From: Candidatus Spongiisociaceae bacterium
GTDB lineage: Bacteria; Actinomycetota; Acidimicrobiia; Spongiisociales; Spongiisociaceae
DNA length: 64,000 bases
Direction of reading: 5' to 3'
Assembly: GCA_965219685.1 (NCBI GenBank)
Contig: CBDCOH010000002.1
Location: 64,001-128,000 of the forward strand
Part shown: positions 1 to 64,000 of the stretch, in pieces
How the letters are laid out: the number at the start of each line of letters is the position of its first letter
Position numbering within the stretch: the first letter of the stretch is position 1
Notes under the pieces: generated by a model
The model's database searches: none
Seen by the model: the letters and a program-made list of their open reading frames with translations, nothing else
Told to the model about the DNA's origin: nothing
Program-made: the position numbers and the translations under genes

Positions 1-1019
1 CGTACGACATAGCTATTCCCATTCCCAAGCTGAGTCTGACACACAATGTCCGTAGGCTGTCAGGCTTGGACGTGGACTCGCTTGATGCGATTTTCGACCG
101 AGAAGACATAGACGAGCGGTACCGAATGCGACTGCGTATGGCGTTTGCTCCCACGGAGACCCACGTCCATCAGGCTGACATAGCCATCGACGATCTTCCA
201 CCTACCGGAACCATCCTGGCTGGCATAACCAACAAGGTCATAAGTCAGGCCCGACTGACGAATAGTTTCGCCGAGCTGTTTCCGACAGTACATGCTTATG
301 TTCGCGATCGTTGTTTCGGACGCGAAGTCGATCCAGACGATGAATCCCTGCGCTCCCATCTGAATCGTCTGGAGTTACAGGAGGGGATCGCAGGATACCT
401 AGCAGCCGAGATCGGTAATCTCACTGTCGAGCGACGCCCCATCGAGTTCGAGAAGGCCGATTTCCGGCTGTCCCAGACGAGGCCTTTCACCTGGCGACGA
501 GACCTCCCACCGCTGGAGGCGCAGAAGACAGTCTTCAACTATGTGGCCACCTACAATTCCTTCGAGCGTCAATTCGCCGGATTCCTGGATCGCTCTGATG
601 ACGTGTTGCGGTTTGCAGCGTTGGGTACGACAGAGCAGGGATCTTCAGGGACTGCCTTCCGTGTCGACTACCTGAAGCCAACCGGCGCCATTGGTTTCTA
701 CTACCCGGACTGGGTGGCCGTTCAGCAGACGGAAGAGGGGGAGGTGAACTGGATCATCGAGACGAAAGGGCGCGTCTGGTACGGCACCGAGGCAAAAGAC
801 GCCGCCATGAAGAACTGGTGCGAGTCAGTGAGTCGGACGAGCCTCGTGCCGTGGCGGTACCTCCGAGTCAATCAATCCGACTTCCGGCCGGAGGCGGAAT
901 CGCTCAGGGAGCTCGTTGTCGGGCTCATCGGCGAGGCAATGTTCGCTGAGCGTGACCAACGAGAAACAACCATGTCCCGAGCGGAGATCCGTCAAGCACG
1001 CGACGAAGGCCGTGCATGA
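1..1019 (+). CDS. Type III restriction enzyme Res subunit, C-terminal part (5' truncated by window)
   Basis: Frame open from base 3. PD-(D/E)xK nuclease motif YYPDWV...IIETKGR and 'E..FA.FLD...V.RF' typical of Res C-termini. Confidence 0.8.
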   Translation, partial: YDIAIPIPKLSLTHNVRRLSGLDVDSLDAIFDREDIDERYRMRLRMAFAPTETHVHQADIAIDDLPPTGTILAGITNKVISQARLTNSFAELFPTVHAYVRDRCFGREVDPDDESLRSHLNRLELQEGIAGYLAAEIGNLTVERRPIEFEKADFRLSQTRPFTWRRDLPPLEAQKTVFNYVATYNSFERQFAGFLDRSDDVLRFAALGTTEQGSSGTAFRVDYLKPTGAIGFYYPDWVAVQQTEEGEVNWIIETKGRVWYGTEAKDAAMKNWCESVSRTSLVPWRYLRVNQSDFRPEAESLRELVVGLIGEAMFAERDQRETTMSRAEIRQARDEGRA

Positions 1020-1411
1020 TGGCCGTTGTTATTGACGCTTCAACGGCGGCCGCGTGGTGCTTTCGTGACGAGGAGGGTACTGGAGAAGCCGACGCTGCTA
1101 TTGCGCGGTTGTCAGTTGAGACCGGGATTGTCCCGGGACTCTTCTGGCACGAGATGCGTAACGTCTTGGTAGTAGCCGAGCGGAGCGGACGGATCACATC
1201 TACAGACGTCGAACGCAACCTGTATCACCTCCGGACGCTACCTCTCCTCACAGACGATGACCAGAGCGACATCGATACGGTGGTTCTAGCGCGACGTCAT
1301 GGTCTGAGCGGCTACGACGCCGCCTACCTCGAGACCGCGAAACGGCACGGTGCAGATTTGGCGACTCTCGACAGGAAGCTCGCAACCGCTTCTGCTCGGG
1401 AAGGTTTGTGA
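1016..1411 (+). CDS. vapC: VapC-family PIN-domain toxin
   Basis: VIDAS...E..N...SGYDAAYL...LATLDRKL PIN motifs; ATGA overlap with upstream gene. Confidence 0.9.
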   Translation: MMAVVIDASTAAAWCFRDEEGTGEADAAIARLSVETGIVPGLFWHEMRNVLVVAERSGRITSTDVERNLYHLRTLPLLTDDDQSDIDTVVLARRHGLSGYDAAYLETAKRHGADLATLDRKLATASAREGL

Positions 1412-1442
1412 TGGACCCAACTCCAACACGTAGGGGCCCGTC

Positions 1443-2747
1443 CTAGCGCTTCCCGCTAACCCTCGCCGCCCAACCGTTCCTGGTCGCATCTGTAGTGACC
1501 GGCAGTGATGCCAGCGATCTGTGGTTGATCGACGCGACCCGGTCGGGCGGGCGACTATCCGCAAGGCGGGCTTCGGGGAACCCTGCCAGGAAGCCCTCGA
1601 CGGCGATCGTCGTCTCGAGGCGGGCGAGGGCGGCGCCTAGGCAGAAGTGGCGGCCGCGTCCGAACGAAAGGTGCGGCACCGAGGAAAAGGTCCGATCGGC
1701 CAGGTAGTGGTGTGGATCGGCGAAGCGGGTCGGGTCGCGATTGGCGGCAGAGATGACCGCGCTCACGGGATCTCCCGCCTTGATGACCGCGTCGCCGAGT
1801 TCAGTGTCCTCGACCGTGAGTCTGCGGAGCCTCGTGATTGATGGCTCGGAACGGAGCGTCTCCTCGATTGCGCCGGGCAGCAAGTCCGGCGAGGTTCGCA
1901 CCTTGTCGAGTTGGTCGGGATGGGTGAGCAGGCAGTGGATGGTGTTCGCTATCAGAGCCGTCGTCGTCTCGTGGCCGGCGATCAGCAGATGGATCGCCGT
2001 GAACAGCGCTTCCTCGAGAGTCATCCGCTCGGAACCCACCAGGGCGGCCAGTTCTGTGAGGAAGTCGTGCTCCGGCTGTTCCGATCGGGCGTCCAGCAGC
2101 CCGAGAATGAGCGATCGCCACTCGACCAGGGACCGGTCGAGGGCGCGGGCGTAGACGGGAACCGGGGCGGGGGTGCCGAAGAACCGGATCACCTCCGCTG
2201 ACCAGATGGGGAACCTACGGCGATCCGGTTCGGGAACCCCGAGCAACTCCGCGATCACGGTGACCGGGACCTGCTTGGCCAGACCGGCTACCACGTCGAA
2301 CTGTTCGTTCCGCAGGCGGGCCTCGTTGATCAGGACGGCGACACGCTCCGAGATGGTGGTACCGAGGTGAGACACGGCCTTGGGTGAGAAGGAAGGGCCC
2401 AGGATGCGTCTCAATCGGGTGTGCTCGGGAGGATCGGTCTGGATCAGGCCCTGCTGGTTGTAGTGATGGCGGAGCGTGCCGACTTCGCGATGGACGGCGG
2501 CGGGCAGCCGACCGATGAACGTCTTGTTGAAACCGAAGTTGGAGAACTCGCCGGGTGAGAGCAGGACCTTCTCGACCAGGTCGTAGGACGTGACGAGCCA
2601 CTGCTCGAGGTAGGGACTCCAGTAGACAGGTGTGGTCTCCTGAAGCCGTTCGTACCAGGTATGGGGGTGGCGCGCGAACGCTCCCGAGGCCAGGGCCTCC
2701 TCGATCCGATCGATGGGTTCAGGCTTCGTCGCCAATGGTGGCCCCAC
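1443..2747 (-). CDS. Cytochrome P450
   Basis: AGHETT I-helix, EETLR (ExxR), heme motif FGRGRHFCLG. The start may be TTG at 2735. Confidence 0.95.
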   Translation of the reverse strand: MGPPLATKPEPIDRIEEALASGAFARHPHTWYERLQETTPVYWSPYLEQWLVTSYDLVEKVLLSPGEFSNFGFNKTFIGRLPAAVHREVGTLRHHYNQQGLIQTDPPEHTRLRRILGPSFSPKAVSHLGTTISERVAVLINEARLRNEQFDVVAGLAKQVPVTVIAELLGVPEPDRRRFPIWSAEVIRFFGTPAPVPVYARALDRSLVEWRSLILGLLDARSEQPEHDFLTELAALVGSERMTLEEALFTAIHLLIAGHETTTALIANTIHCLLTHPDQLDKVRTSPDLLPGAIEETLRSEPSITRLRRLTVEDTELGDAVIKAGDPVSAVISAANRDPTRFADPHHYLADRTFSSVPHLSFGRGRHFCLGAALARLETTIAVEGFLAGFPEARLADSRPPDRVASINHRSLASLPVTTDATRNGWAARVSGKR

Positions 2748-3588
2748 CGAGCAGCCGGCGTGGATTGACCTCGCTGATAGTCCGCCAGGAACTGCTGGTG
2801 AGGTTGGAGGCTCTGAGAGCAGCCACGTACTGCTCGATGTTGACAGCCGGGTACGAGGTGGCGAAGAGCATCCGATCGCGCAGGTACCCGTTGGCCGCGG
2901 CGGTGTAGTCCGCCTGGCCGGGCATATTGGCCCAGTAGAGATCCGGCATCACCCACACATTCGGCCGCCGCCATGCCACTCCGAGCATTTCGGTCACCCA
3001 TGGCCAGCCGCCGTGGACAGCCACGACGTCTAACCGGGGGAAGTCCCGGGTCATCCGGTCGAGGACCAGCGGCGATGCATAGGAGATATCGGGGTTGGCG
3101 TCGCCCCCCGTGATGAAGACGGGCAGTCCCATCGAAGCGACGCGCTCGTAGATCGGGTAGAGGCTCGGGTCATCGGCATGGAGAGGGGGATCGTGGAGCC
3201 CGGGTTCCACGGCGATACCGGCAAAGCCCAACTTCTCGCACGCGGCAAGGTCGGTGGCCGCGTCGGTGGGCGTCATCCGTACGCAACCGACTCCAAGGAA
3301 GCGATCGCCATGTGCACTGACGAAGCGCGCAACCGACTCGTTGGATGTGCCGCCCACCGTGTCGTTGTGGATACGGGCGAACACCACCGCCTGGCCGATA
3401 CCCGCGGCCGTCATCTCCTCGTTGAAGGCGGCCATGGAACGGAGTCTGATGGAGGCGGGAAGGTCGTAGCCGCGTCTCCGAAGCACCGCGGAAGCCCAGT
3501 CGGGTGACGCGAACATGCGCTGTGACAGGAATTCGTCCGCGGGCGGGCGGGCTCTCATATCTATGGCGCGGGGCGGCATGCTATCCAC
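2719..3588 (-). CDS. Amidohydrolase_2 family protein
   Basis: LYPIYE...GLPV, FPRL.VVAVHGGWPW, DRMLFATSYP. Confidence 0.85.
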   Translation of the reverse strand: MDSMPPRAIDMRARPPADEFLSQRMFASPDWASAVLRRRGYDLPASIRLRSMAAFNEEMTAAGIGQAVVFARIHNDTVGGTSNESVARFVSAHGDRFLGVGCVRMTPTDAATDLAACEKLGFAGIAVEPGLHDPPLHADDPSLYPIYERVASMGLPVFITGGDANPDISYASPLVLDRMTRDFPRLDVVAVHGGWPWVTEMLGVAWRRPNVWVMPDLYWANMPGQADYTAAANGYLRDRMLFATSYPAVNIEQYVAALRASNLTSSSWRTISEVNPRRLLGGATIGDEA

Positions 3589-3688
3589 CTAGCGGTCTGT
3601 GGGCAACATCAAGACACAGTGTGCGCCGACGCGACGGGCATCGAAGGCAGGCCCGAGCAGGCTGAGTTGTTATTGGGCAGACCGCTAG
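3589..3688. mobile_element. 100-bp MITE-like element with CTAG-ended inverted repeats
   Basis: CTAGCGGTCTG at 3589-3599 and its perfect reverse complement CAGACCGCTAG at 3678-3688; related to the element at 13481. Confidence 0.6.
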
Positions 3689-4236
3689 CCCCATTTGGCT
3701 GCGGGAGGGGAATCACCGCTGGGGAGTGGGACGACATCCCACGGGTGGTACGACTCGAAGATGCGGGAGTGGAGTTCGGCCTCTGCGATCGCCCAGAGGA
3801 TGCTCCACTGCCGCCGGGCATCGGCTTCAGTCGTGACCTGGAAGGGCCAGTCACCGGCATCCGAGCCGGCTAGATGGCCGTGGGTCCAGCCGTCGTGGAA
3901 GTGCGCGCGGATAGTGATCGGGCGTACCGCCTTACCAGCCTCGATCCTGTGCGTAGCCGCTCGCTGTTGTGGCCACGAGAGTTCCCACCGAGCCTCGAGG
4001 TTCTGTCCGGAATCGACGATGGGACCTTCGATCCTGCCGGCGCCGGAGAGCATCACCTCGTTGAACCGCTGCAGAACCTCCGCCACGACCCGGCTGAGCA
4101 GGTGTACCGCCTGGTGGAATACGTCCTCGCGTTCCGAACGGTCCCGAGCGCCCTCGTAGGTGTCGGTGCGAAGGTCCATCAGGTGGCGCTGGTAGTCCTG
4201 GGCTCGCAGATCCTGCAAGTCGGTCGGCGGGTTCAA
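3685..4236 (-). CDS. Hypothetical protein (183 aa)
   Basis: Globular-looking ORF with GAGGA RBS; no family recognised. Confidence 0.7.
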   Translation of the reverse strand: MNPPTDLQDLRAQDYQRHLMDLRTDTYEGARDRSEREDVFHQAVHLLSRVVAEVLQRFNEVMLSGAGRIEGPIVDSGQNLEARWELSWPQQRAATHRIEAGKAVRPITIRAHFHDGWTHGHLAGSDAGDWPFQVTTEADARRQWSILWAIAEAELHSRIFESYHPWDVVPLPSGDSPPAAKWG

Positions 4237-4407
4237 TCCTCAATCCCTCCTGGCCCCCAGGGCGTCTCCTCGACCCGCCTATAATAGATCAAAATCTTTG
4301 ATCGATCACGAATCCTGGGTGACGATTGGTGGCTCATGAAGAAGGCTATACGATGAATGTGGTGTGTTGGAGCGTGGGGTGCGCGGTCGGCAGGGAACGG
4401 ATCGTCC

Positions 4408-4830
4408 ATGATTGAATTGGATCCGCAGCGTCGAACGATCGACGTTGCGATCACATGCCACGACTTCGAGGCCTCGCTGGAGTTCTACAGGGACACGCTC
4501 GGATTCGAGGTGGTGGTCGACACGCAGATCTCCGAGGAAGTGGCGACCGGGATCGGACTTGCATCGAGCGGCTTCCACCAGGTAAGGCTCCAGGCCGGTG
4601 GCACGCTGATCAAGCTGATGGATATAGAGCCGCCGCCTCCCGCAGCCTCGCACGAGTTCGCGGCGGGTGTCCGCTGGCTGACCATCTACGTGAAGGACAT
4701 CCGGGCCGTGATATCAGATCTGTCGGAAAAGGGCGTGGAGTTCCTGGCCGAACCGCTTACGGGGAAGCACGCCACCGCGGTAGCCGCGACCGGCCCTGAT
4801 GGGCTGCTGATCGAGTTCGCCCAGGTCTGA
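4408..4830 (+). CDS. VOC/glyoxalase family protein
   Basis: DVAITCHDFEASLEFYRDTLGF...GPDGLLIEF; ATG at 4408. Confidence 0.85.
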   Translation: MIELDPQRRTIDVAITCHDFEASLEFYRDTLGFEVVVDTQISEEVATGIGLASSGFHQVRLQAGGTLIKLMDIEPPPPAASHEFAAGVRWLTIYVKDIRAVISDLSEKGVEFLAEPLTGKHATAVAATGPDGLLIEFAQV

Positions 4831-5006
4831 GCGCCTCAATCCCCTGCTCGTCTCCGGCGTGCAGGATCGTGACCGGCGAGAGTTCCGCTGTCAAAGCGCG
4901 GCCGGTACCTGCGTGGTGCTCGGGCGGCCGTCCCGAATCGCGCTACGGTACGATTCTGGCCTGCGGGGCTAGTCCCTGTGGTTTGGTGTCATAAGGAGGT
5001 TGTGAA

Positions 5007-5792
5007 ATGGGCCGGCTCGACGACAAGGTGGCGGTGGTAACCGGATCGTCTCGCGGTCTCGGGGAAGGGATCGCCCGGCACCTGGCCGCCGAAGGTGCGG
5101 CCGTGGTGTGTGCCGATGTGCTTGACGCCTCCGAAGTGGCCGCATCATTGCCCGCCGCACCCTCGGGCGCTCGCGCCGCGGCCGTCCACCTCGATGTCAC
5201 CGACAGTGGCCGGGTTGAGGAGGTCATGCGCGACGTCGCCGCCGAGTACGGGAGTCTCGACATCCTCGCCAACAACGCCGGGGTTGCGCAGCCGATCGCC
5301 GAGGTGATCGACACGTCCGACGAGGTGATCGACCAGGTTTTCGCGGTGAACGTGCGGGGGGTGATCAACTGCTCCCGGTCTGCGGCGCACATCATGAAGG
5401 AGAACATGTGGGGCCGGATCATCAACACCGCCTCGCAGACGGGGAAGGTGGCCTGGCCGGGTTGGGGCATCTATTCGGTCTCCAAGTTCGCGGTGGTCGG
5501 ACTCACCCAGGTGATGGCTCTCGAGCTCGCGGCCTACAACATCACCGTCAACGCCATCTGTCCCGGCACGATGTTCACCAATATGACCAGGACCGGTTTC
5601 GGCATGGCTGCGCAGATGGCGGGCAGGGAACGCGAGGACCTGCTCGCCGAGCACATCGCCACCATCCCGATGCAGCGTCTGGGAACCGCGGACGACATCG
5701 GGGCGATGGCGGCCTTCCTGGCTTCCGACGACGCCAAGTTCACGACGGGCGCCAGCCTCAACCTGACGGGCGGCGAGCAGGTCTTTTTCTAG
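5007..5792 (+). CDS. SDR-family NAD(P)-dependent oxidoreductase
   Basis: TGSSRGLG, NNAG, YSVSK (YxxxK); AAGGAGG RBS. Confidence 0.95.
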   Translation: MGRLDDKVAVVTGSSRGLGEGIARHLAAEGAAVVCADVLDASEVAASLPAAPSGARAAAVHLDVTDSGRVEEVMRDVAAEYGSLDILANNAGVAQPIAEVIDTSDEVIDQVFAVNVRGVINCSRSAAHIMKENMWGRIINTASQTGKVAWPGWGIYSVSKFAVVGLTQVMALELAAYNITVNAICPGTMFTNMTRTGFGMAAQMAGREREDLLAEHIATIPMQRLGTADDIGAMAAFLASDDAKFTTGASLNLTGGEQVFF

Positions 5793-5831
5793 GACTCCCG
5801 GCATCCGGCGACCGGCCCTGAACGTGATGCC

Positions 5832-6944
5832 ATGAGCGGGATGCGTGCCGCCGTCTACCACGGCGCCCGCGACATCAGGATCGAGGAGATCGGTGTTCCC
5901 GAGCCTGGACCCGGAGAGTTGCTCCTCGAGGTGCACGCAGCCGGAATCTGCGGCACGGACGCATCCGAGTGGGATCACGGACCGATGATGTTCCCCGTGT
6001 CCGAGCGCAACCAGTGGTCCGGTCATGCAGGTCCGATGGTTCCCGGTCACGAGTTCGGCGGGCGGGTGGTCGACCGCGGCCCCGGCGTGGAGGGTTTCCC
6101 GGACGGCACGCTGGTGGCGAGCGGCGCCGGAGTGTCGTGCGGATCGTGCGGTCCGTGCCGGGCGGTCATCACCAACTTCTGCGAGCGATACTTCACGGTG
6201 GGCCTGCAGAGGAACGGAGCCCTGGCCCAGTACGTGGCGGTTCCGGCGGGCGTCTGCCTGGATGTGGGTGAGTTGGGCCTCGACGACGACGGGGCCGCCT
6301 TGGTCCAGCCCATGTCGATCGCCCTCCACTCTCTCCGCCGGGGCGAACCGGATCGCGGGGACTCCGTGGTCGTGATCGGGATCGGTGGGGTTGGCGCCTT
6401 CCTGGTCTACGCGGCCGCCCGGTCCGGCCTGCGGGTGTTGGCCGCCGATCTCGATCCGGAACGCCTGCGGATCGCCGCTGCACTCGGCGCTTCTCTCACC
6501 CTCCAGGTCGACCCGGATGAACCCCTGGCCGGCCAGCTGGCAAGCGCTCTCGGAGGACGGGCTGCCGCTGCCTACGAGGTGACGGGAGTCCCTTCGGTGC
6601 TGAACGCGGCGCTCGATGTGGTAGCGCCGCGGGGGCGGGTGGTGGCGATCGGGCTCGGCGCGGCGCCCGTGCCGGTCGATGTGCGGTCCCTCACGCTGCG
6701 GGAGCTGTGCCTGGTGGGCACCAACGCCCACGTCTTCGCGGCCGACTTCGCTGATGCCGCCCGGCTGGTGGCGAGCCGCGCCGCGGGTTGGTCCGACGTG
6801 GCGCCGGTCGCCCTGCCCCTCGACCGCGTGGTGGCCGACGGGCTCCGTCCGATGGTGGACCGGAAGCCCGAGCGGATCAAGACCCTCGTCGACCCCTGGA
6901 CGACCACCATCCGACCGGCGGCAGGAATAGTGAATAGTGAATAG
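5832..6944 (+). CDS. Zn-dependent alcohol dehydrogenase (MDR; butanediol dehydrogenase-like)
   Basis: GICGTD, GHEFGG, structural-Zn C..C..C.......C, GIGGVG. Confidence 0.9.
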   Translation: MSGMRAAVYHGARDIRIEEIGVPEPGPGELLLEVHAAGICGTDASEWDHGPMMFPVSERNQWSGHAGPMVPGHEFGGRVVDRGPGVEGFPDGTLVASGAGVSCGSCGPCRAVITNFCERYFTVGLQRNGALAQYVAVPAGVCLDVGELGLDDDGAALVQPMSIALHSLRRGEPDRGDSVVVIGIGGVGAFLVYAAARSGLRVLAADLDPERLRIAAALGASLTLQVDPDEPLAGQLASALGGRAAAAYEVTGVPSVLNAALDVVAPRGRVVAIGLGAAPVPVDVRSLTLRELCLVGTNAHVFAADFADAARLVASRAAGWSDVAPVALPLDRVVADGLRPMVDRKPERIKTLVDPWTTTIRPAAGIVNSE

Positions 6945-6987
6945 TGAATAGTGAATAGTGAATAGTGAATAGTGAATAGTGAATAGT
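6925..6987 (+). repeat. Heptamer tandem repeat (GAATAGT)9
   Basis: Nine perfect units, overlapping the ADH stop codon. Confidence 0.95.
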
Positions 6988-7030
6988 GAGAAGCTATATA
7001 CGTTAGCAGTGATTAAGTAGATGTGGTAGC

Positions 7031-7079
7031 CACCACTCACGACTCACCACTCACGACTCACCACTCACGACTCACCAGC
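7031..7079 (-). repeat. Heptamer repeat CACCACT/CACGACT alternating (inverted relative to 6925 array)
   Basis: Six alternating units plus one degenerate unit; reverse complement is AGTGGTG/AGTCGTG. Confidence 0.9.
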
Positions 7080-7123
7080 CACCACCACCAGCTAGCTAAA
7101 ATCGACCGCGGCCCGACTGAAAG

Positions 7124-8401
7124 GTGGTTCCCATGAATATGACCGAGCGTTCGCCCGAATTTCCGGTCGCCACCACGCCTGCTCCGGGTGTCATGGGAGT
7201 GGACTGGGAGCAACGGGTCGACTTCGACCGGCTGCGCAGTTACCGGCTGGCGCGGGCACGACAGGCCCTGGAAGAGTCGGATCTCGGTGCGCTGCTGGTG
7301 TTCGACACCGCCAACATCCGGTACCTGACCGCCACCCACATCGGGTACTGGGCCTTCAACAAGATGGAACGGTGGGCTCTGCTGACCAGGACCGGGGAGC
7401 CGTGGATATGGGACTTCGGGTCTGCCGCACGCGTCCACAAGATGCAGGCGCCCTGGCTCGTGCCCGAGCAGTCGGTGGGGGGCAACACCGGCCTGGCCGG
7501 ATCTATCGGCCCCGAGACCGGTCTGGTGACCAGGGCGGTCCGCGAGATCAGGGACGTCCTGCACGACGAGGGGGTGGCCGGGATGCCCGTCGGCGTCGAC
7601 ATGGCCGAGGCCGAGATGTTCCTCGAGCTGGCCCGGGCCGGGATCGAGGTGCGCAACGGGCAGCAGACCATGCTTGCGGCTCGCGAGATCAAGAGCCAGG
7701 ACGAGATCGTCCTCCTGACCCAGGCATCGGCGATGGTGGACGGCGTCTACCAGGACATCTTCGAGGCCCTCAAGCCGGGCGTGAGGGAGTCCGACATCGT
7801 GGCTCTCGCCAACAAGAAGCTGTACGAGATGGGCTCGGAGCACGTGGAGGCCATCAACTCGATCGCGGGGGAGCGGTGCAGCCCTCACCCGCATGTCTTC
7901 TCGGACCGCCTCATCCGTCCCGGCGACACCGCCTACTTCGACATCATCCAGGCGCACAACGGCTACCGGACCTGCTATTACCGGACGTTCGTGGTGGGCA
8001 GGGCCACCCAGGCGCAGCGCGACGCCTACAAGAGAGCCCGCGAGTGGATCGACGCCGCCATCGCCCTGGTAAAGCCCGGAACGACCACCGACGAGATCGC
8101 CCGGGTGTGGCCGGAGGCCGAGCAGTTCGGCTTCCCCGACGAGATGGAGGCCTTCGGTCTCCAGTTCGGTCACGGGGTCGGTCTGGCGGTCCACGAGAGG
8201 CCGGTGATCAGCCGGCTCAACTCCATCGACACCCCGATCGAGCTGAAGGAGGGCATGTTCTTCGCCCTGGAGACCTTCTGCCCGGCGGATGACGGCCGTT
8301 CCGCCGCCCGGATCGAGGAACAGGTGGTCTGCTCGGCGGAGGGTCCCAAGGTCGTGACCCTCTTCCCGGCCGAGGAGCTGATGGTCGCCAATGAGTACTG
8401 A
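7124..8401 (+). CDS. Xaa-Pro peptidase (M24) family protein
   Basis: GHGVGLAVHERP, FALET, RIEEQV metal-site motifs. Likely start is ATG 7133 or 7139. Confidence 0.9.
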   Translation: MVPMNMTERSPEFPVATTPAPGVMGVDWEQRVDFDRLRSYRLARARQALEESDLGALLVFDTANIRYLTATHIGYWAFNKMERWALLTRTGEPWIWDFGSAARVHKMQAPWLVPEQSVGGNTGLAGSIGPETGLVTRAVREIRDVLHDEGVAGMPVGVDMAEAEMFLELARAGIEVRNGQQTMLAAREIKSQDEIVLLTQASAMVDGVYQDIFEALKPGVRESDIVALANKKLYEMGSEHVEAINSIAGERCSPHPHVFSDRLIRPGDTAYFDIIQAHNGYRTCYYRTFVVGRATQAQRDAYKRAREWIDAAIALVKPGTTTDEIARVWPEAEQFGFPDEMEAFGLQFGHGVGLAVHERPVISRLNSIDTPIELKEGMFFALETFCPADDGRSAARIEEQVVCSAEGPKVVTLFPAEELMVANEY

Positions 8402-9404
8402 GATGCTGACCGCTGCCGATGCGGTGGCCGCCATGGACGATCGGCTCCGCGTGTACCGGCTGATGCTGGAGGCCCGCCTATTCGAGGAGTACGCCTACCA
8501 GATGTTCCTGGAGGGTCTGGTCAAGGGCACTTCCCACCTGGCGACCGGGCAGGAGGCGATCGCAGCCGGTTTCGCGGCCGCCATGCGCCCGTCCGACCTC
8601 ACCTTCTGCACCTACCGGGGTCACATCCACACCCTGCTGAGGGGAACGCCGCCCGGTCCTCTCATGGCGGAGTTGCTCGGCCGCGCCACGGGAGTTTGCG
8701 GCGGCAAGGGGGGTTCCATGCACCTCACCTGGGCGCCGGCCGGGGCCATGGGCTCCTACGCCATCGTCGGAGCCCACCTCCCGATCGCCGCAGGTGCTGC
8801 CTGGGCAGCGATGGAGCGGGGCACCGGGCAGGTCTCGGTCTGCTTCTTCGGTGACGGCGCCACCAACATCGGCGCCTTCCACGAGGCGCTGAACATGGCG
8901 GTGGTCTGGAATCTTCCGGTGGTGTTCGTCTGCGAGAACAACCAGTACATGGAGTACACCCCGATCGGGTCGGTCACCGCGGTACCGCGCCCCGCCGCGG
9001 ACAGGGCGTCGGCCTACGGGCTCGACGCGATCGTCGTGGACGGCAACGATCCCGACGAGATGCTCGGCATCGCCCGCAGTTCTCTCGGAAAGGCCCGCGG
9101 CGGGGGAGGCCCCAGCCTTATCGAGGCCCTCACCTACCGGCACGGCGGCCACTCCCGCGCCGATCCCGGCACGTACCGCCCGGACGAAGAGGTCGAGAGG
9201 TGGAAGGCGAGGGATCCGATCCCGACCTACAGGGAGAGGCTGGCGGATGCCGGAGTGTCCGAGCAGCAGTTGTCCGGTGTAGAGGATTCCGTCGGGGCGG
9301 CCATGCGCGTCGCGATCGAGGAGGCGAAGGCGGCGCCCGCGCCCTCCCTGGATTCGATATCCACCGACGTTTGGGCGGACGGAGGTTCGCAGTGGCGCAA
9401 CTGA
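8391..9404 (+). CDS. TPP-dependent dehydrogenase E1 alpha subunit (acetoin/pyruvate DH-like)
   Basis: GQEA, TYRGH, GKGGSMH, GDGA...ENN, TYRHGGHS. Confidence 0.95.
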   Translation: MSTEMLTAADAVAAMDDRLRVYRLMLEARLFEEYAYQMFLEGLVKGTSHLATGQEAIAAGFAAAMRPSDLTFCTYRGHIHTLLRGTPPGPLMAELLGRATGVCGGKGGSMHLTWAPAGAMGSYAIVGAHLPIAAGAAWAAMERGTGQVSVCFFGDGATNIGAFHEALNMAVVWNLPVVFVCENNQYMEYTPIGSVTAVPRPAADRASAYGLDAIVVDGNDPDEMLGIARSSLGKARGGGGPSLIEALTYRHGGHSRADPGTYRPDEEVERWKARDPIPTYRERLADAGVSEQQLSGVEDSVGAAMRVAIEEAKAAPAPSLDSISTDVWADGGSQWRN

Positions 9405-10369
9405 TGACCTATCGCGAGGCGGTGGCATACGGGCTCGCCCAGGAGATGGAGCGGGACGAGACGGTCTACCTGATCGGTGAGGACGTGGCTGCGGCCGGTG
9501 GGGTCTTCAAGACCACGCCAGGTCTGCTGGAACGGTTCGGCCCCCGCCGGGTCCGTGACACACCCATCTCCGAGGAGGCCATAGTGGGGGCGACGATGGG
9601 AGCGGCCATGAACGGCCTGCGCCCTGTGGCCGAGATCATGTTTTCCGATTTCCTGGCCACCTGCTGGGACCTGGTGGCCAACCAGATCGCCAAGACCCGC
9701 TACATGACCGACGGCCAGGTGGCGCTGCCGCTGGTGATCAGGACCGCCAACGGAGGCGGGGTGCGCTTCGGTGCCCAGCATTCCCAGAGCCTCGAGAACT
9801 GGGCCATGTCGGTCCCGGGCCTCAAAGTGGTAGCTCCTTCAACCCCGCGCGATGTCGTGGCTCTGATGGCGGCCTCGATCCGCGATCCCGACCCGGTGGT
9901 CTTCTTCGAGCACAAGGCCCTGTTCGCGAACAAGGGCCCGGTCCCGGACGGGGAGGTGGTCGGGCAACTCGGCAAGGCCGTGGTGGTCCGCTCGGGATCC
10001 GACGCCACCATCCTGGCCCTCGCCGCCATGGTGCCCCAAGCCTTGGCCGCTGCCGACGAGTTGTCGAGCCGCGGAATCGAGGCGACGGTGGTGGATGTCC
10101 GCTGCCTGGTGCCACTCGATACCCGGACGATCCTGGAAGCGGTGGCGGGCACAGGGCGTGTGTACACAGTCGAGGAGAACCCGCGCCTGTGTGGCTGGGG
10201 CGCGGAGGTCGTCTCCATCATCGCCGAGGAGGCCTTCTACGACCTGGATGCTCCCATGGTCAGGATCACCACCGACCACATCCCGCTTCCGTCGGCCGAC
10301 ATCCTCGAGGACGCCACCATTCCGTCAGCCGCCCGGATCGTGGAGACGGTCGAGAGGACCATCGACTGA
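9392..10369 (+). CDS. TPP-dependent dehydrogenase E1 beta subunit
   Basis: GEDV, RVRDTPISE, RPVAEIMF, GAQHSQ; GTG 9392 after GGAGG. Confidence 0.95.
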   Translation: MAQLMTYREAVAYGLAQEMERDETVYLIGEDVAAAGGVFKTTPGLLERFGPRRVRDTPISEEAIVGATMGAAMNGLRPVAEIMFSDFLATCWDLVANQIAKTRYMTDGQVALPLVIRTANGGGVRFGAQHSQSLENWAMSVPGLKVVAPSTPRDVVALMAASIRDPDPVVFFEHKALFANKGPVPDGEVVGQLGKAVVVRSGSDATILALAAMVPQALAAADELSSRGIEATVVDVRCLVPLDTRTILEAVAGTGRVYTVEENPRLCGWGAEVVSIIAEEAFYDLDAPMVRITTDHIPLPSADILEDATIPSAARIVETVERTID

Positions 10370-10476
10370 TGCGGGCCGTCGACGACACCTCCTCCGATTC
10401 CCTCTAGCGGTGTCGCCGGGCTCCCGGGAATGGTGGCGGTGAATCGCCAGGGCCACCCGGGTAAAGGCAAGGATTC

Positions 10477-11205
10477 CTAAAGGTCTAGGCCTCTATCACC
10501 TGTTGCACCGCGACCTCTACGTGCCCTTCGGGCTGCGCGTTGGCGGCGGAGCGCGGCCACATCGGCGCGGTCCTGGTCGCGTCCGGCCGCCAACTTGTTG
10601 CGCTCCAGATCTGCATAGCCGATGAAGGGGACCGACAGATCATCCAACCGGCCGACAACTCGCCTCTCCCAGCATGATTCGAACGCGACCCCCGATAGGC
10701 GGGTCAGTATGTCGATCCGGTTCGGGGGATGACCCAACTGGACGATGTCACCCTCAGTAGCAAAGTCCGCTTGTGTGAGCCCTACGGATCCGAAGCCGAA
10801 TTCGTCTAGGACCCGAACCATCCGGGCTGCATTCTCGGGATCGATCCAGATCCATACATCCAGGTCTTTTGTCAAGCGGGGATGGCCGTGGGCGCCGACC
10901 GCGTGTCCTCCGACCACCAGGAAACGCAGTTCGTGACGAACACACAGCGAAAGGAAGTCATACAAGTCCGTGCCCAACGACATCTCACCGTCTCCGGAAG
11001 CGGGTGGCGCGCCGAAGTAGGCCCGTTGTAACTCCCAGATGTGAGCGATTCGCTCGCTTAGCTTCCTTGATAACCAGAAGCCGTCATCGGGATCCGGCTC
11101 TCCCATCCGGAGAATCCTGGCTACCGGCTCGATCCGGCCCCAGCCGACCAGGGTGGTCGCTGGCACCGTGGGCCGACGCGCGGGCCTTTCGGTCATGGGG
11201 AACAC
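10477..11205 (-). CDS. Minimal nucleotidyltransferase (DUF6036-like) with in-frame N-terminal extension
   Basis: VVGGHAV..HG.PRLTKDLD...NK.AAGRDQD..D. The core starts at ATG 10983. Confidence 0.8.
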   Translation of the reverse strand: MFPMTERPARRPTVPATTLVGWGRIEPVARILRMGEPDPDDGFWLSRKLSERIAHIWELQRAYFGAPPASGDGEMSLGTDLYDFLSLCVRHELRFLVVGGHAVGAHGHPRLTKDLDVWIWIDPENAARMVRVLDEFGFGSVGLTQADFATEGDIVQLGHPPNRIDILTRLSGVAFESCWERRVVGRLDDLSVPFIGYADLERNKLAAGRDQDRADVAALRRQRAARRARRGRGATGDRGLDL

Positions 11206-11394
11206 GGTAGCAAGTGGGCGGAGATAGGCTGGCCGATCGCCGCCTCCTCTCGCTTCGGAACGACCCGCGGCGCTCCTCCATGCGCCACGGGAGGCCGGAC
11301 GCTGGGCTCCAACGGCCTACAATCGACTTGAGAACCGGGGCTGAGGCCGGAAACGAAGCAGCTAGCAGGAAGGGCAGCAGGTGAGCACGATCCG

Positions 11395-12297
11395 ATGAGC
11401 GATACAGGCGACATGCGGGTTGGCTTCATCGGCCTGGGCAGGATGGGATATCCCATGGCGTCCAACATCGCGGCGGCCGGGTTCCCCTTGACGGTATGGA
11501 ACCGGACGGTGGCCAAGGCGGCGGCTCTGGCTACCGAGACGGGCGCGACGGTGGCATTGTCGCCGGCGGATCTGGCACGCGGGGTGGACGTCGTGATCAC
11601 CATGGTGGCCGACGGCGAGGTCCTGGCCGACCTCTACATGGGATCCGGTGCGATGTGCGGGTCGCTCGCCGCCGGGACGCTCTGCGTGGATATGAGCACG
11701 GTGAGCCCCGCGGAGTCGCGCCAGGTGGCCGGGGCCGTCGAGGCTGCGGGCGGGAGGTTCGTGGATGCGCCGGTCTCGGGCAGCACCGCCATAGCCACCG
11801 CAGGGACCCTCACCATCATGGCGGGGGGCCGGCCCGGTGACGTGGAGGCCCTGGCCCCGGTATTCGAGGCGATGGGTTCCCGGGTTTACCACATGGGTCC
11901 GGTGGGTTCCGGCGCCACGATCAAGCTGGCGGTCAACTCGATCGTCTACGGCCTCGGGCAGGCGGTCGCCGAGGCGCTGGTGCTGGCCGAGGCGTCCGGC
12001 ATCGGGCGCGAGACCGCGTACGAGGTGTTCGCCAACAGCGCCATCGCCGCTCCCTTCGTCCACTACCGCCGGGAGGCCTTCCTGAAGCCGGGCGAGGTTC
12101 CCGTGGCCTTCCGGATGGTGCTCGCCAGAAAGGATCTCGACCTGGCGCTCGATCTGGCGGAGTCGGCGGGCGCCTCCATGCCCCAGGCGGTCCTCAACCG
12201 TTCCGAGTTGGACGATGCCATCGGCGCCGGGTTCGGCGACCATGACATGTCGGCGGTGGCGGAGCACCTGCGGTCCGCCCTCGCCGAATCCGGCTAG
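11395..12297 (+). CDS. 3-hydroxyisobutyrate dehydrogenase-family oxidoreductase
   Basis: GFIGLGRMG.PMA, VWNRT, DMST, DAPVSG. Confidence 0.9.
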   Translation: MSDTGDMRVGFIGLGRMGYPMASNIAAAGFPLTVWNRTVAKAAALATETGATVALSPADLARGVDVVITMVADGEVLADLYMGSGAMCGSLAAGTLCVDMSTVSPAESRQVAGAVEAAGGRFVDAPVSGSTAIATAGTLTIMAGGRPGDVEALAPVFEAMGSRVYHMGPVGSGATIKLAVNSIVYGLGQAVAEALVLAEASGIGRETAYEVFANSAIAAPFVHYRREAFLKPGEVPVAFRMVLARKDLDLALDLAESAGASMPQAVLNRSELDDAIGAGFGDHDMSAVAEHLRSALAESG

Positions 12298-12431
12298 AAC
12301 GGCGCCGGGCTGACGTGCACCACCTGTTCACGTTAGGATTCCCCAAGCTATCCGCACGATCGCGGCGTCCGGAGCAGGGATGCTGCGTGGTCGGATAGCG
12401 GAGCGGTAGCCGACCGAAGGGAACGGAGAAC

Positions 12432-13484
12432 ATGAGACGTAAGCAGAAGTGGGCCGTACTCGTCGCCCTGATGGCGCTGGCCCTCGTAGCATCGAGTTGC
12501 GCCAGCGAGGATGACGGAAGCACCGAAGGTGGCACGATCGTTGCCTTCATCCCGACCACGACCAACACATACATCGCCGAGTGGGGCCGCGGCGCCCAGG
12601 AGGCGGCGGCCGAACTGGGTTACAACCTGATCATCATCGAGAACAACTTCGACCAGGCCGAACAGGACACCCAGGTACAGCAGCAGCTTGGCGCCGGCGA
12701 CGACGACGTGGTCGCGTACGCCTGGTGGCCGTCGGACAACGAGGCCGGGGTGGCATCCCTGCGGGCCCTGTCGGACACCGGAATCCCGGTCATCCAGACC
12801 AACCAGTTGCCCTTCTCCGGGTCGGAGAACTTTGTGGTCGGCTACGCGGGCGTGAACGACAAGCTCAACGGCGAGGTGGCGGCCAACCTGCTGATCGAAG
12901 CCAGGGACTACATGGTGGCCAACGGCATGGAGCTCCACGGCGCCGGCGGGCATGCAATCGTGATCGGGTTCGTCGCCGGTTACCAGGCCGGCATCGACCG
13001 CTCGGGCGCCGCTCTCCCGATCCTGGCCCGCGCCAGCATCGCCGTGCTCGGCGAGGTGGACGTCGGCTTCGGGCCGGCCGAGGGGTACGACGGCACCAAG
13101 CAGTTGATCGCTGCCCACCGCAACACCGGGATCGACTTGGTCTACGCCCACAACTCGGCCCTGGCCGAAGGCGTCATCCAGGCTCTCGAGGAGGAGGGCT
13201 ACCACCCGGGCGAGGACGTCATGGTGGTGGGCGGGACCTGCCACGGGAACCTCGACCACCTCCTCGACGGCACGGAGTTCGCGACCGGCCTGCAGGCGGC
13301 CCGGCTCGAAGGGGTGTTCAGCATCAACACGCTCCACGAGTACCTGACCAACGGCAGCCTGGAGTTATTCAACAACTTCATCCCCAACCCGCCGGTGCGT
13401 AGCCCGGTCTACACGCCCGGCTCGAACGAGATCGAGAGCGTGATGATCGAGGGTCTCGGGGTCGCCGACCTCTGCGTCTACTAG
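12432..13484 (+). CDS. Sugar-type ABC transporter substrate-binding lipoprotein
   Basis: Signal peptide with lipobox-like ASSC; RbsB-like periplasmic binding features. Confidence 0.85.
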   Translation: MRRKQKWAVLVALMALALVASSCASEDDGSTEGGTIVAFIPTTTNTYIAEWGRGAQEAAAELGYNLIIIENNFDQAEQDTQVQQQLGAGDDDVVAYAWWPSDNEAGVASLRALSDTGIPVIQTNQLPFSGSENFVVGYAGVNDKLNGEVAANLLIEARDYMVANGMELHGAGGHAIVIGFVAGYQAGIDRSGAALPILARASIAVLGEVDVGFGPAEGYDGTKQLIAAHRNTGIDLVYAHNSALAEGVIQALEEEGYHPGEDVMVVGGTCHGNLDHLLDGTEFATGLQAARLEGVFSINTLHEYLTNGSLELFNNFIPNPPVRSPVYTPGSNEIESVMIEGLGVADLCVY

Positions 13485-13650
13485 CGGTCTGTCTGTGAAA
13501 CGACGGCGTGACATGCGCCGGCAGCGGCGTTCCCCGTTGGGTCCGCCGACGGAGACGTACCCGCAGCGGTACGTCGAGGAGGCGGAACGCAGCGAGGGGC
13601 GTCGCCGGCAAGCCGAGCACGCCAAGTCGTTCTACATACAGACAACCTTC
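13481..13650. mobile_element. MITE-like palindromic element
   Basis: Starts CTAGCGGTCTGT like the 3589 element; imperfect inverted end GTCGTTCTACATACAGAC; internal hairpin GACGTACC...GGTACGTC. Confidence 0.5.
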
Positions 13651-13783
13651 CCCAAAGGATGGGACGGCGGCTCACCCGCCGCCGTCCCACCAGCCACGGC
13701 ATCGGGACACCGGTCGGCGGCGACCACCCGTCCGTGTCACCGGACGAGAAAGGCGGGAGTGACGGCATGATCGGCAGCAGGGC

Positions 13784-14254
13784 ATGACAGCCACCAACCT
13801 GTTCCATATAGGCGTGCTGGTATCCGACATGGACGAGGCCACAGCCCGGTTCTCGGAGGTGCTGGGCCTCACCTTCAAGGACCCGGCAGTCGCGCATGTG
13901 GACCGGTTCGAGCAGAAGTCGCGGGTGGAGACCCTCGACCTTCGCATCACCTGGTCCGTGGAGGGTCCGCCCTACCTGGAGTTGCTGGAGTCTCAGGACA
14001 ACGACGGGCTCTACGGCCGCGCCCAGGAGGGCCTGCACCACATCGGACTGTGGGAGCCCGACCCCGAAGCCCTCGTCGAGCGACTCGTGGGGCTGGGACT
14101 CAGGAACGAGGCGACGCAGTACATGCCCGACGACCGGATCCTGGCGACCTACACGGCGCCCGACGAGCTCTACGGTACGCGGCTTGAGTTCATCGAAGCG
14201 GGCCGCCGGCCCGGCATGGAGGCCTGGCTCGCCGGGAAGGAGTGGCTGGACTGA
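13784..14254 (+). CDS. VOC family protein (Glyoxalase_4-like)
   Basis: FHIGVLV.D, YLELLE, GLHHIG. Confidence 0.85.
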   Translation: MTATNLFHIGVLVSDMDEATARFSEVLGLTFKDPAVAHVDRFEQKSRVETLDLRITWSVEGPPYLELLESQDNDGLYGRAQEGLHHIGLWEPDPEALVERLVGLGLRNEATQYMPDDRILATYTAPDELYGTRLEFIEAGRRPGMEAWLAGKEWLD

Positions 14255-14339
14255 GTCCCGCGGCCGGTACGGCGGGTCTCCACCCGTCCGCCGAGGGTCC
14301 GGGCAACACCCGGCCGGCCGCCTGAGCAGGAGACGAGAC

Positions 14340-15242
14340 ATGAACACCAGTTCTGAACCGGTTCCCCGATACGATCTGGCGGCCGGCCACTTCACGATCG
14401 CCGGGTCGCCGGTCGGGGCCGGGTACGGAACCCGGTCGCCCTGGTCGTTCGATACCAGGGTGGGGGCGGCCGCCGCGGCGGGATACAGCTCGATCGGGCT
14501 GGGCGAGGCGGACTACTCCGGCATGCGGGCCGCCGGCGTCACCGACGACGAGTTGCTCGAGGTGCTCGACCGCCATGGGATCTGGGTGTCGGAGATCGAG
14601 TTCCTGTTCGACTGGATGCACGACGACGACGACTCCCGGATACCGGCGGCCATCGCCGAGAACCTCTACCACATGGCGGGGGTTTTCCGCCCCGACCACG
14701 TGAACATGGGAGATGTGCGTTTTCCGCCGGGGCGACCGATGGAGGTGCTGGTGGACCGGTACGGCGCCGTGTGCGACCGGTTGGCGCCTTTCGGGGTCAA
14801 GGCGGCGATAGAGTTCATGCCCTGGACCTCGATCCCGGATCTGGACACGGCATGCGAGATAATCGAACGGGCCGGGCGTGAGAACGCCGGGATCGACCTT
14901 GACACCTGGCACTACTTCCGGGGGCCGTCCGACGCCGAACAGTTGGCCCGGGTCGATCCCGCCCTCATCCTGGCTGTGGCTCTGAACGACGCCGGCCCCC
15001 CACTCGATGACGTGGTGCTGGACACATCCAGGCATCGCCTGCTCCCGGGTGAGGGCATCTTCGATCTGGACGGATTTCTCGGGGCGCTCGCCGAGACCGG
15101 CGCCACCCCGATGATGGGGGTGGAGGTGCTGTCAGACCGCCAGACCGCGATGCACCCCTCCGAAGCGGCGCGGGTCTCGTTCGACGCGGCGAGCGCGGTC
15201 CTGGCCCGGGCGGGTTGGCCGGCAGATTCCGCCCGACCATGA
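14340..15242 (+). CDS. Sugar phosphate isomerase/epimerase (TIM-barrel) family
   Basis: AIEFMPW, DTWH, R.LPGEG.FDL, GVEV; ATG 14340 after AGGAG. Confidence 0.85.
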   Translation: MNTSSEPVPRYDLAAGHFTIAGSPVGAGYGTRSPWSFDTRVGAAAAAGYSSIGLGEADYSGMRAAGVTDDELLEVLDRHGIWVSEIEFLFDWMHDDDDSRIPAAIAENLYHMAGVFRPDHVNMGDVRFPPGRPMEVLVDRYGAVCDRLAPFGVKAAIEFMPWTSIPDLDTACEIIERAGRENAGIDLDTWHYFRGPSDAEQLARVDPALILAVALNDAGPPLDDVVLDTSRHRLLPGEGIFDLDGFLGALAETGATPMMGVEVLSDRQTAMHPSEAARVSFDAASAVLARAGWPADSARP

Positions 15243-16747
15243 CCGACGGCGCCCCTCTCCTCCATTTGCACGCGGTCTCGAAGTCCTTCGGGTCGATCCG
15301 GGCGCTGGACCGGGTCGACTTCGAGGTGCGCTCCGGGGAGGTCATGGCGCTGGTGGGCGAGAATGGGGCCGGCAAGAGCACACTGGTGAAGATCCTGGCG
15401 GGCATGTACACCCCTGACGAGGGGAGGATCACCCTGGCGGGCGAGTTCGTGGAGTTCAGCGGGGCGACCCGCTCCGAGCAGGCGGGGATCGCGGTTGTCC
15501 AGCAGGAACTCTCGCTGGTGCCGACCCTTTCGATCGCCGACAACGTCTTCCTCGGTGACACCCGGCGCGGGTGGAGGGCCGCCCCGCGGGCTCAGGCCCG
15601 GGCCGCGGCGCCGTTCCTGGACCAGGTGGGTCTGGGGGATCTGGACCCGCTCAGCCGGGTCGAGCGGCTGACCGTCGCCGAGCGTCAACTCATCGAAGTG
15701 GCCCGCCTCCTGGCTCGCGATGCGAGGGTCCTCATCTTCGACGAGCCGACCGCAGCCCTTGCCGATCGCGAGATTGAGCGGGTGAAGGCCGTGGTGCGCG
15801 CCCTCCAGTATCAGGGCCGCTCGGTCATCTACGTCACGCACCGGCTGGACGAGGTCTTCGATCTGGCCGACCGGGTCACGGTGTTCCGGGACGGGCGCTC
15901 CAACACTCCTGTGGCCACCGCCGACATCACGCTGGACGACTTGATCTCGATGATGCTGGGGGGAAGCCTGGCCGCGCTGTTCCCGGACCGGGGGGAGTCC
16001 CCTCCCGGGGAGGTGGTTCTCGAGGTGAGGGACCTCCTCACCGACCGGCTCGCCGCCCCGGTGGACCTCGATGTGCGGGCGGGCGAGATCGTGGGGCTGG
16101 CCGGCCAGCTGGGCAGCGGGGCCAGCGACACGCTCAGGGCGATCGCGGGCCACGAGCCGCGGGTGTCCGGGGCCGTGACCGTGGCCGGACGGCCCGTGCC
16201 GTCGGACTCTCCGGCCGCCGCCATCCGCAGCGGGGTCGGCTACAGCTCCTCGGACCGCAAGCGCGACGGGATCTTCCTCCAGAGGCCCGTGGTGGAGAAC
16301 CTGACCTCGCCCAGCCTCGGCCGCGTGTCCACCGCCGGCTGGCTGAGCAGGCGCGCCGAGCGGGCGATGAGCGATCGCATCGCCGAGACCTTCACGATCG
16401 ACCGGGCCCGGCTCGGGTCCCTGGCCGGCGCCCTGAGCGGGGGCAACCAGCAGAAGGTGGCGGTCGGCAAGTGGACCGGGTCGAGGCCACGGGTGCTCCT
16501 GGTCGACGAGCCGACCAGGGGGGTGGACGTCGGCGCCCGGGCGGAGATCTACAGCCACCTGCGGGCCATCGCCTCCGACGGCATGGGCATCGTGTTCGCC
16601 TCGTCGGACACCCAGGAAGTGCTGGGCATTGCCGACACCGTGGTCACCTACTTCCGGGGCGCCCAGGTCAGCGTGCGGGACCGGAAGGACACCGACTCGA
16701 GGTTGCTGACCCGTGAGATCACCCATCCTCAGGAGGCCGCCACATGA
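15239..16747 (+). CDS. Sugar ABC transporter ATP-binding protein (two ABC domains)
   Basis: GENGAGKST, DEPT, LSGGNQQK, DEPTRGVDVGA. Confidence 0.95.
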   Translation: MTDGAPLLHLHAVSKSFGSIRALDRVDFEVRSGEVMALVGENGAGKSTLVKILAGMYTPDEGRITLAGEFVEFSGATRSEQAGIAVVQQELSLVPTLSIADNVFLGDTRRGWRAAPRAQARAAAPFLDQVGLGDLDPLSRVERLTVAERQLIEVARLLARDARVLIFDEPTAALADREIERVKAVVRALQYQGRSVIYVTHRLDEVFDLADRVTVFRDGRSNTPVATADITLDDLISMMLGGSLAALFPDRGESPPGEVVLEVRDLLTDRLAAPVDLDVRAGEIVGLAGQLGSGASDTLRAIAGHEPRVSGAVTVAGRPVPSDSPAAAIRSGVGYSSSDRKRDGIFLQRPVVENLTSPSLGRVSTAGWLSRRAERAMSDRIAETFTIDRARLGSLAGALSGGNQQKVAVGKWTGSRPRVLLVDEPTRGVDVGARAEIYSHLRAIASDGMGIVFASSDTQEVLGIADTVVTYFRGAQVSVRDRKDTDSRLLTREITHPQEAAT

Positions 16748-17721
16748 GCGGGCGCGAGGCCCGAATGCGCGGCGCCGAGGCCCCGGCCCGCTCCGTGATC
16801 GTCCCGCTGGCCGTGGTGGGCGCGCTGCTGGTTCTCGGCGTGGTCGGCTGGCTGACCACCCCCGAGTTCGTCACCTACCGGAACTTCCAGAGCATCGTCC
16901 GGGCGGCCGCCCTCATCGGGATCGTGGCGGTGGCCATGACGCTCATCACGATCGCGGGCAGCTTCTTCTCCCTCTCCGTCTCGCAGACCGCGGCCATGTC
17001 GGCCATCTCCTTCGCGGCCTTCCTGAGCTGGGGGTTCCCGGTATGGGCCGCGCTCCTCGCCGTGATCCTGCTGGCTTCCGCGGTCGGCTTCGTGCAGGGC
17101 GGGGCGGTTGCCCTGGGCGGCAACCCCATCGTCGTGACCCTGGCCGTCGGGGCGGTCATTTTCGGGATGGTGGCCTGGCTCACCGACAACAAGACGGTCC
17201 GGACCGGAACCGACGCCGCCGAGTGGATCGGAACGTCACGGCCGCTGGAGATACCCACCCAGACCTGGGCCTTCATCGTCATCACCGTCGCTACCGGGAT
17301 CGTGCTGACCAGGACGAAGTTCGGGCGGGAGGTGACCCTCGTCGGCGCCAATCGCTCGGCCGCGACCACGGCCGGACTACGGCCGGGGCGGATCGCCGTC
17401 TACGTCTTCCTCGTGTCGTCGCTCGGAGCGGCCCTGGCCGGGATATTCACGGCGGCCCAGTTCAGCCAGGGCCGGCTCGACCACTTCGACGGGGTGGACA
17501 TCGACGCCATCGCGGCCATCCTGGTGGGAGGAGCGGCCATCCAGGGCGGGGAGGGTTCGGCGGTCCGCACCGCGATCGGGGCGGTGTTCATCGCCGCGCT
17601 GCAGAACCTGATGGTCCTGCGGGGGTTCAGCTTCGGGGTCAGGGTGTTCTTCGTGGGTCTGGCCATACTCGTCAGCGTGAGCGCCTTCACCCTCATCCGC
17701 AACCGGAGGCGGCTGGCGTGA
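16744..17721 (+). CDS. ABC transporter permease (RbsC-like)
   Basis: Multi-TM; T.FGR...VG.N..AA..AG; AIAAILVGG. Confidence 0.9.
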   Translation: MSGREARMRGAEAPARSVIVPLAVVGALLVLGVVGWLTTPEFVTYRNFQSIVRAAALIGIVAVAMTLITIAGSFFSLSVSQTAAMSAISFAAFLSWGFPVWAALLAVILLASAVGFVQGGAVALGGNPIVVTLAVGAVIFGMVAWLTDNKTVRTGTDAAEWIGTSRPLEIPTQTWAFIVITVATGIVLTRTKFGREVTLVGANRSAATTAGLRPGRIAVYVFLVSSLGAALAGIFTAAQFSQGRLDHFDGVDIDAIAAILVGGAAIQGGEGSAVRTAIGAVFIAALQNLMVLRGFSFGVRVFFVGLAILVSVSAFTLIRNRRRLA

Positions 17722-18719
17722 GGAGGCTCGCAGCCCGGGTGGAGACCATCGCGTGGGCACGGTTGGCCGTGTTCGTGGGGGTGTTCGCCGTCTTTGCCAT
17801 CGCAGACCGGCGCTTCGCGACACCCAACAACATCTTTACGATCTTCGAGGGTTTCGCCTGGCTGGGCCTCGCCGCCCTCGCGGTCGGATTGACCATCATC
17901 GCCGGCGAGCTCGATCTCTCGGTCGGCTCGGTTGCGGCCGTGGCGGGAATCGTCGCCGTCTCCATCGTCGAGGACATCGGTCTCGTCCCGGCGGTGGTGG
18001 TGACGGCCCTGCTCGGCATGGCCTACGGGGCCGTCCAGGGATACCTCATCCACCGGTTGAAGATCCACTCCCTCGTCTTCACCCTGGGAACCTTGATCGG
18101 ACTTCGGGGCCTGGCCTTCATGATCTCCGGGGAGAACACGGTGGTCATGAAGAATCTCGACATCGCCGACGCGGTGCGCAACCAGTTGTGGATATTCTCC
18201 CCGTTCAGCCTGGTGACAATCGTCGTATTCACCCTCGTGGGCCTGTTCCTCGTGTACACCCGCTACGGCCGCGAGATATTCGCGGTCGGTGGTGGGCGCC
18301 AGGAGGCGGCCGCGGCCGGCGTCCCGCTGGTGCGTCCCCTGGTGCTGACGTTCGCCCTGTCCGGTTCCATGGCGGCGCTCGCCGGGGCGCTCACGTCCAT
18401 CAAGTCGGGAAGCGCCGGTCCGGCCGCCTTCGAGCAGTTGCTGCTTCCGGCGGCCACCGCCGCGCTGATCGGCGGGGTGAGCCTGCTAGGCGGCAAGGGT
18501 TCGGTGATCGGGGTCGCGATCGGGACGTTGACGCTGCGGTTCATCACCAGCGGGCTGAGCCTGGGAGGGGCGCCCTTCTACGTGCTGACCCTGGCCACCG
18601 GGGCGGTCCTGATAGTGGTGGTGGTACTGGAGTTGGTGGTGGAGCGCCCCGTGGTGAGAGCCGCCCTGAGACGGAGGCGAGCCCGCCGCCGCGTCCGGCC
18701 CGGCGCGCAGGCGGGATGA
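17718..18719 (+). CDS. ABC transporter permease (RbsC-like)
   Basis: GELDLSVGS, TRYGREIFAVGG, IGGVSL.GGKGS; GTG 17718 overlaps the previous stop. Confidence 0.9.
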   Translation: MRRLAARVETIAWARLAVFVGVFAVFAIADRRFATPNNIFTIFEGFAWLGLAALAVGLTIIAGELDLSVGSVAAVAGIVAVSIVEDIGLVPAVVVTALLGMAYGAVQGYLIHRLKIHSLVFTLGTLIGLRGLAFMISGENTVVMKNLDIADAVRNQLWIFSPFSLVTIVVFTLVGLFLVYTRYGREIFAVGGGRQEAAAAGVPLVRPLVLTFALSGSMAALAGALTSIKSGSAGPAAFEQLLLPAATAALIGGVSLLGGKGSVIGVAIGTLTLRFITSGLSLGGAPFYVLTLATGAVLIVVVVLELVVERPVVRAALRRRRARRRVRPGAQAG

Positions 18720-19480
18720 TCCACGACCTCGGGATCGCATCGGTCACCGGCCCGGTGCCGGACCGGGTGGTGGTGGACCCACAGGCCTTCGACGATCCCA
18801 GGGTGTCCATCTCGGTCGGCGTCCTGGGAGCGGGTGAGTCGACGGGTACGAGGACTTCGGGTCCGGGAAGGGAAGAGGTCTGGATCGTCCTGGATCCGGC
18901 GGTCGAGGCACTGGGAACCGGCCAGGCGGTGGTCGGCACCGGGCCCGGCGTGCTGGCCGGTTTCTCCGGGTCGGTCCACGGACTCGTCAACCGGGGCGAC
19001 GGCCCGGCACGGTACATCCGGATAGCCATGGGCGACGACCTGGATGGGGAGGCCCGTGAACCCGCCCGGGCGCAAGCCGAGTGGTCCCGCCTCGACCGCA
19101 CGCGGCTGGACGCCACCAATGCCCACGACGGTATGGGCCAGATCCGCTTCCGGCGGGTCTGGGACCAGGACCGGTTCGTCACGGGCTGGGGATTCGTGGA
19201 CCACGCTCTAGTGGGCCCCGGCACTTCCGTCGGCTACCACCGCCACGACACCGTCCAGGAGTGCTACCTGATCCTGGAGGGAACCGGCATCATGAAGGTG
19301 GACGGCGCCGTGTTCGAGGTGGGACCCGGCGCGTGCGTACCCAACCGCCTCGGCGGTTCGCACGGCCTCGTTGCCCATCTCGAAGCTGTCGAGTTCATCA
19401 ACGTAGCCCTGTACACGGAAGGCCGGTTCGACGTCACCGACCTCGGGGATGACCTCTCGGACTGCCTTGGTGAGTGGTGA
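18716..19480 (+). CDS. Cupin-domain protein (tandem cupin)
   Basis: VGYHRH...ECYLILEG.G...HGL; ATG 18716. Confidence 0.85.
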   Translation: MIHDLGIASVTGPVPDRVVVDPQAFDDPRVSISVGVLGAGESTGTRTSGPGREEVWIVLDPAVEALGTGQAVVGTGPGVLAGFSGSVHGLVNRGDGPARYIRIAMGDDLDGEAREPARAQAEWSRLDRTRLDATNAHDGMGQIRFRRVWDQDRFVTGWGFVDHALVGPGTSVGYHRHDTVQECYLILEGTGIMKVDGAVFEVGPGACVPNRLGGSHGLVAHLEAVEFINVALYTEGRFDVTDLGDDLSDCLGEW

Positions 19481-19554
19481 GTGGTGAGTGGTGAGTGGTG
19501 AATGGTGAGTGGTGAATGGTGAATGGTGAATGGTGAGTGGTGAATGGTGAATGG
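19468..19554 (+). repeat. Heptamer tandem repeat (TGGTGAR)12
   Basis: Twelve units of TGGTGAG/TGGTGAA overlapping the cupin stop codon. Confidence 0.95.
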
Positions 19555-19804
19555 CATTACAGTGGATCAGTTGGCATCTCTTTAGTGCTAACCGAGTTCC
19601 ACAGCCCACCGGGGGCCCCGTCGGGTGGGCTGTTCACGTCGGGTGGGATGTTCACCCGGCCGCGGGGGTCGACGCCTGATCCTCTACGCTCCGGGGCCCG
19701 CTAGCCTCGACATAGGAGAGGTCGAACTGCAACCGTCCGACATCCAGAGTCGCCCACCGCGCTTCGGCGCCCGTGGGGAGCTAACACGGGATCCGGCCGC
19801 TCGC

Positions 19805-20471
19805 ATGGCCGGACGCCTCCTTCTGTTGACCGCACTGGCCACGGGCGTCATGGCGGTCGGACGCGTGGCCGCGGAAACGGATGTATCCAGCCTCGTGGAG
19901 TCTCTGGCGGTCATCGCGTCCGACCCGGGCCCTTACACGCTCAGCGGCGCGAGCCGCCTCGTCTCCGGGATCACCCTGTTCGGTGCGGCCTGGTACCTCT
20001 CCAGGGCGTTGATGACGAAGGGGAGCGTCCCCTGCACGGTCGGTGTCCATCGCCTTCGCCCTCTCGGGCGCGTTCACCGCCGCATCGGGAGCACTGGCCA
20101 TCGCCCTGGGAACGATGGCCTCAGACGTTGCACCGCTCGGCGTCGGGTCCCCGATGTACAGGCTGGCGGATACCATCTCCGATCTTCGGGGGATAAGCGG
20201 AGTCATCGGTTTTGCGCTGGCCGGTCTCGCCGTGGTCCTCGCCGTTCCTCTCGCCCGGCGGGCGGGCGGAAGGGTCCGACTCGCCGCTCTCTTCACCGGG
20301 GGCATCGGGGTCGCCATGCAGTTCATCTGGATCGACTCGGCAACCGTGGTCCACCGGGTGGTCGGGGCTGCATTCCTGGTCTGGCTGGTGGCGGTGGGCA
20401 CGTTGCTCGCCACCGGTCGCCTTGGCGAAGTGCTGCCCCGGTCCGGCGACGACGAGCGGATCCTGCCGTGA
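19805..20471 (+). pseudogene. Membrane protein with apparent frameshift near 20020-20045
   Basis: Hydrophobic helices start at ATG 19805 in one frame and continue in another (SIAFALSGAF...). This could be a sequencing error. Confidence 0.6.
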
Positions 20472-20499
20472 TCGAGAATACGGGCATCGGAGTGGCTGG

Positions 20500-20859
20500 A
20501 TGAGGGTGGTGGGCATCTACAACGCCGACGGCGGGCTGTCGGGTGAGCTCCGGTATGCCTTCGACAAGGTCACGGGGCGGAGCGACTGCGGTCTATGTGA
20601 CCTGACCCACGGGTGGAACGCCTTCGGCAAGCGGTCGTGGCGCGAAGCCTGCCGGGCGAGTCCTGTCCCCATCGAGTTGATCCACCGGGACGAAGCCACC
20701 GAGTCGCAACTCACCGCAGCCGGGAACCTACCCGCCGTGCTGGTGGGGGAGGAGGGAGACTGGCGACTGGCTGCCGACAGGGTCCTGATCAGTTCCCTAC
20801 GCAAGGATCCGGCCGCCCTCCTGGACCATCTCGAGGAACGGATCAAGATCGACGGCTAG
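20500..20859 (+). CDS. Conserved hypothetical protein (CxxC-containing)
   Basis: MRVVGIYNADGG..GEL.Y...CGLCDLTHG. Confidence 0.75.
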   Translation: MRVVGIYNADGGLSGELRYAFDKVTGRSDCGLCDLTHGWNAFGKRSWREACRASPVPIELIHRDEATESQLTAAGNLPAVLVGEEGDWRLAADRVLISSLRKDPAALLDHLEERIKIDG

Positions 20860-20961
20860 CAAGCGGCCGCATCCCGAACCGAGCGACCGGCGCCGGCGCG
20901 CGGTCGATCACAGGTCCGCCTCGGGCCCCCAGGAGTTTTATACGCCGGATCCGATCCGGCT

Positions 20962-21627
20962 TCAAGCCCCCTGTGCCGGGTCTCCGGATGTCCACTCTCG
21001 GGCCTGTTCGAGCAGTTCGATCACCTCCTGGTCGGGTGTCGGCCGGAAATCGGCGTAGAACAATCCGATGGCGGCGAAACGGCGCGGGGTGGAGGCGGCT
21101 ACGAACTTGTCGGCTGCGTCAGCGAAGAGACCGGGAGCGTCACGGGGCGCCACGGGGGCGGCCATCACGATCCGGGCGGCGCCGAGGCGGCGGGCGATCG
21201 GGCAGGCGGCCAGGGCGGTGGATCCGGTGGCGATCCCGTCATCGACGATCACGGCGGTCCGGCCGTCGAGATCGGCAGCCGGGCGCCCTCGGCGGAACAA
21301 CTCGGCTTGGCGGGCCATCTCCTCGCGTTCCGCGCGCTCGACGCGCTCGACTTGGGCGGCGCTTACCCCCAGGCGCCGTACCCGGCCGGTGTCGAGGATC
21401 CTCACGCCGCCCTCACCGATGGCGCCCATCGCCAGTTCAGGCTGGAACGGTACTCCGAGCTTGCGGACCAGGAGCACCTCCAGCGGCGCGCCCAGGGCCC
21501 TGGCGACTTCGAAGCCCACCGGGACCCCACCCCTCGGGAGGCCCAGCACGACGCAGGACTCGTTCCGGAGGTGGCCGAGCAGCCGGGCCAGCTTGCGCCC
21601 GGCGTGGGACCGGTTCACGAATCGCAT
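20962..21627 (-). CDS. Phosphoribosyltransferase family protein
   Basis: LGLPRGGVPV, RKLG.P..PELA.GA, IVDDGIATG. Confidence 0.9.
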   Translation of the reverse strand: MRFVNRSHAGRKLARLLGHLRNESCVVLGLPRGGVPVGFEVARALGAPLEVLLVRKLGVPFQPELAMGAIGEGGVRILDTGRVRRLGVSAAQVERVERAEREEMARQAELFRRGRPAADLDGRTAVIVDDGIATGSTALAACPIARRLGAARIVMAAPVAPRDAPGLFADAADKFVAASTPRRFAAIGLFYADFRPTPDQEVIELLEQAREWTSGDPAQGA

Positions 21628-21740
21628 CGCCTGCCCTCCCTTCCGGGCCGATTGTGCCAGGTGTCGCAGCCTCCGGGGTGCCACGCGGCGCTCCGTCCGG
21701 CCACATTGAATTGAAGGTGACGAGTGGTTACGGTGGCCGG

Positions 21741-22763
21741 ATGCCTCACCTTCTCATCGCACAAGCACTGGCCGACGCGTGCGGCGCCGACTCCGGAGCC
21801 GTCTGCAGCCTCATCTTCGACCTGACCGGGAGCCCCAACGCAGCCCGTATCGCCGAGTTCGCGGCCCGCCCGATCAAAGCGCTGATAATCCTGGTCGTGG
21901 CGTGGGTCGTCAACCGGATGGTCCGCCGGTGGGTCGATCACATGGTGGAGGGCTGGCTGGAGCGACGCTCCGAGGCGGAGGAGGAAGCGCGCCAGAAGTC
22001 GGAGGAGGCGTCGGACCGGCTGGACGACCTGCGTGAAGCAGCCCTGCGCAGGGCACGGCTCCTCGTCGACCAGCAGGAGAGGAGCGGCCAGCGCACCAGG
22101 ACCCTCGGAGCCGTCCTGCGGTCGATAGCTTCATTCGCTATCTACGGCATTGCGGTCATGATGGCCCTCGCCGAGTTCGACGTGAACCTCGGACCCCTGA
22201 TCGCGGGTGCCGGCATCGTCGGGGTTGCGATCGGCTTCGGTTCCCAGAGCCTGGTCAAGGACTTCCTGTCGGGGGTGTTCATGCTCATCGAGGATCAGTA
22301 CGGGGTCGGCGATGTAGTGGATGTCGGCGACACGGTGGGCGTGGTCGAGGAGGTCAAGCTCCGCAGTACCCAGATCCGGGACATCAACGGGACCCTATGG
22401 CACATACCCAACGGGTCGATCCGGCGCGTTGCCAACATGTCCCAGGATTGGGGTCGCGTGGTGCTGGATGTCGAGGTTGCGTACGACACGGACATCAGCG
22501 CCGCAACAGCCGTTATCAAGAGTGTGGCCGATGGGGTGTGGGAGGAACAGATGCCCAGCGCCACCATCATCGAGGAACCGACGATCCTCGGCGTGCAGAA
22601 CTTCGGGGAGAGTTCCGTTTCCATCAGGCTGATGGCGAAGACGGAACCGGCCGAGCATTGGGCGACCGCGCGGGAACTGCGCGCCCGGCTCAAGGTGGCG
22701 CTCGACGAGGCCGGGATCGACATACCTTTCCCGCAGCGCACCGTGTGGCTCAAATCGAAGTAG
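21741..22763 (+). CDS. MscS-family mechanosensitive channel
   Basis: GIVGVAIGFGSQ.LVKD..SG, GDVV, IPNG, GIDIPFP; ATG 21741. Confidence 0.9.
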   Translation: MPHLLIAQALADACGADSGAVCSLIFDLTGSPNAARIAEFAARPIKALIILVVAWVVNRMVRRWVDHMVEGWLERRSEAEEEARQKSEEASDRLDDLREAALRRARLLVDQQERSGQRTRTLGAVLRSIASFAIYGIAVMMALAEFDVNLGPLIAGAGIVGVAIGFGSQSLVKDFLSGVFMLIEDQYGVGDVVDVGDTVGVVEEVKLRSTQIRDINGTLWHIPNGSIRRVANMSQDWGRVVLDVEVAYDTDISAATAVIKSVADGVWEEQMPSATIIEEPTILGVQNFGESSVSIRLMAKTEPAEHWATARELRARLKVALDEAGIDIPFPQRTVWLKSK

Positions 22764-22860
22764 CCCAGCCGCGAGTGGCATTCCGGAACGGCAGATGGCG
22801 GCGGATCGGGGTAAGGTTCCGTTTCGTAGGGGCCGGGTCCCGGCATCGTAGAGGGGTGGA

Positions 22861-23715
22861 ATGAAACGAGTTCTGGCGGCGGTCGACCTGGGTCCGCTGT
22901 CACGGCGTGTCGCTGATCGGGCGCGGCTACTGGCGGAGGATCACGGGGCCGAGCTACGCCTCGTGCACGTCTGGGAACCGCCCGAGGTGCAGCTTCCCGA
23001 GGAGATGCTCGAGCGCGTCTACCTCTACCACCAGAGCCAGGCTGAAGACCTGCTGACCTGGATCAATGCCCGTGCCCGTTGCCCGGTGGAACTGGACATA
23101 CGTACCGGCAACATGGCCTACGACCTCACCAGGATGTCCCACGGTGCCGACCTGGTCGTGACCGGGACCTCGTCGGTCGACCAGACCCGGATCGGCCCCC
23201 GGACCACCAGGTTGGCCCGCAAGGTTCACTCATCGGTCTTGAGCGTGCGGAGAAGGTTGTGCACCCCCTACCGGCGGGCATTGGCGGCCGTCGATCTGTC
23301 CGATGCCAGCGCATCGGCGGTCGATCTGGCTCTGACCTTGACCAACGAGGCTGAGCCCGTGACCGCGGTCGCTTCCCTGCCCTCCCATGATGAGATGATC
23401 CTCTCGGATGCCGGCGTCCAGCCGGAGCAACTCGACGGGGTGAGGCGGCAGCGGCTCTCGATGCTCGAGGAGCGACTGGAGAAGTTCGTCGCGGGATGGG
23501 GAGGCCTGGTCACGTCACGGGTGCTCGACGGACCGCCGGCCGAGACCGTGGCCGAGTTCGCCCGCCGCCGGAATGCCGACCTGGTCGTGGTAGCCAGCCG
23601 CGGCGCCGGCAATTCCAACATGGTCCTGCTCGGGAGCATCGCCGAAGCCACGATGTCCACCGTTCCCTGCGACGTGGCGGTAGCCCGGGTACCGGGCCGC
23701 TTCCGCCGACCGTGA
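22861..23715 (+). CDS. Universal stress protein (tandem USP)
   Basis: Two USP repeats; ADLVVVASRG...LLGS. Confidence 0.9.
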   Translation: MKRVLAAVDLGPLSRRVADRARLLAEDHGAELRLVHVWEPPEVQLPEEMLERVYLYHQSQAEDLLTWINARARCPVELDIRTGNMAYDLTRMSHGADLVVTGTSSVDQTRIGPRTTRLARKVHSSVLSVRRRLCTPYRRALAAVDLSDASASAVDLALTLTNEAEPVTAVASLPSHDEMILSDAGVQPEQLDGVRRQRLSMLEERLEKFVAGWGGLVTSRVLDGPPAETVAEFARRRNADLVVVASRGAGNSNMVLLGSIAEATMSTVPCDVAVARVPGRFRRP

Positions 23716-23794
23716 ATGGTGAGTGGTGAGTGGTGAGTGGTGAGTGGTGAATGGTGGTAGATAATCACGCCTAACGCCTAACGCCTAACAGCTA
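23712..23794. repeat. Two facing heptamer arrays: (GTGARTG)6 and (ACGCCTA)3+ACAGCTA
   Basis: 23712-23753 overlaps the USP stop; 23767-23794 overlaps the stop of the convergent methyltransferase. Confidence 0.9.
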
Positions 23795-24593
23795 ACACCT
23801 CGCCGTGGAGGAAGGCCCAAAAGGCGTCCGGCTGGTCGGTCCAGCGCCGGAAAGCGGCCGAAATCTCTGCTAGTTCGGCCCGCGTAGCAAGTCCGTTCCT
23901 GGTCGCATGGTCGGCGAAGTCACTGTCGACGACTCTCACTTCCCACAGGCCTCCCCAGGCCACGCGTTCCTCGACCGTGGCATAGGTCGTGGTCCTCGTG
24001 GTCACTATCGGATCCTTGAATCCCGCCCTGAGCACCCATGAGAGCACAAAGCGCCCCGCATCGGCTTCGCCCCCGTTGGCAGCGGTGACCTTGTGGTAGA
24101 GGTTTAACCAGTGATTGAGGATCGGATCGGTGGGAGCGTGCACCATCGTGCCGTAGTCGGCGTCCCGGACCGCAAGAAGTCCTCCGGACTTGAGCACCCG
24201 GCGGGCTTCCCGCAAGGCCCGGACCGGGTTGGCCAGGTGCTGGAGCAACTGGTGGGCGTAGACCACGTCGAAGTAGCCGTCACTCCAGGGAAGGTCGTAA
24301 GCAGAGCCCAGCACGAATGCCGCATTGTCGATCCCCTGATCCTTCACCAGGCGACGGCTTCGCTCGACCATCTTCTCCGAGGCGTCCAAGCCGATCACCC
24401 GCCCCACCCGGCGGGCCAGGCCGGCAGTGATCGTCCCGGGCCCCGATCCCATGTCGAGCACTACTGCGTCGGAGGGCAGGTGGGGGAGCAGGAAGGCTGC
24501 GCACTCCTCGGCCGTGCGCAGGGCATAGCTGCCGACTATGGCCTGGTGGTACCCGTGCGTGTAGCGCTCGCCCTCCGGCCGCTCGGTAGTCAT
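23778..24593 (-). CDS. Class I SAM-dependent methyltransferase (UbiE-like)
   Basis: VLDMGSGPG, FDVVYAHQLLQH, RVLKSGG. Confidence 0.9.
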   Translation of the reverse strand: MTTERPEGERYTHGYHQAIVGSYALRTAEECAAFLLPHLPSDAVVLDMGSGPGTITAGLARRVGRVIGLDASEKMVERSRRLVKDQGIDNAAFVLGSAYDLPWSDGYFDVVYAHQLLQHLANPVRALREARRVLKSGGLLAVRDADYGTMVHAPTDPILNHWLNLYHKVTAANGGEADAGRFVLSWVLRAGFKDPIVTTRTTTYATVEERVAWGGLWEVRVVDSDFADHATRNGLATRAELAEISAAFRRWTDQPDAFWAFLHGEVLAVRR

Positions 24594-25159
24594 CGCCCGT
24601 GCCTACCCGCGCCGTCCGGCTGTTCCCCGCCGCCAGGACGGTGACCCAGCCGTTTCAGGCGAGCCACGTCGGCGAATAACTTGGGCAGGAGCACCCGCGG
24701 GACGCGGTGTCCATGGACGATCACCGCTGCCGCGATCCCGGCGAGCATGATCATGAGTCCCACCTCGGTCTCGTAGGCCAGTGTTCTCAGGAACCAGCCG
24801 TATGCGATTCCTTGCAGGAGCATTCCCGATGCAGCACTCCGGGCGAAGAGGAGCAACCCGGCGAACGCGAACTCGGCCACGAGCCAGGCCGCCGGCGTGT
24901 AGCCACCCGCAACGAGACCTACGATCAGGCCGAGCCCGACCATGGCGTCGATCGGGGCGTCCCAGGTTCCCAAGCGGGTCATTCCCGGTGCGCGGCGGGC
25001 GAGAATGCCGTCGAAGGTGTCCGTGGCCCACCCGAACACCAGCATGGCCGCCGCCAGCCCCAGCCGGCCGGCGGCCAGGACAAAGATCAGTGACACAGCT
25101 ACCGCTAGCCGCACCAGTGTCAGCGTGTCCGCGGCGCGAGCAACTGCGAGCATCGCCAT
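24590..25159 (-). CDS. CDP-alcohol phosphatidyltransferase family protein
   Basis: TDTFDGILARR...G..D...D signature. Confidence 0.85.
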   Translation of the reverse strand: MAMLAVARAADTLTLVRLAVAVSLIFVLAAGRLGLAAAMLVFGWATDTFDGILARRAPGMTRLGTWDAPIDAMVGLGLIVGLVAGGYTPAAWLVAEFAFAGLLLFARSAASGMLLQGIAYGWFLRTLAYETEVGLMIMLAGIAAAVIVHGHRVPRVLLPKLFADVARLKRLGHRPGGGEQPDGAGRHGR

Positions 25160-25238
25160 CCTCCGCCTCCGGATACCGTCTCGCTTACCGTGGATTCAAT
25201 TATCCTATAGATCCACCCGCCGGCATAACCGCCGGTAC

Positions 25239-25312
25239 GGGCCCGTAGCTCAAGTGGTCAGAGCAGCGGACTCATAATCCGTTGGTTGCAGGTTCGAGTC
25301 CTGCCGGGCCCA
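25239..25312 (+). tRNA. tRNA with CAT anticodon (probably Ile2, lysidine-modified; Met not excluded)
   Basis: Acceptor GGGCCCG/CGGGCCC, D-arm TAGCTCAAGTGGTCAGAGC, anticodon arm GCGGA-CTCATAA-TCCGT, T-loop GGTTCGAGTCC. Confidence 0.95.
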
Positions 25313-25359
25313 CAACGTTTCTGTTGGTTGCGTGCTGTTTCGGAACCAAGCGCAGGGCT

Positions 25360-25866
25360 GGGTGCGGGCGGATCTGTGTACGAAACAGCGGCACGGGCCA
25401 ACGAGATCCTGGCTCTTAACGTCGAGGACCTCGACCTTGCAGCGCGTGGGGCTGTGGTCAGGGGAAAGGGCGGCGATCGCCAAGAAGTGGTGTGGGCGTC
25501 GGGAACCGCCCGCCTCCTACCCCGCTATCTGGGCGGCCGCGGTCGGGGGCCGGTGTTTGTCACCCTCCGCCGACCCAACATCGCACCCGCCCTGGCCGAC
25601 TTGTGTCCGGACACGGGCCGGGGGCGGCTGTCGTATCAGCAGGCTTGGAAACTGTTCAACCGGTCCTCAGGCTGGACTTTGCACCAGTTGCGCCACTCAG
25701 CCCTCACGCACCTCGGCGAGGCGGGGGTGGGGCACCCCTGTTGAAAGCGAAGAGTCGGCATCGGAGCCTGCGCAGCCTGGACCGGTACGTGAGGCCGGGA
25801 GTGGAGGCGGTAGGAGCCCTGACCGCCGGACACGACCCTGGGCGGCGCTACTCGGAGCAGGGTTGA
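25360..25866 (+). pseudogene. Tyrosine recombinase/integrase remnant (N-truncated, frameshift ~25730)
   Basis: YETAARANEILAL (R), HQLRHS (HxxR), then in another frame SRH...RY. Confidence 0.85.
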
Positions 25867-26072
25867 GAGCAGGCGGGTTGCTTACCACGAGGGTTAGCCG
25901 CCGGTTCGGCTAGGTGGCAGCCGGATGCAGACGACGGACCGCCGTGTTGGAACCCTAGAGCACGCCGACGTTCCTATTCTTCCGGCACGAAGGAGCGCTG
26001 TGAATCTAACCCGCTGTACTGTGTGAAGTCTGTTCACTTGGATCCTGAACTGGATGTTGGTAGGTAAACGCC

Positions 26073-26642
26073 ATGACACGAAGTCACAGAACCCAGAAGA
26101 TAGATATTCACACACGGAAGGTTCGGGGTCCTTTCCGCCGTTTGTACGGCGTGCCCGAGCGACGAATCCCCCGGGAGAAGCATGTTCCGGCTGGCCGGTC
26201 ACTCCACTTAGTCGACATCGAGAACCTGATGGGCGGACCGCGGGCCGGGCCGGCGGCGCTGCTGAGGGCGGTGTCCGATTACAAGGAGGCCGCGCCGGTG
26301 GCTGTCGGTGACCATGTCGTCGTAGGAACGAACCCCAAGCTTGGTGTCCTTGCTCACGCTTCCTGGCCGTCAGCGCGGCTGGTCGTCAGGGGTGGCCCCA
26401 ACGGCGCCGACATCGCGCTTCTCGCAGAGGTGAAGAACGAGCACTGGATCGCTGCCCGGTACGACCGGATCGTTGTCGGCTCAGGTGACGGCGTTTTCGC
26501 GGCGGTAGCCACGACGTTCAGGCGCCATGGTCTGGCTGTAGGCGTGGTCTCCCGTGAGCAGAGCCTGTCGTATGTGCTCAGCCGGGCCGCCACGTTTGTC
26601 CGGATCCTTCCTGATCATGCCCCAACAAAGGAGGCCGCATGA
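26073..26642 (+). CDS. NYN/LabA-like PIN-fold nuclease
   Basis: HLVDIENL, GADIAL, VGSGDG.F; ATGA-coupled to the next gene. Confidence 0.8.
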   Translation: MTRSHRTQKIDIHTRKVRGPFRRLYGVPERRIPREKHVPAGRSLHLVDIENLMGGPRAGPAALLRAVSDYKEAAPVAVGDHVVVGTNPKLGVLAHASWPSARLVVRGGPNGADIALLAEVKNEHWIAARYDRIVVGSGDGVFAAVATTFRRHGLAVGVVSREQSLSYVLSRAATFVRILPDHAPTKEAA

Positions 26643-28840
26643 TGGCCCAAGACCCGACTGTGTCAACTCGGATCCTGGTTACCGTCGGCGAGATCGCCAA
26701 CATTGCCGGGGTCAGACCGTCCGCGGTGTCGAACTGGAAGCGTCGCCACGCAAACTTCCCCGTGGAGATCGAGGAAGGCCTCTACGACCGATCTGAAGTG
26801 GTCGCTTGGCTTGAGAGGGCTGGGAAGAACGTAAACCTCCCGGACCAAGACCCGGTCAAATCGTTGCTCCGGGAGGCAACGGACGCGGTACGCGGTGTCT
26901 TGCGCGTCGACGAGATACCCGAAGTACTACTTCAGTTGTTCTCAGTACGCGCAGCCGCATCGGGCGGGTTCGAGCGCCTTCTTCCGCTAGCGGGCGCATG
27001 GGAGAGACTTGAGAGCGCAGCCGCAGACGATCCCGGCTCGGTATATCGGTCCATCGTTGAGTCTCTCGATGTTTCGGATCCGGAACTCGCTAAGGCGCTG
27101 CGGCCCTCCCCCGTCGTTGACCGCTTCGAGCCCTCCCACTGGGCACGACTGGTCCGCGCTCTGGGCCAACGTGACCCGCATTCGACTAACTGGGCTCACG
27201 CCTCGACCGGTCTTGTAGAGAGGTTCGTCGAACGGGCTAGCGCGAGGGGCGGTCACCACTCGAGCGGGTCGAGCCTTGTCGACATCATGGCAGCCTTGCT
27301 CGAACCCATCGAGGGAACCGTTTACGACCCGGCATGCGGAACAGCAGTGTTCCTCGCGTCGGTATGGAAGGACCACTCCGACACGATCACCCACCTGTAC
27401 GGTCAGGAGATCAACCAACAGAGTTGGAGGCTCGGGTTCCTCCACCTTCTGCTCCAAGACGCACCCTTTGAGATCCTGACCGGTGACACCATGGTGGATG
27501 ACCGGTTCTGGCAGCTCCGATCCGACCGCGTCGCGGTAGAACCACCGTTCGGTCACCGTCTCCGCTCAATCGAGCAGATGGAGGGCGACCCTAGATGGTC
27601 TCTGGGTCTCCCCCCGAAGCCCCGCGCGGACCTAGCGTGGGTCCAACACGTTGCCTATCACTTGTCCGACTCCGGTGTAGGTGTAGTCATCGTCCCACCC
27701 GGCGCGCTGCTCCGTACCGGCCGATCCGAAGTCACAATCAGAAAAGGACTCGTCGAAGCCGACCACCTGGACGCGGTTCTGTACCTGCCGCCCGGTATGC
27801 TGGCAGCCACCTCGGTTCCGGCTGCGGTCCTCGTGCTCCAAAAACACCGGAAGAACCGGACGGGGCGTGTCCTCTTCCTAGACGCTCGCCAACTCGGCAA
27901 ACCCGAACGAGGGGGAGTCCGTAGATTCGAACCCGCCGAAATCGGCCGGATCGGCCAGACCCTCCAGCGGTGGCGTGACGGATCGTTGGAACCGGAAACC
28001 CGGTTCACCGCCGAAGCCACCACCGGCCAGATACTCGCCAACAACAGTGTGCTCACCCCCAATCTCTATATCTCATACGCGGAGACAGTCAAAGAAATAG
28101 ACGGCGAACCGATCCCCTCCCGGCACGAGCGCCTCACCCACACGGTCAAGGACCGGCTAGCGGCCCTCCCCAGGATCGAAGCCGCTACTCAACGGCAACT
28201 CTCGTCGATATACACCTTCAAGGACCCAGGTTTCGCGTACCGGCGTCTAGGAGAACTACTCGACGCTGAGCCGTTGCCCGGGACCAGGCAGCGGCAAGAC
28301 GGCGAAGGTGACCCCACCCCATACGTCACGACTGGAATGGTCACCCACAACGGGCCCGTACTCCGCGATCTCCCCACGGACCGAACGTTTGGTGAAGTCA
28401 GCGACCGGGTTGCCCGAAACGGCGACGTGCTCCTGATGACACGTGGTATAGAGCGATACACATCGGTGCCGTGTGCCACCGTCAAATTCGATGTACCTGC
28501 CGCGTTCTCCAACTCGCTCATCCGGCTCCGAGTCGACCAAAGCCGCCTGGACCCCGACTATCTGCGCATGTACCTGACATCAAGACGCGGGAGCGCAGCT
28601 CTCATCGCGGCCGCAACCGGCAGTGTCATCAGCAACCTACGACGAGACGCCCTCCAAGAAGTGGAAATCCACCTGCCAGACATCGCAACACAAAAGGCCG
28701 TAGCCGCCGGAATAGCAGCCATCGAAACCCACATGGCCAAAGTAGAAGACGCACTCACAGCCCTGAGCGACCTCCACGACACGACACGCGAAGGCCTCAT
28801 AGCCGGCATCCTCGGAATAGGAAACCGCCATGCACCGTAG
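26639..28840 (+). CDS. N-terminal HTH + N-6 DNA methylase (HsdM-like) + C-terminal HsdS-like TRD fusion
   Basis: EIANIAGVRPSAVSNWKRRH HTH; YDPACGTA motif I; motif IV reads EPPF; C-terminal GDVL...LDPDYL...IHLPD..TQ. Confidence 0.85.
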   Translation: MMAQDPTVSTRILVTVGEIANIAGVRPSAVSNWKRRHANFPVEIEEGLYDRSEVVAWLERAGKNVNLPDQDPVKSLLREATDAVRGVLRVDEIPEVLLQLFSVRAAASGGFERLLPLAGAWERLESAAADDPGSVYRSIVESLDVSDPELAKALRPSPVVDRFEPSHWARLVRALGQRDPHSTNWAHASTGLVERFVERASARGGHHSSGSSLVDIMAALLEPIEGTVYDPACGTAVFLASVWKDHSDTITHLYGQEINQQSWRLGFLHLLLQDAPFEILTGDTMVDDRFWQLRSDRVAVEPPFGHRLRSIEQMEGDPRWSLGLPPKPRADLAWVQHVAYHLSDSGVGVVIVPPGALLRTGRSEVTIRKGLVEADHLDAVLYLPPGMLAATSVPAAVLVLQKHRKNRTGRVLFLDARQLGKPERGGVRRFEPAEIGRIGQTLQRWRDGSLEPETRFTAEATTGQILANNSVLTPNLYISYAETVKEIDGEPIPSRHERLTHTVKDRLAALPRIEAATQRQLSSIYTFKDPGFAYRRLGELLDAEPLPGTRQRQDGEGDPTPYVTTGMVTHNGPVLRDLPTDRTFGEVSDRVARNGDVLLMTRGIERYTSVPCATVKFDVPAAFSNSLIRLRVDQSRLDPDYLRMYLTSRRGSAALIAAATGSVISNLRRDALQEVEIHLPDIATQKAVAAGIAAIETHMAKVEDALTALSDLHDTTREGLIAGILGIGNRHAP

Positions 28841-28963
28841 AACACCGGGCCTACCCCCGACGGCCAGGCCACCCCAAGCCGGCTCCGTCAGCGCCCACAG
28901 GATTCACCTACCACCCCCGCTACACCCCCCAAGGTGTTTCCTACACGGATTGGGCCACCAGCG

Positions 28964-29608
28964 ATGACAACTGAGTTGATCGCGTTCCTCGACGAATCCC
29001 GCAAGCCGACACGAAACCCCGCAACCGGACGAGTGGATAGCCGCGGACTCAGACACTACGTTGTTGCCGCGGCGGCGGTCATCGATGGAGACATCCCCGA
29101 CATTCGTCGCCAACTCCGCCGGATCGAGGACAGGCTCGGCTACCCGCTGCACTATCGGAACCTGAGCACAGCTCGCCGGGTACAGACCCTCGAAGCGATA
29201 GACCACATCGACGGATGGGACGGCTACCTGTACGAGACGGCCCGAGCTCTACCCGACGCCAACTACAACGAACACCATGTCCGGGCCAAACTAGTTGCCG
29301 AAGCCCTGACCCACCTGAGTTCCCAAGGCGTCGTGGAAGCAGTACTCGAGACGCGAGCAGGTACCAACTGGCGGTTTCTCCCTCTTGACGACAAGGATCA
29401 CGATGTGGTGCGCCGCCTTCAGCAGCAGGAAACCATCCCCGACAGTTTCCGGATCCACCATGGCGACAAAACCGAGGCCATCCTGCAGATAGCGGACCTA
29501 CTCGCCGGGGCACGCTCCGACTGGCTCTGTGGCGTCAACCGAGAAAACTATGCCCGGATCGGCCACCGCGTCCACACGACACGCGCCGTCTTCGACAAAC
29601 GGCCCTAA
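28964..29608 (+). CDS. DUF3800-like (RNase H-fold) protein
   Basis: N-terminal AFLDES and C-terminal LQIADLLAG signatures. Confidence 0.65.
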   Translation: MTTELIAFLDESRKPTRNPATGRVDSRGLRHYVVAAAAVIDGDIPDIRRQLRRIEDRLGYPLHYRNLSTARRVQTLEAIDHIDGWDGYLYETARALPDANYNEHHVRAKLVAEALTHLSSQGVVEAVLETRAGTNWRFLPLDDKDHDVVRRLQQQETIPDSFRIHHGDKTEAILQIADLLAGARSDWLCGVNRENYARIGHRVHTTRAVFDKRP

Positions 29609-29700
29609 ACGCGCAGAGGCCCCGGGACTGCGATCCGCAGCCGCTTCCGGGGCGTACTTCCAGTGAGGGCCCCGAAGCTGCATCAGCGGGTTCAGGGATA
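29609..29700 (+). ncRNA. Candidate structured RNA downstream of DUF3800-like gene
   Basis: Nested stems GCCCCGG(29619-25)/CCGGGGC(29647-53) enclosing CTGCG/CGCAG, followed by GTACTTCCAGT with no U-tract. Confidence 0.4.
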
Positions 29701-30443
29701 AGTCACCGGCCGCTTCCATCATCGCAGATCGGACAGAAAACGCAAACGATACGGCATGCTTGACAGTCCTTACCTCCAGAACCCGCCCATGGAGCCCTCT
29801 TCAGGCCAAAACGGTCAGGACCTCGCCCCCTCCCGACTCGTCAAAGAGAAGAACCGCCTCGAACCACCCGCAACGGCCGTCGACCTCCCGATTCGGAGCC
29901 CTGGCAGTTGTTGGCCTGCCTGAGCGCGGGCAGTATCCTGGCGGATCATCGGCGACAGAACGGACGGGCTCACACCGGCGGCGGCCACCCCGCTGGGTGG
30001 TGTGACCTTGCAGGAAGAGCGTCGGAGATCGCCGCATACCGCCAACAGCGGACATGGCGGAGTTCGGCGGTGAGGGTTCCGCAGATCCTTCGAGGGCCGG
30101 TTCGGCGGGCATAGCCCGACCCTAGCCAGCCCAAGCTAACTCCCATAGCAGCTCGCTGAAGGGACATCGGGCGCGCTCGCCGACAATGTGGGACGTACAG
30201 AGGGACACCGACACGCAGCTGACGCCCGACATAGCCGATTACCTCGCTGTTCACCACCTCGGGCAGCGGACTACCGCTCCGTTGGTTGCAGGTTCGAGTC
30301 CTGCCGGGCCCACCACGGGGTCTTCGCGGGTTAGGTCTGTTCGGGTTCGCGGGTTAGGGCTTGCAGGGGCGGCAGGTGAACTGGTGGTGTACCACGCCCG
30401 GCGGTTGTAAGGGCATCAGCGGTTGTCGGTCGGAAACCGGCTT

Positions 30444-30698
30444 CTAGAGAGCTGTGATCTTTGCCATTCGGCCTGTAGGCACACCGTTGGATATCGCCGG
30501 GATCCAGAAATGGTCGGGCAGGGTCGGGTCGGTGCGAACGATGCGGCCGCCTTCGAATGCGTAACCGTCGGGTAGCTGGCTGATCAGGTAGTCGCGGCCC
30601 CTCGCGAAGACATGGTCGTATGCGCCTGCGTCCGCTGCGTCGGACTCGCGGATCAGCCGAGCGTCGCGCTCTTCGCGGGTCTCAGTGCGGGTTACCAT
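30444..30698 (-). CDS. Small hypothetical protein (84 aa), paralog of the divergent ORF
   Basis: ET.EE..ARL...A..AGA.DH.F....PDGY...G...RTDP shared with the 30781 ORF. Confidence 0.6.
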   Translation of the reverse strand: MVTRTETREERDARLIRESDAADAGAYDHVFARGRDYLISQLPDGYAFEGGRIVRTDPTLPDHFWIPAISNGVPTGRMAKITAL

Positions 30699-30780
30699 CC
30701 TGCTCACATTGCCACCGTCAGGATCGGTCGTCAAAAACGGCACCTTGACATCTGCATGTAGCGGCGGCACGGTGGGGCCG

Positions 30781-31143
30781 ATGGCAACACTAGACACAGC
30801 CGAAGAGACCTAGGAGGAGATAGAAGCGCGGCTGGCCGAGGACGCCGTGGCCGCAGAAGCGGGCGCCCACGACCACATCTTCGAACCAATGTATGGCGAA
30901 CTGTTCCGCGAGATGCCGGACGGTTACATAATCGTGGAAGGCAGCTTCTTCCGCACCGACCCTTCCCGACCATTTCTATCTCATGGGAGCAACCGGCCAG
31001 CAGCTGAACGCTGTAGCGGCCTATCCACCCCCACCCGCCTTCCGGTAGCGCTGTCGCATAGGCCCCGACGGGTCCGTCCCGCATCGGCCAGACCCACGCA
31101 CGACCATGCAGCAGGTAGCTACCGCGCACTTCTCGGCCGGTGA
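30781..31143 (+). pseudogene. Paralog of the 30444-30698 protein with in-frame TAG at 30811
   Basis: MATLDTAEET*EEIEARLAEDAVAAEAGAHDHIF...PDGY...RTDP. Confidence 0.55.
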
Positions 31144-31218
31144 GAGGAGGAGACAGATTCCGGCTGCGGAGGAGACAGACCCGCGGAACCCCTACCATCA
31201 CCCCTGGTCGCGGGTGGT
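31070..31218. repeat. ~150-bp direct repeat, copy 1 (copy 2 at ~32966-33115); likely transposon end
   Basis: GGGTCCGTCCCGCATCGGCCAGACCC...GAGACAGATTCCGG...GGAGACAGACCCGC...CCCCTACCATYACCCCTGGTCG present in both copies. Confidence 0.8.
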
Positions 31219-31289
31219 TGAGGGGTGGGGTTGATGCGGCTGGTGGGGTGGTGTCGGAGGGTGGTGGACCGTCTGTGGTGGGGTTCCGG

Positions 31290-31655
31290 TTCTTGCGTCG
31301 GCGGGTTCGTCGGGTCTGTTTGAGGTTGTGGATGACGGCTGCCACGAGAACCGCGAGAGTGTGCACGGCGAGTCCGATTCCGAACATATGGCAGGATCCT
31401 GGGTCGAGGCTGCCGTCGTCTTTGATCATGCCGTTGACGCCTTCGACGGGGTTGCGGCCTGCGTAGTGCGTTGGACCTTGCCGTTGGGTTTCAGAACGAT
31501 GCCGGGGGGTATGTCGCCGGCGTCGATGTCGGTCTGATGTTCGTATTGGAGCGTGCGCGCCCAGGTTTCGTAGCCGGTCGGGCCGATGGTGATCTCGGTG
31601 ACGCTGCGGGCGACCCAGTTGGGGATCGAGGGTGCCAGGAGACGGTCGACCATTC
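31290..31655 (-). pseudogene. Transposase C-terminal fragment
   Basis: RNPVEGVNGMIK...AAVIHNL (R..VE..N..K DDE-type C-terminus). Confidence 0.45.
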
Positions 31656-31738
31656 CATTGGACGCCGAAGCGCTGGGTGTTCGAGACCCGCAAGACCCTG
31701 GCCATGCTCACCCGCTAGCCTTCTAAACTCTCCCCGAC

Positions 31739-32263
31739 ATGCGATTCCGCCACCGGCTACCCCGGAATTCCCTAGCAGTCCTCGCGGTCGTCGCCGTTCT
31801 GGCTGTGGGATCGGTGGCGTGTGGTTCCGACGAGGAAACGTCCTCCGGTATCACCCAGACCGGAGTCACCACAGCCACGGATCCCTCCACCGACACAACG
31901 GCCGGGCCCCGACCCGACCCGGTCGAAGACACCACTACCACGACCGGCGCGGCCGATCCGACCGCGCAGGACCGGCCGGCCTACGTCAACCATGTGGAAG
32001 TGCTCATCCTGGAGTCCTTCCCGCCGCTGGTGTCGGTGGCGATCGAAGGAGACCATCCCACACCCTGCCACGAGACCCTCACGGAGGTCACCGAGGACGG
32101 AAGCGACTACACAGTCATGGTCTGGAGCGTGGCCCCGGAGCCCGGCACCGTATGCGCCCAGGTGCTCGAGCCGTTCGAGGAGGTAGTACCGATCGGGAAC
32201 GGGTTCGAGCCCGGTGACTACACCGTGACGGTCAACGGGGACACCCATCCGTTCTCCATCTGA
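31739..32263 (+). CDS. Putative lipoprotein
   Basis: Signal peptide ending VAC, Thr-rich linker, small beta domain with C...CAQVL.PF. Confidence 0.8.
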   Translation: MRFRHRLPRNSLAVLAVVAVLAVGSVACGSDEETSSGITQTGVTTATDPSTDTTAGPRPDPVEDTTTTTGAADPTAQDRPAYVNHVEVLILESFPPLVSVAIEGDHPTPCHETLTEVTEDGSDYTVMVWSVAPEPGTVCAQVLEPFEEVVPIGNGFEPGDYTVTVNGDTHPFSI

Positions 32264-32965
32264 TCGCGCTCCGGTACGTCCCGCAAAAGGTCGTTGCGGG
32301 CGGACGGCGCCGCACCTGTCTGGTACGCAGCAGCCGGACACCGGCCGACCCAGCGCCCTCCCGCTTGACCGACAAACCGAAATCGAGCAGCTCGTGGGCG
32401 TCGCCCGCTGCAGAGTCGCCCACACGTTGAGCCCGGGACCGTATTTCCTGGTACATCCACTCCGGCAGCTCCCGTAACGCCGAGCGGGCGGTTCTACGCC
32501 GACCCCGTTCCGACTTGGGGATCTGGTTCACCGACAACCCGTCGTGGCGTGGGTTCTCACACGCCCGGAGAACCCGGTCATCGTCCTCTACCGGCTCGGT
32601 AGCGACCACCGTTGTGAACCGTTCCCAACCGTACGGTATCCGCGGGTTCGCTTCGCCTAGCTGGCCGGCCCGGTCGGTTACCTTCAACCCGGGCCAGCGA
32701 ACCAACGCCAAATCCCGCCGTCCGTTGTCTTGCCCGACATCAATGTGCAAGACAATCTTGCCGATTCCCGGAATGTGTGTCTCCGCCACGGGCGGCTTCG
32801 CAGCTACCAGTACGTAACGGGCCGTCGTTTTCGCCGCTTGTCGCCCTGTTCCTGAAGCAGCTTGTATACGTCGCCGCCCGGACGGATCGTTTCCGACGAC
32901 ACGACAGACGCCCGCCCGTCGCCGGAGTCCCCCTCCAACACGGTCCCCAACCGTCCCCTCCTGTC

Positions 32966-33115
32966 GGGTCCGTCCCGCATCGGCCAGACCCCACGCTCGA
33001 CCGTCCAGCAGGTGGTTACCGTCCGATTCTCAGTCAGCGAGAGGAAGAGACAGATTCCGGTTTCGGAGGAGACAGACCCGCCGGACCCCTACCATTACCC
33101 CTGGTCGGGGGTGGT
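32966..33115. repeat. ~150-bp direct repeat, copy 2
   Basis: See 31070-31218. Confidence 0.8.
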
Positions 33116-33456
33116 CGCGAAGACCCCACAACCGGCCGACTCCGGAGTTGGCCCCGGTCACGATGTAGATGTTCGCGGTCAGATCCTTGGCACGGGTTGC
33201 TCCCTCGAGCGATAGCTCTCGTCGCGGCGTAGGTGGTCCTCCTGCTGTTGGTTCAAGTTCTGTAGCTGGCTTGTCAGCCGGGCACGAGGTCGGGGTTCTC
33301 TGTTGTCAGTGGTCAACGTGGCCGAGCCGGTGGCAGGTCGTGCCGATGCTGTGTGGCAGGAGCGCGGGCCGGCGCCTGTGGAAAGTGCACCCGATCTGCC
33401 TCCGGTGACGATGTCGCTTCAGCCGCTCACGTCGATTTCGCACATCGTTGGGTCGC

Positions 33457-34467
33457 TCAGATGCCGGGGTTGACGCCGGTCATGTCGATCGAGAGGTCCC
33501 ACAGCCGTTTGGCGAGAGCGGGGTCCTTGCTCTTGTCGGTTGAGTCGACCTGTTTGGCCGGCCCCGATGTTTCGCCGAACCGGCTGGGGCCGAAGTACTG
33601 GCCGCCCTCGGCTCCTGGGGCAGTAGCACCGAGCAGGGTTGACCATGCACCGGTCTCGGCCGAATTGGCGACGGGCCGGAGCAGTGGCATCAGCAGGCGC
33701 GCGAGTCGTCCGTAGAAGCCGGTGAGGTAGCGGGGGAGCTCGGTGTCGGCGCCACCGGGATGGACCGCGACGGCGATTGTCGAGGAGCCCTTGGCGCGCA
33801 GTCGACGGTCGAGTTCGTACGTGTGGAGCAGGTTGGCCAGTTTGCTCTGGTAGTAGCGCCGTTGCGGTGAATACGACTGGTCGGCGTCGATGTCGTCGAA
33901 GTGGATCTCGCCTCGGCGGTGCCCGACGCTGGAGACGACAACGATGCGCGAGTCCGGGGTCGCTTCCAGTTTCGGGAGCAACAGTCCGGTCAGGGCGAAG
34001 TGTCCCAGGTGGTTGACGCCGAACTGGGACTCGAACCCGTGCTTGGTGAGTGTCTTGGGGTTCATCATGATGCCGGCGTTGTTGATGAGCACATCGAGTC
34101 TCGGTTCTTGGGCTACTACTTTTGCAGCCCGGCTGACGGCGGCCAGGTCGGCGAGATCCAGGTCGACGGGTACTGTGTCGGCGCTTGGGTGGGCGTCGGC
34201 GATCCGGGCCACGGCATCCTTGCCCCTTGTGGGGTTCCGGCAGCCGAGGAGGACCCGACCCTCCCTTGCCGGCGATGACTTGGCGGCTTCGAAGCCGATG
34301 CCAGTGTTGGCGCCGGTGATGAAGAATGAGGTTGACCCGCTGCCAGTCAACGTTGTGGTCCGGGAGGCAGCGAGCCGACTGTGTAGCGCGGGGTGCGAGT
34401 CCTCCCACGAAGACGACCCGCTCGTGCCAAGGGCCGAGATCGCCGATCGGCTACCTGGTCTCTTCAT
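33457..34467 (-). CDS. SDR oxidoreductase (retinol/protochlorophyllide reductase-like); 5' end possibly degraded
   Basis: TGANTGIG, NNAG, NHLGHF, YYQSK. Confidence 0.85.
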   Translation of the reverse strand: MKRPGSRSAISALGTSGSSSWEDSHPALHSRLAASRTTTLTGSGSTSFFITGANTGIGFEAAKSSPAREGRVLLGCRNPTRGKDAVARIADAHPSADTVPVDLDLADLAAVSRAAKVVAQEPRLDVLINNAGIMMNPKTLTKHGFESQFGVNHLGHFALTGLLLPKLEATPDSRIVVVSSVGHRRGEIHFDDIDADQSYSPQRRYYQSKLANLLHTYELDRRLRAKGSSTIAVAVHPGGADTELPRYLTGFYGRLARLLMPLLRPVANSAETGAWSTLLGATAPGAEGGQYFGPSRFGETSGPAKQVDSTDKSKDPALAKRLWDLSIDMTGVNPGI

Positions 34468-34675
34468 CCGTTTTGTGTGGCCAGCATCTTCCGTTCCCTC
34501 TTGAGCATGGGCCCCGGTGGGGGTTTGCCGTGCTCGCCTCTGTGGCTTCGTCGACGTTTGCGGTTCTCCTCGTATCCAGCGGCACTGTTCGGGTCTTGGT
34601 CTGCTTCGCCGTTCTGCCCTTTCGGGAGCGGGATCGACCCGGTTCTTTGCCTGGGAGGTCTGCGCAGGTGGGGAG

Positions 34676-35530
34676 CTAGCTCATGTCTGCGCCGTTGATG
34701 AATTGTGTGACAGCGGCTACAGCTTCGTTATGTAGGCGTGCCTTTCCCTCGGTGTCGTCGGGATCGGCTTGGAAGTTGGCGTAGAAGCGTGGTCCGTCGC
34801 GGTTCGTATTGTTGAAGCAGCGGCTGAGCAGTCGGAGTGCTTCGATCACCTGCGGTTCTTCCCTGACCGGGCTTGTGGCAGCGACCCGTCCGGCTGTGTG
34901 GGGTCCTCCGTTGGGGTAGTTCATCAGCGTGTAGATGAGGTCGTAGGCGTCTTTTTCATGGTGGCGATCTTGGAACGCGAGCGTCTTGAGCACGACATAG
35001 CTGAGTATCCCGGCGACTCGGAGACGGACTCTTGACAGGCCACCGTCCTCGAGACGTTCCGCCTCGAGTTCGTATTCGGAGTAGTCTCGAGCGACGAGTT
35101 GCGCGCCGATTACGTTGAACGCCCCGAATCCGGAGCCGGTGTCCTGCCGGGTGCGGTGGATCGTCCCGGCCCCGACCTGGTCGGTCTCACACAAGAACTC
35201 CACATATACGGGCGCTCCGTCAACGTTGCGGACCCACCGGTAGCTGGGTTGCGTCAACTCGAATCCTGACCTTCTCAGGTTTGTCCCGAGCTTCATGTAG
35301 GACTCGAAGTCCTCACCAACGGCTAGTTGGACGACGAGATCCACATCGGTCGTACCGACGTGAGGGCTCGCTCCGGGAGGCAGCGAGCCGACTATGTAGC
35401 GGGGGGCGAGTCCCCCCACGAGCACCAACCGCTCCCGCCATGGGCCGATGTTGCCGATCAGGGTTACCAGCGCTCTCTCGCATCGAAATGTGGCCGACTC
35501 GCTGTACTGATCATGGTGGTCCAGTCTCAT
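34676..35530 (-). CDS. Nucleotidyltransferase toxin (AbiEii-like, type IV TA)
   Basis: LVLVGG.....TTDVDL, K..A..DR..EKDAYD. Confidence 0.75.
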   Translation of the reverse strand: MRLDHHDQYSESATFRCERALVTLIGNIGPWRERLVLVGGLAPRYIVGSLPPGASPHVGTTDVDLVVQLAVGEDFESYMKLGTNLRRSGFELTQPSYRWVRNVDGAPVYVEFLCETDQVGAGTIHRTRQDTGSGFGAFNVIGAQLVARDYSEYELEAERLEDGGLSRVRLRVAGILSYVVLKTLAFQDRHHEKDAYDLIYTLMNYPNGGPHTAGRVAATSPVREEPQVIEALRLLSRCFNNTNRDGPRFYANFQADPDDTEGKARLHNEAVAAVTQFINGADMS

Positions 35531-36567
35531 CAGAACCCGATGACCTCACGACGTAGGTGGTCGCTCTGCTCGCGACCTCGGCGCGGATCGCGCCGCGTGT
35601 CCAAGTAGAGGCGGAACATGTTGACCGTCCAGAGACCTTCTATCTGGGTCCGGAACGCCAGCGGCCCATCGTCACGTTCCTGCAGGAAAACCACGTTCGG
35701 CCCTGAGTCCACCGGTGCCACCCCGAGCCGGGCACATACGACGCTCGGGTCGGCCGTGCTCTCCAGCCAGACATCGGCGACCGCAACGCTCGTAACGAAC
35801 GGAGCCAGCCGCGCCGCGGCGGCAGCGCCGGTGAGGGCGTAATCGACCCCAGCCGCCTCTAGGCCCTCGCACAGGCTTCCGATCAACTGATCGGTCGTCT
35901 GAGCCAGCATGAACACCCGTTGTCGGGTCGGGCGATCGATCTGCTCCTCAACCCAGAGGTCCAACAACGCTGCCGGGTTCGACAACCGGCGGGTCTTGGC
36001 AGGTCCGGCACCATGTACTTCGACGACACCCTCATCCTCAAGGCGTAGCAGCACCCTGTGCACTAGCCCGGCCGACACGGCGCACCGTTGTTTCAGGTCG
36101 CCAACCTGCCAGGACCTATCAACGTCACACAGCATGGCTTGGGCAACAAGACCGGACTTGCCTGACAGGCGCACCGGGACAGCCGCCCGGCGGACCGGCT
36201 TCCTGGAGGCGATCCGCACTAGCAGGCCAGGCAACTCCAACCGAACATTGCCCGACCCGTCGACCAGTCCGACACCGGCTTCTGTCAGGATCTCACGCGC
36301 TCTTGCGGTCGACTCGCCAGCAACCACCACGACCGGCATCGTCCGGCCGCGCGCCTGATGGGCGATCAGGTGAGCCGCGGCGCTGCTAAGCCGTGTCTTG
36401 ACCTCGACCGCGACCGGGACCTCGGTGTCGGCATAACGAACTGTGGCGTCCGTCCGGCAATCCTCTCGTTGGGCTACCGTCACCTCCAGTTCGGGAATCG
36501 ATCGCAATACGCGAATAGCCTCGGCTTCTAATCCCAGACCGTAATTCACTGTAATACGATTATTCAT
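35530..36567 (-). CDS. AbiEi-like transcriptional regulator/antitoxin (type IV TA)
   Basis: VEVK domain, wHTH, YALTG.AAA, LYLD...DPRRGREQ; TGATG coupling to the NTase. Confidence 0.75.
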   Translation of the reverse strand: MNNRITVNYGLGLEAEAIRVLRSIPELEVTVAQREDCRTDATVRYADTEVPVAVEVKTRLSSAAAHLIAHQARGRTMPVVVVAGESTARAREILTEAGVGLVDGSGNVRLELPGLLVRIASRKPVRRAAVPVRLSGKSGLVAQAMLCDVDRSWQVGDLKQRCAVSAGLVHRVLLRLEDEGVVEVHGAGPAKTRRLSNPAALLDLWVEEQIDRPTRQRVFMLAQTTDQLIGSLCEGLEAAGVDYALTGAAAAARLAPFVTSVAVADVWLESTADPSVVCARLGVAPVDSGPNVVFLQERDDGPLAFRTQIEGLWTVNMFRLYLDTRRDPRRGREQSDHLRREVIGF

Positions 36568-36774
36568 CGCATAGGTGAAACTAGCAGATTCTGTGAATAT
36601 ACCCAACTGTGACACGGGACAACGGAGTATTTGGACGAGATATTGCGGCTTTAGGAGTTCCTAGGGGTGTTAGTTGCCCTGGGTGGTGGGGTTGGTGAAG
36701 TCGTGCTTGCCGACCGCCGCCAGAGGTAGCGGACGGATTGACGCAGCTACCCCATACGTCGAGACCGCTGCTTC

Positions 36775-37270
36775 GGTGTCTTCACGTCGCTCGCTGGTTC
36801 ACTGAAGGCTCACCCTGGTACGGCGGGAACGCAACGGCGCCCACCAGACAGCGTCCCCCAATATACGAACCCGAACTGTTCCGAGCCCGGTTCACCCTCC
36901 TGCGGCGGGCGGTCCATCTCAGCGAAGGGCACCAGAAGCCTCTGGATCGGCTGTTCGACGCTCATCCCCGGCTCCGCATTGCTTGGGACGCGCTCCAGGA
37001 GTTCTACCAGATGTACGAGGCCGACGACCTGGAGCAGGCCCAGGCCCTCGGACGGTTCGCCGACCTCTACGCGACAGGCCAGACACGAATACCGAGAAGT
37101 GGTGGACACGATCATCGCGTGGGGGAGAAGAAATCCTGGCCTACCACCGCAGCAGACGAGCAACCAACGGACCCATCGAGGGGATCAGCAATTTGCTCCA
37201 GGTCCTACGCAGAGTCGCTCACGGGTTTACCAACACCGACAACTTCGCAGCCCGAGGAGTTCTCGTAACA
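36775..37270 (+). pseudogene. ISL3 transposase C-terminal fragment (frameshifted)
   Basis: HVARWFTEG...ATNGPIEGISN...RVAHGFTN. Confidence 0.85.
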
Positions 37271-39744
37271 CTCATACTGTGAGGGCTCCTCGGTCCGGGG
37301 CGGGTCTGACTCTTCTCGTAACTGGCCTCTGTGCCTTTGTCATGATCTGTCCACCACTTCCCCGGTCCGGGAGTTCCCGGATCGGGGAAGTGGTGGACCC
37401 CCATTAGGAGCGTCACCTCGAGGACCACGATCAGTTCCAAGCCGGCCTTACTCGGCGGTTTGCTCGGCGCCTCGTCCAGGATGCCAGGGTGATGTCGATT
37501 CGGGCGGCGTCCCGCCATCACGGGGTGGGATGGCATCGGATCATGCGCCTGGTGAGCGCCCACTCAGAGCAAGTGGCGAAGCGTCGCCGGGCCCGGCCCG
37601 TGCGGGTGTTGTTGGTGGACGAAACGTCGATCCGGCGCCGGCATCGTTATGTGACCGTGGTTGCTTGTGGCGACTCGGGCAAGGTCCTAGCCATGAGCGA
37701 GGATCGCACGAAAGGGTCTTTGAGCAGGTTCTTCCGTGATCAGGGACCGGGCTGGTGCCGGCAGGTGGAGATAGTCGTTTCTGACGGGTCCCGCTTATAT
37801 CAGGCGGCCATCGCCCAGTACTTGCCCGACGCCCGCCACGTCTTGGACGTTTTCATGTTGCGCGGGTGCGCCATGAGGCGCTTTGTTCACGAGTGAGGGT
37901 GCGAGACCCTTGCCGTGGGCTGTCACAGCAGTCCGCTGAAGCTGGGAGCAGTCCAGGTCTTGGGGGTGCAGGACCTTGGGCGGTAAGCAGCTCGGAGGAC
38001 GCCGGGACGGGTCGGCACCGTCAGACGGTCCGGGTCCGGCAAGCAAGACGAGAAGGTGTAACAACAGTAGTGAACCAGTGTCAGAACCTCCTTAAGCGTG
38101 GAACCGGCTCGAATCTGGCGGATGTGGGCCGGGCAGCAGTGCACGTCGTCTACTACTGGCGTGGACGGCGACTCCGTAACCGGCTGCGTGCGCCGGTGGG
38201 GAGGCTTTCCGGGAAGGTCTGTGGCGTACCGGAGAGCGAGGCTGCAGGAGAAAAGCTGGGCGTCTCCCTTGTCGAGCGGAACAAAGTGAACATGGGAACC
38301 GACCCGGGGTTGTCCCTCCCGCTGCGCTGCCAGTGCGGCGGAGGGCAGGTCCACCGCCGACCGATGGCGTCGGGTCGGGACGGAGCCTCCGTAGTAGGTG
38401 CGAGGTCGGGAAAGCCGGCCACACGGGGGAAGGGAGGCAGCGGGTCAGCAGCGGCGGGATTGGAATGCCAGGAGGCCGCCGGTGAATACCGGCGTTCTGT
38501 GGCCGACGTCTGAGGAGGCGTCGGTGCGGGTACTGGAGATCCAAACTAAGCTGCATCGTTGGGCATCTGACGATCCGGGTCGCCGTTTCGGTGATCTTTA
38601 CAACCTGGTGCACGATCCGGCCACTGTCGGGGTGGCGTGGGATCGTGTCCGCAGGAACCGAGGTGCCCGCACCGGTGGAGTGGACGGCCAGACCGCCCGC
38701 TCCATCGAGGCACGACACACCGTGACGGGCTTTTTGGAACAGCTTCGAGCCGATCTCAAGGCCCGAACGTTTCAACCGTTGCCCGTGCGGGAGCGGACCA
38801 TCCCGAAACGGAGCGGCAAGCTACGCCGCCTGGGGATACCGACCGTTCGGGACCGTGTCGTGCAAGCGGCAATGAAGGTGGTGTCAGAACCCTGTCTTTG
38901 GGGCGGACTTCCAGCCGTGTTCGTATGGGTTCCGACCCAACCGCCGGGCACAGGACGCCATCGCCGACATTTCACCACCACTGGTGCACCAGCTCTTATG
39001 AGTGGGTGCTGGAAGCGGACATCAAGGCATGTTCCCGACCAGACGGCGACCACACCGCTCTCATAGAGCGGATTCGGGGTCGGGTCTCGGACAAGAAGGT
39101 CTTGAGCCTGGTTAAGACGTTCCTCAAAGCCGGTATCCTCGGAGAGGACGGCGTTGATCGGGACACCTGGGCGGGAACCACTCAAGGCGGGATACTCTCA
39201 CCGCTGCTCGCCAACATCGCCCTCTCCGTCCTCGATGATCATTTCATCGACGTGTGGGCTGGGTTTGGTAAGAACGCCCAGGCTCGAAGCTATCGACGGT
39301 CCAAGGGTTTCGCCACCTACCGGCTGGTCCGCTACGCGGACCACTTCGTCGTGTTGGTGCTCGGCACCCGTGACGACGCCGAAGAGCGACGGGCGGAGGT
39401 CGCAGCGGTGTTGTCGGAGATCGGGCTGCGTCTGAACGACGACAAGACGAGAGTCGTTCACATCGACGACGGTTTCGACTTCCTTGGGTTCCGTATCAAA
39501 CGGGACCACAAACGAGGAAGCGGGAAGGCCTATATCTATACCTACCCCTCCAAGGAGTCGGTCGCCTCGATCAACAGGAGAAGAAAAGGCCATCGGTCGC
39601 CAGACCACCAGCCAAAGCCCCAAGACACCTACTACGGCAACTCAACCCGGTACTGAGTAGAGGCTGGACCAGCTACTTCCGGCACGGGGTGTCCCCAGAC
39701 CACCCTGCGGATACCTCCGTCACTACACATGGCGGAGAGTCATC

Positions 39745-40222
39745 GGGAAGCTCAACTTTGTCGCACCCAGGGCTTTTGGGCCGGAAGATTGGGGAAGGAA
39801 GGGAGAAGGAATTGTGAGTTTGGATGAGCCGGAGGGCCAGTATCGGGAGCGGGCTACCTTGTTTGAGCACCCGGAGGATGGCCTGTTGTTGAAGGTGGGT
39901 GGCAGGTTGAGGTTGACCCGCTTTGGTGGACACTCAGTCCACGAAAGCGGGTCAACCTCAATCACCACAGAATCTGTCGTCCAACTACAAGGGATCGCTG
40001 CTCGACTAGTCCAAGGGCAAGAGGCCATCCTTGGCAAGCTCTCCGAGCTAGGCGGCGACGTGGCAGCACTCCAACTAGACGCCGCCAAACTCCAAGCCGA
40101 ACTCACCGACCTTCGGGGATGGCTCGAAACTCGCTTCGACGGTGTGGACAAGGCGGTTAACGCCTTCCAGCAGCATCAGCACTAGCCCCTAACCCCCTGG
40201 GTGCGCTAGGTACGTAGCCTCC
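39745..40222. mobile_element. 478-bp non-autonomous element with 8-bp target duplication
   Basis: GAGTCATC duplicated at 39737-44 and 40223-30; imperfect TIRs GG..GCT...CGCACCCAGGG; the RT frame resumes (RRVI|TWLRHKH). Confidence 0.85.
39814..40185 (+). CDS. Passenger hypothetical protein (123 aa, C-terminal coiled coil)
   Basis: Fills most of the mini-element; purine-rich RBS; heptad pattern. Confidence 0.55.
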   Translation: MSLDEPEGQYRERATLFEHPEDGLLLKVGGRLRLTRFGGHSVHESGSTSITTESVVQLQGIAARLVQGQEAILGKLSELGGDVAALQLDAAKLQAELTDLRGWLETRFDGVDKAVNAFQQHQH

Positions 40223-41062
40223 GAGTCATCACCTGGCTACGGCACAAACACCCCCGAAGCAACTGGAAACAACTGAATCGCCGATACCTCGACACCGGAT
40301 GGTGGCCATCCGACGGGAACGTGGCGCTGTTCAACCCGGCCGATCGTCAACACACCCGATACCGCTACCACAGAACACGAATCCCCACCCCCTGGACCCA
40401 CCAACCGTCAACACCAACCGACCCGCGGAGAGCCGGATGCGGTGAAAGCCGCGCGTCCGGTTCGGAGGCGCGGACCGGGGAAACCGACCGATAGAAACAT
40501 CGGCACGGCGCCCCGGTCCGACCCTACTGGTTCACCGAAGGCTTGACCCTGGTACGCCGTGAACTGCAACGCCGCCCCCCAGAGCAGCGGCCCCCAACAT
40601 ACGAACCGGACCTGTTCCGAGCCCGGTTCACTCTCCTCCGGCGGGCGGATCATCTCACAGACGGGCATCAGAAGCATCTGGATCGCCTGTTCGAAGCTCA
40701 TCCACGGCTCCGCACCGCTTGGGAAGCGCTCCAGGAGCTCTACCAGCTGTACGAAGCCGACGACCTCGACGGCGCCAACCGGGCCCTCGGACGGTTCGCC
40801 GACCTCTACGCCACAGGCCAGATCCCCGAATACCACGACATCGTGGACACCATCATCGCATGGGGAGAAGAAATCCTCGCCTACCACACCAGTCGACGAG
40901 CAACCAACGGACCCATCGAAGGCATCAACAACCTGCTCCAAGTCCTACGCCGAGTCGCTCACGGCTTCACAAACAGCAACAACTACGCAGCCCGAGGAAT
41001 CCTCGTAACATGACCCCCACACCGACCACCAGAACAGCCCAATCCCACGTTTTCGCGAAGCC

Positions 41063-41510
41063 TCAAGAGGTTGTAGATCACCTGCACGGTGTCCACCAGT
41101 CCCGATTCCAACAGGGCAGCACCGAATCGGGCTCGTGATCGTTGGTGGACACCCCGAAGAAGCGGATCTTGCCCTCCTTCTTTAGCGCCGACACCGCGTA
41201 GAGTACGACGATGGCCGTTCCTGGGAAACATCCGACCGTTTCGACCAGGCGTACAGCATCACCGAAGTCGCCCAACTCGTATGGGACCTATACGACGCGC
41301 TGGAGCAGGTTCCGGGACAAGCCACCGACCAGGAAGCCACAGACACGATATCGGCCTGGATCAGCGCAACAGATTGGAAGACAGGTGTGAACGACTGGGA
41401 CCGGTTGCAGGTAGCCTGGTTCGGTGGTTACGCTCTCTGCGACCAGCACGCTAGCCTGCTCGAAGCATGGTCCGACGCAGACGCGCCACCACTGGACCTC
41501 GGGTAGCACA
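41063..41510 (-). pseudogene. Aldo/keto reductase fragment truncated by ISL3
   Basis: LKKEGKIRFFGVS.N...D.VQVIYNL across frames. Confidence 0.65.
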
Positions 41511-41662
41511 GGCGTAGACCATCCGAACCTTGGAAGTTAAACAACCAAGTATACTGAGAGCGTTCGGGGAACACAATCTACTATCGTGGCCCTACTTCGA
41601 TTGTTGTGGAACCGGAACTGGACGAACCCGACTACTAGACGGAAAGGCGAAAGGCATTTGCC

Positions 41663-42496
41663 ATGACCCGCCAACTCCGAATCGGACATGCCATCATAAA
41701 GTTGATTTCCCCTCCTGGAACTTTGGACTTCTACGATACACCGACCAAAGCTCTTAGTGCGTCTTGGATACCAGGAACCGACAACCTCTGGTATGGCCGT
41801 CGATGGCGGATCGGTCGCAGAACCGAAATAGATGAGGGGGTATGGGGTGGAAAGGTTGGGTTTACAAAAGAAGATGTGACCGACTATTGGGATTCAAAGA
41901 ATAATGACTTCCAAGATATACCCGTTGAGGTTGGTGCTGCGGTACCTTTTGTGATCGATATCCAACGACAGCTACTAACCTTCCAATACGCCACCAGTCG
42001 CAAAATACCTAGAGACGCAGTTACTGCTCACCTAAACGTGTTGCTCAATAAGGCCAGTGCGCACGTTTGGGAGATAAAGCCCCTCCCTTCCGAGTTAACT
42101 TACGAAGTGTGGAGGAAATCTGTTGATCGAATAACCAGATTCAAAGCCACCCTCAATCGTCCGAACCCCCGTTACCCAGGACCTTACATTAGGCAAGGGA
42201 TCGAAGACCTCGAAGCGGACGTTATGACGATAGAAGTTAAAAGTAAACGAATCAACGAACGGTCAACAATCATGAAAGAATGCACGGATCATCAAAAGGC
42301 CGGGTATGGCAGCACGGAACACACCGGCCCAAACAGAGCAACGGGAAAACCCTCCACCTACAGAAGCAATGCTGGTGATAGAACCGATATGATACAATCT
42401 AACCAAAGCGAAGCTACCTTTGATGAATTACGGGAGGTTCAGAGAGGGATAGAGATCGGAGCAGAGAACACAGATGACGACAAGGAAAAGTTATAG
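41663..42496 (+). CDS. Hypothetical protein, possibly DUF4747-like
   Basis: Low GC; PF.ID....L, RPNP, GYG pattern. Family call is tentative. Confidence 0.55.
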   Translation: MTRQLRIGHAIIKLISPPGTLDFYDTPTKALSASWIPGTDNLWYGRRWRIGRRTEIDEGVWGGKVGFTKEDVTDYWDSKNNDFQDIPVEVGAAVPFVIDIQRQLLTFQYATSRKIPRDAVTAHLNVLLNKASAHVWEIKPLPSELTYEVWRKSVDRITRFKATLNRPNPRYPGPYIRQGIEDLEADVMTIEVKSKRINERSTIMKECTDHQKAGYGSTEHTGPNRATGKPSTYRSNAGDRTDMIQSNQSEATFDELREVQRGIEIGAENTDDDKEKL

Positions 42497-43025
42497 AGAA
42501 ACGCTAGGTAGATTCCTAATAACACTCGATTCATGGGAAACCTACCTAGCAATAGTGGCTGGCCTATTCATAGGGTGTGTCTGGCCACGTCTAAACTTTA
42601 CTCCCGACTCCACCTTCCTACTAGCTATCTTAACCCTGTATTTCGGATTTACTGCGCTGATCGAAGCAACCAAACTATCCGTATTCGATAGACTATACAA
42701 CTCTGAATTGGGTGCGATGATTAGAAAAAACGACCCCAAACAGAAGGATGCCTTGGCTATGTTTTCTGCCGGTAGATACATTGCTGTTCTAGCTGCATTA
42801 TCAAGTATTGTGGCCTACGTAATCGTACACAGTGCTGATGGCTGGAAGCTTTCCGATATCACTAGGATGAGGATCGAATCTTCGGCTGTTGGTATAGCTG
42901 GTGGTCTGGTCGTCTGGATGGTTGGATTTTATCTATCCCTAAAGCGTAGGCAAGACGATTTCATTGAAGATATTTCATACGTTCGCTCGCTGGAAGAACG
43001 CAAGAAACGTGCCGAAGGTGGTTAA
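42474..43025 (+). CDS. Four-TM membrane protein
   Basis: Four hydrophobic segments; overlaps the upstream gene; low GC. Confidence 0.75.
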   Translation: MTTRKSYRETLGRFLITLDSWETYLAIVAGLFIGCVWPRLNFTPDSTFLLAILTLYFGFTALIEATKLSVFDRLYNSELGAMIRKNDPKQKDALAMFSAGRYIAVLAALSSIVAYVIVHSADGWKLSDITRMRIESSAVGIAGGLVVWMVGFYLSLKRRQDDFIEDISYVRSLEERKKRAEGG

Positions 43026-43110
43026 AAGACAGCTCCCCACACCCCGTACATTTCTCGCACCCTTCGTTGCCAATCAATAGATTGTCAAGTCAAACTAGGT
43101 ATATAATTGA

Positions 43111-44460
43111 GGCTTCGTGAAAACGTGGGGTTCCGGGCCTGTTTTCGGTGTGGTGGTTCATGTTACGAGGATTCCTCGGGCTGCGAAGTTGTTGGTGTTG
43201 GTGAATCCGTGAGCGACGCGGCGTAGGACTTGGAGGAGGTTGTTGATGCGTTCGATGGGTCCGTTGGTTGCTCGTCTGCTGTGGTGGTAGGCCAAGATCT
43301 CTTCCCCCCAGGCGATGATCGTGTCCACGACTTCGCTGTATTCGCGGTGTCTGGCCTGTGGCGTAAGGTCGGCGAACCGCCCGACGGCCTGGTTGGCGCC
43401 GTCGAGGTCTTCAGCTTCGTACAGCTGGTAGAGCCCTTGGAGAGCGTCCCAGCCCGTCCGGAGGCGGGGGTGAGCTTCGAACAGGCGATCCAGATGCTTC
43501 TGATGCCCGTCTGTGAGATGATCCGCCCGGCGGAGGAGGGTGAAGCGGGCTCCGATGCAGGTCTGGCTCGAACGTTGGGGCCGCTCGTCGGGAGGGCGGC
43601 GTTGCAGTTCACGGCGTACCATGGTCAAGCCTTCGGTGAACCACCTCGCCACGTGAGAACGGTCGAGGACATGGCGGGCGTCGGGGAGATACTGGGCGAT
43701 GGTCTGGGTGGTATGAGCGTGATCCGTCGGAGACGACGATCTCGACCTGGCGGCACCACCAAGCTCCTTGATCCCTGAAGAACCTGTGTCGGGGACGCTT
43801 TCGTGCGGCCCTCGATCATGGCTAGGACCTTGCCCGTGTCGCCACAGGCCACCACGGTCACATACCTGTGCCGACGCCGGATGGATGTCTCGTCCACCAG
43901 CAGCACCCGGCACGGTCGGGCGCGGCGACGCTTCGCTACCCGAGCTGCCTCGGCATCCACCAGGCCCATGATCCGATGCCATCCCACTCCGTGATGGCGG
44001 GACGCCGCCCGAATCGACATCCGCCGGGCGTCCTGGACCAGGCGGTGGGCCAACCGGCGGGTGAGGCCACCATCGAAGCGGGTGTGGACCTCGAGGTGCC
44101 GCTCCTCGCAGTTCGAACACACAAACCGGTGGCGGCGCCACACCAGGGTGGTACGCCGGCCGCTCACCTCCAAGTCCCGGACCCGCTTCGCTCGCCGGAA
44201 CCGACACCTTGAAACACTTGAACCCCACAATGCGGGCACCGCGACCAGGCCCGGGTCGATTCCACTTCCACCTCTAGGCGGTTGACAGAATCAACCACCA
44301 CTCCCCTCACGCGAACACCCGACAAGTGCAGACGAACCGACATAAGATCAGACATCGAGGCCTCCTGGCATCGGCGATTTGGTACTTCACCGATTCCAGC
44401 GGGGCCTCACCCCCTTTCCAAGGATTTCACCCCCCCCATCCCACGTTTTCGCGCAGGGCC
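43111..44460 (-). mobile_element. Full-length ISL3 element with frameshifted transposase
   Basis: TIRs GGCTTCGTGAAAACGTGGG (43111) and GGCCCTGCGCGAAAACGTGGG (44460, reverse complement); CPHCG zinc finger, VDETS, TNGPIE across several frames. Confidence 0.9.
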
Positions 44461-44694
44461 AACTGGTTGTCGAGACTCCCCTGCATCGGTGCCGGAGCGG
44501 CGAGGGGGCCGTCCCGTTGGTGGGTCAGCGTCTTGGAACCACAACATCAGGATTTCTCCGGCGCGTTTGTGGATTCGGTTGGACGCGGCCAGCGCGGGGT
44601 TCCGCTGGACTCTTCGCGTTGGGCAGGTGCGTGACTCTCAAGGGGATGTTCTCGGTAGGACCGACCTAGTGACGTTTCGAGATGTGGGAACGCG

Positions 44695-47600
44695 TCACGC
44701 CGGCACAAGTGGTTTCTTGCGCCCGTAGCGCTCACGGATGAAGGTCTCGACATCGGCGGACGGAACTTCTCGCGTTGAGTTGTTGCGGCGTTGGTAGAGC
44801 GTTTTGGCGCCCTCCTTGTTCTTGACCCAGATGGGCCGGGAACTGACGGGCACGTCGATCCGGCAGACGTCGTGGTTGTTGACTCGGTCGATGCGGATGT
44901 CAAGGCGGTTGGCGCCGGCGTGGCCGAGGCTGTTCTCGAAGAGGGTGTCGAGCCAGTTGACGTAGCCGTCGGCGTTCGGAGGTTTGACTTGGGCGTAGTC
45001 GTCGTCGAGGCCGACCGGTTCGCCACGATCGGTGACGCCGATCAGCAGGGTCCCGCCCCGGTCGTTGAGCAATCCGGCGACTGTCTTGACGACAACCTGT
45101 TCCATCCTCTTGTCCCTGCGCCGCTCCCGCACGTTCCACCGGGCGGTCTGTTTGTACTCGACTGTTCTGGACTCGTCGTCGACAAGGAGTTCTCGGGTGG
45201 GGCAAGCCCAAGTGGCGTTCGCTCCGAAGAGCGTCTCGATGAGTTGGGCGAACAGTTCTGGGTCGGTGCGGACTTGGGCTAGGAGGTCATCGTTGACCTC
45301 CTCAGGAGTGGTCGGCACTGTCGCCACCGCCGTACCCGTGCCGGTGTCATCATCGGGTGTGTCGTAGACGCTTCCGCCATTGTCGAAATAGCTGGCGTAG
45401 ATGTGGTCGAAGATAGCGTCGACCTTTTGGTCGAAGAGTCCGGGGCCGTAGACGTCGGGCAGTTCATCGTCGAGGACGGTGCCGACTGCGACGCGAACCG
45501 CGGAGCGAGTTTGCTGGCGGCGTTTCCAGTCGAGGACGAGTTTCTCCTCGACATGGTCCAACAGCTTCTTCGCAGCGCCCTTGACTTTCTTTGCCTCGGC
45601 CTCGGTCAGCTGCGGCTCCGGCTTGGTGAGCAGGTCGAAGACGGCCAGTTCTGCCTCGGTCGCGTCTTCTCGAACGGCGCGCTGCTCTTCGTTGGTCAAC
45701 TCGTCGTTGATGGCCCTGAGCCTACGGAGGAACTCCTCGAGGTTGTGAGTGCCGGCGTTGTAGTCCTCGATGAGGCGTCGGAACCTCTCGGCCAGGTCCA
45801 TCCGGGTCGGGTTCTTTCGCACCGCCTCAACAAGCCGTTTCTTGATGTTCTTCTCGATGGCCAGCGCGGCTGTTCGCTTGTTGGCGGCGAAGTTCAAGGA
45901 GAGTTGCTCGAAGTCGATCTGGTTGAGATCGATCAACGGATCAGTCCCACCGGTGCTGCGAATGATGTACTCCTTCGCCCCGACCGACCGATCGAGCAGT
46001 TCCGACACCGAGTCCATCACCCCGCTGATGTCGGGCGAATCGGTCGCCGATGCGATCTTCGATGCGATCGAGCGAATTACAGCCACCCGGTGGGTGACCG
46101 CCATCGCCTCAGGATCAGGTAGCAGCGCCTTGAAGGTCTTTCGGACCCTGCGGGCAAGCGACACGTACCGGCGGCGGGTCTGTTCGTCAATCAGTAGCGC
46201 TTCCACGGCGGCCTTCTGCAAGGCGACGAACTCGAACCCCTGCGCTGCCTCCATGTCGTCGAGGTCGATGTCGTTGGCATCGCACAAGTCGGCTACGTCG
46301 CCCAGCGCCGCACTCAACCCTGCGATCAGGTCGTCCTTGGGCCGGATCGGCAGGTCGCGGCCCGACGCGGTGCGGTCAGCACCGTAGATGGCGAGCGCCT
46401 TCTCCAGGTTCCGGAACACACCGACGTAGTCGACGATCAGACCGTTGTCCTTGTCCGGGAACACCCGGTTGGCCCGGGCGATGGTCTGCATCAATGTGTG
46501 GTTCCGCATCGGCTTGTCGAGATACACCGTTGACGTCGACGGGGAGTCGAACCCCGTGAGCCACATCGCACACACGAACACCAACCGGAACGGATCGTCA
46601 GGGTCCTTGAACTTGGAGTTGAGGTCCTCGGTGAGCATCCGCTTGCGATGCTTGGCGATGTCGAGACCGGCAGCGGCCATCTCTGCCACTTCGTTCTGGG
46701 CCTGCGACACCACCACGGCCATGTCGGTGCTGCGCATGAACTCGATAAGGGACTCCAGGTGCGGTCTCTCCATCTCGGGGGTGTTCACCAACCGACTTTC
46801 GAGGTCGGCCAGATAGCGGACCCACTCGGCCTCCACCAGGTCGTACATCCGCACGGCCGTAGCCTTGTCGATGGCCACATACATGGCCTTTCCCCGGAAT
46901 CCCCGATTGACGAAGTGGTGGACCAGATCCTCGGCGATTTCGGCGAGCCGCCGGGGTCGCGTGATCAGCTGGTACTGCTGGGAGAATCGGCGCGCGACTG
47001 CCTTTTCCTGGGCATCGTCCAAAGCGGCCTCTTCGAGCAGGTCTTCGAGTTCCTCGTCGAAGTCTTCGTTGGTGAGCTGCAACTCTGGGATGCGGTTCTC
47101 GTAGTAGAGCGGGACGGTGGCCCCGTCAGCGATGGAGTCCCGGAAGTTGTAGATCGACACGTAGTCGCCGAACACCTGCCGGGTTCTCTCCTCCTCCCCG
47201 GCGATCAGCGGTGTGCCGGTGAAACCCAGAAACGAGGCGTTCGGCAACGAGAGTCGCATGTTGGCGGCCAGCGTGTCGTACTGTGATCGGTGGGCCTCGT
47301 CGGTGACAACCACGATGTCATCCCGTCGGGACAGGACCGGCATCGGTTGGCCCTTCTCGGGTGGGATGAACTTGTGGATCAGCGTGAACACGTACCGGTG
47401 GTCCTGGCCCAGCAACTCCCGTAGGTGGGCTGAACTCTCGGCGTGAACCTGCTGGCCGGTGGTTATCACCCCAGAGTCGACAAATTCCTCGTAGAGCTGC
47501 TCGTCGAGTTCCTTCCGATCGGTCACCAGCACGAACGTCCAATTGCCGGGCTCCTTGCGCAGCACCTTCTGGGTGAACCACAACATCGACAGTGACTTGC

Positions 47601-48507
47601 CCGACCCCTGGGTATGCCAGAACACCCCGAGCCGACCCTCACGCTCCTTCAGTTCCCGCAGAGCCTCAAGCGCATTGTTCACGCCAAGGAACTGGTGGTT
47701 CTTGGCGAGCACCTTCACCAGACCGCCCGGCCGTTCCGTGAAGGCAACGAAGTTCTCGACCAAATCCAGCAGTCGACGCCGCTCGCAGGTGCCGCGCAAG
47801 GCGGTCTCCAGCGACACCACGCCCTGCTCGCCCTCGGAGTTGATCCTCTTCCAATCGGTGAAATGCCCCCATGGAGCGAACGTCGAGCCAACGCGTGTGT
47901 CGGCTCCGTTCGAGAGCAAAACGAACGCGTTGAACCAGAACAGGTGCGGGACGGTGTCGCGGTAGTCGCGGAGGTTGCCCTCGTACGCGTCCCGGACGTT
48001 CTTGTGTGACACTTTCAGTTCGACCAAGACCAGCGGGATGCCGTTGACGAACAACACCACATCGGCCCGCCGCTTGTACATGTCGCCAACGATCCAAAAC
48101 TGCGAAACCGCCAACCAGTCGTTCGCGTCAGCGTTGTTCCAGTCCATGAACCGCACCGTGACCGTCTGGCTCTTGCCGTCAGCTCCGATCGTTTCGATCT
48201 TCGCGCCATCGCGAAGTAGTACATCGACCTCGCGGTTTGCCCGAACCCGGTCCATCGCCGACCGATCCTCGACCAACCGCTCCACCGCCGCATCCAGTGC
48301 CGCCTCAGGACGACCAGGATTCAGAACACGAAGCGACTCTCGGAGCCGGTAAACGAGCACGGGCTCGGACCGTGAGTCGCGACCTAGCGTGCCCAGCGGC
48401 CCGAGGCTCTCCTCGAACCCCAACGCCACTTTCCAACCCAACCGTGACAACAGACGGAGTGCTGGCTGCTCAACCAGTTCGTCCTCGGTCAGACCAACTG
48501 GACTCAC
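44695..48507 (-). CDS. hsdR: Type I restriction subunit R with C-terminal Schlafen/AlbA_2 domain
   Basis: FVNGIPL..ELK, HTQGSGKS, DEAHRSQY, TGTP, QTIARANR; tail ES.TVEYK...KTVAG.LN..GGTLLIGV.D. Confidence 0.92.
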   Translation of the reverse strand: MSPVGLTEDELVEQPALRLLSRLGWKVALGFEESLGPLGTLGRDSRSEPVLVYRLRESLRVLNPGRPEAALDAAVERLVEDRSAMDRVRANREVDVLLRDGAKIETIGADGKSQTVTVRFMDWNNADANDWLAVSQFWIVGDMYKRRADVVLFVNGIPLVLVELKVSHKNVRDAYEGNLRDYRDTVPHLFWFNAFVLLSNGADTRVGSTFAPWGHFTDWKRINSEGEQGVVSLETALRGTCERRRLLDLVENFVAFTERPGGLVKVLAKNHQFLGVNNALEALRELKEREGRLGVFWHTQGSGKSLSMLWFTQKVLRKEPGNWTFVLVTDRKELDEQLYEEFVDSGVITTGQQVHAESSAHLRELLGQDHRYVFTLIHKFIPPEKGQPMPVLSRRDDIVVVTDEAHRSQYDTLAANMRLSLPNASFLGFTGTPLIAGEEERTRQVFGDYVSIYNFRDSIADGATVPLYYENRIPELQLTNEDFDEELEDLLEEAALDDAQEKAVARRFSQQYQLITRPRRLAEIAEDLVHHFVNRGFRGKAMYVAIDKATAVRMYDLVEAEWVRYLADLESRLVNTPEMERPHLESLIEFMRSTDMAVVVSQAQNEVAEMAAAGLDIAKHRKRMLTEDLNSKFKDPDDPFRLVFVCAMWLTGFDSPSTSTVYLDKPMRNHTLMQTIARANRVFPDKDNGLIVDYVGVFRNLEKALAIYGADRTASGRDLPIRPKDDLIAGLSAALGDVADLCDANDIDLDDMEAAQGFEFVALQKAAVEALLIDEQTRRRYVSLARRVRKTFKALLPDPEAMAVTHRVAVIRSIASKIASATDSPDISGVMDSVSELLDRSVGAKEYIIRSTGGTDPLIDLNQIDFEQLSLNFAANKRTAALAIEKNIKKRLVEAVRKNPTRMDLAERFRRLIEDYNAGTHNLEEFLRRLRAINDELTNEEQRAVREDATEAELAVFDLLTKPEPQLTEAEAKKVKGAAKKLLDHVEEKLVLDWKRRQQTRSAVRVAVGTVLDDELPDVYGPGLFDQKVDAIFDHIYASYFDNGGSVYDTPDDDTGTGTAVATVPTTPEEVNDDLLAQVRTDPELFAQLIETLFGANATWACPTRELLVDDESRTVEYKQTARWNVRERRRDKRMEQVVVKTVAGLLNDRGGTLLIGVTDRGEPVGLDDDYAQVKPPNADGYVNWLDTLFENSLGHAGANRLDIRIDRVNNHDVCRIDVPVSSRPIWVKNKEGAKTLYQRRNNSTREVPSADVETFIRERYGRKKPLVPA

Positions 48508-49763
48508 ACCGCCTCCACCACCAGATCTATATCAAGCTCCGATACATCCAACTCCCCCGACACAAGACGAGGCAGCAGGAGGTTCCGCGCACCCCGCAGC
48601 ACCCGATTCTGTGCTGCGAGGGTCTTTCTCAGAGAATCAATTGGCCCCACAATGTCGCTGAATGCCTGTTCAACATCATGGGTGGGGTGGGGAATGCAAT
48701 AGTTCATGAGGACTCCGGTGTTTGCCCTCGGCATCTTTGTCCCGTTGGAGGTTGCGGTTGCAACACCAACGAATTCGTCACTTGACGCAACCGCTAAGGC
48801 TCGACACCGGAAGGATTCCTCTTTGGGTCTAAAGACAATCGTATCCGTCGAAGAACACCCCGAGATAGGTGCATCGACCACCTTATGAAAGTAGGGCCGA
48901 ATTTTGCCGAAGAGAATATCCCCCTCGGAGAAGATCTTTCGTCGACTTCCAACCTGCGAGGCCTCTTCCCACTCATAGAGTGTCGTGGAACGCCTTGGCA
49001 GGTGCTGAAGTCCCACTACCGGTGTTCCTTCGGATATATTGTCCGGAGACACCGTCTGTTTGATCTCCGACACGAGATCTGAGAACTTACCTGCTTTCCA
49101 ACCATCGGGGATCGGGCCAATGTCGGAGTCGATCAACTCGCTATCTTCGTGGCCCGGGAATCGGAGGTGTACGAACCACTCCCTATACAACAACCGAGCC
49201 ATCTCCTCCAGAATCTCGATCCGGCGCCGATTGTTGTCGATCAAGCCGTCGTACATCCCCAGTTCACGTGCCATCCTCCGTTGGTCTTCAAGAGCGGGCA
49301 ATGGGATCTCCACTAGAGACAGTATCTCTTGGTTAAGTGATGCCATCGTCGCTCCGAACGAGCAGTAGTTATGCATCCAGCGTCGATGCCATTCAGTACG
49401 AAGTGTGAACGATACGAACGTTGGATCAATAACGTTCTTATCCAGTCGCAAACGGATACAGTCGGACCCTTGGATCCAGCCTGTTTCTCGTGACGTAATG
49501 AGAGCGTGACGATCTACAGCTCCCTTTCGACCGAAAACTATGTCACCCTCCTGAAGCCGGTGTCGTGCTAGGCGCTCGACATGTTCTGCTGGGAGAAACT
49601 CCAATCCATGAGTCCGGATCTCACCGTAACCAACGTTACGAACGTTGATTACGGGTGTGCCATCATGCGTATACTGATCCGCCGATAGCTGCGTCCCAAA
49701 CGGACCCGTTGTTAGCTCGGCAACCCCTCGGGATTGGAGATCCCCGATCCGAACTGTCTTCAT
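48504..49763 (-). CDS. hsdS: Type I RM specificity subunit
   Basis: Two TRDs, IPLP.LEDQ, IPDGW, RNLLLPRLVSGEL; lower GC in the TRDs. Confidence 0.92.
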   Translation of the reverse strand: MKTVRIGDLQSRGVAELTTGPFGTQLSADQYTHDGTPVINVRNVGYGEIRTHGLEFLPAEHVERLARHRLQEGDIVFGRKGAVDRHALITSRETGWIQGSDCIRLRLDKNVIDPTFVSFTLRTEWHRRWMHNYCSFGATMASLNQEILSLVEIPLPALEDQRRMARELGMYDGLIDNNRRRIEILEEMARLLYREWFVHLRFPGHEDSELIDSDIGPIPDGWKAGKFSDLVSEIKQTVSPDNISEGTPVVGLQHLPRRSTTLYEWEEASQVGSRRKIFSEGDILFGKIRPYFHKVVDAPISGCSSTDTIVFRPKEESFRCRALAVASSDEFVGVATATSNGTKMPRANTGVLMNYCIPHPTHDVEQAFSDIVGPIDSLRKTLAAQNRVLRGARNLLLPRLVSGELDVSELDIDLVVEAV

Positions 49764-51298
49764 TCGACGGACTGCATCTGGCCCCGGATCCTGTCGGACA
49801 GGAGAGAGGCTTCGTCAGTGAGTTTCGCAAATGTGCCAGCAAGTTGTGTCATCGCTACGACAAATTCGCCATGGTCGACAAGGGACCTGACTACATCTAC
49901 ATATCGGCCTGGATTGAGACTCCATCCCTGCACTTCGAGCTCTTCGATACTTGTGACAGCACACAGGCCAGGCACATCTGTATAAGTGTCGGCGGGAAAT
50001 CTCTTGCTGAGCAACTCCTCACTTCCTGCCTCGAATTCGGGCTTCTCGCCGCGCCACAACCGTACGATGTTGGCGAGGAACTCAATTTGCTGTGGTGTCC
50101 AGTCACGATGGGCTCGGTCGATCTGGTTGTAGATCTCACGAGCGTCGATAAAGAGCACTTGGTCAGCCCGGTCAGTGCGTTTCTTGCCTCGGTCGAGGAA
50201 CCACAGCGTCACGGGCAACGTGACGGTGTAAAACATGTTCGTGGTGGCAGCCAAGATCACATCAACGGTCCGGTCTTCAATGAGCTTACGGCGGATGTGC
50301 AGTTCACTTCCTCTGGCGTCGGATGCCGAGTTCGCCATGACGAATCCGGCACGGCCGCTCTTGTTGAGCGCGGAGTAGAATGTCTGGATCCAGATGTAGT
50401 TGCCGTTGTCAGCCTTCGGCAGTCCGAACGGGAACCGGGAATCGTCCTCGAGCTTGGTCCTATCAATCTTTTTGACATTGAACGGCGGGTTGGCCATGAC
50501 GAAGTCGAACTTGCCGCCTGAATCATGGAGATCCTCGTAGTAGGTGTTGCCTTCTCGAATGTCCCCGCCGAGGCCATGGACGGATAGGTTCATCTTTGCG
50601 AGCCGGACGGTGTCGCCGGTCTTCTCCTGACCGTAGATCGAGAGTTCCTGGCTAGGGTCGTGACGGTGACGTTCGACGAAGTGGGCGGACTGTACGAACA
50701 TCCCGCCCGACCCGCAAGCGGGGTCATAGATCTTTCCGCGGAATGGTTCGAGGATCTCGACAATGAGCCGGACGATCGAAGTCGGTGTGAAGAACTCGCC
50801 GCCCTGCCGACCCTCCGACAGGGCGAACTTGCCGAGGAAATACTCGTAGATCAGCCCGAACCCGTCACCTTCGATCACCTCCGGCAGTCCCCGCAGTAGC
50901 CGCAGGAGTTCTCCGAGGATGTTGTCGGGAACACGGGAGTAGTCCCCTGGCAGAACACCCTTGAGGTCGGGGTTGTGCTTCTCGATGCCGGTCATGGCAC
51001 GGTTGATGGACTTCCCGATGTCGGCGCCCTCGGGAAGGTTGAGGAGCGTCTCGAACCGCGATTCGTCCGGCAGATACAGGGCACCAATGGCCTTGTAGTC
51101 ATCGGGCCCGGTCGGACGCCGATCAGATCCCGGGCCCACTACCTCGTCGGCCTGCGCGAATCGATCGTCGGCGTACCGAAGAAAGATGAGCCCCAACACC
51201 GGCGAGGCATACTCCGATGCCTTCAGCCCCGAGTTGGCTCGTAACTGGTCCGCCGTCTCCCAGAGCGTGCTCTGTAGTTCACCGAGGTCCGTCGCCAC
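49760..51298 (-). CDS. hsdM: Type I RM methyltransferase subunit
   Basis: LW..AD.LR, GEFFTP, YDPACGSGG, NPPF; likely GTG start at 51298. Confidence 0.95.
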   Translation of the reverse strand: MATDLGELQSTLWETADQLRANSGLKASEYASPVLGLIFLRYADDRFAQADEVVGPGSDRRPTGPDDYKAIGALYLPDESRFETLLNLPEGADIGKSINRAMTGIEKHNPDLKGVLPGDYSRVPDNILGELLRLLRGLPEVIEGDGFGLIYEYFLGKFALSEGRQGGEFFTPTSIVRLIVEILEPFRGKIYDPACGSGGMFVQSAHFVERHRHDPSQELSIYGQEKTGDTVRLAKMNLSVHGLGGDIREGNTYYEDLHDSGGKFDFVMANPPFNVKKIDRTKLEDDSRFPFGLPKADNGNYIWIQTFYSALNKSGRAGFVMANSASDARGSELHIRRKLIEDRTVDVILAATTNMFYTVTLPVTLWFLDRGKKRTDRADQVLFIDAREIYNQIDRAHRDWTPQQIEFLANIVRLWRGEKPEFEAGSEELLSKRFPADTYTDVPGLCAVTSIEELEVQGWSLNPGRYVDVVRSLVDHGEFVVAMTQLAGTFAKLTDEASLLSDRIRGQMQSVE

Positions 51299-51884
51299 CC
51301 CTGCTCTTCCTGTTGCCCCTCCATTGTCTCGCAAATGTAGGTGTCGACCAAAGGCGACCGATCCACTTCTTGAACCGGCGGAAGCCGAAGCGGTTGGCTA
51401 TCTCGTTCTGTAGGTTCGTGATCGCCTGCTTACTTGTCTGGCCGGGGCCCCATCCTTTCAGGTTCATCTCTGAGGGTGTAGTGATCGGGGCGTTCTCCCA
51501 TGCCTGGCTGATGTAGGGGCCGACGTCGCGGTTGATGATGGCTCGGGTTGTGGCGTAGGTGTTTGCGAGGTCAGGATGCTCGGTGACGATCCATGCTTGA
51601 TGGTAGGCAAGGCGTTCTTGGAGGTCGTGGCCGCGGTTAGCGAGAGCGGTGAGGGTGGATGGGTTGTTGTCGGCGCGACGGCGGACGCGGTAGGGGAACT
51701 CGGTCCATGCGACGAGGGTTTGGACTGCTTCCGCGTAGCGTTCGCGGCGACGGTTGGTGGCTTCGTTTAGGCGGGCGTAGGCCATGGTTGCAATCGAGCC
51801 GATGATGGCACCGACAGGTGCCGCGAGGATCGCCCATAGCTGGCTGTCGGTTGAAGAAGCTGCGATGGTGGTCACGGTGAACAT
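51279..51884 (-). CDS. Single-TM helical protein (candidate CD-NTase-system effector)
   Basis: N-terminal TM (LWAILAAPVGAIIGSIATMAY) then a charged helical domain; TGATG coupled to the E2-like gene. Confidence 0.7.
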   Translation of the reverse strand: MFTVTTIAASSTDSQLWAILAAPVGAIIGSIATMAYARLNEATNRRRERYAEAVQTLVAWTEFPYRVRRRADNNPSTLTALANRGHDLQERLAYHQAWIVTEHPDLANTYATTRAIINRDVGPYISQAWENAPITTPSEMNLKGWGPGQTSKQAITNLQNEIANRFGFRRFKKWIGRLWSTPTFARQWRGNRKSRGGDGPR

Positions 51885-52435
51885 CAGGCTACCCGGAGGC
51901 TAGGGGTTCGGATGGGATGCGGTCGACCGTCGGGCCGGTGCCCGTGGGGGGCGTCCTCGACCGGCCAGGAGCCGTGACGGCGCCAGTATTCTTCACACCA
52001 CAGGTGACGTTGCACTATGCGTAGGTAGGCATCTATCCCGTCGGACCAGTGCCATCGTAGGTAGCCGGGATCTCGAGGGTATTCGACGCACAGTGACCCG
52101 AGGAGTTCCTCCCACGGTATCGGTGTTGACTGTGACCATTCCAGAACTTGCCTGATGGAGAGGCGCGGGTAGCGGTGCAGCCAGGTACGTTCATCGCTCC
52201 TCGCGGGGATAGCGTGTAAGTCGCCGTTGGATCGCACGGCGATACGGACGCGCTCGGCGGGGTAGCCGGGCAGTCCCCGGGGCGGGGGAGGCTCGAACTG
52301 CACGTCGAAGATGGTCAATCGCTTGTTGTGTCTCACGAGTCTGATGTCCATACCGTCGACAACGTCTGACTGGTTGAGCCACCGGATACAGGCTTGAGGG
52401 TTCCTCCGGACGTGGTTCAGCCCGCCTGGTTTCAT
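51884..52435 (-). CDS. Prokaryotic E2 (UBC-like) protein
   Basis: HRY...GSLC.EYP.D...W...E.W...G.WP..DAPH pattern with a putative catalytic Cys; ATGA coupled to the CD-NTase. Confidence 0.7.
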   Translation of the reverse strand: MKPGGLNHVRRNPQACIRWLNQSDVVDGMDIRLVRHNKRLTIFDVQFEPPPPRGLPGYPAERVRIAVRSNGDLHAIPARSDERTWLHRYPRLSIRQVLEWSQSTPIPWEELLGSLCVEYPRDPGYLRWHWSDGIDAYLRIVQRHLWCEEYWRRHGSWPVEDAPHGHRPDGRPHPIRTPSLRVA

Positions 52436-53394
52436 TTTGGTCTCCACGCCCGGGTGGTCGGAGTCCGGCGCGCGGTGGTAGCCACACCGGCGTAGAGACC
52501 TTGGAGGAAGCCCTGCTCGTCAGCCGGCGGACGGGGGAAAGGCTCACCGAATATGTCGGCCCAGATGTGAGCTGCTTCTGTCTCCGCTCCCGACGCCGCG
52601 AGCTGTTGCGCTGTGCTTGCTTGGGTGGCGAGACGCTGCATCCCCGCCCTGGCGGTGGCTCTGTCTGCGGCGGACAGACGATCGGATATCCAGTCCCAGC
52701 CGGTGGGATCGGTGTAACGGCCACCGAGGAGTTCGGCACCCTTCGCCAGCGCTGCCGCAACAGCGTCGGCATGCTCCTGCCGGGATGCAATCGCGTGGTA
52801 TGTGAAAGCCTCGACATGAAGGCCGGGGAGCACATCGGCAAGTTTGGCATGGCCCACGGCCTGTTTGACCATGCGCACCTGACGTACGAACCGGCCGTCA
52901 CATACTTGGTTCCGGGCGGCGATCGTATCGATCAGGATGTAGGTGTTGGACAACTCCCAAGCATCGTCTTCGGTGTCGGCGATGTAGATCCATCCAGAGC
53001 CGTCCTCAGGGTTGAATGCCGGCACGGCGTCGAAAGTAAACCCCTCGGCGGGGAGAGTGATCGCAAGGGCATGCTTCTTCACCTCGAAGCTGGCACCGGG
53101 GAGGTGGGGTGCGAGGGCAGCTTTGATAAGCGACATGGCTCGTCGTGAGCCGCCGGGTTTCTTGAGAGAATCGGTCAGGTCGTCGACCAACTCGACTACC
53201 TTGTCGATGTCTTTGAGTTTGGGACCCAGCATTGTGTGGCGGGCGAAGCTGCCCTGCAGGCGGGTCCGTTTAGCGACCCCGGCCTTGACGAGCAGGTCCC
53301 CGAGGCGATTGTGCGTCTCCTGGGCTCTGAGGCGTTCTGCCGGGTCCAGTTTCAGGTTGTTGTCGAGAGCGTCGAAGCGCTTCTTCAGGTTCAT
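52432..53394 (-). CDS. CD-NTase (cGAS/DncV-like, SMODS) nucleotidyltransferase
   Basis: LQGSFARHT...KDID, FDAVPAF, R.VRMVK, G.HVE, DPTG; ATG 53394 after AAGGA. Confidence 0.85.
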   Translation of the reverse strand: MNLKKRFDALDNNLKLDPAERLRAQETHNRLGDLLVKAGVAKRTRLQGSFARHTMLGPKLKDIDKVVELVDDLTDSLKKPGGSRRAMSLIKAALAPHLPGASFEVKKHALAITLPAEGFTFDAVPAFNPEDGSGWIYIADTEDDAWELSNTYILIDTIAARNQVCDGRFVRQVRMVKQAVGHAKLADVLPGLHVEAFTYHAIASRQEHADAVAAALAKGAELLGGRYTDPTGWDWISDRLSAADRATARAGMQRLATQASTAQQLAASGAETEAAHIWADIFGEPFPRPPADEQGFLQGLYAGVATTARRTPTTRAWRPK

Positions 53395-53533
53395 CGGCTT
53401 TTCCTTTCGTAGGTCGTGCGGTAGTTGGCGTGATCGGGTAGTCCCTGGGGATCGAGGTGGCTGCCCGTCGAGGGTCTCAACCCCGGACGGGACCCGGTGC
53501 ATTCACCGGGACTCCCGTCGGGATGTCGAGTGG

Positions 53534-53650
53534 TTACCTCTTCTTCTTGGGTGACTTCACCCTCTCGGACACGGTGGTCCGAGGGTGTCGCCTCGCCGTA
53601 GAGCGCTTGACGAAACGGCCTGTAACGGCCGATCGGTGTCGTTTTGCCAT
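53534..53650 (-). CDS. 38-aa basic peptide (RSAVTGRFV...HPRTTVSE)
   Basis: ATG preceded by GGAGGTGAAAG; translates to MAKRHRSAVTGRFVKRSTARRHPRTTVSERVKSPKKKR; below the ORF-track cutoff. Confidence 0.75.
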   Translation of the reverse strand: MAKRHRSAVTGRFVKRSTARRHPRTTVSERVKSPKKKR

Positions 53651-54046
53651 CTTTCACCTCCTTCCATTTGAGTCAAGGTGCCCCGAGTCCAAGAGCACAC
53701 CGGCTGCTACCTGAGTATCTGGGATGCGCTGGCGGTGTCTCGTGGAGCCTTGAGGCTCGCTCTGTGGATGAGTCGAATGACTCGGCTTTGTCCCAGTGTC
53801 CGAGAATCTGCTAGTGCTTGACAATCCTTCAATCCCCCTAACTACCTCAAGCCTCTGCCTAGTCCCCACCAACATCCGCCGCTCGCTAGAGGCCACGGCA
53901 GCAGGAGCTTGAAGTCTGGAGTCTGATTACTTGAATTATACACGACTACGCCTAGATTCGTGTTTCACAGGGCTGGAATCGTTGCACATGTGGCAACGAC
54001 TGAATATGCTCCGATTACCGCCGACCGGGGAGGGGAGGGCACCCGC

Positions 54047-55120
54047 GTGGGCCAGAGTTCTGACGAACGCCGTGGCGACTTCGCACCACGGCGGCTCCGG
54101 ATGGCGCGCGACTTTGCCGATGTCTCACAGCTAACCCTCAGCCAAGCCGCCGGTCTATCCGTTGCATCGATCAGCCTCTACGAGCAGGGCGGGACAATCC
54201 CCAGCGACAAGACCCTGGCCTTGTTCGCCGACCACCTCGACATCGAGCCCGAATTCTTCTACTCGTCAACCACCAGCGCTGACACGCCAGCCTTCTTCCG
54301 AAGCCTCCGAACCACCAAAGCCGTCGACCGGCGACGCGCCCGACACAAGATCGAAATCGTCTACGAGTTAGTCAGGGCGCTGGAGACCGAAGTCAGGTTC
54401 CCCGACCCCGACGTACCCGAGCATCCCGTAGCCGCAAGCCAGGATCGAGGACCCGAGGAAGCAGCGCGGCGGACTAGGCACTGTTGGAACGTACCCCCAG
54501 GACCAGTCGACAACATGGTCCGATCCGTGGAACGCCACGGTGTCGTAGTCGCACAACCCGAAGAAGAAAACACCCACATCGACGCCTACTCGGTCAAGTT
54601 CCCGGACCGTCCGATCATCGTCATGTCCCTTGCCAAAGGGAAACACGACCGGTGCCGCTTCGATGTCGCCCACGAACTAGGCCACCTTGTAATGCACGAC
54701 CCCACCCAGGCCACAACCCGACCCGTGGAACAACAAGCCCACAAGTTCGCAGCCGAATTCCTAATGCCCGCGCGAGACATCCGACTCGAACTCGAGATGG
54801 CAGATACGCTCGGCGCGCTTCTCCGTCTCAAACAGAAGTGGCGCGTGTCCCTCGCAGCACTCATCCGGCGCCGCTACGACCTCGACATCATCGACAAGAC
54901 CCGTTACACGAAGTACATGAAAGCCATATCGGCAAGGGGGTGGCGCCGCAACGAACCAGTCGACCTCGGCCCACCCGAACAACCCATACTCCTCAGAAAG
55001 GCAATGCAACTAGCAGGCCTCAACGAATACGACCTCTCCCAACGCACTGGGCTTACGATCAGCCTCATACGGAACGTTCTCAACACCAGCATCGATACCA
55101 GACCGCAAGTACATATCTAG
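54047..55120 (+). CDS. XRE HTH + ImmA/IrrE Zn-metallopeptidase regulator
   Basis: RLRMAR...SQ..LS....S..SISLYEQG..P HTH; RFDVAHELGH (HExxH), EQQA..FAAEFLMP. Start uncertain. Confidence 0.9.
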   Translation: MGQSSDERRGDFAPRRLRMARDFADVSQLTLSQAAGLSVASISLYEQGGTIPSDKTLALFADHLDIEPEFFYSSTTSADTPAFFRSLRTTKAVDRRRARHKIEIVYELVRALETEVRFPDPDVPEHPVAASQDRGPEEAARRTRHCWNVPPGPVDNMVRSVERHGVVVAQPEEENTHIDAYSVKFPDRPIIVMSLAKGKHDRCRFDVAHELGHLVMHDPTQATTRPVEQQAHKFAAEFLMPARDIRLELEMADTLGALLRLKQKWRVSLAALIRRRYDLDIIDKTRYTKYMKAISARGWRRNEPVDLGPPEQPILLRKAMQLAGLNEYDLSQRTGLTISLIRNVLNTSIDTRPQVHI

Positions 55121-55454
55121 CGGCCCCAGGCTGTGCCCATCCACACCGCACGACGACCCCCTCCGAGACTCAAGGTATCATCGCCATGGAAGGTAATCCG
55201 TTCTCTCGATCTCAAATACGCGATCAGCCCTCCATACAGGCTAACCTACATGCCCGAGTTCGATCGTTTTCCGTGAAGAGCCCCCATTCACTCTCAAGAT
55301 GCACTGGGCAAGCCATTACTAGCGATCTTGTTACCAGAGATCGATTGTATCCAGAGGTCATTGGTGAATCGTTCCCTCGTCTAGGGATCCCGTGTGTGGG
55401 GTTAGTCCTCCCAATGACCTACGTCACCTCAGCTCAGACTGAGAAGAAGGGCCC

Positions 55455-56366
55455 CTAAACATCGAACGTGCCCACTGTTAGCCACTCATCACCAGAATCA
55501 TCCACGGAGAGCCCAACAGTCTGAAGCCTGCCTACTATCCGCTTCCTCGCCTGTGGGGAGTCATTCAAATAGACCAAATGGCGACCAGCGATATCCGATA
55601 GGATCTTCGTTCCAGGTGTTGCAACTATAAGAGTCCTGCTGGGAGCAAGTGCCATGGCCATACCAGCCTCATAAATGACGTTTTGTCGTGGCTGTCCGGC
55701 CTCAACCAGTTCAGGGTCTTCAGCATCTTCAGCTAGGGCTGGATCCAGTCTAACGAAATCGTCTGGCGTCGCGAGAACCACGATACCATGCGCCTCCTCA
55801 AGCCCCGCCAAGAGTACATCACCTATATACGGATTAGGTTCACCAGTCAACCTGACAGCCTGTTCCCACTCAATCACCCTTAGGTCAAGAGATCTTAGGA
55901 AACTCTTCATGGCATCTGTTATGGTCCTATTCCTCCCATGTACTAGGAATACTGACCGTCCATCACCGGGGCCAGTCGGAACTGACACACGAGCTACTCC
56001 TACACCCTTCGTACTGGACCGTGTGTCTGAGTCCCAGCCGGGAGGACCTTTAATGTATCTGTCAGTTACGTCGGTTGCCTGACCGACTGCTCTCCACAAG
56101 TATGTAGGACCTCCAAGGCTAAGCACACCAGACGATCGGTCCTTGGCCTTCAGGCCCGGAATATAGTCTCGGGCAGATCTATCGGACGTTGATACCTCGA
56201 TACGCCCAAGTTTGGCAAGCTTGATTGTTCGCCCATTGACTATGATAGGCCTGCCCAGACGGTAGGGCTCCAGAAACTGTTCCTGTAGTTGGTCCAGGCT
56301 CATATCAATCTTGACTTCGCCGTGACGACTGCCAGACACTGAGAGTCTCACATGGTAAAGCTCCAT
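55455..56366 (-). CDS. TIR-like (Cap12/Pycsar-type TIR) nucleotide-binding protein
   Basis: VFLVHGRN, IVVLATPDD, PRQNVIYEAG, SDIAG; lower GC. Confidence 0.85.
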   Translation of the reverse strand: MELYHVRLSVSGSRHGEVKIDMSLDQLQEQFLEPYRLGRPIIVNGRTIKLAKLGRIEVSTSDRSARDYIPGLKAKDRSSGVLSLGGPTYLWRAVGQATDVTDRYIKGPPGWDSDTRSSTKGVGVARVSVPTGPGDGRSVFLVHGRNRTITDAMKSFLRSLDLRVIEWEQAVRLTGEPNPYIGDVLLAGLEEAHGIVVLATPDDFVRLDPALAEDAEDPELVEAGQPRQNVIYEAGMAMALAPSRTLIVATPGTKILSDIAGRHLVYLNDSPQARKRIVGRLQTVGLSVDDSGDEWLTVGTFDV

Positions 56367-56389
56367 CCGCTCTACTCTAGTGTGGATTG

Positions 56390-57667
56390 CCTGAACTGGG
56401 CGGCAACTTCACCGATCGTAGCCCCACCAGATGGTCCTCGGAGCAGACGCCTCCGCTGTGGATCCTGGCACTCGCGATCGGGCAAGGTAGCCTCGCCGAG
56501 GTAGCCAACATGATCCGGGCCGCAGCCGAGAGACTCCGGGCGGCGTGCCGCCGGTACTGGTCGATGTCCACCCAGACGGTGTCGTCGTCGATGGCCCCAA
56601 GGGCTTGTCTGCTGATACGGTCACGGCGCAGTTTCGTGGCCAGTATGTAGTCGAACCCGGCTTCGGCGACCACCGAGACGTTGGCCGCCGGGATCAGACC
56701 CCGGTCGGCGACCACACAGATACGACCAGGCGCGAACCTCGCCGCCAGATCGCCCAACACGGCTGACAGGGTGGTGGCGTCGCTGGTGTTGCCCGAGAAC
56801 ACCCGATGGGCGATCGGGATCCCATCAGAGGTGCATAGGAGGCCGATCACTATCTGGGGCCGTTCAGCACGATGGTCCCGCGAGTGCCCGAACGCCCGCG
56901 ATGGGAAACGTCCAGAGGACCGGGTCGAACCCTCGAAATACGTGGAAGTCAGGTCGTAGCACACCAGCCGCAGGTCCAGGTTCGTCAAGTCGCACAATCG
57001 CGAATACAGATGCGTCTCCGTCTCGTCTTCGACGGCGGCGACCGCGTCCAGGGCCCGGTAGTACTGATCAAGTGACGGAGCCGACCAGCCCTCGGGCATG
57101 ACCACATCCGCCCCGGCCCACTCGGCCAGTTGCCGCTTCGAGCACGGCGCCACCAACCGGTTCGCCACCACTTGCGAACACCGCATCCTCCAGAGCCTTC
57201 GCGCCCCCCGCGGCGCCTACCTGAGCGAACCACTCGCCGAGGACCAGCCGCTGCCACACCGCCCACACCGCGGCTACCGCCCCCAACCGAGGCGCCCCCT
57301 CAGCTTCCAACGACCCGACATCGACCCCGTTCGCGGCGTAGTTGACGCTCCAGGGCGGCGACGATGCGTTCCAGCTGGCCGGACTCGCGCAAAGCGGTTA
57401 CTTCCCCCAGCCGCCAAAAGAGTCCGGTGACCGACCTTCGACCCTTGGCGGAATGACTCCACCAAAGACAAATACTCGTACACCTTGTCGCCCCTGCGAC
57501 GGCGAGTCGTCTTCACGAACACACCCAGAACAATACCACTAACAGCCCACTCCATCAACCATATGTCGCCCCTACAAATCCTCACCCAGAGGATGACCTA
57601 CACCACGAAACCCCAGGTCAGAGAACCGACCACCCCCACCAAACCCCTCCAACCCGCCAAACTCGGG
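56390..57667 (-). mobile_element. IS1634-family element, internally deleted/frameshifted
   Basis: YEYLSLVES.R, YDLTSTYFEG, GHSRDHR..RPQ, VADRG; imperfect TIRs CCTGAACTGGGCGG / CCCGAGTTTGGCGG. Confidence 0.8.
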
Positions 57668-57960
57668 TCTGATGTGTGGTCCCTGATGGAGGAGCCGCCG
57701 CCGTGCTCCGCCCAGCCTCTCGAGGTCGTCTCCATGTCCATCCACCATTCGGGCCACAAGTCGTAGTAGATCAACGTCGCCTGGGTCTCCCAACAGCTCG
57801 CACATGCGCGTAGGATTCCTACGTGGGGGTTGTCCTCCTATCTTGGATATCTCCTGATGAGCTCCGACTATCTAGGACGCTTGTTGTTTTGGGAAGGCGT
57901 CGGCAACGACGTCAGATCCGTATCCTGGTGATGGCAGCGACCTTGTAGCCAAGGCTAAGC

Positions 57961-58845
57961 CTATGGCTGTGTCCTTTGGATCACCTCGCTCACCGGTATG
58001 CCCGAAGCCCGCGCAACGAGTTCAAGAGGTATGCCGACGTTGATAGCATCCATGAGTGCATCATTGAACCCTCGTTCTACAACTTCTGGAAGTTCAAGGA
58101 ATGATCGGTGACCGTCCGCCGCTATTGTTGAACTAGGTAGCCAGTCGTGAGAGAGCGACCATTCTTCGCCGGAAGACCACCAAGCCATCGGTTCTAAGCG
58201 GCTACCGATTACGCTCGTGTGGACTACCCATAGAACGTCGATCTCTGGTGGCAGGCAAGGGGGTGGTGTCTCGGTAGGATCCTGAGCACGCCAGGCCTGT
58301 AAGTCGACTGCCAGATGATGTTCATACCCTTCGGCCCTACCGAGCTTTGCTCTCTTTGCCTCTATCGCTCTCTCAAGCTCACTCGAGAAACCGGGTAATG
58401 GTTGTGGTACAGCTTGAGGATCTGATGACCAAGTACAGATCACCACCTCCGGTTCACCGTTGCCTGCTCGTTCGATACTTACTACACCCGGAGGGGCCCC
58501 TCCATGCCCCTTGATGGCCTCCAAGATAGCCATCTTTATTGGGCGAAGACGGGTACCGGCGACTACCTCCACATACCATCGTCCTAGGTCTTCGTCTATG
58601 GCAATCTGTGAAAGCTCGTCGGCGATAGGATCTGCTATACGCGCTGTCGCAATGAAATGAGGATCGACAATGGAAGTTACTTCAAGAGCAACAGGGGGCT
58701 CTGGATCATCGAATCGAACATCGAACAGGCCTTCCGCTGACCCATCATCATTCAGCACCGGATCACCCAGATGCCTCCTAAGGTGCCGATCCGAGTAACT
58801 CGATATCCAGCGAGCGACTTCCAGCTCCCGCTCTTCATCAGGCAT
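57961..58845 (-). CDS. Hypothetical protein, possible restriction-endonuclease-like fold
   Basis: FD......VALEVT motif; lower GC. Confidence 0.6.
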   Translation of the reverse strand: MPDEERELEVARWISSYSDRHLRRHLGDPVLNDDGSAEGLFDVRFDDPEPPVALEVTSIVDPHFIATARIADPIADELSQIAIDEDLGRWYVEVVAGTRLRPIKMAILEAIKGHGGAPPGVVSIERAGNGEPEVVICTWSSDPQAVPQPLPGFSSELERAIEAKRAKLGRAEGYEHHLAVDLQAWRAQDPTETPPPCLPPEIDVLWVVHTSVIGSRLEPMAWWSSGEEWSLSHDWLPSSTIAADGHRSFLELPEVVERGFNDALMDAINVGIPLELVARASGIPVSEVIQRTQP

Positions 58846-58979
58846 CTACATCGCTCAACTTCCCACTAGTTAGATACTCCGGCCTTGCAAGGCCGGGTCA
58901 TTACGCTACCAAGAAACCAGAGGCGCGCAGCCTCAACTGTGGGGAGCGGCACTTCGACAACCGCTGCCGGTCGCCCGGA

Positions 58980-59170
58980 GGTCTCACCCGCCGGCTCGTC
59001 CATCCCGGCCGTGACACTGGTCCCAAACTCCTGGATGAAGTTGATCACGGCGGCGTCGCGTCATCACGGAGTGGGTTGGCAATCGGATTATGGCGGCTGG
59101 TGGTGACGAGGCGGCTCGCGTAGCGAAGCGTAGCGGGGGACAGCCGTGTCGGGTGTTGTTGGTCGTCGGC
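58980..59170 (+). pseudogene. ISL3 transposase remnant
   Basis: AASRHHGVGW and 'ARVAKR...PCRVLL' match the other ISL3 copies. Confidence 0.7.
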
Positions 59171-60048
59171 TGGACGCGGTCGCCCATATGGGAACATAAA
59201 CACCGTCTAGGCGGAGGTGCGAGGTTGCCGATCCAGCCTCGTACGCAGCTGATCCGCTAGCCCACGGCTCGGACGCTTGGGGTCCTAGCCGTTTGGGCGG
59301 TGGAAGGAACCGTCGTTGGTTCGCCTCCAGGTGGTTTGTTCAGCCCTCGGGGGTGGAGACGTCCCCGATCCGAAGATCCGGTTTCCATCGCGTGACCTCA
59401 CCTGGCGCGTGTGCGTGTGAGAGCGGCTTTTGCCGGTCGGTGGCGGGCGGGGAGGGCTTGTACAGTGAACAGGCTCTTGTAGGATGAGCGGCAGTTACGA
59501 AAGTAGCAGCGAGTCGAACGAGCACGGAGAGTGGGAGGTGACATGTTCAACATATATTTTCGACTTGACCGACGGGCCCTCCCTTTCTCGGTCCCGGCCG
59601 AGGTGACGCCCGTCGGTTATAGCCAGTCTTGGTCGCCCAGCGCGAGTCCGCACTCGTCGACCGTTTTCGGCAGTGCGGTGGTGCCGACTCGGAGGTCGTA
59701 GGTAGCTCGGGTACTGGTAGATGTCGGGACGGATGCGCGATTCCGCTTTCCGCGTTGCCGACAGCACGGAGCGACCAGGCCCTCCTGCAGATAGTTCCAA
59801 CTCCATAAGATCAGACGATCCCCAAGGCCTACCCCGGCTGACCACCAGCCCGGTTGTTCCCGCCCGGTGGCGGAGCACGTAGCTGCAAACGATGCTAGCC
59901 CAGGTGGCTGCATGCTCCCGTGTGGCCCTGGTCGTGGCTACAGAGCAGCTCAAGGGTGTCATCCCACCGAGACGGCGCTGTCGAGGCACCCACCAGGAGT
60001 GGGTCCGTCTGTTCAATCGACCTGGCGATCACCAGCTCGTTCACCCGA

Positions 60049-60312
60049 TCAGTCATGCCGTGGGGATAGACCGTCGATCCAGTCGTGGATGTCTCGTTCC
60101 CGCCATCCCACCGCCCGGGTATATTCGCCGCCGAGGCGAATGGATGAAGGAAACGACCCGTCCCGTTCCCGACGCCAAATTGTGGTCCTGCTCAACCCTG
60201 TGATCTCCATGACTTCAGCCATTCTCACCACCCGCTCACTCCCCCGATACCACATCGGGCACCGACGATCGGTACCCGGCCGGTTGTCATGGGTCTGGTT
60301 TCGCATCCGCAT
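60049..60312 (-). CDS. alpA: AlpA-family regulator/excisionase
   Basis: R..EV...TGLSRTTIWR....G.FP..I.LG...VGW...I..W; GGGAGG RBS before ATG 60312. Confidence 0.85.
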   Translation of the reverse strand: MRMRNQTHDNRPGTDRRCPMWYRGSERVVRMAEVMEITGLSRTTIWRRERDGSFPSSIRLGGEYTRAVGWRERDIHDWIDGLSPRHD

Positions 60313-61792
60313 CTTCTTCCTCCCGCCTCGTTGCCGGCAGGTGCTGAGTTGGCCTCCGTGTATGGCGTCTCCCATCCGATCGGAGACGATCGGCGATGTA
60401 TTGATATCAACGTACCGAAGGGGTTCCACAACCCGGTCGCGCATCTGCCCGCAGCGGTCGCGGTCAACCGCGAGCGGCCGCGCATCCACCTCCGAGCATT
60501 CGCGATCCTCCTGGATCAGGGCACAAACCCACAGCCGCGGCATCTCCAAGACCAGAGCCTCCTACTAGCCGTTGGTGTCCGCCCGGCCCACGAAAGCGGG
60601 CCTCAACCCTTCGTTACGAAGAGCGGTAATGCTCCCAGGGTGGTGTGGAGTTGCCCCGCTCTTTTGGGCTGATGGTGACTAGCGGAGGGTGTAATAACGG
60701 ACCAGCTATGCGCCAGCGGCGGATAACCCAGTACGACTAATGGGAATTGCCGATGACGGCACCGGGGGGACACGCCCCGAGACGCTACCCGCCGGCGGAC
60801 TCCACCCCTTCCCTGGCTAAGCGCGTGGGCAGATCTTGCTAGCAGAGAACAGCGAGAAGGCAGGCAGTCACCAGTCCCAGAGAGTGAGACCGGGACTACA
60901 ACAGAGGGCCGGGGGCTTCGTCCGGATCCGAGAAGGAGGGGACACATGTCCCGATACTAGGGGGGACATATGTCTCTCAAGCGGTTCCACGGAGGCGCCG
61001 CTCCTGTTCATGGCACGGGCATGTCAGCTCCGAGACAACATCACACCGAATGGCGCCATGTAAGTAGCGCTCGCCGCAGAGGTCGGCTGTTCGGTTCTGA
61101 CGCTTTACGGCTGGTCCACGCGTCCGGCCCGGGGATGTCTGATCCGTGTCCTCTTGAGCTGGCAGTATTCGGGAGGTCATCAGCGGTTTGGGCATCTACC
61201 GATGCCCGCTGTGACGGTGGTGTTGGCTGTATGAGAGGTGCCCGGTCGCGTTTCCACCGTATCGCGGTCGCGTATCCCTCTGACCTGGGCTTTCACGGCC
61301 CTGGCAGATCCGCCTGACGGCTGAGCGAGGGCAAGCCCGGCTGAGCTCCCCATGACCCACCCGCCCTGTCGTTGCTCGGGCTCGGGTGTGACCTTTCGTC
61401 TGACCTTCCCGAACCGGGGGAGGACATGGGGCCCAAGCCCTACCTCTCCATCGCCCTCGGGTCCACGCAGCCTGCCGCGGTTACCGGGTCGTGTTCGCGA
61501 CCGGTATCCACCGTGCTCTCTCAACTGTCCGACGCGAAACACGGGGCTGGTTCACCGACGAGTCAGACGGGCTCGCCGGTTTGCCCTGTCGTCATCGATG
61601 ACGCTTGACGTGCGCAGGCGCTGTTGGATCGTGCGGGTTGAGGGGCCTACCGCCGGTTGTCGCAGCGACCGGTTAAAGCGGAGGGCAGGTAACCCCAGGT
61701 TGGGGGTGAGGTCCGGCGAATGCGGAGCGCCAACCACTCGGGGGCAGACGACGGGCAGTTATGGGCGGAGCCGCTGAGGCGTTGTCACCACC

Positions 61793-63178
61793 TTGGTCGG
61801 ATCGCTAATCTACCGGCGTGTGTTAGGAACTTGGGGTCTACCTTCGTCCGATGACACCTCGGCTGCCGAGGTGTCCGGAGATGTTGTGTTCGACGACACC
61901 GGCTGGAAGCTAACTGTTCACGGTAGCCTTGAGAAACTGCCTGGTCCCTATGATCTACCCCCCAAGCAATCGGCCATTTGGGGAGAAACTGTAGACGGCC
62001 GCCGTGTAAGCCTGTTCGATGGGTATTGCGTTTCTCGTAATCGTTTCTCGATGACGGACAATAGACCTAAGGAAGAGTGGATTGGCTTGCATTATTCAGT
62101 AGGCCGTACCCATGTCACGCTAGACACGTTCGTGAAACGTCTTGAAATCAGGTTCGACGCACTAGGTGAGTGGGGGTGCTGGAGCTCATCGCGTCTCTAT
62201 AACTATGCCGAAGGCACGATTACTATTCCTGACCATACTGCCTATACAGTTCAACACAAAGGGGCGAGAGTGAGCCTCGTGTGTTCGTGGATGGTGACTG
62301 ATTCGATAGACTCCGCCACTGTAACACGAGAAACGTTCCTTACAGTAGAGGACGATATCCAGATCAGAGATCTCCAAGCTAAGTGGGTTTCTCCACTGCA
62401 AGGATTCTTGAGTTTTCTCATACTCGACTATGCTACGATCACAGAGACTACAGTACGGCTATCGGATCCTGACCAGTCACTCACCCTTCACCTTCATACA
62501 CCCAAGCCAATCACTCAGGATACAGGCCCTCAAGAACGTGTCCATATGCTTCTCACTCATGGGCAACTGGTCGCCTCCGGAATGAACCTAGACACAATAC
62601 TCGACAACTGGTTCCAGCTAACAGGTCCACATCGTACCGCGCTCAACCTCATACAGCTTCTATACACCAATCCCACACTTCATCCACCAGCGGCGCTTCT
62701 CATAGCGTTCATGGCGATCGAGGCCTACCACCAGGCAGAGTTCGACGCTTCGGCCTCGCCACAAGCCGAGTATGCAGACAAGATATGTCGTGTCCTTGAA
62801 ACAATCCCCGAAGAGTACCAACAATGGGTGAAGGAACGTTTGCTGTCGGGTAACCGTAAGGGCCAAAAACGGAAGTATCGTGAAGTAAGCGAGATCGCCG
62901 TATCCACCCGCGGAAGTATAGAGTCTTCTTGGCCAACATTCGAGACAACCGTCATAAAACAACGGCAGAAAGCAGCACATCCAGCCGAGACTGACCTGAA
63001 CGATGCGATCAGTTGTCAGGCCGCTCGTGTAGGGCTCTTATGGATACTTCGTCATGTCTATCTAGTTAGAATGGGACTATCTTCGGATGCCGCTGAGAGA
63101 TTAATCATCCAAAACCAGATCTTCCAACAAGATCTTGAACAATTGGCCGAATGGTACAAGCATCTTGATACCAGTTAA
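61793..63178 (+). CDS. ApeA-like HEPN protein
   Basis: G.W.LP...G, IWGET.DG..VSL N-terminal domain; AIEAYH; RQKAAH (RxxxxH). Confidence 0.75.
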   Translation: MVGSLIYRRVLGTWGLPSSDDTSAAEVSGDVVFDDTGWKLTVHGSLEKLPGPYDLPPKQSAIWGETVDGRRVSLFDGYCVSRNRFSMTDNRPKEEWIGLHYSVGRTHVTLDTFVKRLEIRFDALGEWGCWSSSRLYNYAEGTITIPDHTAYTVQHKGARVSLVCSWMVTDSIDSATVTRETFLTVEDDIQIRDLQAKWVSPLQGFLSFLILDYATITETTVRLSDPDQSLTLHLHTPKPITQDTGPQERVHMLLTHGQLVASGMNLDTILDNWFQLTGPHRTALNLIQLLYTNPTLHPPAALLIAFMAIEAYHQAEFDASASPQAEYADKICRVLETIPEEYQQWVKERLLSGNRKGQKRKYREVSEIAVSTRGSIESSWPTFETTVIKQRQKAAHPAETDLNDAISCQAARVGLLWILRHVYLVRMGLSSDAAERLIIQNQIFQQDLEQLAEWYKHLDTS

Positions 63179-63459
63179 CGAGTCCGCTTTGGGTGGATCG
63201 TTAAGGCGCAGTCCAAACGCTGGGAGGTTCACAACAGACTGTTAAGTTTCGCCAAAACGCTCCAGAGACCCTGCCCCACGTTCCAGCGAGGTGGCCCGAC
63301 CGCTCCTGCCTCTGGGTCCGCTGGCGACGTTACGTTTGCACACTTGCCCCCGCAGGCAGGCATACTTCGTGGCTGTGGCGGCCACTGCTCTGAGGGTCAC
63401 AGCGATTCCGCTTGCATCGTTCAGTTCATAGGGCCCTGCTGCGTGCTAGCTTCGCAGGC

Positions 63460-64000
63460 ATGAGCGACTTGGCGCAGATAGTCGAACGGGTGGCCCGCGA
63501 CACCATCTCTTCAATCTTGGATCCGCTAGGTATCGAGTACATTCACCCCAACGGCGAGTGGCGGATGATGCTGCGAGACGGACGGGTTGCCGATATCGAA
63601 GCGACCGTGCGCACCGATCAGTATGGAAACAGCTTCTGGTCTCAAGTACGTGACAGGCCTGGCCCCGAGTGGCCCGACGATCGCCTCACCCGTAAGTGGA
63701 CTGTGCGTGTCAAGGACCCTGAACCGGAAGCCAACAAGCGGCGACCCGTCCGGCAGCTGGTCGATGCGTTGATACCTGTACTCGCCGACACGGAAGCCAC
63801 TGGTACCACACCCGAACAAATGGTCGACATCGCCAACAGTCGCTTGGTCGACGTGTGGCGAGTTGTCAACGTACAGCGGGATTGGGTTAGGCATTGGGCC
63901 GCGGAGGCCCGGACAGGTATCACCTTCGAGGAGTGGGTGCCTCTTTGGGTGGAACAATCCGGATTCTGGAACCCGAAGCTTCTGATCGACCACTTCCACG
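63460..64000 (+). CDS. Hypothetical protein (3' truncated by window)
   Basis: ATG 63460 opens a frame with no stop to the end of the window (MSDLAQIVERVARD...DGRVADIEAT...). It is missing from the ORF track because it has no stop. Confidence 0.6.
   Translation, partial: MSDLAQIVERVARDTISSILDPLGIEYIHPNGEWRMMLRDGRVADIEATVRTDQYGNSFWSQVRDRPGPEWPDDRLTRKWTVRVKDPEPEANKRRPVRQLVDALIPVLADTEATGTTPEQMVDIANSRLVDVWRVVNVQRDWVRHWAAEARTGITFEEWVPLWVEQSGFWNPKLLIDHFH

Follow-up and report, generated by a model that had tools for sequence, protein, structure and literature searches.

The window, the whole stretch of 64,000 nucleotides that was analysed, opens inside a cassette of type III restriction-modification (RM) genes (Table 1). 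The res gene, which encodes the restriction subunit, begins ahead of the window's first base, near G000:C2:62164-62170 (L002 8164/8170), and its product has 949 aa. A full-length type III Mod gene lies upstream of res (626 aa; PADLOC MTase_III PDLC03633, E = 1.8e-123), and the mod stop overlapped the start region of res. Res matched PADLOC REase_III (E = 2.6e-16) and contained a ResIII helicase domain (Pfam PF04851, E = 3.8e-17). The Walker A (GSGKT) and DEAHH residues, and the nuclease motif residues P846, D847, E864 and K866, were invariant across 32 homologues. The nuclease core scored under the cut-off of Pfam RE_endonuc (20.1-22.6 bits, cut-off 23.4; window part E = 9.5e-5), and the AF2 model was confident over it. 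A Foldseek search with the model of the Res C-terminus gave no match at E <= 0.001, and weak matches to PD-(D/E)XK nucleases (TnsA, E = 0.015).

The stop codon of res overlaps the start of vapC, a PIN-domain toxin gene. VapC matched Pfam PF01850 (E = 1.6e-12; 48.5 bits, cut-off 23.6) and had no match among the PADLOC families; its nearest solved relative by sequence was PAE0151 (2fe1, E = 5.5e-14). In the alignment of 13 VapC homologues (A2), D6, E45 and D100 were invariant and D118 was at least 90% conserved, and the window copy has all four residues. The catalytic residues of VapC were conserved across phyla. From the retained Walker A, DEAH, PD..ExK and PIN acidic residues, both Res and VapC look functional.

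Table 1. Positions of the features at the res-vapC locus, numbered from the first base of the window
Feature	Position	Strand	Remarks
res (type III restriction subunit), 3' third	1..1019	+	ORF enters the window at base 3; stop TGA 1017-1019
Putative PD-(D/E)XK-type endonuclease core of Res (..YYPDWVAV..NWIIETKGR..)	525..776	+	Residues 175-258 of the 338-aa window part
C-terminal tail of Res, 30 aa, IGEAMFAERDQRETTMSRAEIRQARDEGRA	927..1016	+	Extra relative to tail-less Res homologues
Core motif of the tail, TTMSRAEIRQARDEGRA	966..1016	+	Common to the extreme C-termini of free VapB-type antitoxins
GAAGG, Shine-Dalgarno-like site for vapC	1005..1009	+	From tail Glu-Gly codons; seen in the sequence
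Overlap ATGATG	1016..1021	+	res TGA 1017-1019; vapC ATG 1016 or 1019; seen in the sequence
vapC, PIN-domain toxin gene	1016..1411	+	130-131 aa; Pfam PIN
Cytochrome P450, next gene, convergent	1443..2747	-	E = 2.1e-28

Translated from the + strand, the C-terminus of the Res ORF reads ...GLIGEAMFAERDQRETTMSRAEIRQARDEGRA. Tail-less Res homologues stop at about ..L(x)xL(x)G, and the close ones (at most 73% identity) were about 30 residues shorter at the C-terminus. The last 45 aa of Res had no Pfam match and no Phd/YefM, RHH or AbrB DNA-binding domain, the polypeptide upstream being Res itself. In the AF2 model the tail was predicted as a helix (301-319), a loop (320-325) and a second helix (326-334), with pLDDT of 70-78. 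A sequence search of the PDB with the tail profile returned chance-level matches alone (E >= 0.31), and placed the tail in no solved structure.

An earlier note on this DNA had stated that the Res ORF ends in an antitoxin-like tail and that its stop overlaps the vapC start; the sequence confirmed both. Two ATGs are candidate starts of vapC, at 1016 (ATGA overlap) and at 1019 (TGATG overlap), and stop and start overlap with either. Because a T(G/A)ATG-type start was present in 7 of the 12 other Res-vapC junctions compared, the start of vapC is probably the ATG at 1019. Junctions at other Res-vapC loci were of the types TGATG, TAATG, ATGA and GTGA, and free antitoxin-vapC pairs had TTGA. The GAAGG site lies 6 nt from the first ATG and 9 nt from the second, and GA(A/G)GG occupied the equivalent place in 11/13 tail-bearing loci. 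Since the Glu-Gly codons also provide the ribosome-binding site of vapC, the tail motif may be conserved in part at the RNA level.

The same note had held that the locus has no separate antitoxin gene, which the ORFs around the junction bore out. Those in alternative frames, at 818..949 (+), 925..1218 (-) and 1026..1172 (+), had no Pfam match, and the next gene is the convergent P450. The Res tail was the sole antitoxin-like element at the locus. An internal start in res, at the Met of ..AMF.. or of ..TTMS.., would yield a hidden antitoxin peptide of 15-26 aa; M924 was retained in at least 90% of the 32 aligned sequences, and in the window GAGG stands just 5' of its ATG. However, only 2 nt separate this GAGG from the ATG, no conserved ribosome-binding site preceded either Met, and the first Met was missing in 5/13 and the second in 6/13 tail-bearing loci. 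For want of conserved Met codons and of a conserved ribosome-binding site, a separate mini-antitoxin was rejected as extremely improbable.

Related VapCs elsewhere were preceded by free Phd/YefM or RHH antitoxins of 83-85 aa, with the same motif at their ends and the same overlap of stop and start. Their C-termini read ..KMTKEEILAARHEGHRF (L016), ..KSMSIAEILEARDEGRR (L131) and, in the genome of the window, ..SLTTEDILKFRDEGRR. Free antitoxins with both motif and overlap occurred at 2 loci, among 120 database proteins, in a phylum sample and at 65/80 metagenome loci. The ending '..EI...R(D/E)EGR', which the earlier note had given for the antitoxins of the VapC subfamily, holds in these data. The genome of the window carries a second antitoxin-toxin pair, with an RHH antitoxin (G000:C2:4108279-4108581) whose tail is very similar to the Res tail. 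This second antitoxin could neutralise VapC in trans.

Alignment of 13 Res tails with 24 free antitoxins by hhalign (probability 90.3%, E = 1.5e-6) placed columns 16-45 of the tails opposite columns 52-81 of the 83 in the antitoxins. The aligned part is the last 30 residues of the Phd/YefM antitoxins, after the Phd/YefM fold, in agreement with the earlier description of the tail as antitoxin-like. An HMM built from free antitoxin tails recognised 24/132 Res tails (E < 0.01 at genome-sized Z), and the window's own tail, as a 60-aa fragment, gave marginal scores of 11.1 and 13.4 bits (E = 0.24-1.4 at Z = 85020). A search of all 85,020 six-frame ORFs of the genome did not report the Res ORF at E <= 10, whether with an HMM of 100 antitoxin C-termini or with one of 64 metagenome antitoxin tails. 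By these comparisons the tail is homologous, at the family level, to the toxin-neutralising C-terminal segment of free antitoxins, the single tail of the window being marginal. In VapBC structures, VapB tails cover the PIN active site, and the segment after the Phd/YefM fold inhibits the toxin. Res-linked pairs fell in the 'A/W-R with VapC R47' class of free pairs, a co-variation of tail and VapC that is confounded by phylogeny and was given no weight.

Tailed Res upstream of vapC, which the earlier note had proposed to look for in independent lineages, recurred. A search for Res homologues gave 1389 matches; the tail was judged on the 120 listed (61-100% identity) and was present in 120/120 of these, and the fusion is not unique to this assembly. 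A survey of genome contigs from many phyla found 79 Res loci, 72 of them evaluable. The tail was present in 10/72, and vapC abutted the stop in 9 of these 10; an adjacent vapC was found in 0/62 tail-less Res loci, with at least 400 nt of downstream sequence in 51/62. In the window's own family, tail and vapC were present in three further genomes. The tailed Res subfamily spans 120 or more sequence clusters. Besides the lineage of the window, it was present in Pseudomonadota, Acidobacteriota and Gemmatimonadota. A search of the plasmid collection gave just two distant helicase matches (28% identity). The arrangement of tail and vapC is not an assembly accident.

The tail persisted where vapC had been deleted (L040, G017 and G018) or damaged (start codon lost in L004, VapC shortened in L025). 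The converse, vapC without the tail at a Res locus, was not seen among the loci examined. Decay of vapC with the tail retained, and never the reverse, is as expected if the tail is the antidote. Decay at these five loci would also be compatible with tail and vapC being neutral leftovers of a deletion, VapC being inactive or neutralised in trans, for example by the second antitoxin of the genome with its very similar tail. Such relics are nevertheless very improbable, given the retention of the tail in every listed homologue down to 61% identity. In addition, E939, G947 and R948 of the tail motif were invariant in the Res alignment (A1), the Gly and Arg codons of the tail varied synonymously, and the catalytic residues of VapC were kept across phyla.

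In the tree of 118 VapCs, a single branch (support 83) separated the 13 Res-linked ones from all others. An AU test on a 42-row subset of 73 Res rows did not reject a single clade of the 14 tail-bearing Res rows (p-AU = 0.224). A single ancient capture is compatible with both the VapC and the Res tree. Given a single origin of the fusion, tail and vapC would occur together through the maintenance of one evolutionary event, and not through many independent ones. The ancestral state was most likely an ordinary phd-vapC module 3' of res. A deletion would have removed the DNA-binding and dimerisation domain of the antitoxin and added the final ~30 antitoxin codons to the reading frame of res, and the original overlap of stop and start would have survived it. 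The alternative raised at the outset, an accidental deletion fusion, thus stands in part: a deletion was probably the origin, but rather than being a chance product of this genome the fusion is old, and has been retained and passed between phyla.

The cassette was accessory, the Res C-terminus occurring in 6/61 related genomes and in 0/7 of the same-genus genomes searched. This, and the spread over many phyla, fits a mobile element that gains from addiction, and the fused pair might serve to stabilise the RM cassette or island by post-segregational killing, with no sensing of phage. However, RM systems already count as addictive (PMC3874152, in the portion used here), and loci that have kept res and lost vapC exist. 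Killing after loss would also work only if the antidote decayed faster than the toxin, and a tail borne by an enzyme of 949 aa does not obviously do so. Addiction as the whole function is therefore distinctly unlikely.

The preferred reading, with a probability of about 0.55, is that a type III Res took over the neutralising C-terminus of a Phd/YefM-type VapB and kept the partner vapC behind it, VapC being stored inactive and freed when Res is disturbed. The anatomy of the locus, the family-level homology of the tail, its strict co-occurrence with vapC and the conservation across phyla are established. From the sequences we infer that the tail binds and neutralises VapC and, with greater reserve, what would trigger release. 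Res itself probably holds VapC in check. VapC would be made solely by ribosomes that have just completed a Res chain, and the fresh VapC would be captured by the tail of that same Res. The terminal helix and basic end of the tail would cover the acidic PIN active site, and the restriction enzyme would carry the RNase in an inactive state. Loss, degradation, inhibition or reshaping of Res in infection would set VapC free to cleave RNA and arrest the cell as a second line of defence. By analogy, this would be a PrrC-like guard, in which loss or inhibition of Res releases an RNase.

Antitoxins of classical modules are labile. The 949-aa carrier, probably stable, is unlike them, a point against a VapC release switch.

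A Res that is probably not labile would suit stable docking better than a release switch. The tail could dock an active VapC as an accessory of the restriction complex, with the RNase acting when and where Res engages unmethylated DNA, or with a VapC dimer bridging two Res complexes. The anatomy, the co-occurrence and the coupling fit such a recruited effector too, and in L049 and L050 vapC is flanked by res on one side and a UvrD-like helicase gene on the other, like an embedded component. The tail is, however, homologous to an antitoxin segment with an inhibitory role, VapC left unrestrained should be toxic, and vapC has been lost with res intact in L040 and G017. Recruitment of an active VapC is possible, though on the unlikely side.

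Returning to a VapC held inactive by the tail, Res might act as a two-stage sensor. Engagement of unmethylated DNA (through an ATP-driven switch or a collision or cleavage state), or a phage factor that blocks or destroys Res, would strip the tail off VapC and cause RNase shutdown. This form of the trigger is unlikely; if it were true, the restriction enzyme itself would be the antitoxin of an abortive-infection toxin. Neutralisation of VapC by the tail, should it occur, would account for 'orphan' VapC toxins behind restriction genes, and a minimal peptide of ~17-30 aa would define the VapB-VapC interface of a large subfamily. It would also provide a simple genetic system for asking whether bacteria keep a guard on type III restriction to meet the counter-measures of phages. 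The locus further presents a toxin-antitoxin module domesticated, probably, through deletion of its regulatory half.

Links between RM and toxin-antitoxin systems have long been discussed, and to our knowledge the sole well-studied physical link between RM and a toxin is that of PrrC with a type I enzyme. The PrrC anticodon nuclease is kept latent by the type Ic enzyme EcoprrI, both masking and triggering having been shown (PMC12707154; bioRxiv 10.1101/2024.01.29.577857; each in the portion used here). As with PrrC, the RNase gene of the window is placed inside or beside an RM operon, and the restriction enzyme would mask the RNase and unleash it on disturbance. PrrC differs in being an anticodon nuclease of ABC-ATPase type with a type I partner and no fused antitoxin-derived peptide, whereas VapC of the window is a PIN protein, not a PrrC/RloC homologue, with a type III partner.

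Matelska et al. (2017; PMC5499597) reported PIN-like nucleases in transcriptional coupling with subunits of type I RM. These resemble the present case in that PIN toxins stand beside RM genes, some of them without an antitoxin, and differ in their type I contexts; in the portion of the article used here, 'type III' is absent from the main text and no fused antitoxin segment is described. According to the same portion, direct interaction between toxin-antitoxin and RM systems had not been shown. Neither a Res-fused antitoxin segment nor a type III Res-VapC pairing was found in the portions of full text covered by the literature search. Matches to 'Pin domain' in the literature referred to a helicase element of EcoP15I and not to VapC.

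EcoP15I is a canonical type III enzyme, of composition Mod2Res1 (PMC4490356, in the portion used here). The cassette shares with it a Mod methyltransferase and a Res whose motor is SF2 helicase-like, the C-terminal nuclease of Res being putative here, and the sizes are similar (here Mod 626 aa and Res 949 aa). In contrast to canonical type III RM, Res of the window has an extra C-terminal tail of 28-30 aa and a coupled toxin gene. Cleavage by type III enzymes depends on ATP and on unmethylated sites in inverse orientation.

Phd/YefM-type VapB-VapC modules (solved relatives by sequence VapB46, 6jqy; VapB5, in 3dbo; Phd, 3hs2) have in common with the locus a PIN VapC with four acidic residues, the C-terminal motif and the overlap of stop and start. 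Unlike them, Res-vapC has no separate antitoxin and no Phd/YefM or RHH domain, and its antidote segment forms the C-terminal end of an enzyme of 949 aa. Lacking the DNA-binding and dimerisation domain, the pair has no autoregulating repressor. Within the literature covered, the Mod-Res-VapC cassette is a new hybrid of RM and toxin-antitoxin systems. Its widespread Res subfamily would be a second route to a PrrC-like end, readable from sequence, with the antidote peptide carried covalently on the restriction enzyme.

The window, at C2:64001-128000 of the source genome (G000), began within a long forward-strand ORF (res) ending in ...GLIGEAMFAERDQRETTMSRAEIRQARDEGRA, and two ATGs, at 1016 and 1019, each overlapped its TGA stop; the antitoxin-like Res tail with a stop overlapping the vapC start, as described in an earlier note, was thereby read in the sequence. 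Relatives' junctions (T[G/A]ATG) made the second ATG the more likely vapC start, and on the sequence the junction showed vapC translation physically coupled to the end of res. A hairpin across the res stop and vapC start could make vapC initiation dependent on ribosomes completing res; hairpin sites in the junction region occurred at chance frequency (1 found vs. 1.1 expected). The last kilobase of res yielded no sigma-70-like promoter (a weak negative). The vapC product was a PIN domain protein (PF01850, E 1.6e-12, 48.5 bits, cut-off 23.6) with acidic active-site residues D6, E45, D100 and D118, the first three invariant and D118 at least 90% conserved among 13 homologues. Starting upstream of the window, res encoded a 949-aa protein that had a helicase domain of the ResIII family (E 3.8e-17) and, below threshold, a match to a restriction-endonuclease domain. 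Its Walker A, DEAH and PD..ExK residues were invariant, and both Res and VapC retained catalytic residues. The res gene lay directly behind that of a 626-aa methyltransferase, a full-length match to PADLOC's type III Mod model (E 1.8e-123), with genes for a UvrD/PD-(D/E)XK helicase-nuclease and a RadC-like protein farther upstream. As the earlier note had claimed, the locus held no separate antitoxin gene: overlapping ORFs in other frames had no Pfam match, and the next gene was a convergent cytochrome P450. An internal start within res yielding a separate antitoxin peptide is unlikely, because neither a Met codon nor any ribosome-binding site was conserved.

Res residues 700-949, used as the query, had 1389 matches, and all 120 best matches listed (61-100% identity) ended in the tail ..ERDxRxTTMSxEE[IV]RQARDEGRA with small variations; with the tail also present in other genera and phyla, the fusion is no accident of this assembly. 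Within the window's family, three genomes from two other genera (G009, G014 and G010) had a tailed Res and an abutting VapC homologue (58-64% identity). The search for independent lineages with tailed Res ahead of vapC found several phyla. A scan with one genome per species gave 79 Res loci from many phyla, 72 of them evaluable, and 10 of these had the tail (Gammaproteobacteria/Pseudomonadales, Alphaproteobacteria, Vicinamibacterales, Bryobacterales and Gemmatimonadota). In 9 of the 10, vapC began a few bases at most from where res stopped; the sole exception, locus L040, had a convergent gene 5 nt past the stop. An adjacent vapC was found in none of the 62 tail-less loci (51 with at least 400 nt of downstream sequence), a set that includes the degenerate L029; the divergent tail of L054, missed by a strict regular expression, was classed from alignment A3. 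Tail-less Res relatives of up to 73% identity ended about 30 residues earlier, which makes the tail an addition to a Res that is ordinary in other respects. Some Res matches and VapC-cluster members shared a longest-contig size (183316, 29099, 3566), which hints at Res and VapC on the same contigs, as linked pairs beyond the loci read.

The tail motif recurred on free antitoxins of related VapCs, both Phd- and RHH-type, which bore out the C-terminal motif that the earlier note gave for this subfamily. A second vapC copy in G010 (49% identity) and a copy in G018 (44%) followed 85-aa antitoxins with a Phd/YefM domain over residues 1-60/65 (Pfam E 1e-10 to 5e-12), C-termini ..GVKMTKEEILAARHEGHRF or ..GIKMTREEILAARHEGHRY, and a stop overlapping the vapC start (TTGA). 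This antitoxin family had 208 database matches; PF02604 and the end ..MSxEEILAARHEGHR[FYL] were present in 120/120 antitoxins listed (best 120 of 208). Among 29 VapC loci inspected by eye in a 300-genome sample of the phylum (no reliance was placed on L123, from an unpublished genome), the upstream genes were free Phd- or RHH-type antitoxins, many ending ..[ED][IL][IV]xxxxEEGRR, and none was Res. Of 80 VapC loci (40-51% identity) retained from a metagenome scan, none had a Res-like gene upstream, and 65 had a Phd-like antitoxin ending at most 10 nt from the vapC start (e.g., ..KSMSIAEILEARDEGRR and ..PMTIEEILEARDEGRRF). The motif is thus portable, a C-terminal element shared by antitoxins whose DNA-binding domains differ and always beside this VapC subfamily. 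The source genome also encoded a distant VapC (37% identity) outside the window, whose RHH-type antitoxin ended ..SLTTEDILKFRDEGRR, a terminal motif that it shared with the Res tail. The Res-VapC arrangement may be a relic in which VapC is covered in trans by this similar antitoxin, and cross-neutralisation of that kind is conceivable.

The tail homology was short. When 13 Res tails were compared profile to profile with 24 free antitoxins, the probability was 90.3% (E 1.5e-6), with tail columns 16-45 aligning to antitoxin columns 52-81 of 83, exactly the part after the Phd/YefM fold. With HMMs of free antitoxin C-termini only, the window's Res ORF was not reported at E ≤ 10 among the genome's 85,020 six-frame ORFs; its tail as a 60-aa fragment scored 11.1 and 13.4 bits (E 1.4 and 0.24, Z = 85,020), relatives' tails scored up to 24 bits (E 1e-4), and E was below 0.01 for 24 of 132 Res tails. 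What carries the case is the alignment at family level, a terminal position and a gene junction that are identical, and co-occurrence with vapC, not the window's own score. The motif's Glu-Gly codons (GA[A/G]GG) lay 6-9 nt ahead of the vapC start and resembled a ribosome-binding site, so part of the motif conservation may be at the RNA level, although its Gly and Arg codons varied synonymously.

In a FastTree phylogeny of 118 VapCs, the 13 Res-linked ones formed one side of a branch (support 83). In a Res tree of 73 C-terminal cores with tail columns left out, 14/14 tail-bearing rows fell inside one 37-row group, and well-supported branches needed only one change; a tree holding the 14 together was not rejected (p-AU 0.224, 42-row subset). 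The simplest reading is one old event, in which a deletion removed the 5' half of a phd-vapC module lying behind res and fused the antitoxin's last ~30 codons to res; the two genes were then inherited together and passed from phylum to phylum. The cassette is accessory: 6 of 61 related genomes had the Res C-terminus, as did 0 of 7 same-genus genomes searched. The Res-VapC pair may be an addiction device only, serving the cassette. Decay was one-sided. vapC was deleted in L040, in G017 (tail end corrupted to ..ARCQDRT) and in G018 (a 150-aa Res remnant left, its stop lost), had lost its start codon in L004 (ACG instead), and encoded a VapC truncated to 119 aa in L025; no tail-less vapC of this clade was seen among the loci examined. 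An antidote tail would be expected to leave this pattern, vapC lost with the tail kept and never the reverse. Locus L029 had a Res with a degenerate tail (..LTLREQVQWRAAGHNLKLDVDE), no vapC and a 594-aa ATPase-like gene 240 nt downstream; another defence gene may have replaced the toxin there.

The probability that the Res-borne tail serves as a functional antidote to VapC was put at about 0.55. An AlphaFold model of the last 338 Res residues was confident overall (pLDDT 86.2). At lower confidence (70-78), the tail in this model prolongs the last domain helix (301-319), passes into a loop (320-325) and ends in a short helix (326-334), which would fit an appendage that is exposed and in part flexible. 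As in VapBC complexes in general, the tail would bind VapC and cover its acidic pocket, and VapC would be stored inactive on the restriction enzyme in amounts of about 1:1; alternatively, VapC may stay active and be docked by the tail as an accessory subunit. Release from an antidote tail might, more speculatively, follow Res loss or proteolysis, a phage anti-restriction factor, or a conformational switch of Res on foreign DNA, any particular trigger being much less probable than the antidote function.

The cassette parts recurred beside tailed and tail-less Res homologues in many phyla (UvrD-like 47-80%, RadC-like 38-77% identity), and as a conserved defence unit the cassette may extend beyond Mod-Res. 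In L049 and L050 the order was RadC-Mod-Res-VapC followed by a UvrD-like gene (27% identity), with vapC inside the cassette and not at its end. Elsewhere in the window, two heptamer arrays, unusual for this G+C-rich sequence, lay at or just past the 3' end of ORF 5832..6944.

Coordinates of features in the window, the source genome (G000) and the other loci (L numbers)
Feature	Location	Strand	Remark
res stop TGA	window 1017-1019	+	read from sequence
vapC ORF	window, to 1411	+	130-131 residues
Hairpin	window 1008-1024		GGCCGT-GCATG-ATGGCC
Cassette RadC-like, UvrD/PD-(D/E)XK, Mod, Res	L002 2707-11019 = G000:C2:56707-65019		L002 is upstream DNA; extends into window 1-1019
Second, distant VapC with its RHH-type antitoxin	G000:C2:4108279-4108943
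Heptamer tandem array	window 6925-6989		GAATAGT x9.3 (100% matches)
Heptamer tandem array	window 7031-7090		CACCACT x8.7
vapC deletion	L040 5845-5852
vapC start codon loss	L004 about 1875-1880
Truncated VapC	L025 5847-6206
Decayed toxin side	L208 1436-1500
Decayed toxin side	L209 1431-1883
Degenerate-tail Res locus	L029 3800-5933
vapC inside cassette	L049 and L050 5833-8824

By membership, the locus combines a type III RM system with a VapC toxin. Two features that define a type II TA module were lacking, a separate antitoxin gene and a DNA-binding antitoxin domain. Passages of Matelska et al. 2017 (PMC5499597) describe PIN nucleases beside type I RM genes, with the antitoxin sometimes absent, and state that a direct TA-RM interaction was not shown; the phrase 'type III' is absent from its main text. 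A full-text literature search, supplements excluded, found no description of a Res-fused antitoxin segment. The closest likeness by function is PrrC/EcoprrI, described as an 'RM guardian' in passages of a 2025 review (PMC12707154) and of Payne et al. (bioRxiv 10.1101/2024.01.29.577857), although VapC here is non-homologous to PrrC and its masking by Res is a proposal. The Res-tail/VapC hybrid is real and widespread, is without description in the literature searched, and is akin to two known kinds, TA modules and RM guards.

Follow-up and report, generated by a model that had tools for sequence, protein, structure and literature searches.

Genes and features of the locus

The window (the whole stretch of 64,000 nucleotides analysed here, from a Candidatus Spongiisociaceae bacterium) carries an anti-phage operon and a divergently transcribed regulator gene, between which lie a very small open reading frame (ORF) and a stem-loop (Table 1). 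The ORF encodes a hydrophilic peptide of 38 residues, 15 of which are Lys or Arg and only one acidic, with a net charge of about +14 and a Lys/Arg tail. Neither a membrane segment nor an enzyme domain is present. Cys is absent and His is limited to His5 and His22, of which only His22 is nearly invariant. The ribosome-binding site and the translation given in the first-pass annotation were confirmed, as was the statement that this peptide is unannotated: the exact 38-aa sequence is absent from a collection of 15 billion proteins in which the adjacent regulator is present, and its relatives carry the RefSeq label "hypothetical protein", for instance on Streptomyces rimosus pSRP1. The family tends to escape gene callers. 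An 80-aa ORF in the 5' region (53896-53654) was also considered as a gene; it has no Pfam match and is unlike the companion ORF of locus L016, and it is taken as non-coding because indels occur there in the alignment of the window with the related locus L028.

The regulator is a fusion of an XRE-type helix-turn-helix (HTH) domain and an M78 peptidase domain (Pfam HTH_3, 4.5e-10; Peptidase_M78, 7.9e-16). Its best PADLOC match is RmrA, the antitoxin of RosmerTA (2.4e-78, the RmrA models ranging from 2.4e-78 to 8.1e-33), and it also matches capP (3.1e-16) and capH (8.2e-4). The protein is on record in its 357-aa form (P0152). The gene downstream of the regulator is convergent and encodes a TIR-domain protein. 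On the other side of the intergenic region, the cyclase gene lies directly behind the stem-loop, as first annotated. The cyclase also matches the NCBIfam model CBASS_cyclase_b at 5.3e-31, which is below the cut-off of that model, and the E2-like gene that follows has no Pfam match. This cargo is a short type II CBASS operon consisting of cyclase, E2 and a single-transmembrane (1TM) effector.

Table 1. Features of the mini-protein locus, in window coordinates
Feature	Position	Strand	Evidence and remarks
38-aa mini-protein gene MAKRHRSAVTGRFVKRSTARRHPRTTVSERVKSPKKKR, stop codon included	53534..53650	-	Single-repeat member of the RSA[IV]TGRFV..HPxTTVxE family; ATG at 53650, 38 codons, TAA at 53536-53534 (sequence inspection)
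Shine-Dalgarno sequence GGAGGTG	53655..53661	-	4-nt spacer to ATG
TATAAT box (in GTGTATAATTC), candidate -10 of the mini-protein transcript	53935..53940	-	Conserved between window and L028
GC-rich stem-loop without T-run	53481..53522	-	11 nt past the stop codon; folding computation; approximate span
CD-NTase (CBASS cyclase), first cargo gene	52432..53394	-	Pfam SMODS 1.7e-10; PADLOC cyclase 2.4e-29
E2-like CBASS accessory gene	51884..52447	-	PADLOC E2 1.5e-11; overlaps the end of the cyclase gene
Single-transmembrane CBASS effector	51279..51884	-	PADLOC effector 1TM 1.4e-23
Fused XRE-HTH + M78 (IrrE/ImmA/CapP-like) peptidase gene, 357 aa, divergent	54047..55120	+	ORF open from GTG 53960

A conserved family of basic mini-proteins

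The peptide belongs to a family that was defined by a search of cluster representatives and by an 11-row alignment of closer members. In a library of 1.84 billion proteins, the peptide retrieves 220 cluster representatives at E<=1e-3, 13 of them at E<=1e-10, a result at odds with a chance or non-conserved ORF. The core of the family reads RSA[IV]TGRFV..[RK]HPxTTVxE. The loci of its members (80 in the set, reduced to 35 single-repeat clusters by dereplication at 85% nucleotide identity) encode mini-proteins of 31-60 aa, and a GGAGGTG or GGAGG box also precedes the gene at other family loci. Over the 24 core codons of the 35 dereplicated loci, the mean pairwise difference per site is 0.24, 0.20 and 0.61 at codon positions 1, 2 and 3. 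Among 14280 codon pairs from these loci, those that differ do so synonymously in 6465 cases and nonsynonymously in 3644, and core residues are retained although they are encoded by 4-6 synonymous codons. This pattern indicates strong purifying selection on the peptide sequence. Judged by its conservation, the 38-codon ORF is a true, widely conserved and unnamed mini-protein gene.

The family is carried by many Actinomycetota, Streptomyces, Gordonia and Mycobacterium among them, and by some members of other phyla, and it is horizontally mobile. Besides single-repeat members, in which the composition of the K/R tail is maintained, it includes tandem-repeat proteins, proteins encoded on plasmids and a member in a phage protein set; two-repeat relatives occur on plasmids and integrative elements that lack an HTH-M78 gene. 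The window genome itself yielded no paralogue of the peptide.

With respect to structure, the AlphaFold2 model of the 38-mer shows a β-β-α-β arrangement with a pLDDT of 88.6, in which a strand at residues 2-7, a strand at 13-14, a helix at 16-21 and a strand at 26-31 make up a unit of about 30 residues that is followed by the Lys/Arg tail. In a two-repeat family member the same unit is predicted twice (pLDDT 77.9). The best Foldseek match is the β-β-α core of the Sda1 nuclease (probability 0.97, rmsd 0.6-0.7 over 26 residues), with an E value of 0.67 that is below significance. The VIA structure search gave Z scores of at most 2.7, also below significance, the zinc finger of AFV1p06 reaching 2.6. 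The two-repeat model matched nothing in structure searches, and a profile search of PDB sequences returned nothing under E 0.6. A segment of ribosomal protein S16 (..RNAATGRFIEK), considered as a relative in the latter search, is not significant (E 1.2).

At the sequence level, the peptide matches 0 families at E<=0.1 in Pfam, NCBIfam, PADLOC and PHROGs, its neighbours in the Atlas are clusters named "hypothetical protein", and a tblastn search of a phage collection gave no match at E<=0.01. The top match in BFVD is an uncharacterised phage protein of 44 aa; since it is 54% identical over 26 columns, it is a member of the family and offers no explanation of it. A HicB-like identity proposed for the N-terminus of P0125 received no confirmation from Pfam. 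A literature search that included motif strings found no description of the mini-protein family. Since no solved fold matches clearly, the idea of DNA binding is based on the small size and the charge of the peptide, on the repeat architecture of the family and on the position of the gene in the genome, by which binding of nucleic acid by the mini-protein is plausible.

Linkage to HTH-M78 regulators and variable cargo

HTH and M78 domains, assigned to the neighbouring genes by Pfam, are encoded upstream of the peptide gene at 57 of the 80 family loci, fused at 17 and split at 40. After dereplication, the pair is found just upstream in 21 of the 35 single-repeat clusters, usually in divergent orientation, and an M78 gene is not nearby in 13 of the 34 testable ones. 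The statement in the first-pass annotation, that micro-proteins of the pattern RSA.TGRF...P.TT..E recur beside HTH-IrrE regulators, was therefore correct. The linkage is not reciprocal: a family member is present at just one of the 80 loci retrieved with the fused HTH-M78 protein. The mini-protein is thus an optional accessory restricted to certain lineages, and such regulators do not generally have it as a partner. Fused homologues are instead accompanied by a co-directional upstream ORF of 200-400 aa at 57 of 73 loci, with a 4-nt overlap at 23, while the regulator of the window has no co-directional neighbour and is preceded by the divergent peptide gene. Other arrangements exist. For instance, the member at locus L027 is preceded by a gene for an HTH-Panacea antitoxin and by an ORF of 114 aa.

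The genes behind the mini-protein are variable. The 21 clusters linked to HTH and M78 carry SMODS genes in 5 cases, Multi_ubiq together with ThiF in 3, ThiF only in 2 and none of these in 11; the cluster of the window has SMODS and the E2-like gene without ThiF. The peptide gene is followed by a convergent gene, and hence by no co-directional one, at L021, L035, L045 and S. rimosus pSRP1. In one cluster, defined at 85% identity, a unit of peptide, hairpin and ThiF is accompanied by fused divergent regulators in some cases and by split co-directional ones in others, and therefore the peptide can also travel with cargo. Taken across the family, gene order indicates that the peptide gene is linked to the regulator and not to the cyclase.

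The stem-loop, the cassette boundary and a candidate promoter box

The GC hairpin without a U-tract described before the cyclase in the first-pass annotation is real. It is imperfect and has no T-run on its 3' side. It is structurally conserved. The spacer between the stop codon and the cyclase gene folds with -55.5 kcal/mol and a z score of -2.57 (200 dinucleotide shuffles, 2 of which folded as well), and the 80 nt past the stop codon give a z score of -2.74 (100 dinucleotide shuffles), with -27.8 kcal/mol for the best local hairpin. Of 73 distinct downstream sequences, 23 form a stem-loop with z<-2 behind the stop codon; among the dereplicated cluster representatives, 13 of 34 do so. A T-run is present behind some hairpins of the family, namely those of the L072 group and of L091. 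A simple promoter and terminator scan reported 0 sites, and Rfam gave no match at E<=1 in the region 53300-54150. The hairpin is most likely a terminator or attenuator of the mini-protein gene, because the strongest stem-loops are those of loci at which the peptide gene is the last of its transcription unit.

Comparison with L028 delimits the conserved segment. Identity is 86% over a segment that runs from the 5' end of the regulator gene across the intergenic region and the peptide gene to the hairpin core; past this point the two loci diverge. In L028 a hairpin of -30.5 kcal/mol with changed arms stands at the matching position, sequence identity collapses just behind it, and no cyclase is found within 456 nt after the peptide. 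The ORF that follows the peptide in L002 and L028 was considered as multiubiquitin-like, an assignment confirmed neither by Pfam nor by a purpose-built profile. The hairpin thus marks the edge of a regulator-peptide cassette.

A TAGnAT box (GTGTTAGAATTG) occurs without variation in all 8 intergenic regions aligned from other genera (7 named genera or families), where it lies 37-45 nt upstream of the peptide ATG. The TATAAT box of the window resembles it, but its distance from the start codon of the peptide is about 285 nt, and no full match of the sigma-70 type came out of the simple promoter scan. By its conservation, the TATAAT box may be the -10 element of the mini-protein transcript.

Comparison with known systems

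The genes for CapH and CapP precede CBASS, 6a and 6e operons on the opposite strand, and CapP cleaves CapH upon DNA damage (Lau et al., 10.1101/2022.04.27.489752). The regulator of the window, with its XRE-HTH and M78 domains, occupies the same position with respect to its CBASS operon, and the family loci share the cargo types CBASS, 6a (E2-E1-JAB) and 6e/Bub (multiubiquitin and E1). DdrO/IrrE and ImmR/ImmA are relatives of CapH/CapP. There are two differences. CapH/CapP are two proteins, whereas the window has a single fused protein; fused HTH-peptidase forms have been reported for DISARM-linked systems (Lau et al., 10.1101/2022.04.27.489752). In addition, regulator and cargo are separated at the family loci by a mini-protein gene that has a stem-loop of its own, while the main text of Lau et al. 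(10.1101/2022.04.27.489752) describes a two-protein module and does not mention such a gene (the word "small" has 0 occurrences there). Among the peptide-linked regulators, 40 of 57 are split.

Small proteins of the DUF2188 and DUF3892 families are known from HTH-metallopeptidase operons (Lau et al. citing Burroughs and Aravind 2020). They resemble the mini-protein in being small, of obscure role and encoded in operons under CapH/CapP-like control. However, the peptide matches neither family nor any Pfam model, and both occur together with it instead of replacing it: a DUF2188 ORF directly precedes the mini-protein gene at L038, and a DUF3892 ORF directly follows it at L069.

The β-β-α mini-folds, such as the His-Me finger and the C2H2-like zinc finger, are similar in that the unit is about 30 residues long and can be repeated in tandem as in zinc fingers, with structural scores that are below significance. 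They differ from the mini-protein, which has a third strand past the helix and lacks the Cys/His/Asn set. A metal site of the His-Me or zinc-finger kind is absent from the peptide, since it has no Cys and only two His residues.

In phages and integrative and conjugative elements, small DNA-binding proteins of the Cro/Xis type are encoded opposite to repressors of the ImmR/cI type. The mini-protein is likewise the first small basic gene product diverging from a putative HTH repressor that would be removed by means of a dedicated M78 peptidase. Unlike Cro and Xis, it has no HTH or winged helix but a far smaller β-β-α-β unit whose DNA binding is only putative, and no integrase or excision function lies nearby in the window.

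Possible functions of the mini-protein

The best explanation, to which we give about an even chance, is that the ORF encodes a genuine mini-protein of a mobile family that has its own small transcription unit in a promoter-proximal position beside the HTH-M78 regulator and that feeds back on this switch. Readings of it as a toxin, a conjugation acceptor or a leader peptide are less likely. The first-pass annotation also offered a possible role as a substrate of IrrE or E2.

According to the first of these, the mini-protein would be the payload, a small basic toxin or growth-arrest factor (RosmerTA-like or a damage-induced inhibitor) restrained by the HTH-M78 protein, and CBASS would have been inserted behind it. 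The match of the regulator to RmrA and its HTH plus Zn-peptidase make-up, which is that of the RosmerTA antitoxins, are in line with this. Moreover, one HTH-protease antitoxin of RosmerTA pairs with many unrelated, variable toxins, among them small proteins of no known family (PMC10440598). The peptide alone fills the slot controlled by HTH and M78 at L021, L035, L045 and pSRP1, and the three-gene unit is therefore selectable on its own; the antitoxin neighbour at L027 points in the same direction. However, the window lacks the canonical co-directional, overlapping partner gene of 200-400 aa and has a divergent one for a hydrophilic peptide with neither membrane segment nor enzyme domain. No PADLOC, Pfam, NCBIfam or PHROG model recognizes this peptide, and the two-repeat relatives encoded apart from HTH-M78 genes also speak against a toxin, which we regard as unlikely.

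It is rather improbable that the mini-protein acts protein-to-protein on the peptidase and tunes HTH cleavage as a cofactor, an inhibitor or a decoy substrate. Its tight linkage to M78 and HTH, in the divergent as well as the co-directional order (HTH, M78, peptide), would fit such a role. Both an autoinhibitory loop and the binding of single-stranded DNA to a groove control CapP (10.64898/2026.05.16.725639), and a basic peptide could plausibly interfere with a step of this kind or mimic it. Nevertheless, most fused HTH-M78 relatives manage without such a peptide (the single locus mentioned above is the exception), and the characterised E. coli CapH/CapP has been described, in the sources consulted, as a two-protein module.

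The Lys-rich tail could also be a dedicated acceptor for the ubiquitin-like conjugation performed by the cargo, either of the CD-NTase by E2/Cap2 or of the Ubl of 6a, 6e and Bub operons. The mini-protein would then fill the vacant place of the acceptor in ubiquitin-like immune conjugation of bacteria, supplied in a burst by the regulator at switch-on and anchoring the conjugate on nucleic acid through its head. We consider both the acceptor role and this extended form very unlikely. In favour of it, the cargo of 10 of the 21 HTH- and M78-linked clusters consists of SMODS with ThiF, Multi_ubiq with ThiF, or ThiF (E1) only, one (that of the window) having SMODS and the E2-like gene but no ThiF. 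The conserved composition of the K/R tail agrees with it, and the target of CD-NTase conjugation has been described as unknown (Lau et al., 10.1101/2022.04.27.489752). Against it, the other 11 clusters lack these genes, some being devoid of any cargo, and CapH/CapP itself often accompanies operons of this kind (168 of 544 in the case of Bub; PMC11601596), so that the co-occurrence of peptide and conjugation cargo can be indirect.

Finally, there is scarcely any probability that the ORF is a cis-acting leader (the first-pass annotation places a leader peptide and possible attenuator before the cyclase), in which translation alone would matter by coupling the position of the ribosome to the hairpin and attenuating cyclase expression: a short ORF with a strong ribosome site does end at 53534, just before a strong, terminator-like hairpin that begins at 53522 and precedes the cyclase, and a ribosome on the stop codon would mask part of its 5' arm, but the constraint on the amino acids, the confidently predicted fold, and the stand-alone genes, tandem-repeat proteins, plasmid copies and phage member point to function in the product, no alternative antiterminator pairing is seen in the fold of the stop-to-cyclase spacer, Rfam recognizes nothing in the region, the co-directional cargo is varied or often missing, and in L028 the regulator-peptide-hairpin cassette is joined to different DNA.

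A possible third part of a defence switch

A mini-protein that feeds back on its regulator thus remains the preferred reading. The conserved -10 box, the strong ribosome site and the stem-loop right behind the stop codon would delimit a small transcription unit in the promoter-proximal slot beside the XRE-HTH/M78 pair, with exchangeable immune cargo behind. In unstressed cells, the HTH protein would repress the divergent promoter. DNA damage or phage infection would activate the peptidase, as shown for CapP and IrrE, and upon cleavage of the repressor the mini-protein would be the first and most strongly made product. The toxic CBASS genes would be reached only by read-through under strong induction, since the hairpin would stop or attenuate most transcripts. 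The highly basic mini-protein would bind nucleic acid, most likely as a dimer, given that covalent two-repeat versions exist. It may then feed back to the switch, or else target phage DNA or damaged DNA, in a slot that corresponds to that of Cro/Xis-type proteins opposite to ImmR/ImmA-type repressors. Its proposed function is that of a basic, probably nucleic-acid-binding protein whose synthesis is induced by cleavage of the repressor.

Since a conserved gene with its own hairpin sits between the regulator and a varied cargo, the mini-protein and hairpin placed between the repressor-protease regulator and the anti-phage operon look like a third part, missed so far, of a known defence switch. 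Pairs of the CapH/CapP type have been described as switches made of two proteins, by which DNA damage sets off CBASS, Bub and other abortive-infection operons. In the lineages that carry the mini-protein, this switch may contain a third component, and a terminator-like element may shield the toxic cargo from the regulated promoter. The family itself is a candidate for a new minimal nucleic-acid-binding unit of about 30 residues, used singly or in tandem.

The locus in the window

The mini-protein gene lies between the gene of an HTH-M78 regulator and a CBASS operon. The first-pass annotation had described here an unannotated 38-aa basic peptide behind a strong ribosome-binding site, with a long hairpin at the head of the operon, and every detail of its description of ORF, RBS, hairpin and flanking genes proved correct in sequence inspection, folding and profile searches. 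For the spacer between the stop codon and the cyclase the folding energy is -55.5 kcal/mol, with a z of -2.57 relative to 200 dinucleotide shuffles, and the first 80 nt 3' of the stop give a z of -2.74, the best local hairpin reaching -27.8 kcal/mol. The sequence behind this hairpin contains no T-run.

Features of the mini-protein locus and the genes beside it
Feature	Position	Strand	Remarks
Shine-Dalgarno GGAGGTG	53661-53655	minus	4-nt spacer, then ATG
Mini-protein ORF, 38 codons	ATG at 53650, TAA 53536-53534	minus	product MAKRHRSAVTGRFVKRSTARRHPRTTVSERVKSPKKKR
GC-rich imperfect hairpin	~53522-53481	minus	starts 11 nt 3' of the peptide stop
CD-NTase	53394-52432	minus	downstream of the hairpin; Pfam SMODS 1.7e-10, PADLOC cyclase 2.4e-29
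E2-like gene		minus	after the CD-NTase; PADLOC 1.5e-11
Single-TM effector		minus	after the E2-like gene; PADLOC 1.4e-23
Fused HTH_3 + Peptidase_M78 protein		plus	strand opposite to the peptide gene; from domain matches

A 303-aa protein encoded at 55455-56366 (minus strand), convergent to the HTH-M78 gene, contains a CAP12/Pycsar-type TIR domain (Pfam 3.6e-23, PADLOC PDC-S35 about 1e-13) and is a candidate second defence gene of the island. The CBASS effector gene is followed immediately by three large ORFs (524, 419 and 1270 aa; 44695-51334, minus strand) that by eye resemble hsdM, hsdS and hsdR of a type I restriction-modification system; the putative hsdR has a long C-terminal extension.

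A family of mini-proteins

The window ORF is a genuine coding sequence. When 1.84 billion cluster representatives were searched in full with HMMER, 220 proteins scored at E<=1e-3, 13 of them at E<=1e-10, and the core common to the matches is R-S-A-[IV]-T-G-R-F-V-x7-[RK]-H-P-x-T-T-V-x-E. By regular expression this core is present once in 69 of 151 sequences and twice in tandem in 72, ten falling outside the pattern. Single-repeat members have 31-60 aa and usually end in a Lys/Arg tail like that of the window peptide. When 24 core codons of 35 dereplicated loci are compared in pairs, the mean difference per site is 0.24 at first, 0.20 at second and 0.61 at third codon positions, and the invariant core residues are encoded by four to six different codons each. 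The first ten residues were the pattern of the locus search and their invariance is partly by construction, but the synonymous spread and the later invariant P, T and T are independent of it.

The AlphaFold2 model of the peptide (32-row alignment, pLDDT 88.6) predicts a strand (2-7), a turn, a strand (13-14), a helix (16-21) and a strand (26-31), followed by a looser C-terminal tail; in the model of a two-repeat member this fold is present twice (pLDDT 77.9). The best Foldseek match of the peptide model is the beta-beta-alpha core of the Sda1 nuclease (E 0.67, 26 residues), VIA Z values do not exceed 2.7, none of these scores being significant, and structure searches with the two-repeat model matched nothing. 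The peptide lacks Cys and is unable to form the metal sites of such beta-beta-alpha fingers.

The CapH/CapP switch, CBASS and RosmerTA have been described before. For the mini-protein family there is no entry in Pfam, NCBIfam, PADLOC or PHROGs, whose models gave zero matches to the peptide. The exact window peptide is absent from a collection of 15 billion proteins in which the neighbouring regulator is present, so gene calling overlooked it; RefSeq has entries for relatives under the name 'hypothetical protein'. Full-text literature searches, whose scope did not extend to supplementary tables that may list small ORFs, found no mention of the family, nor do the accessible parts of Lau et al., PMC11601596, PMC13373217, PMC10440598 and the Millman et al. 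preprint contain one.

Distribution and mobility

When one genome of each species was scanned for the pattern, 147 places were confirmed, and 80 loci were kept. These are mostly from Actinomycetota, with others from Planctomycetia, Desulfobacterales, Ignavibacteriota, Thermoanaerobaculia, Verrucomicrobia, Trueperaceae and Binatia. The distribution is patchy: of 401 genomes drawn from across the phylum, 19 have the family (17 of 399 without the unpublished genomes G029 and G371).

In a cluster of 22 loci (L044, L051-L053, L056, L057 and 16 more) the peptide is combined with an HTH/M78 pair and a SMODS-ThiF-(JAB-TIR-SAVED) CBASS. At the DNA level this combination keeps at least 85% identity between many genera of actinobacteria (among them Kribbella, Microbacterium, Knoellia, Brooklawnia, Leucobacter and Blastococcus), an indication that the entire cassette spread horizontally not long ago. 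On 23-kb mercury-resistance plasmids of mycobacteria (L102 962-1402, Mycobacteroides abscessus pMAB23, and 24 other plasmid records) the two-repeat motif also forms the C-terminal half of a hypothetical protein of 146 aa, whose gene adjoins one annotated as a Fis-family regulator, with no HTH-M78 gene nearby.

Neighbouring genes

Neighbour ORFs were called crudely and 339 representatives were scanned against Pfam (300/300 in batches 1-2, 39/45 in batch 3); six window proteins left out of the third batch were scanned separately, except hsdM. Small profiles (HTH, M78, SMODS, ThiF, Multi_ubiq) made from verified neighbours were run over the six-frame ORFs of all loci. In a set of 80 (the window and 79 loci whose peptide is recognisable), XRE-HTH and M78 are both just upstream in 57, fused as in the window in 17 and split in 40. 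Dereplication at 85% nucleotide identity over the peptide region left 41 clusters. Among the 35 single-repeat clusters, HTH and M78 lie within 1.8 kb in 21 and not within that distance in 13, while one cluster is at a contig end; one of the six two-repeat clusters has them. As a rule the pair and the peptide gene diverge, and in four clusters at least some members have it co-directional, in the order HTH, M78, peptide. The cargo of the 21 linked clusters is SMODS (type II CBASS) in five, Multi_ubiq with ThiF in three, and ThiF only in two; the other 11 have none of these. At L021, L035, L045 and on the Streptomyces rimosus plasmid pSRP1 a convergent gene comes next, and the HTH, M78 and peptide genes there are a stand-alone unit.

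Between the HTH and peptide genes, three Acidimicrobiia-type loci (L021:4740-4961, L024:4764-4958, L045:4751-4945) have a further conserved mini-ORF of about 64 aa. Its pattern is ..KLK.[FY]LGN.NTLEVHDT..E...C.LDEIK..HR.WY..L.EAK.D..YDNC.WC.G.STR, it may have a Cys/His metal site, and Pfam gave no match; it is also the N-terminal part of protein P0117. The window lacks this mini-ORF, and a non-coding leader of about 285 nt occupies that space. In a genome of 35% GC (L027:3835-5108) the regulator partner is of a different kind: an HTH-Panacea (SocA-like) antitoxin gene and a 114-aa ORF without a Pfam match precede the peptide gene, all on one strand. A DUF2188 ORF lies directly 5' of the peptide gene at L038:4743-4920 and a DUF3892 ORF directly 3' at L069:5289-5633, both small families already tied to HTH-metallopeptidase operons in the accessible text of Lau et al. 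(10.1101/2022.04.27.489752).

Promoter, operators and stem-loops

About 95-100 nt separate the HTH start from the peptide ATG in eight loci (Gordonia, Kribbella, Microbacterium, Blastococcus, Mycobacterium, Cryobacterium and two Acidimicrobiaceae). All eight intergenic regions have an invariant TAGnAT box 37-45 nt 5' of the ATG, with TGT before it and GGAGG after it. The similar GTGTATAATTC at 53940-53935, about 285 nt from the ATG and common to the window and L028, we infer to be the promoter box of the window gene; a simple sigma-70 scan of the window region found no promoter, and Rfam gave no family match for the long leader. Short inverted repeats are kept in the 95-100-nt divergent region of L047, L044, L051, L079 and L083 (alignment A7), TGTGTCACA adjoining the HTH start and GTGTT-N8-AACAC spanning the TAGnAT box. 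They may serve the HTH repressor as operators that overlap the promoter of the peptide gene.

After the stop codon, z<-2 was found in 23 of 73 distinct sequences and, with dinucleotide shuffles, in 13 of 34 cluster representatives (8/21 with M78, 5/13 without), the primary sequences of the stem-loops being mutually unrelated. At the strongest ones (L021, L031, L035, L045, L086, L091) the peptide gene is the last of its unit, some have a T-run (L072 group, L091), and those of the CBASS cluster are weaker (about -20 kcal/mol). We read the window hairpin as the probable terminator of the mini-protein gene itself, kept before the cargo, where it would be an attenuator. Terminators without a U-tract are debated in high-GC Actinobacteria.

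Cassette boundary

In G022, a genome of another genus of the same taxonomic family (loci L002 and L028), the peptide is 92% identical. The DNA alignment of the window with L028 runs at 86% identity from the 5' end of the regulator gene across the entire intergenic region, the peptide gene and the core of the hairpin, and identity is lost about 60-100 nt 3' of the peptide stop. The 456 nt 3' of the L028 peptide show no similarity to the cyclase and begin with an unrelated ORF without a Pfam match. L028 has a long hairpin at the same position (-30.5 kcal/mol), whose outer arms differ from those of the window on both sides, yet pair in each. Within one 85% cluster, peptide, hairpin and ThiF are joined to fused divergent regulators (five loci) or to split co-directional ones (three loci). 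Since exchange is seen on both sides, of the cargo in L028 and of the regulator in the ThiF cluster, the constant feature is the order regulator, mini-protein gene, stem-loop, cargo.

Possible function of the mini-protein

A toxin of the RosmerTA kind is an unlikely reading, although the neighbouring regulator matches RmrA at 2.4e-78 and stand-alone HTH/M78/peptide units exist. The corresponding layout, a 200-400-aa co-directional ORF upstream, was found at most loci of fused HTH-M78 homologues (57/73, with a 4-nt overlap in 23), but this bicistronic arrangement is absent in the window. The reverse search with the fused protein (80 loci, HTH-M78 proteins 30-44% identical to that of the window) sets a limit to the linkage, since only one locus has a family member, a two-repeat form. 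The genomic linkage to HTH and M78 would fit a cofactor or decoy of the M78 peptidase, which we consider still less probable. It is very improbable that the Lys tail is an acceptor for CD-NTase or Ubl conjugation: matching cargo is present in 10 of the 21 linked clusters but not in the other 11, and CapH/CapP itself is common beside Bub operons (168/544, in the accessible part of PMC11601596). Least credible of all is a mere leader peptide, contradicted by protein-level conservation and by stand-alone peptide genes.

According to the accessible text of Lau et al. (bioRxiv 10.1101/2022.04.27.489752), CapH represses CBASS, CapP cleaves CapH after DNA damage, and the capH/capP genes are located upstream of CBASS, DISARM, DUF2188/DUF3892, 6a and 6e operons, in opposite orientation to them; the CapP active site is described as opened by ssDNA in the abstract of 10.64898/2026.05.16.725639. 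Judged by gene position, the mini-protein would be the first product upon derepression. It would occupy the slot of the Cro/Xis-type proteins, which are encoded opposite ImmR/cI-type repressors. Its charge (15 Lys/Arg, one Glu), its foldable unit of about 30 residues, found also as covalent tandem pairs, and the presence of the family on plasmids and integrative elements suggest that it may be a small nucleic-acid-binding protein, which would act as a dimer.
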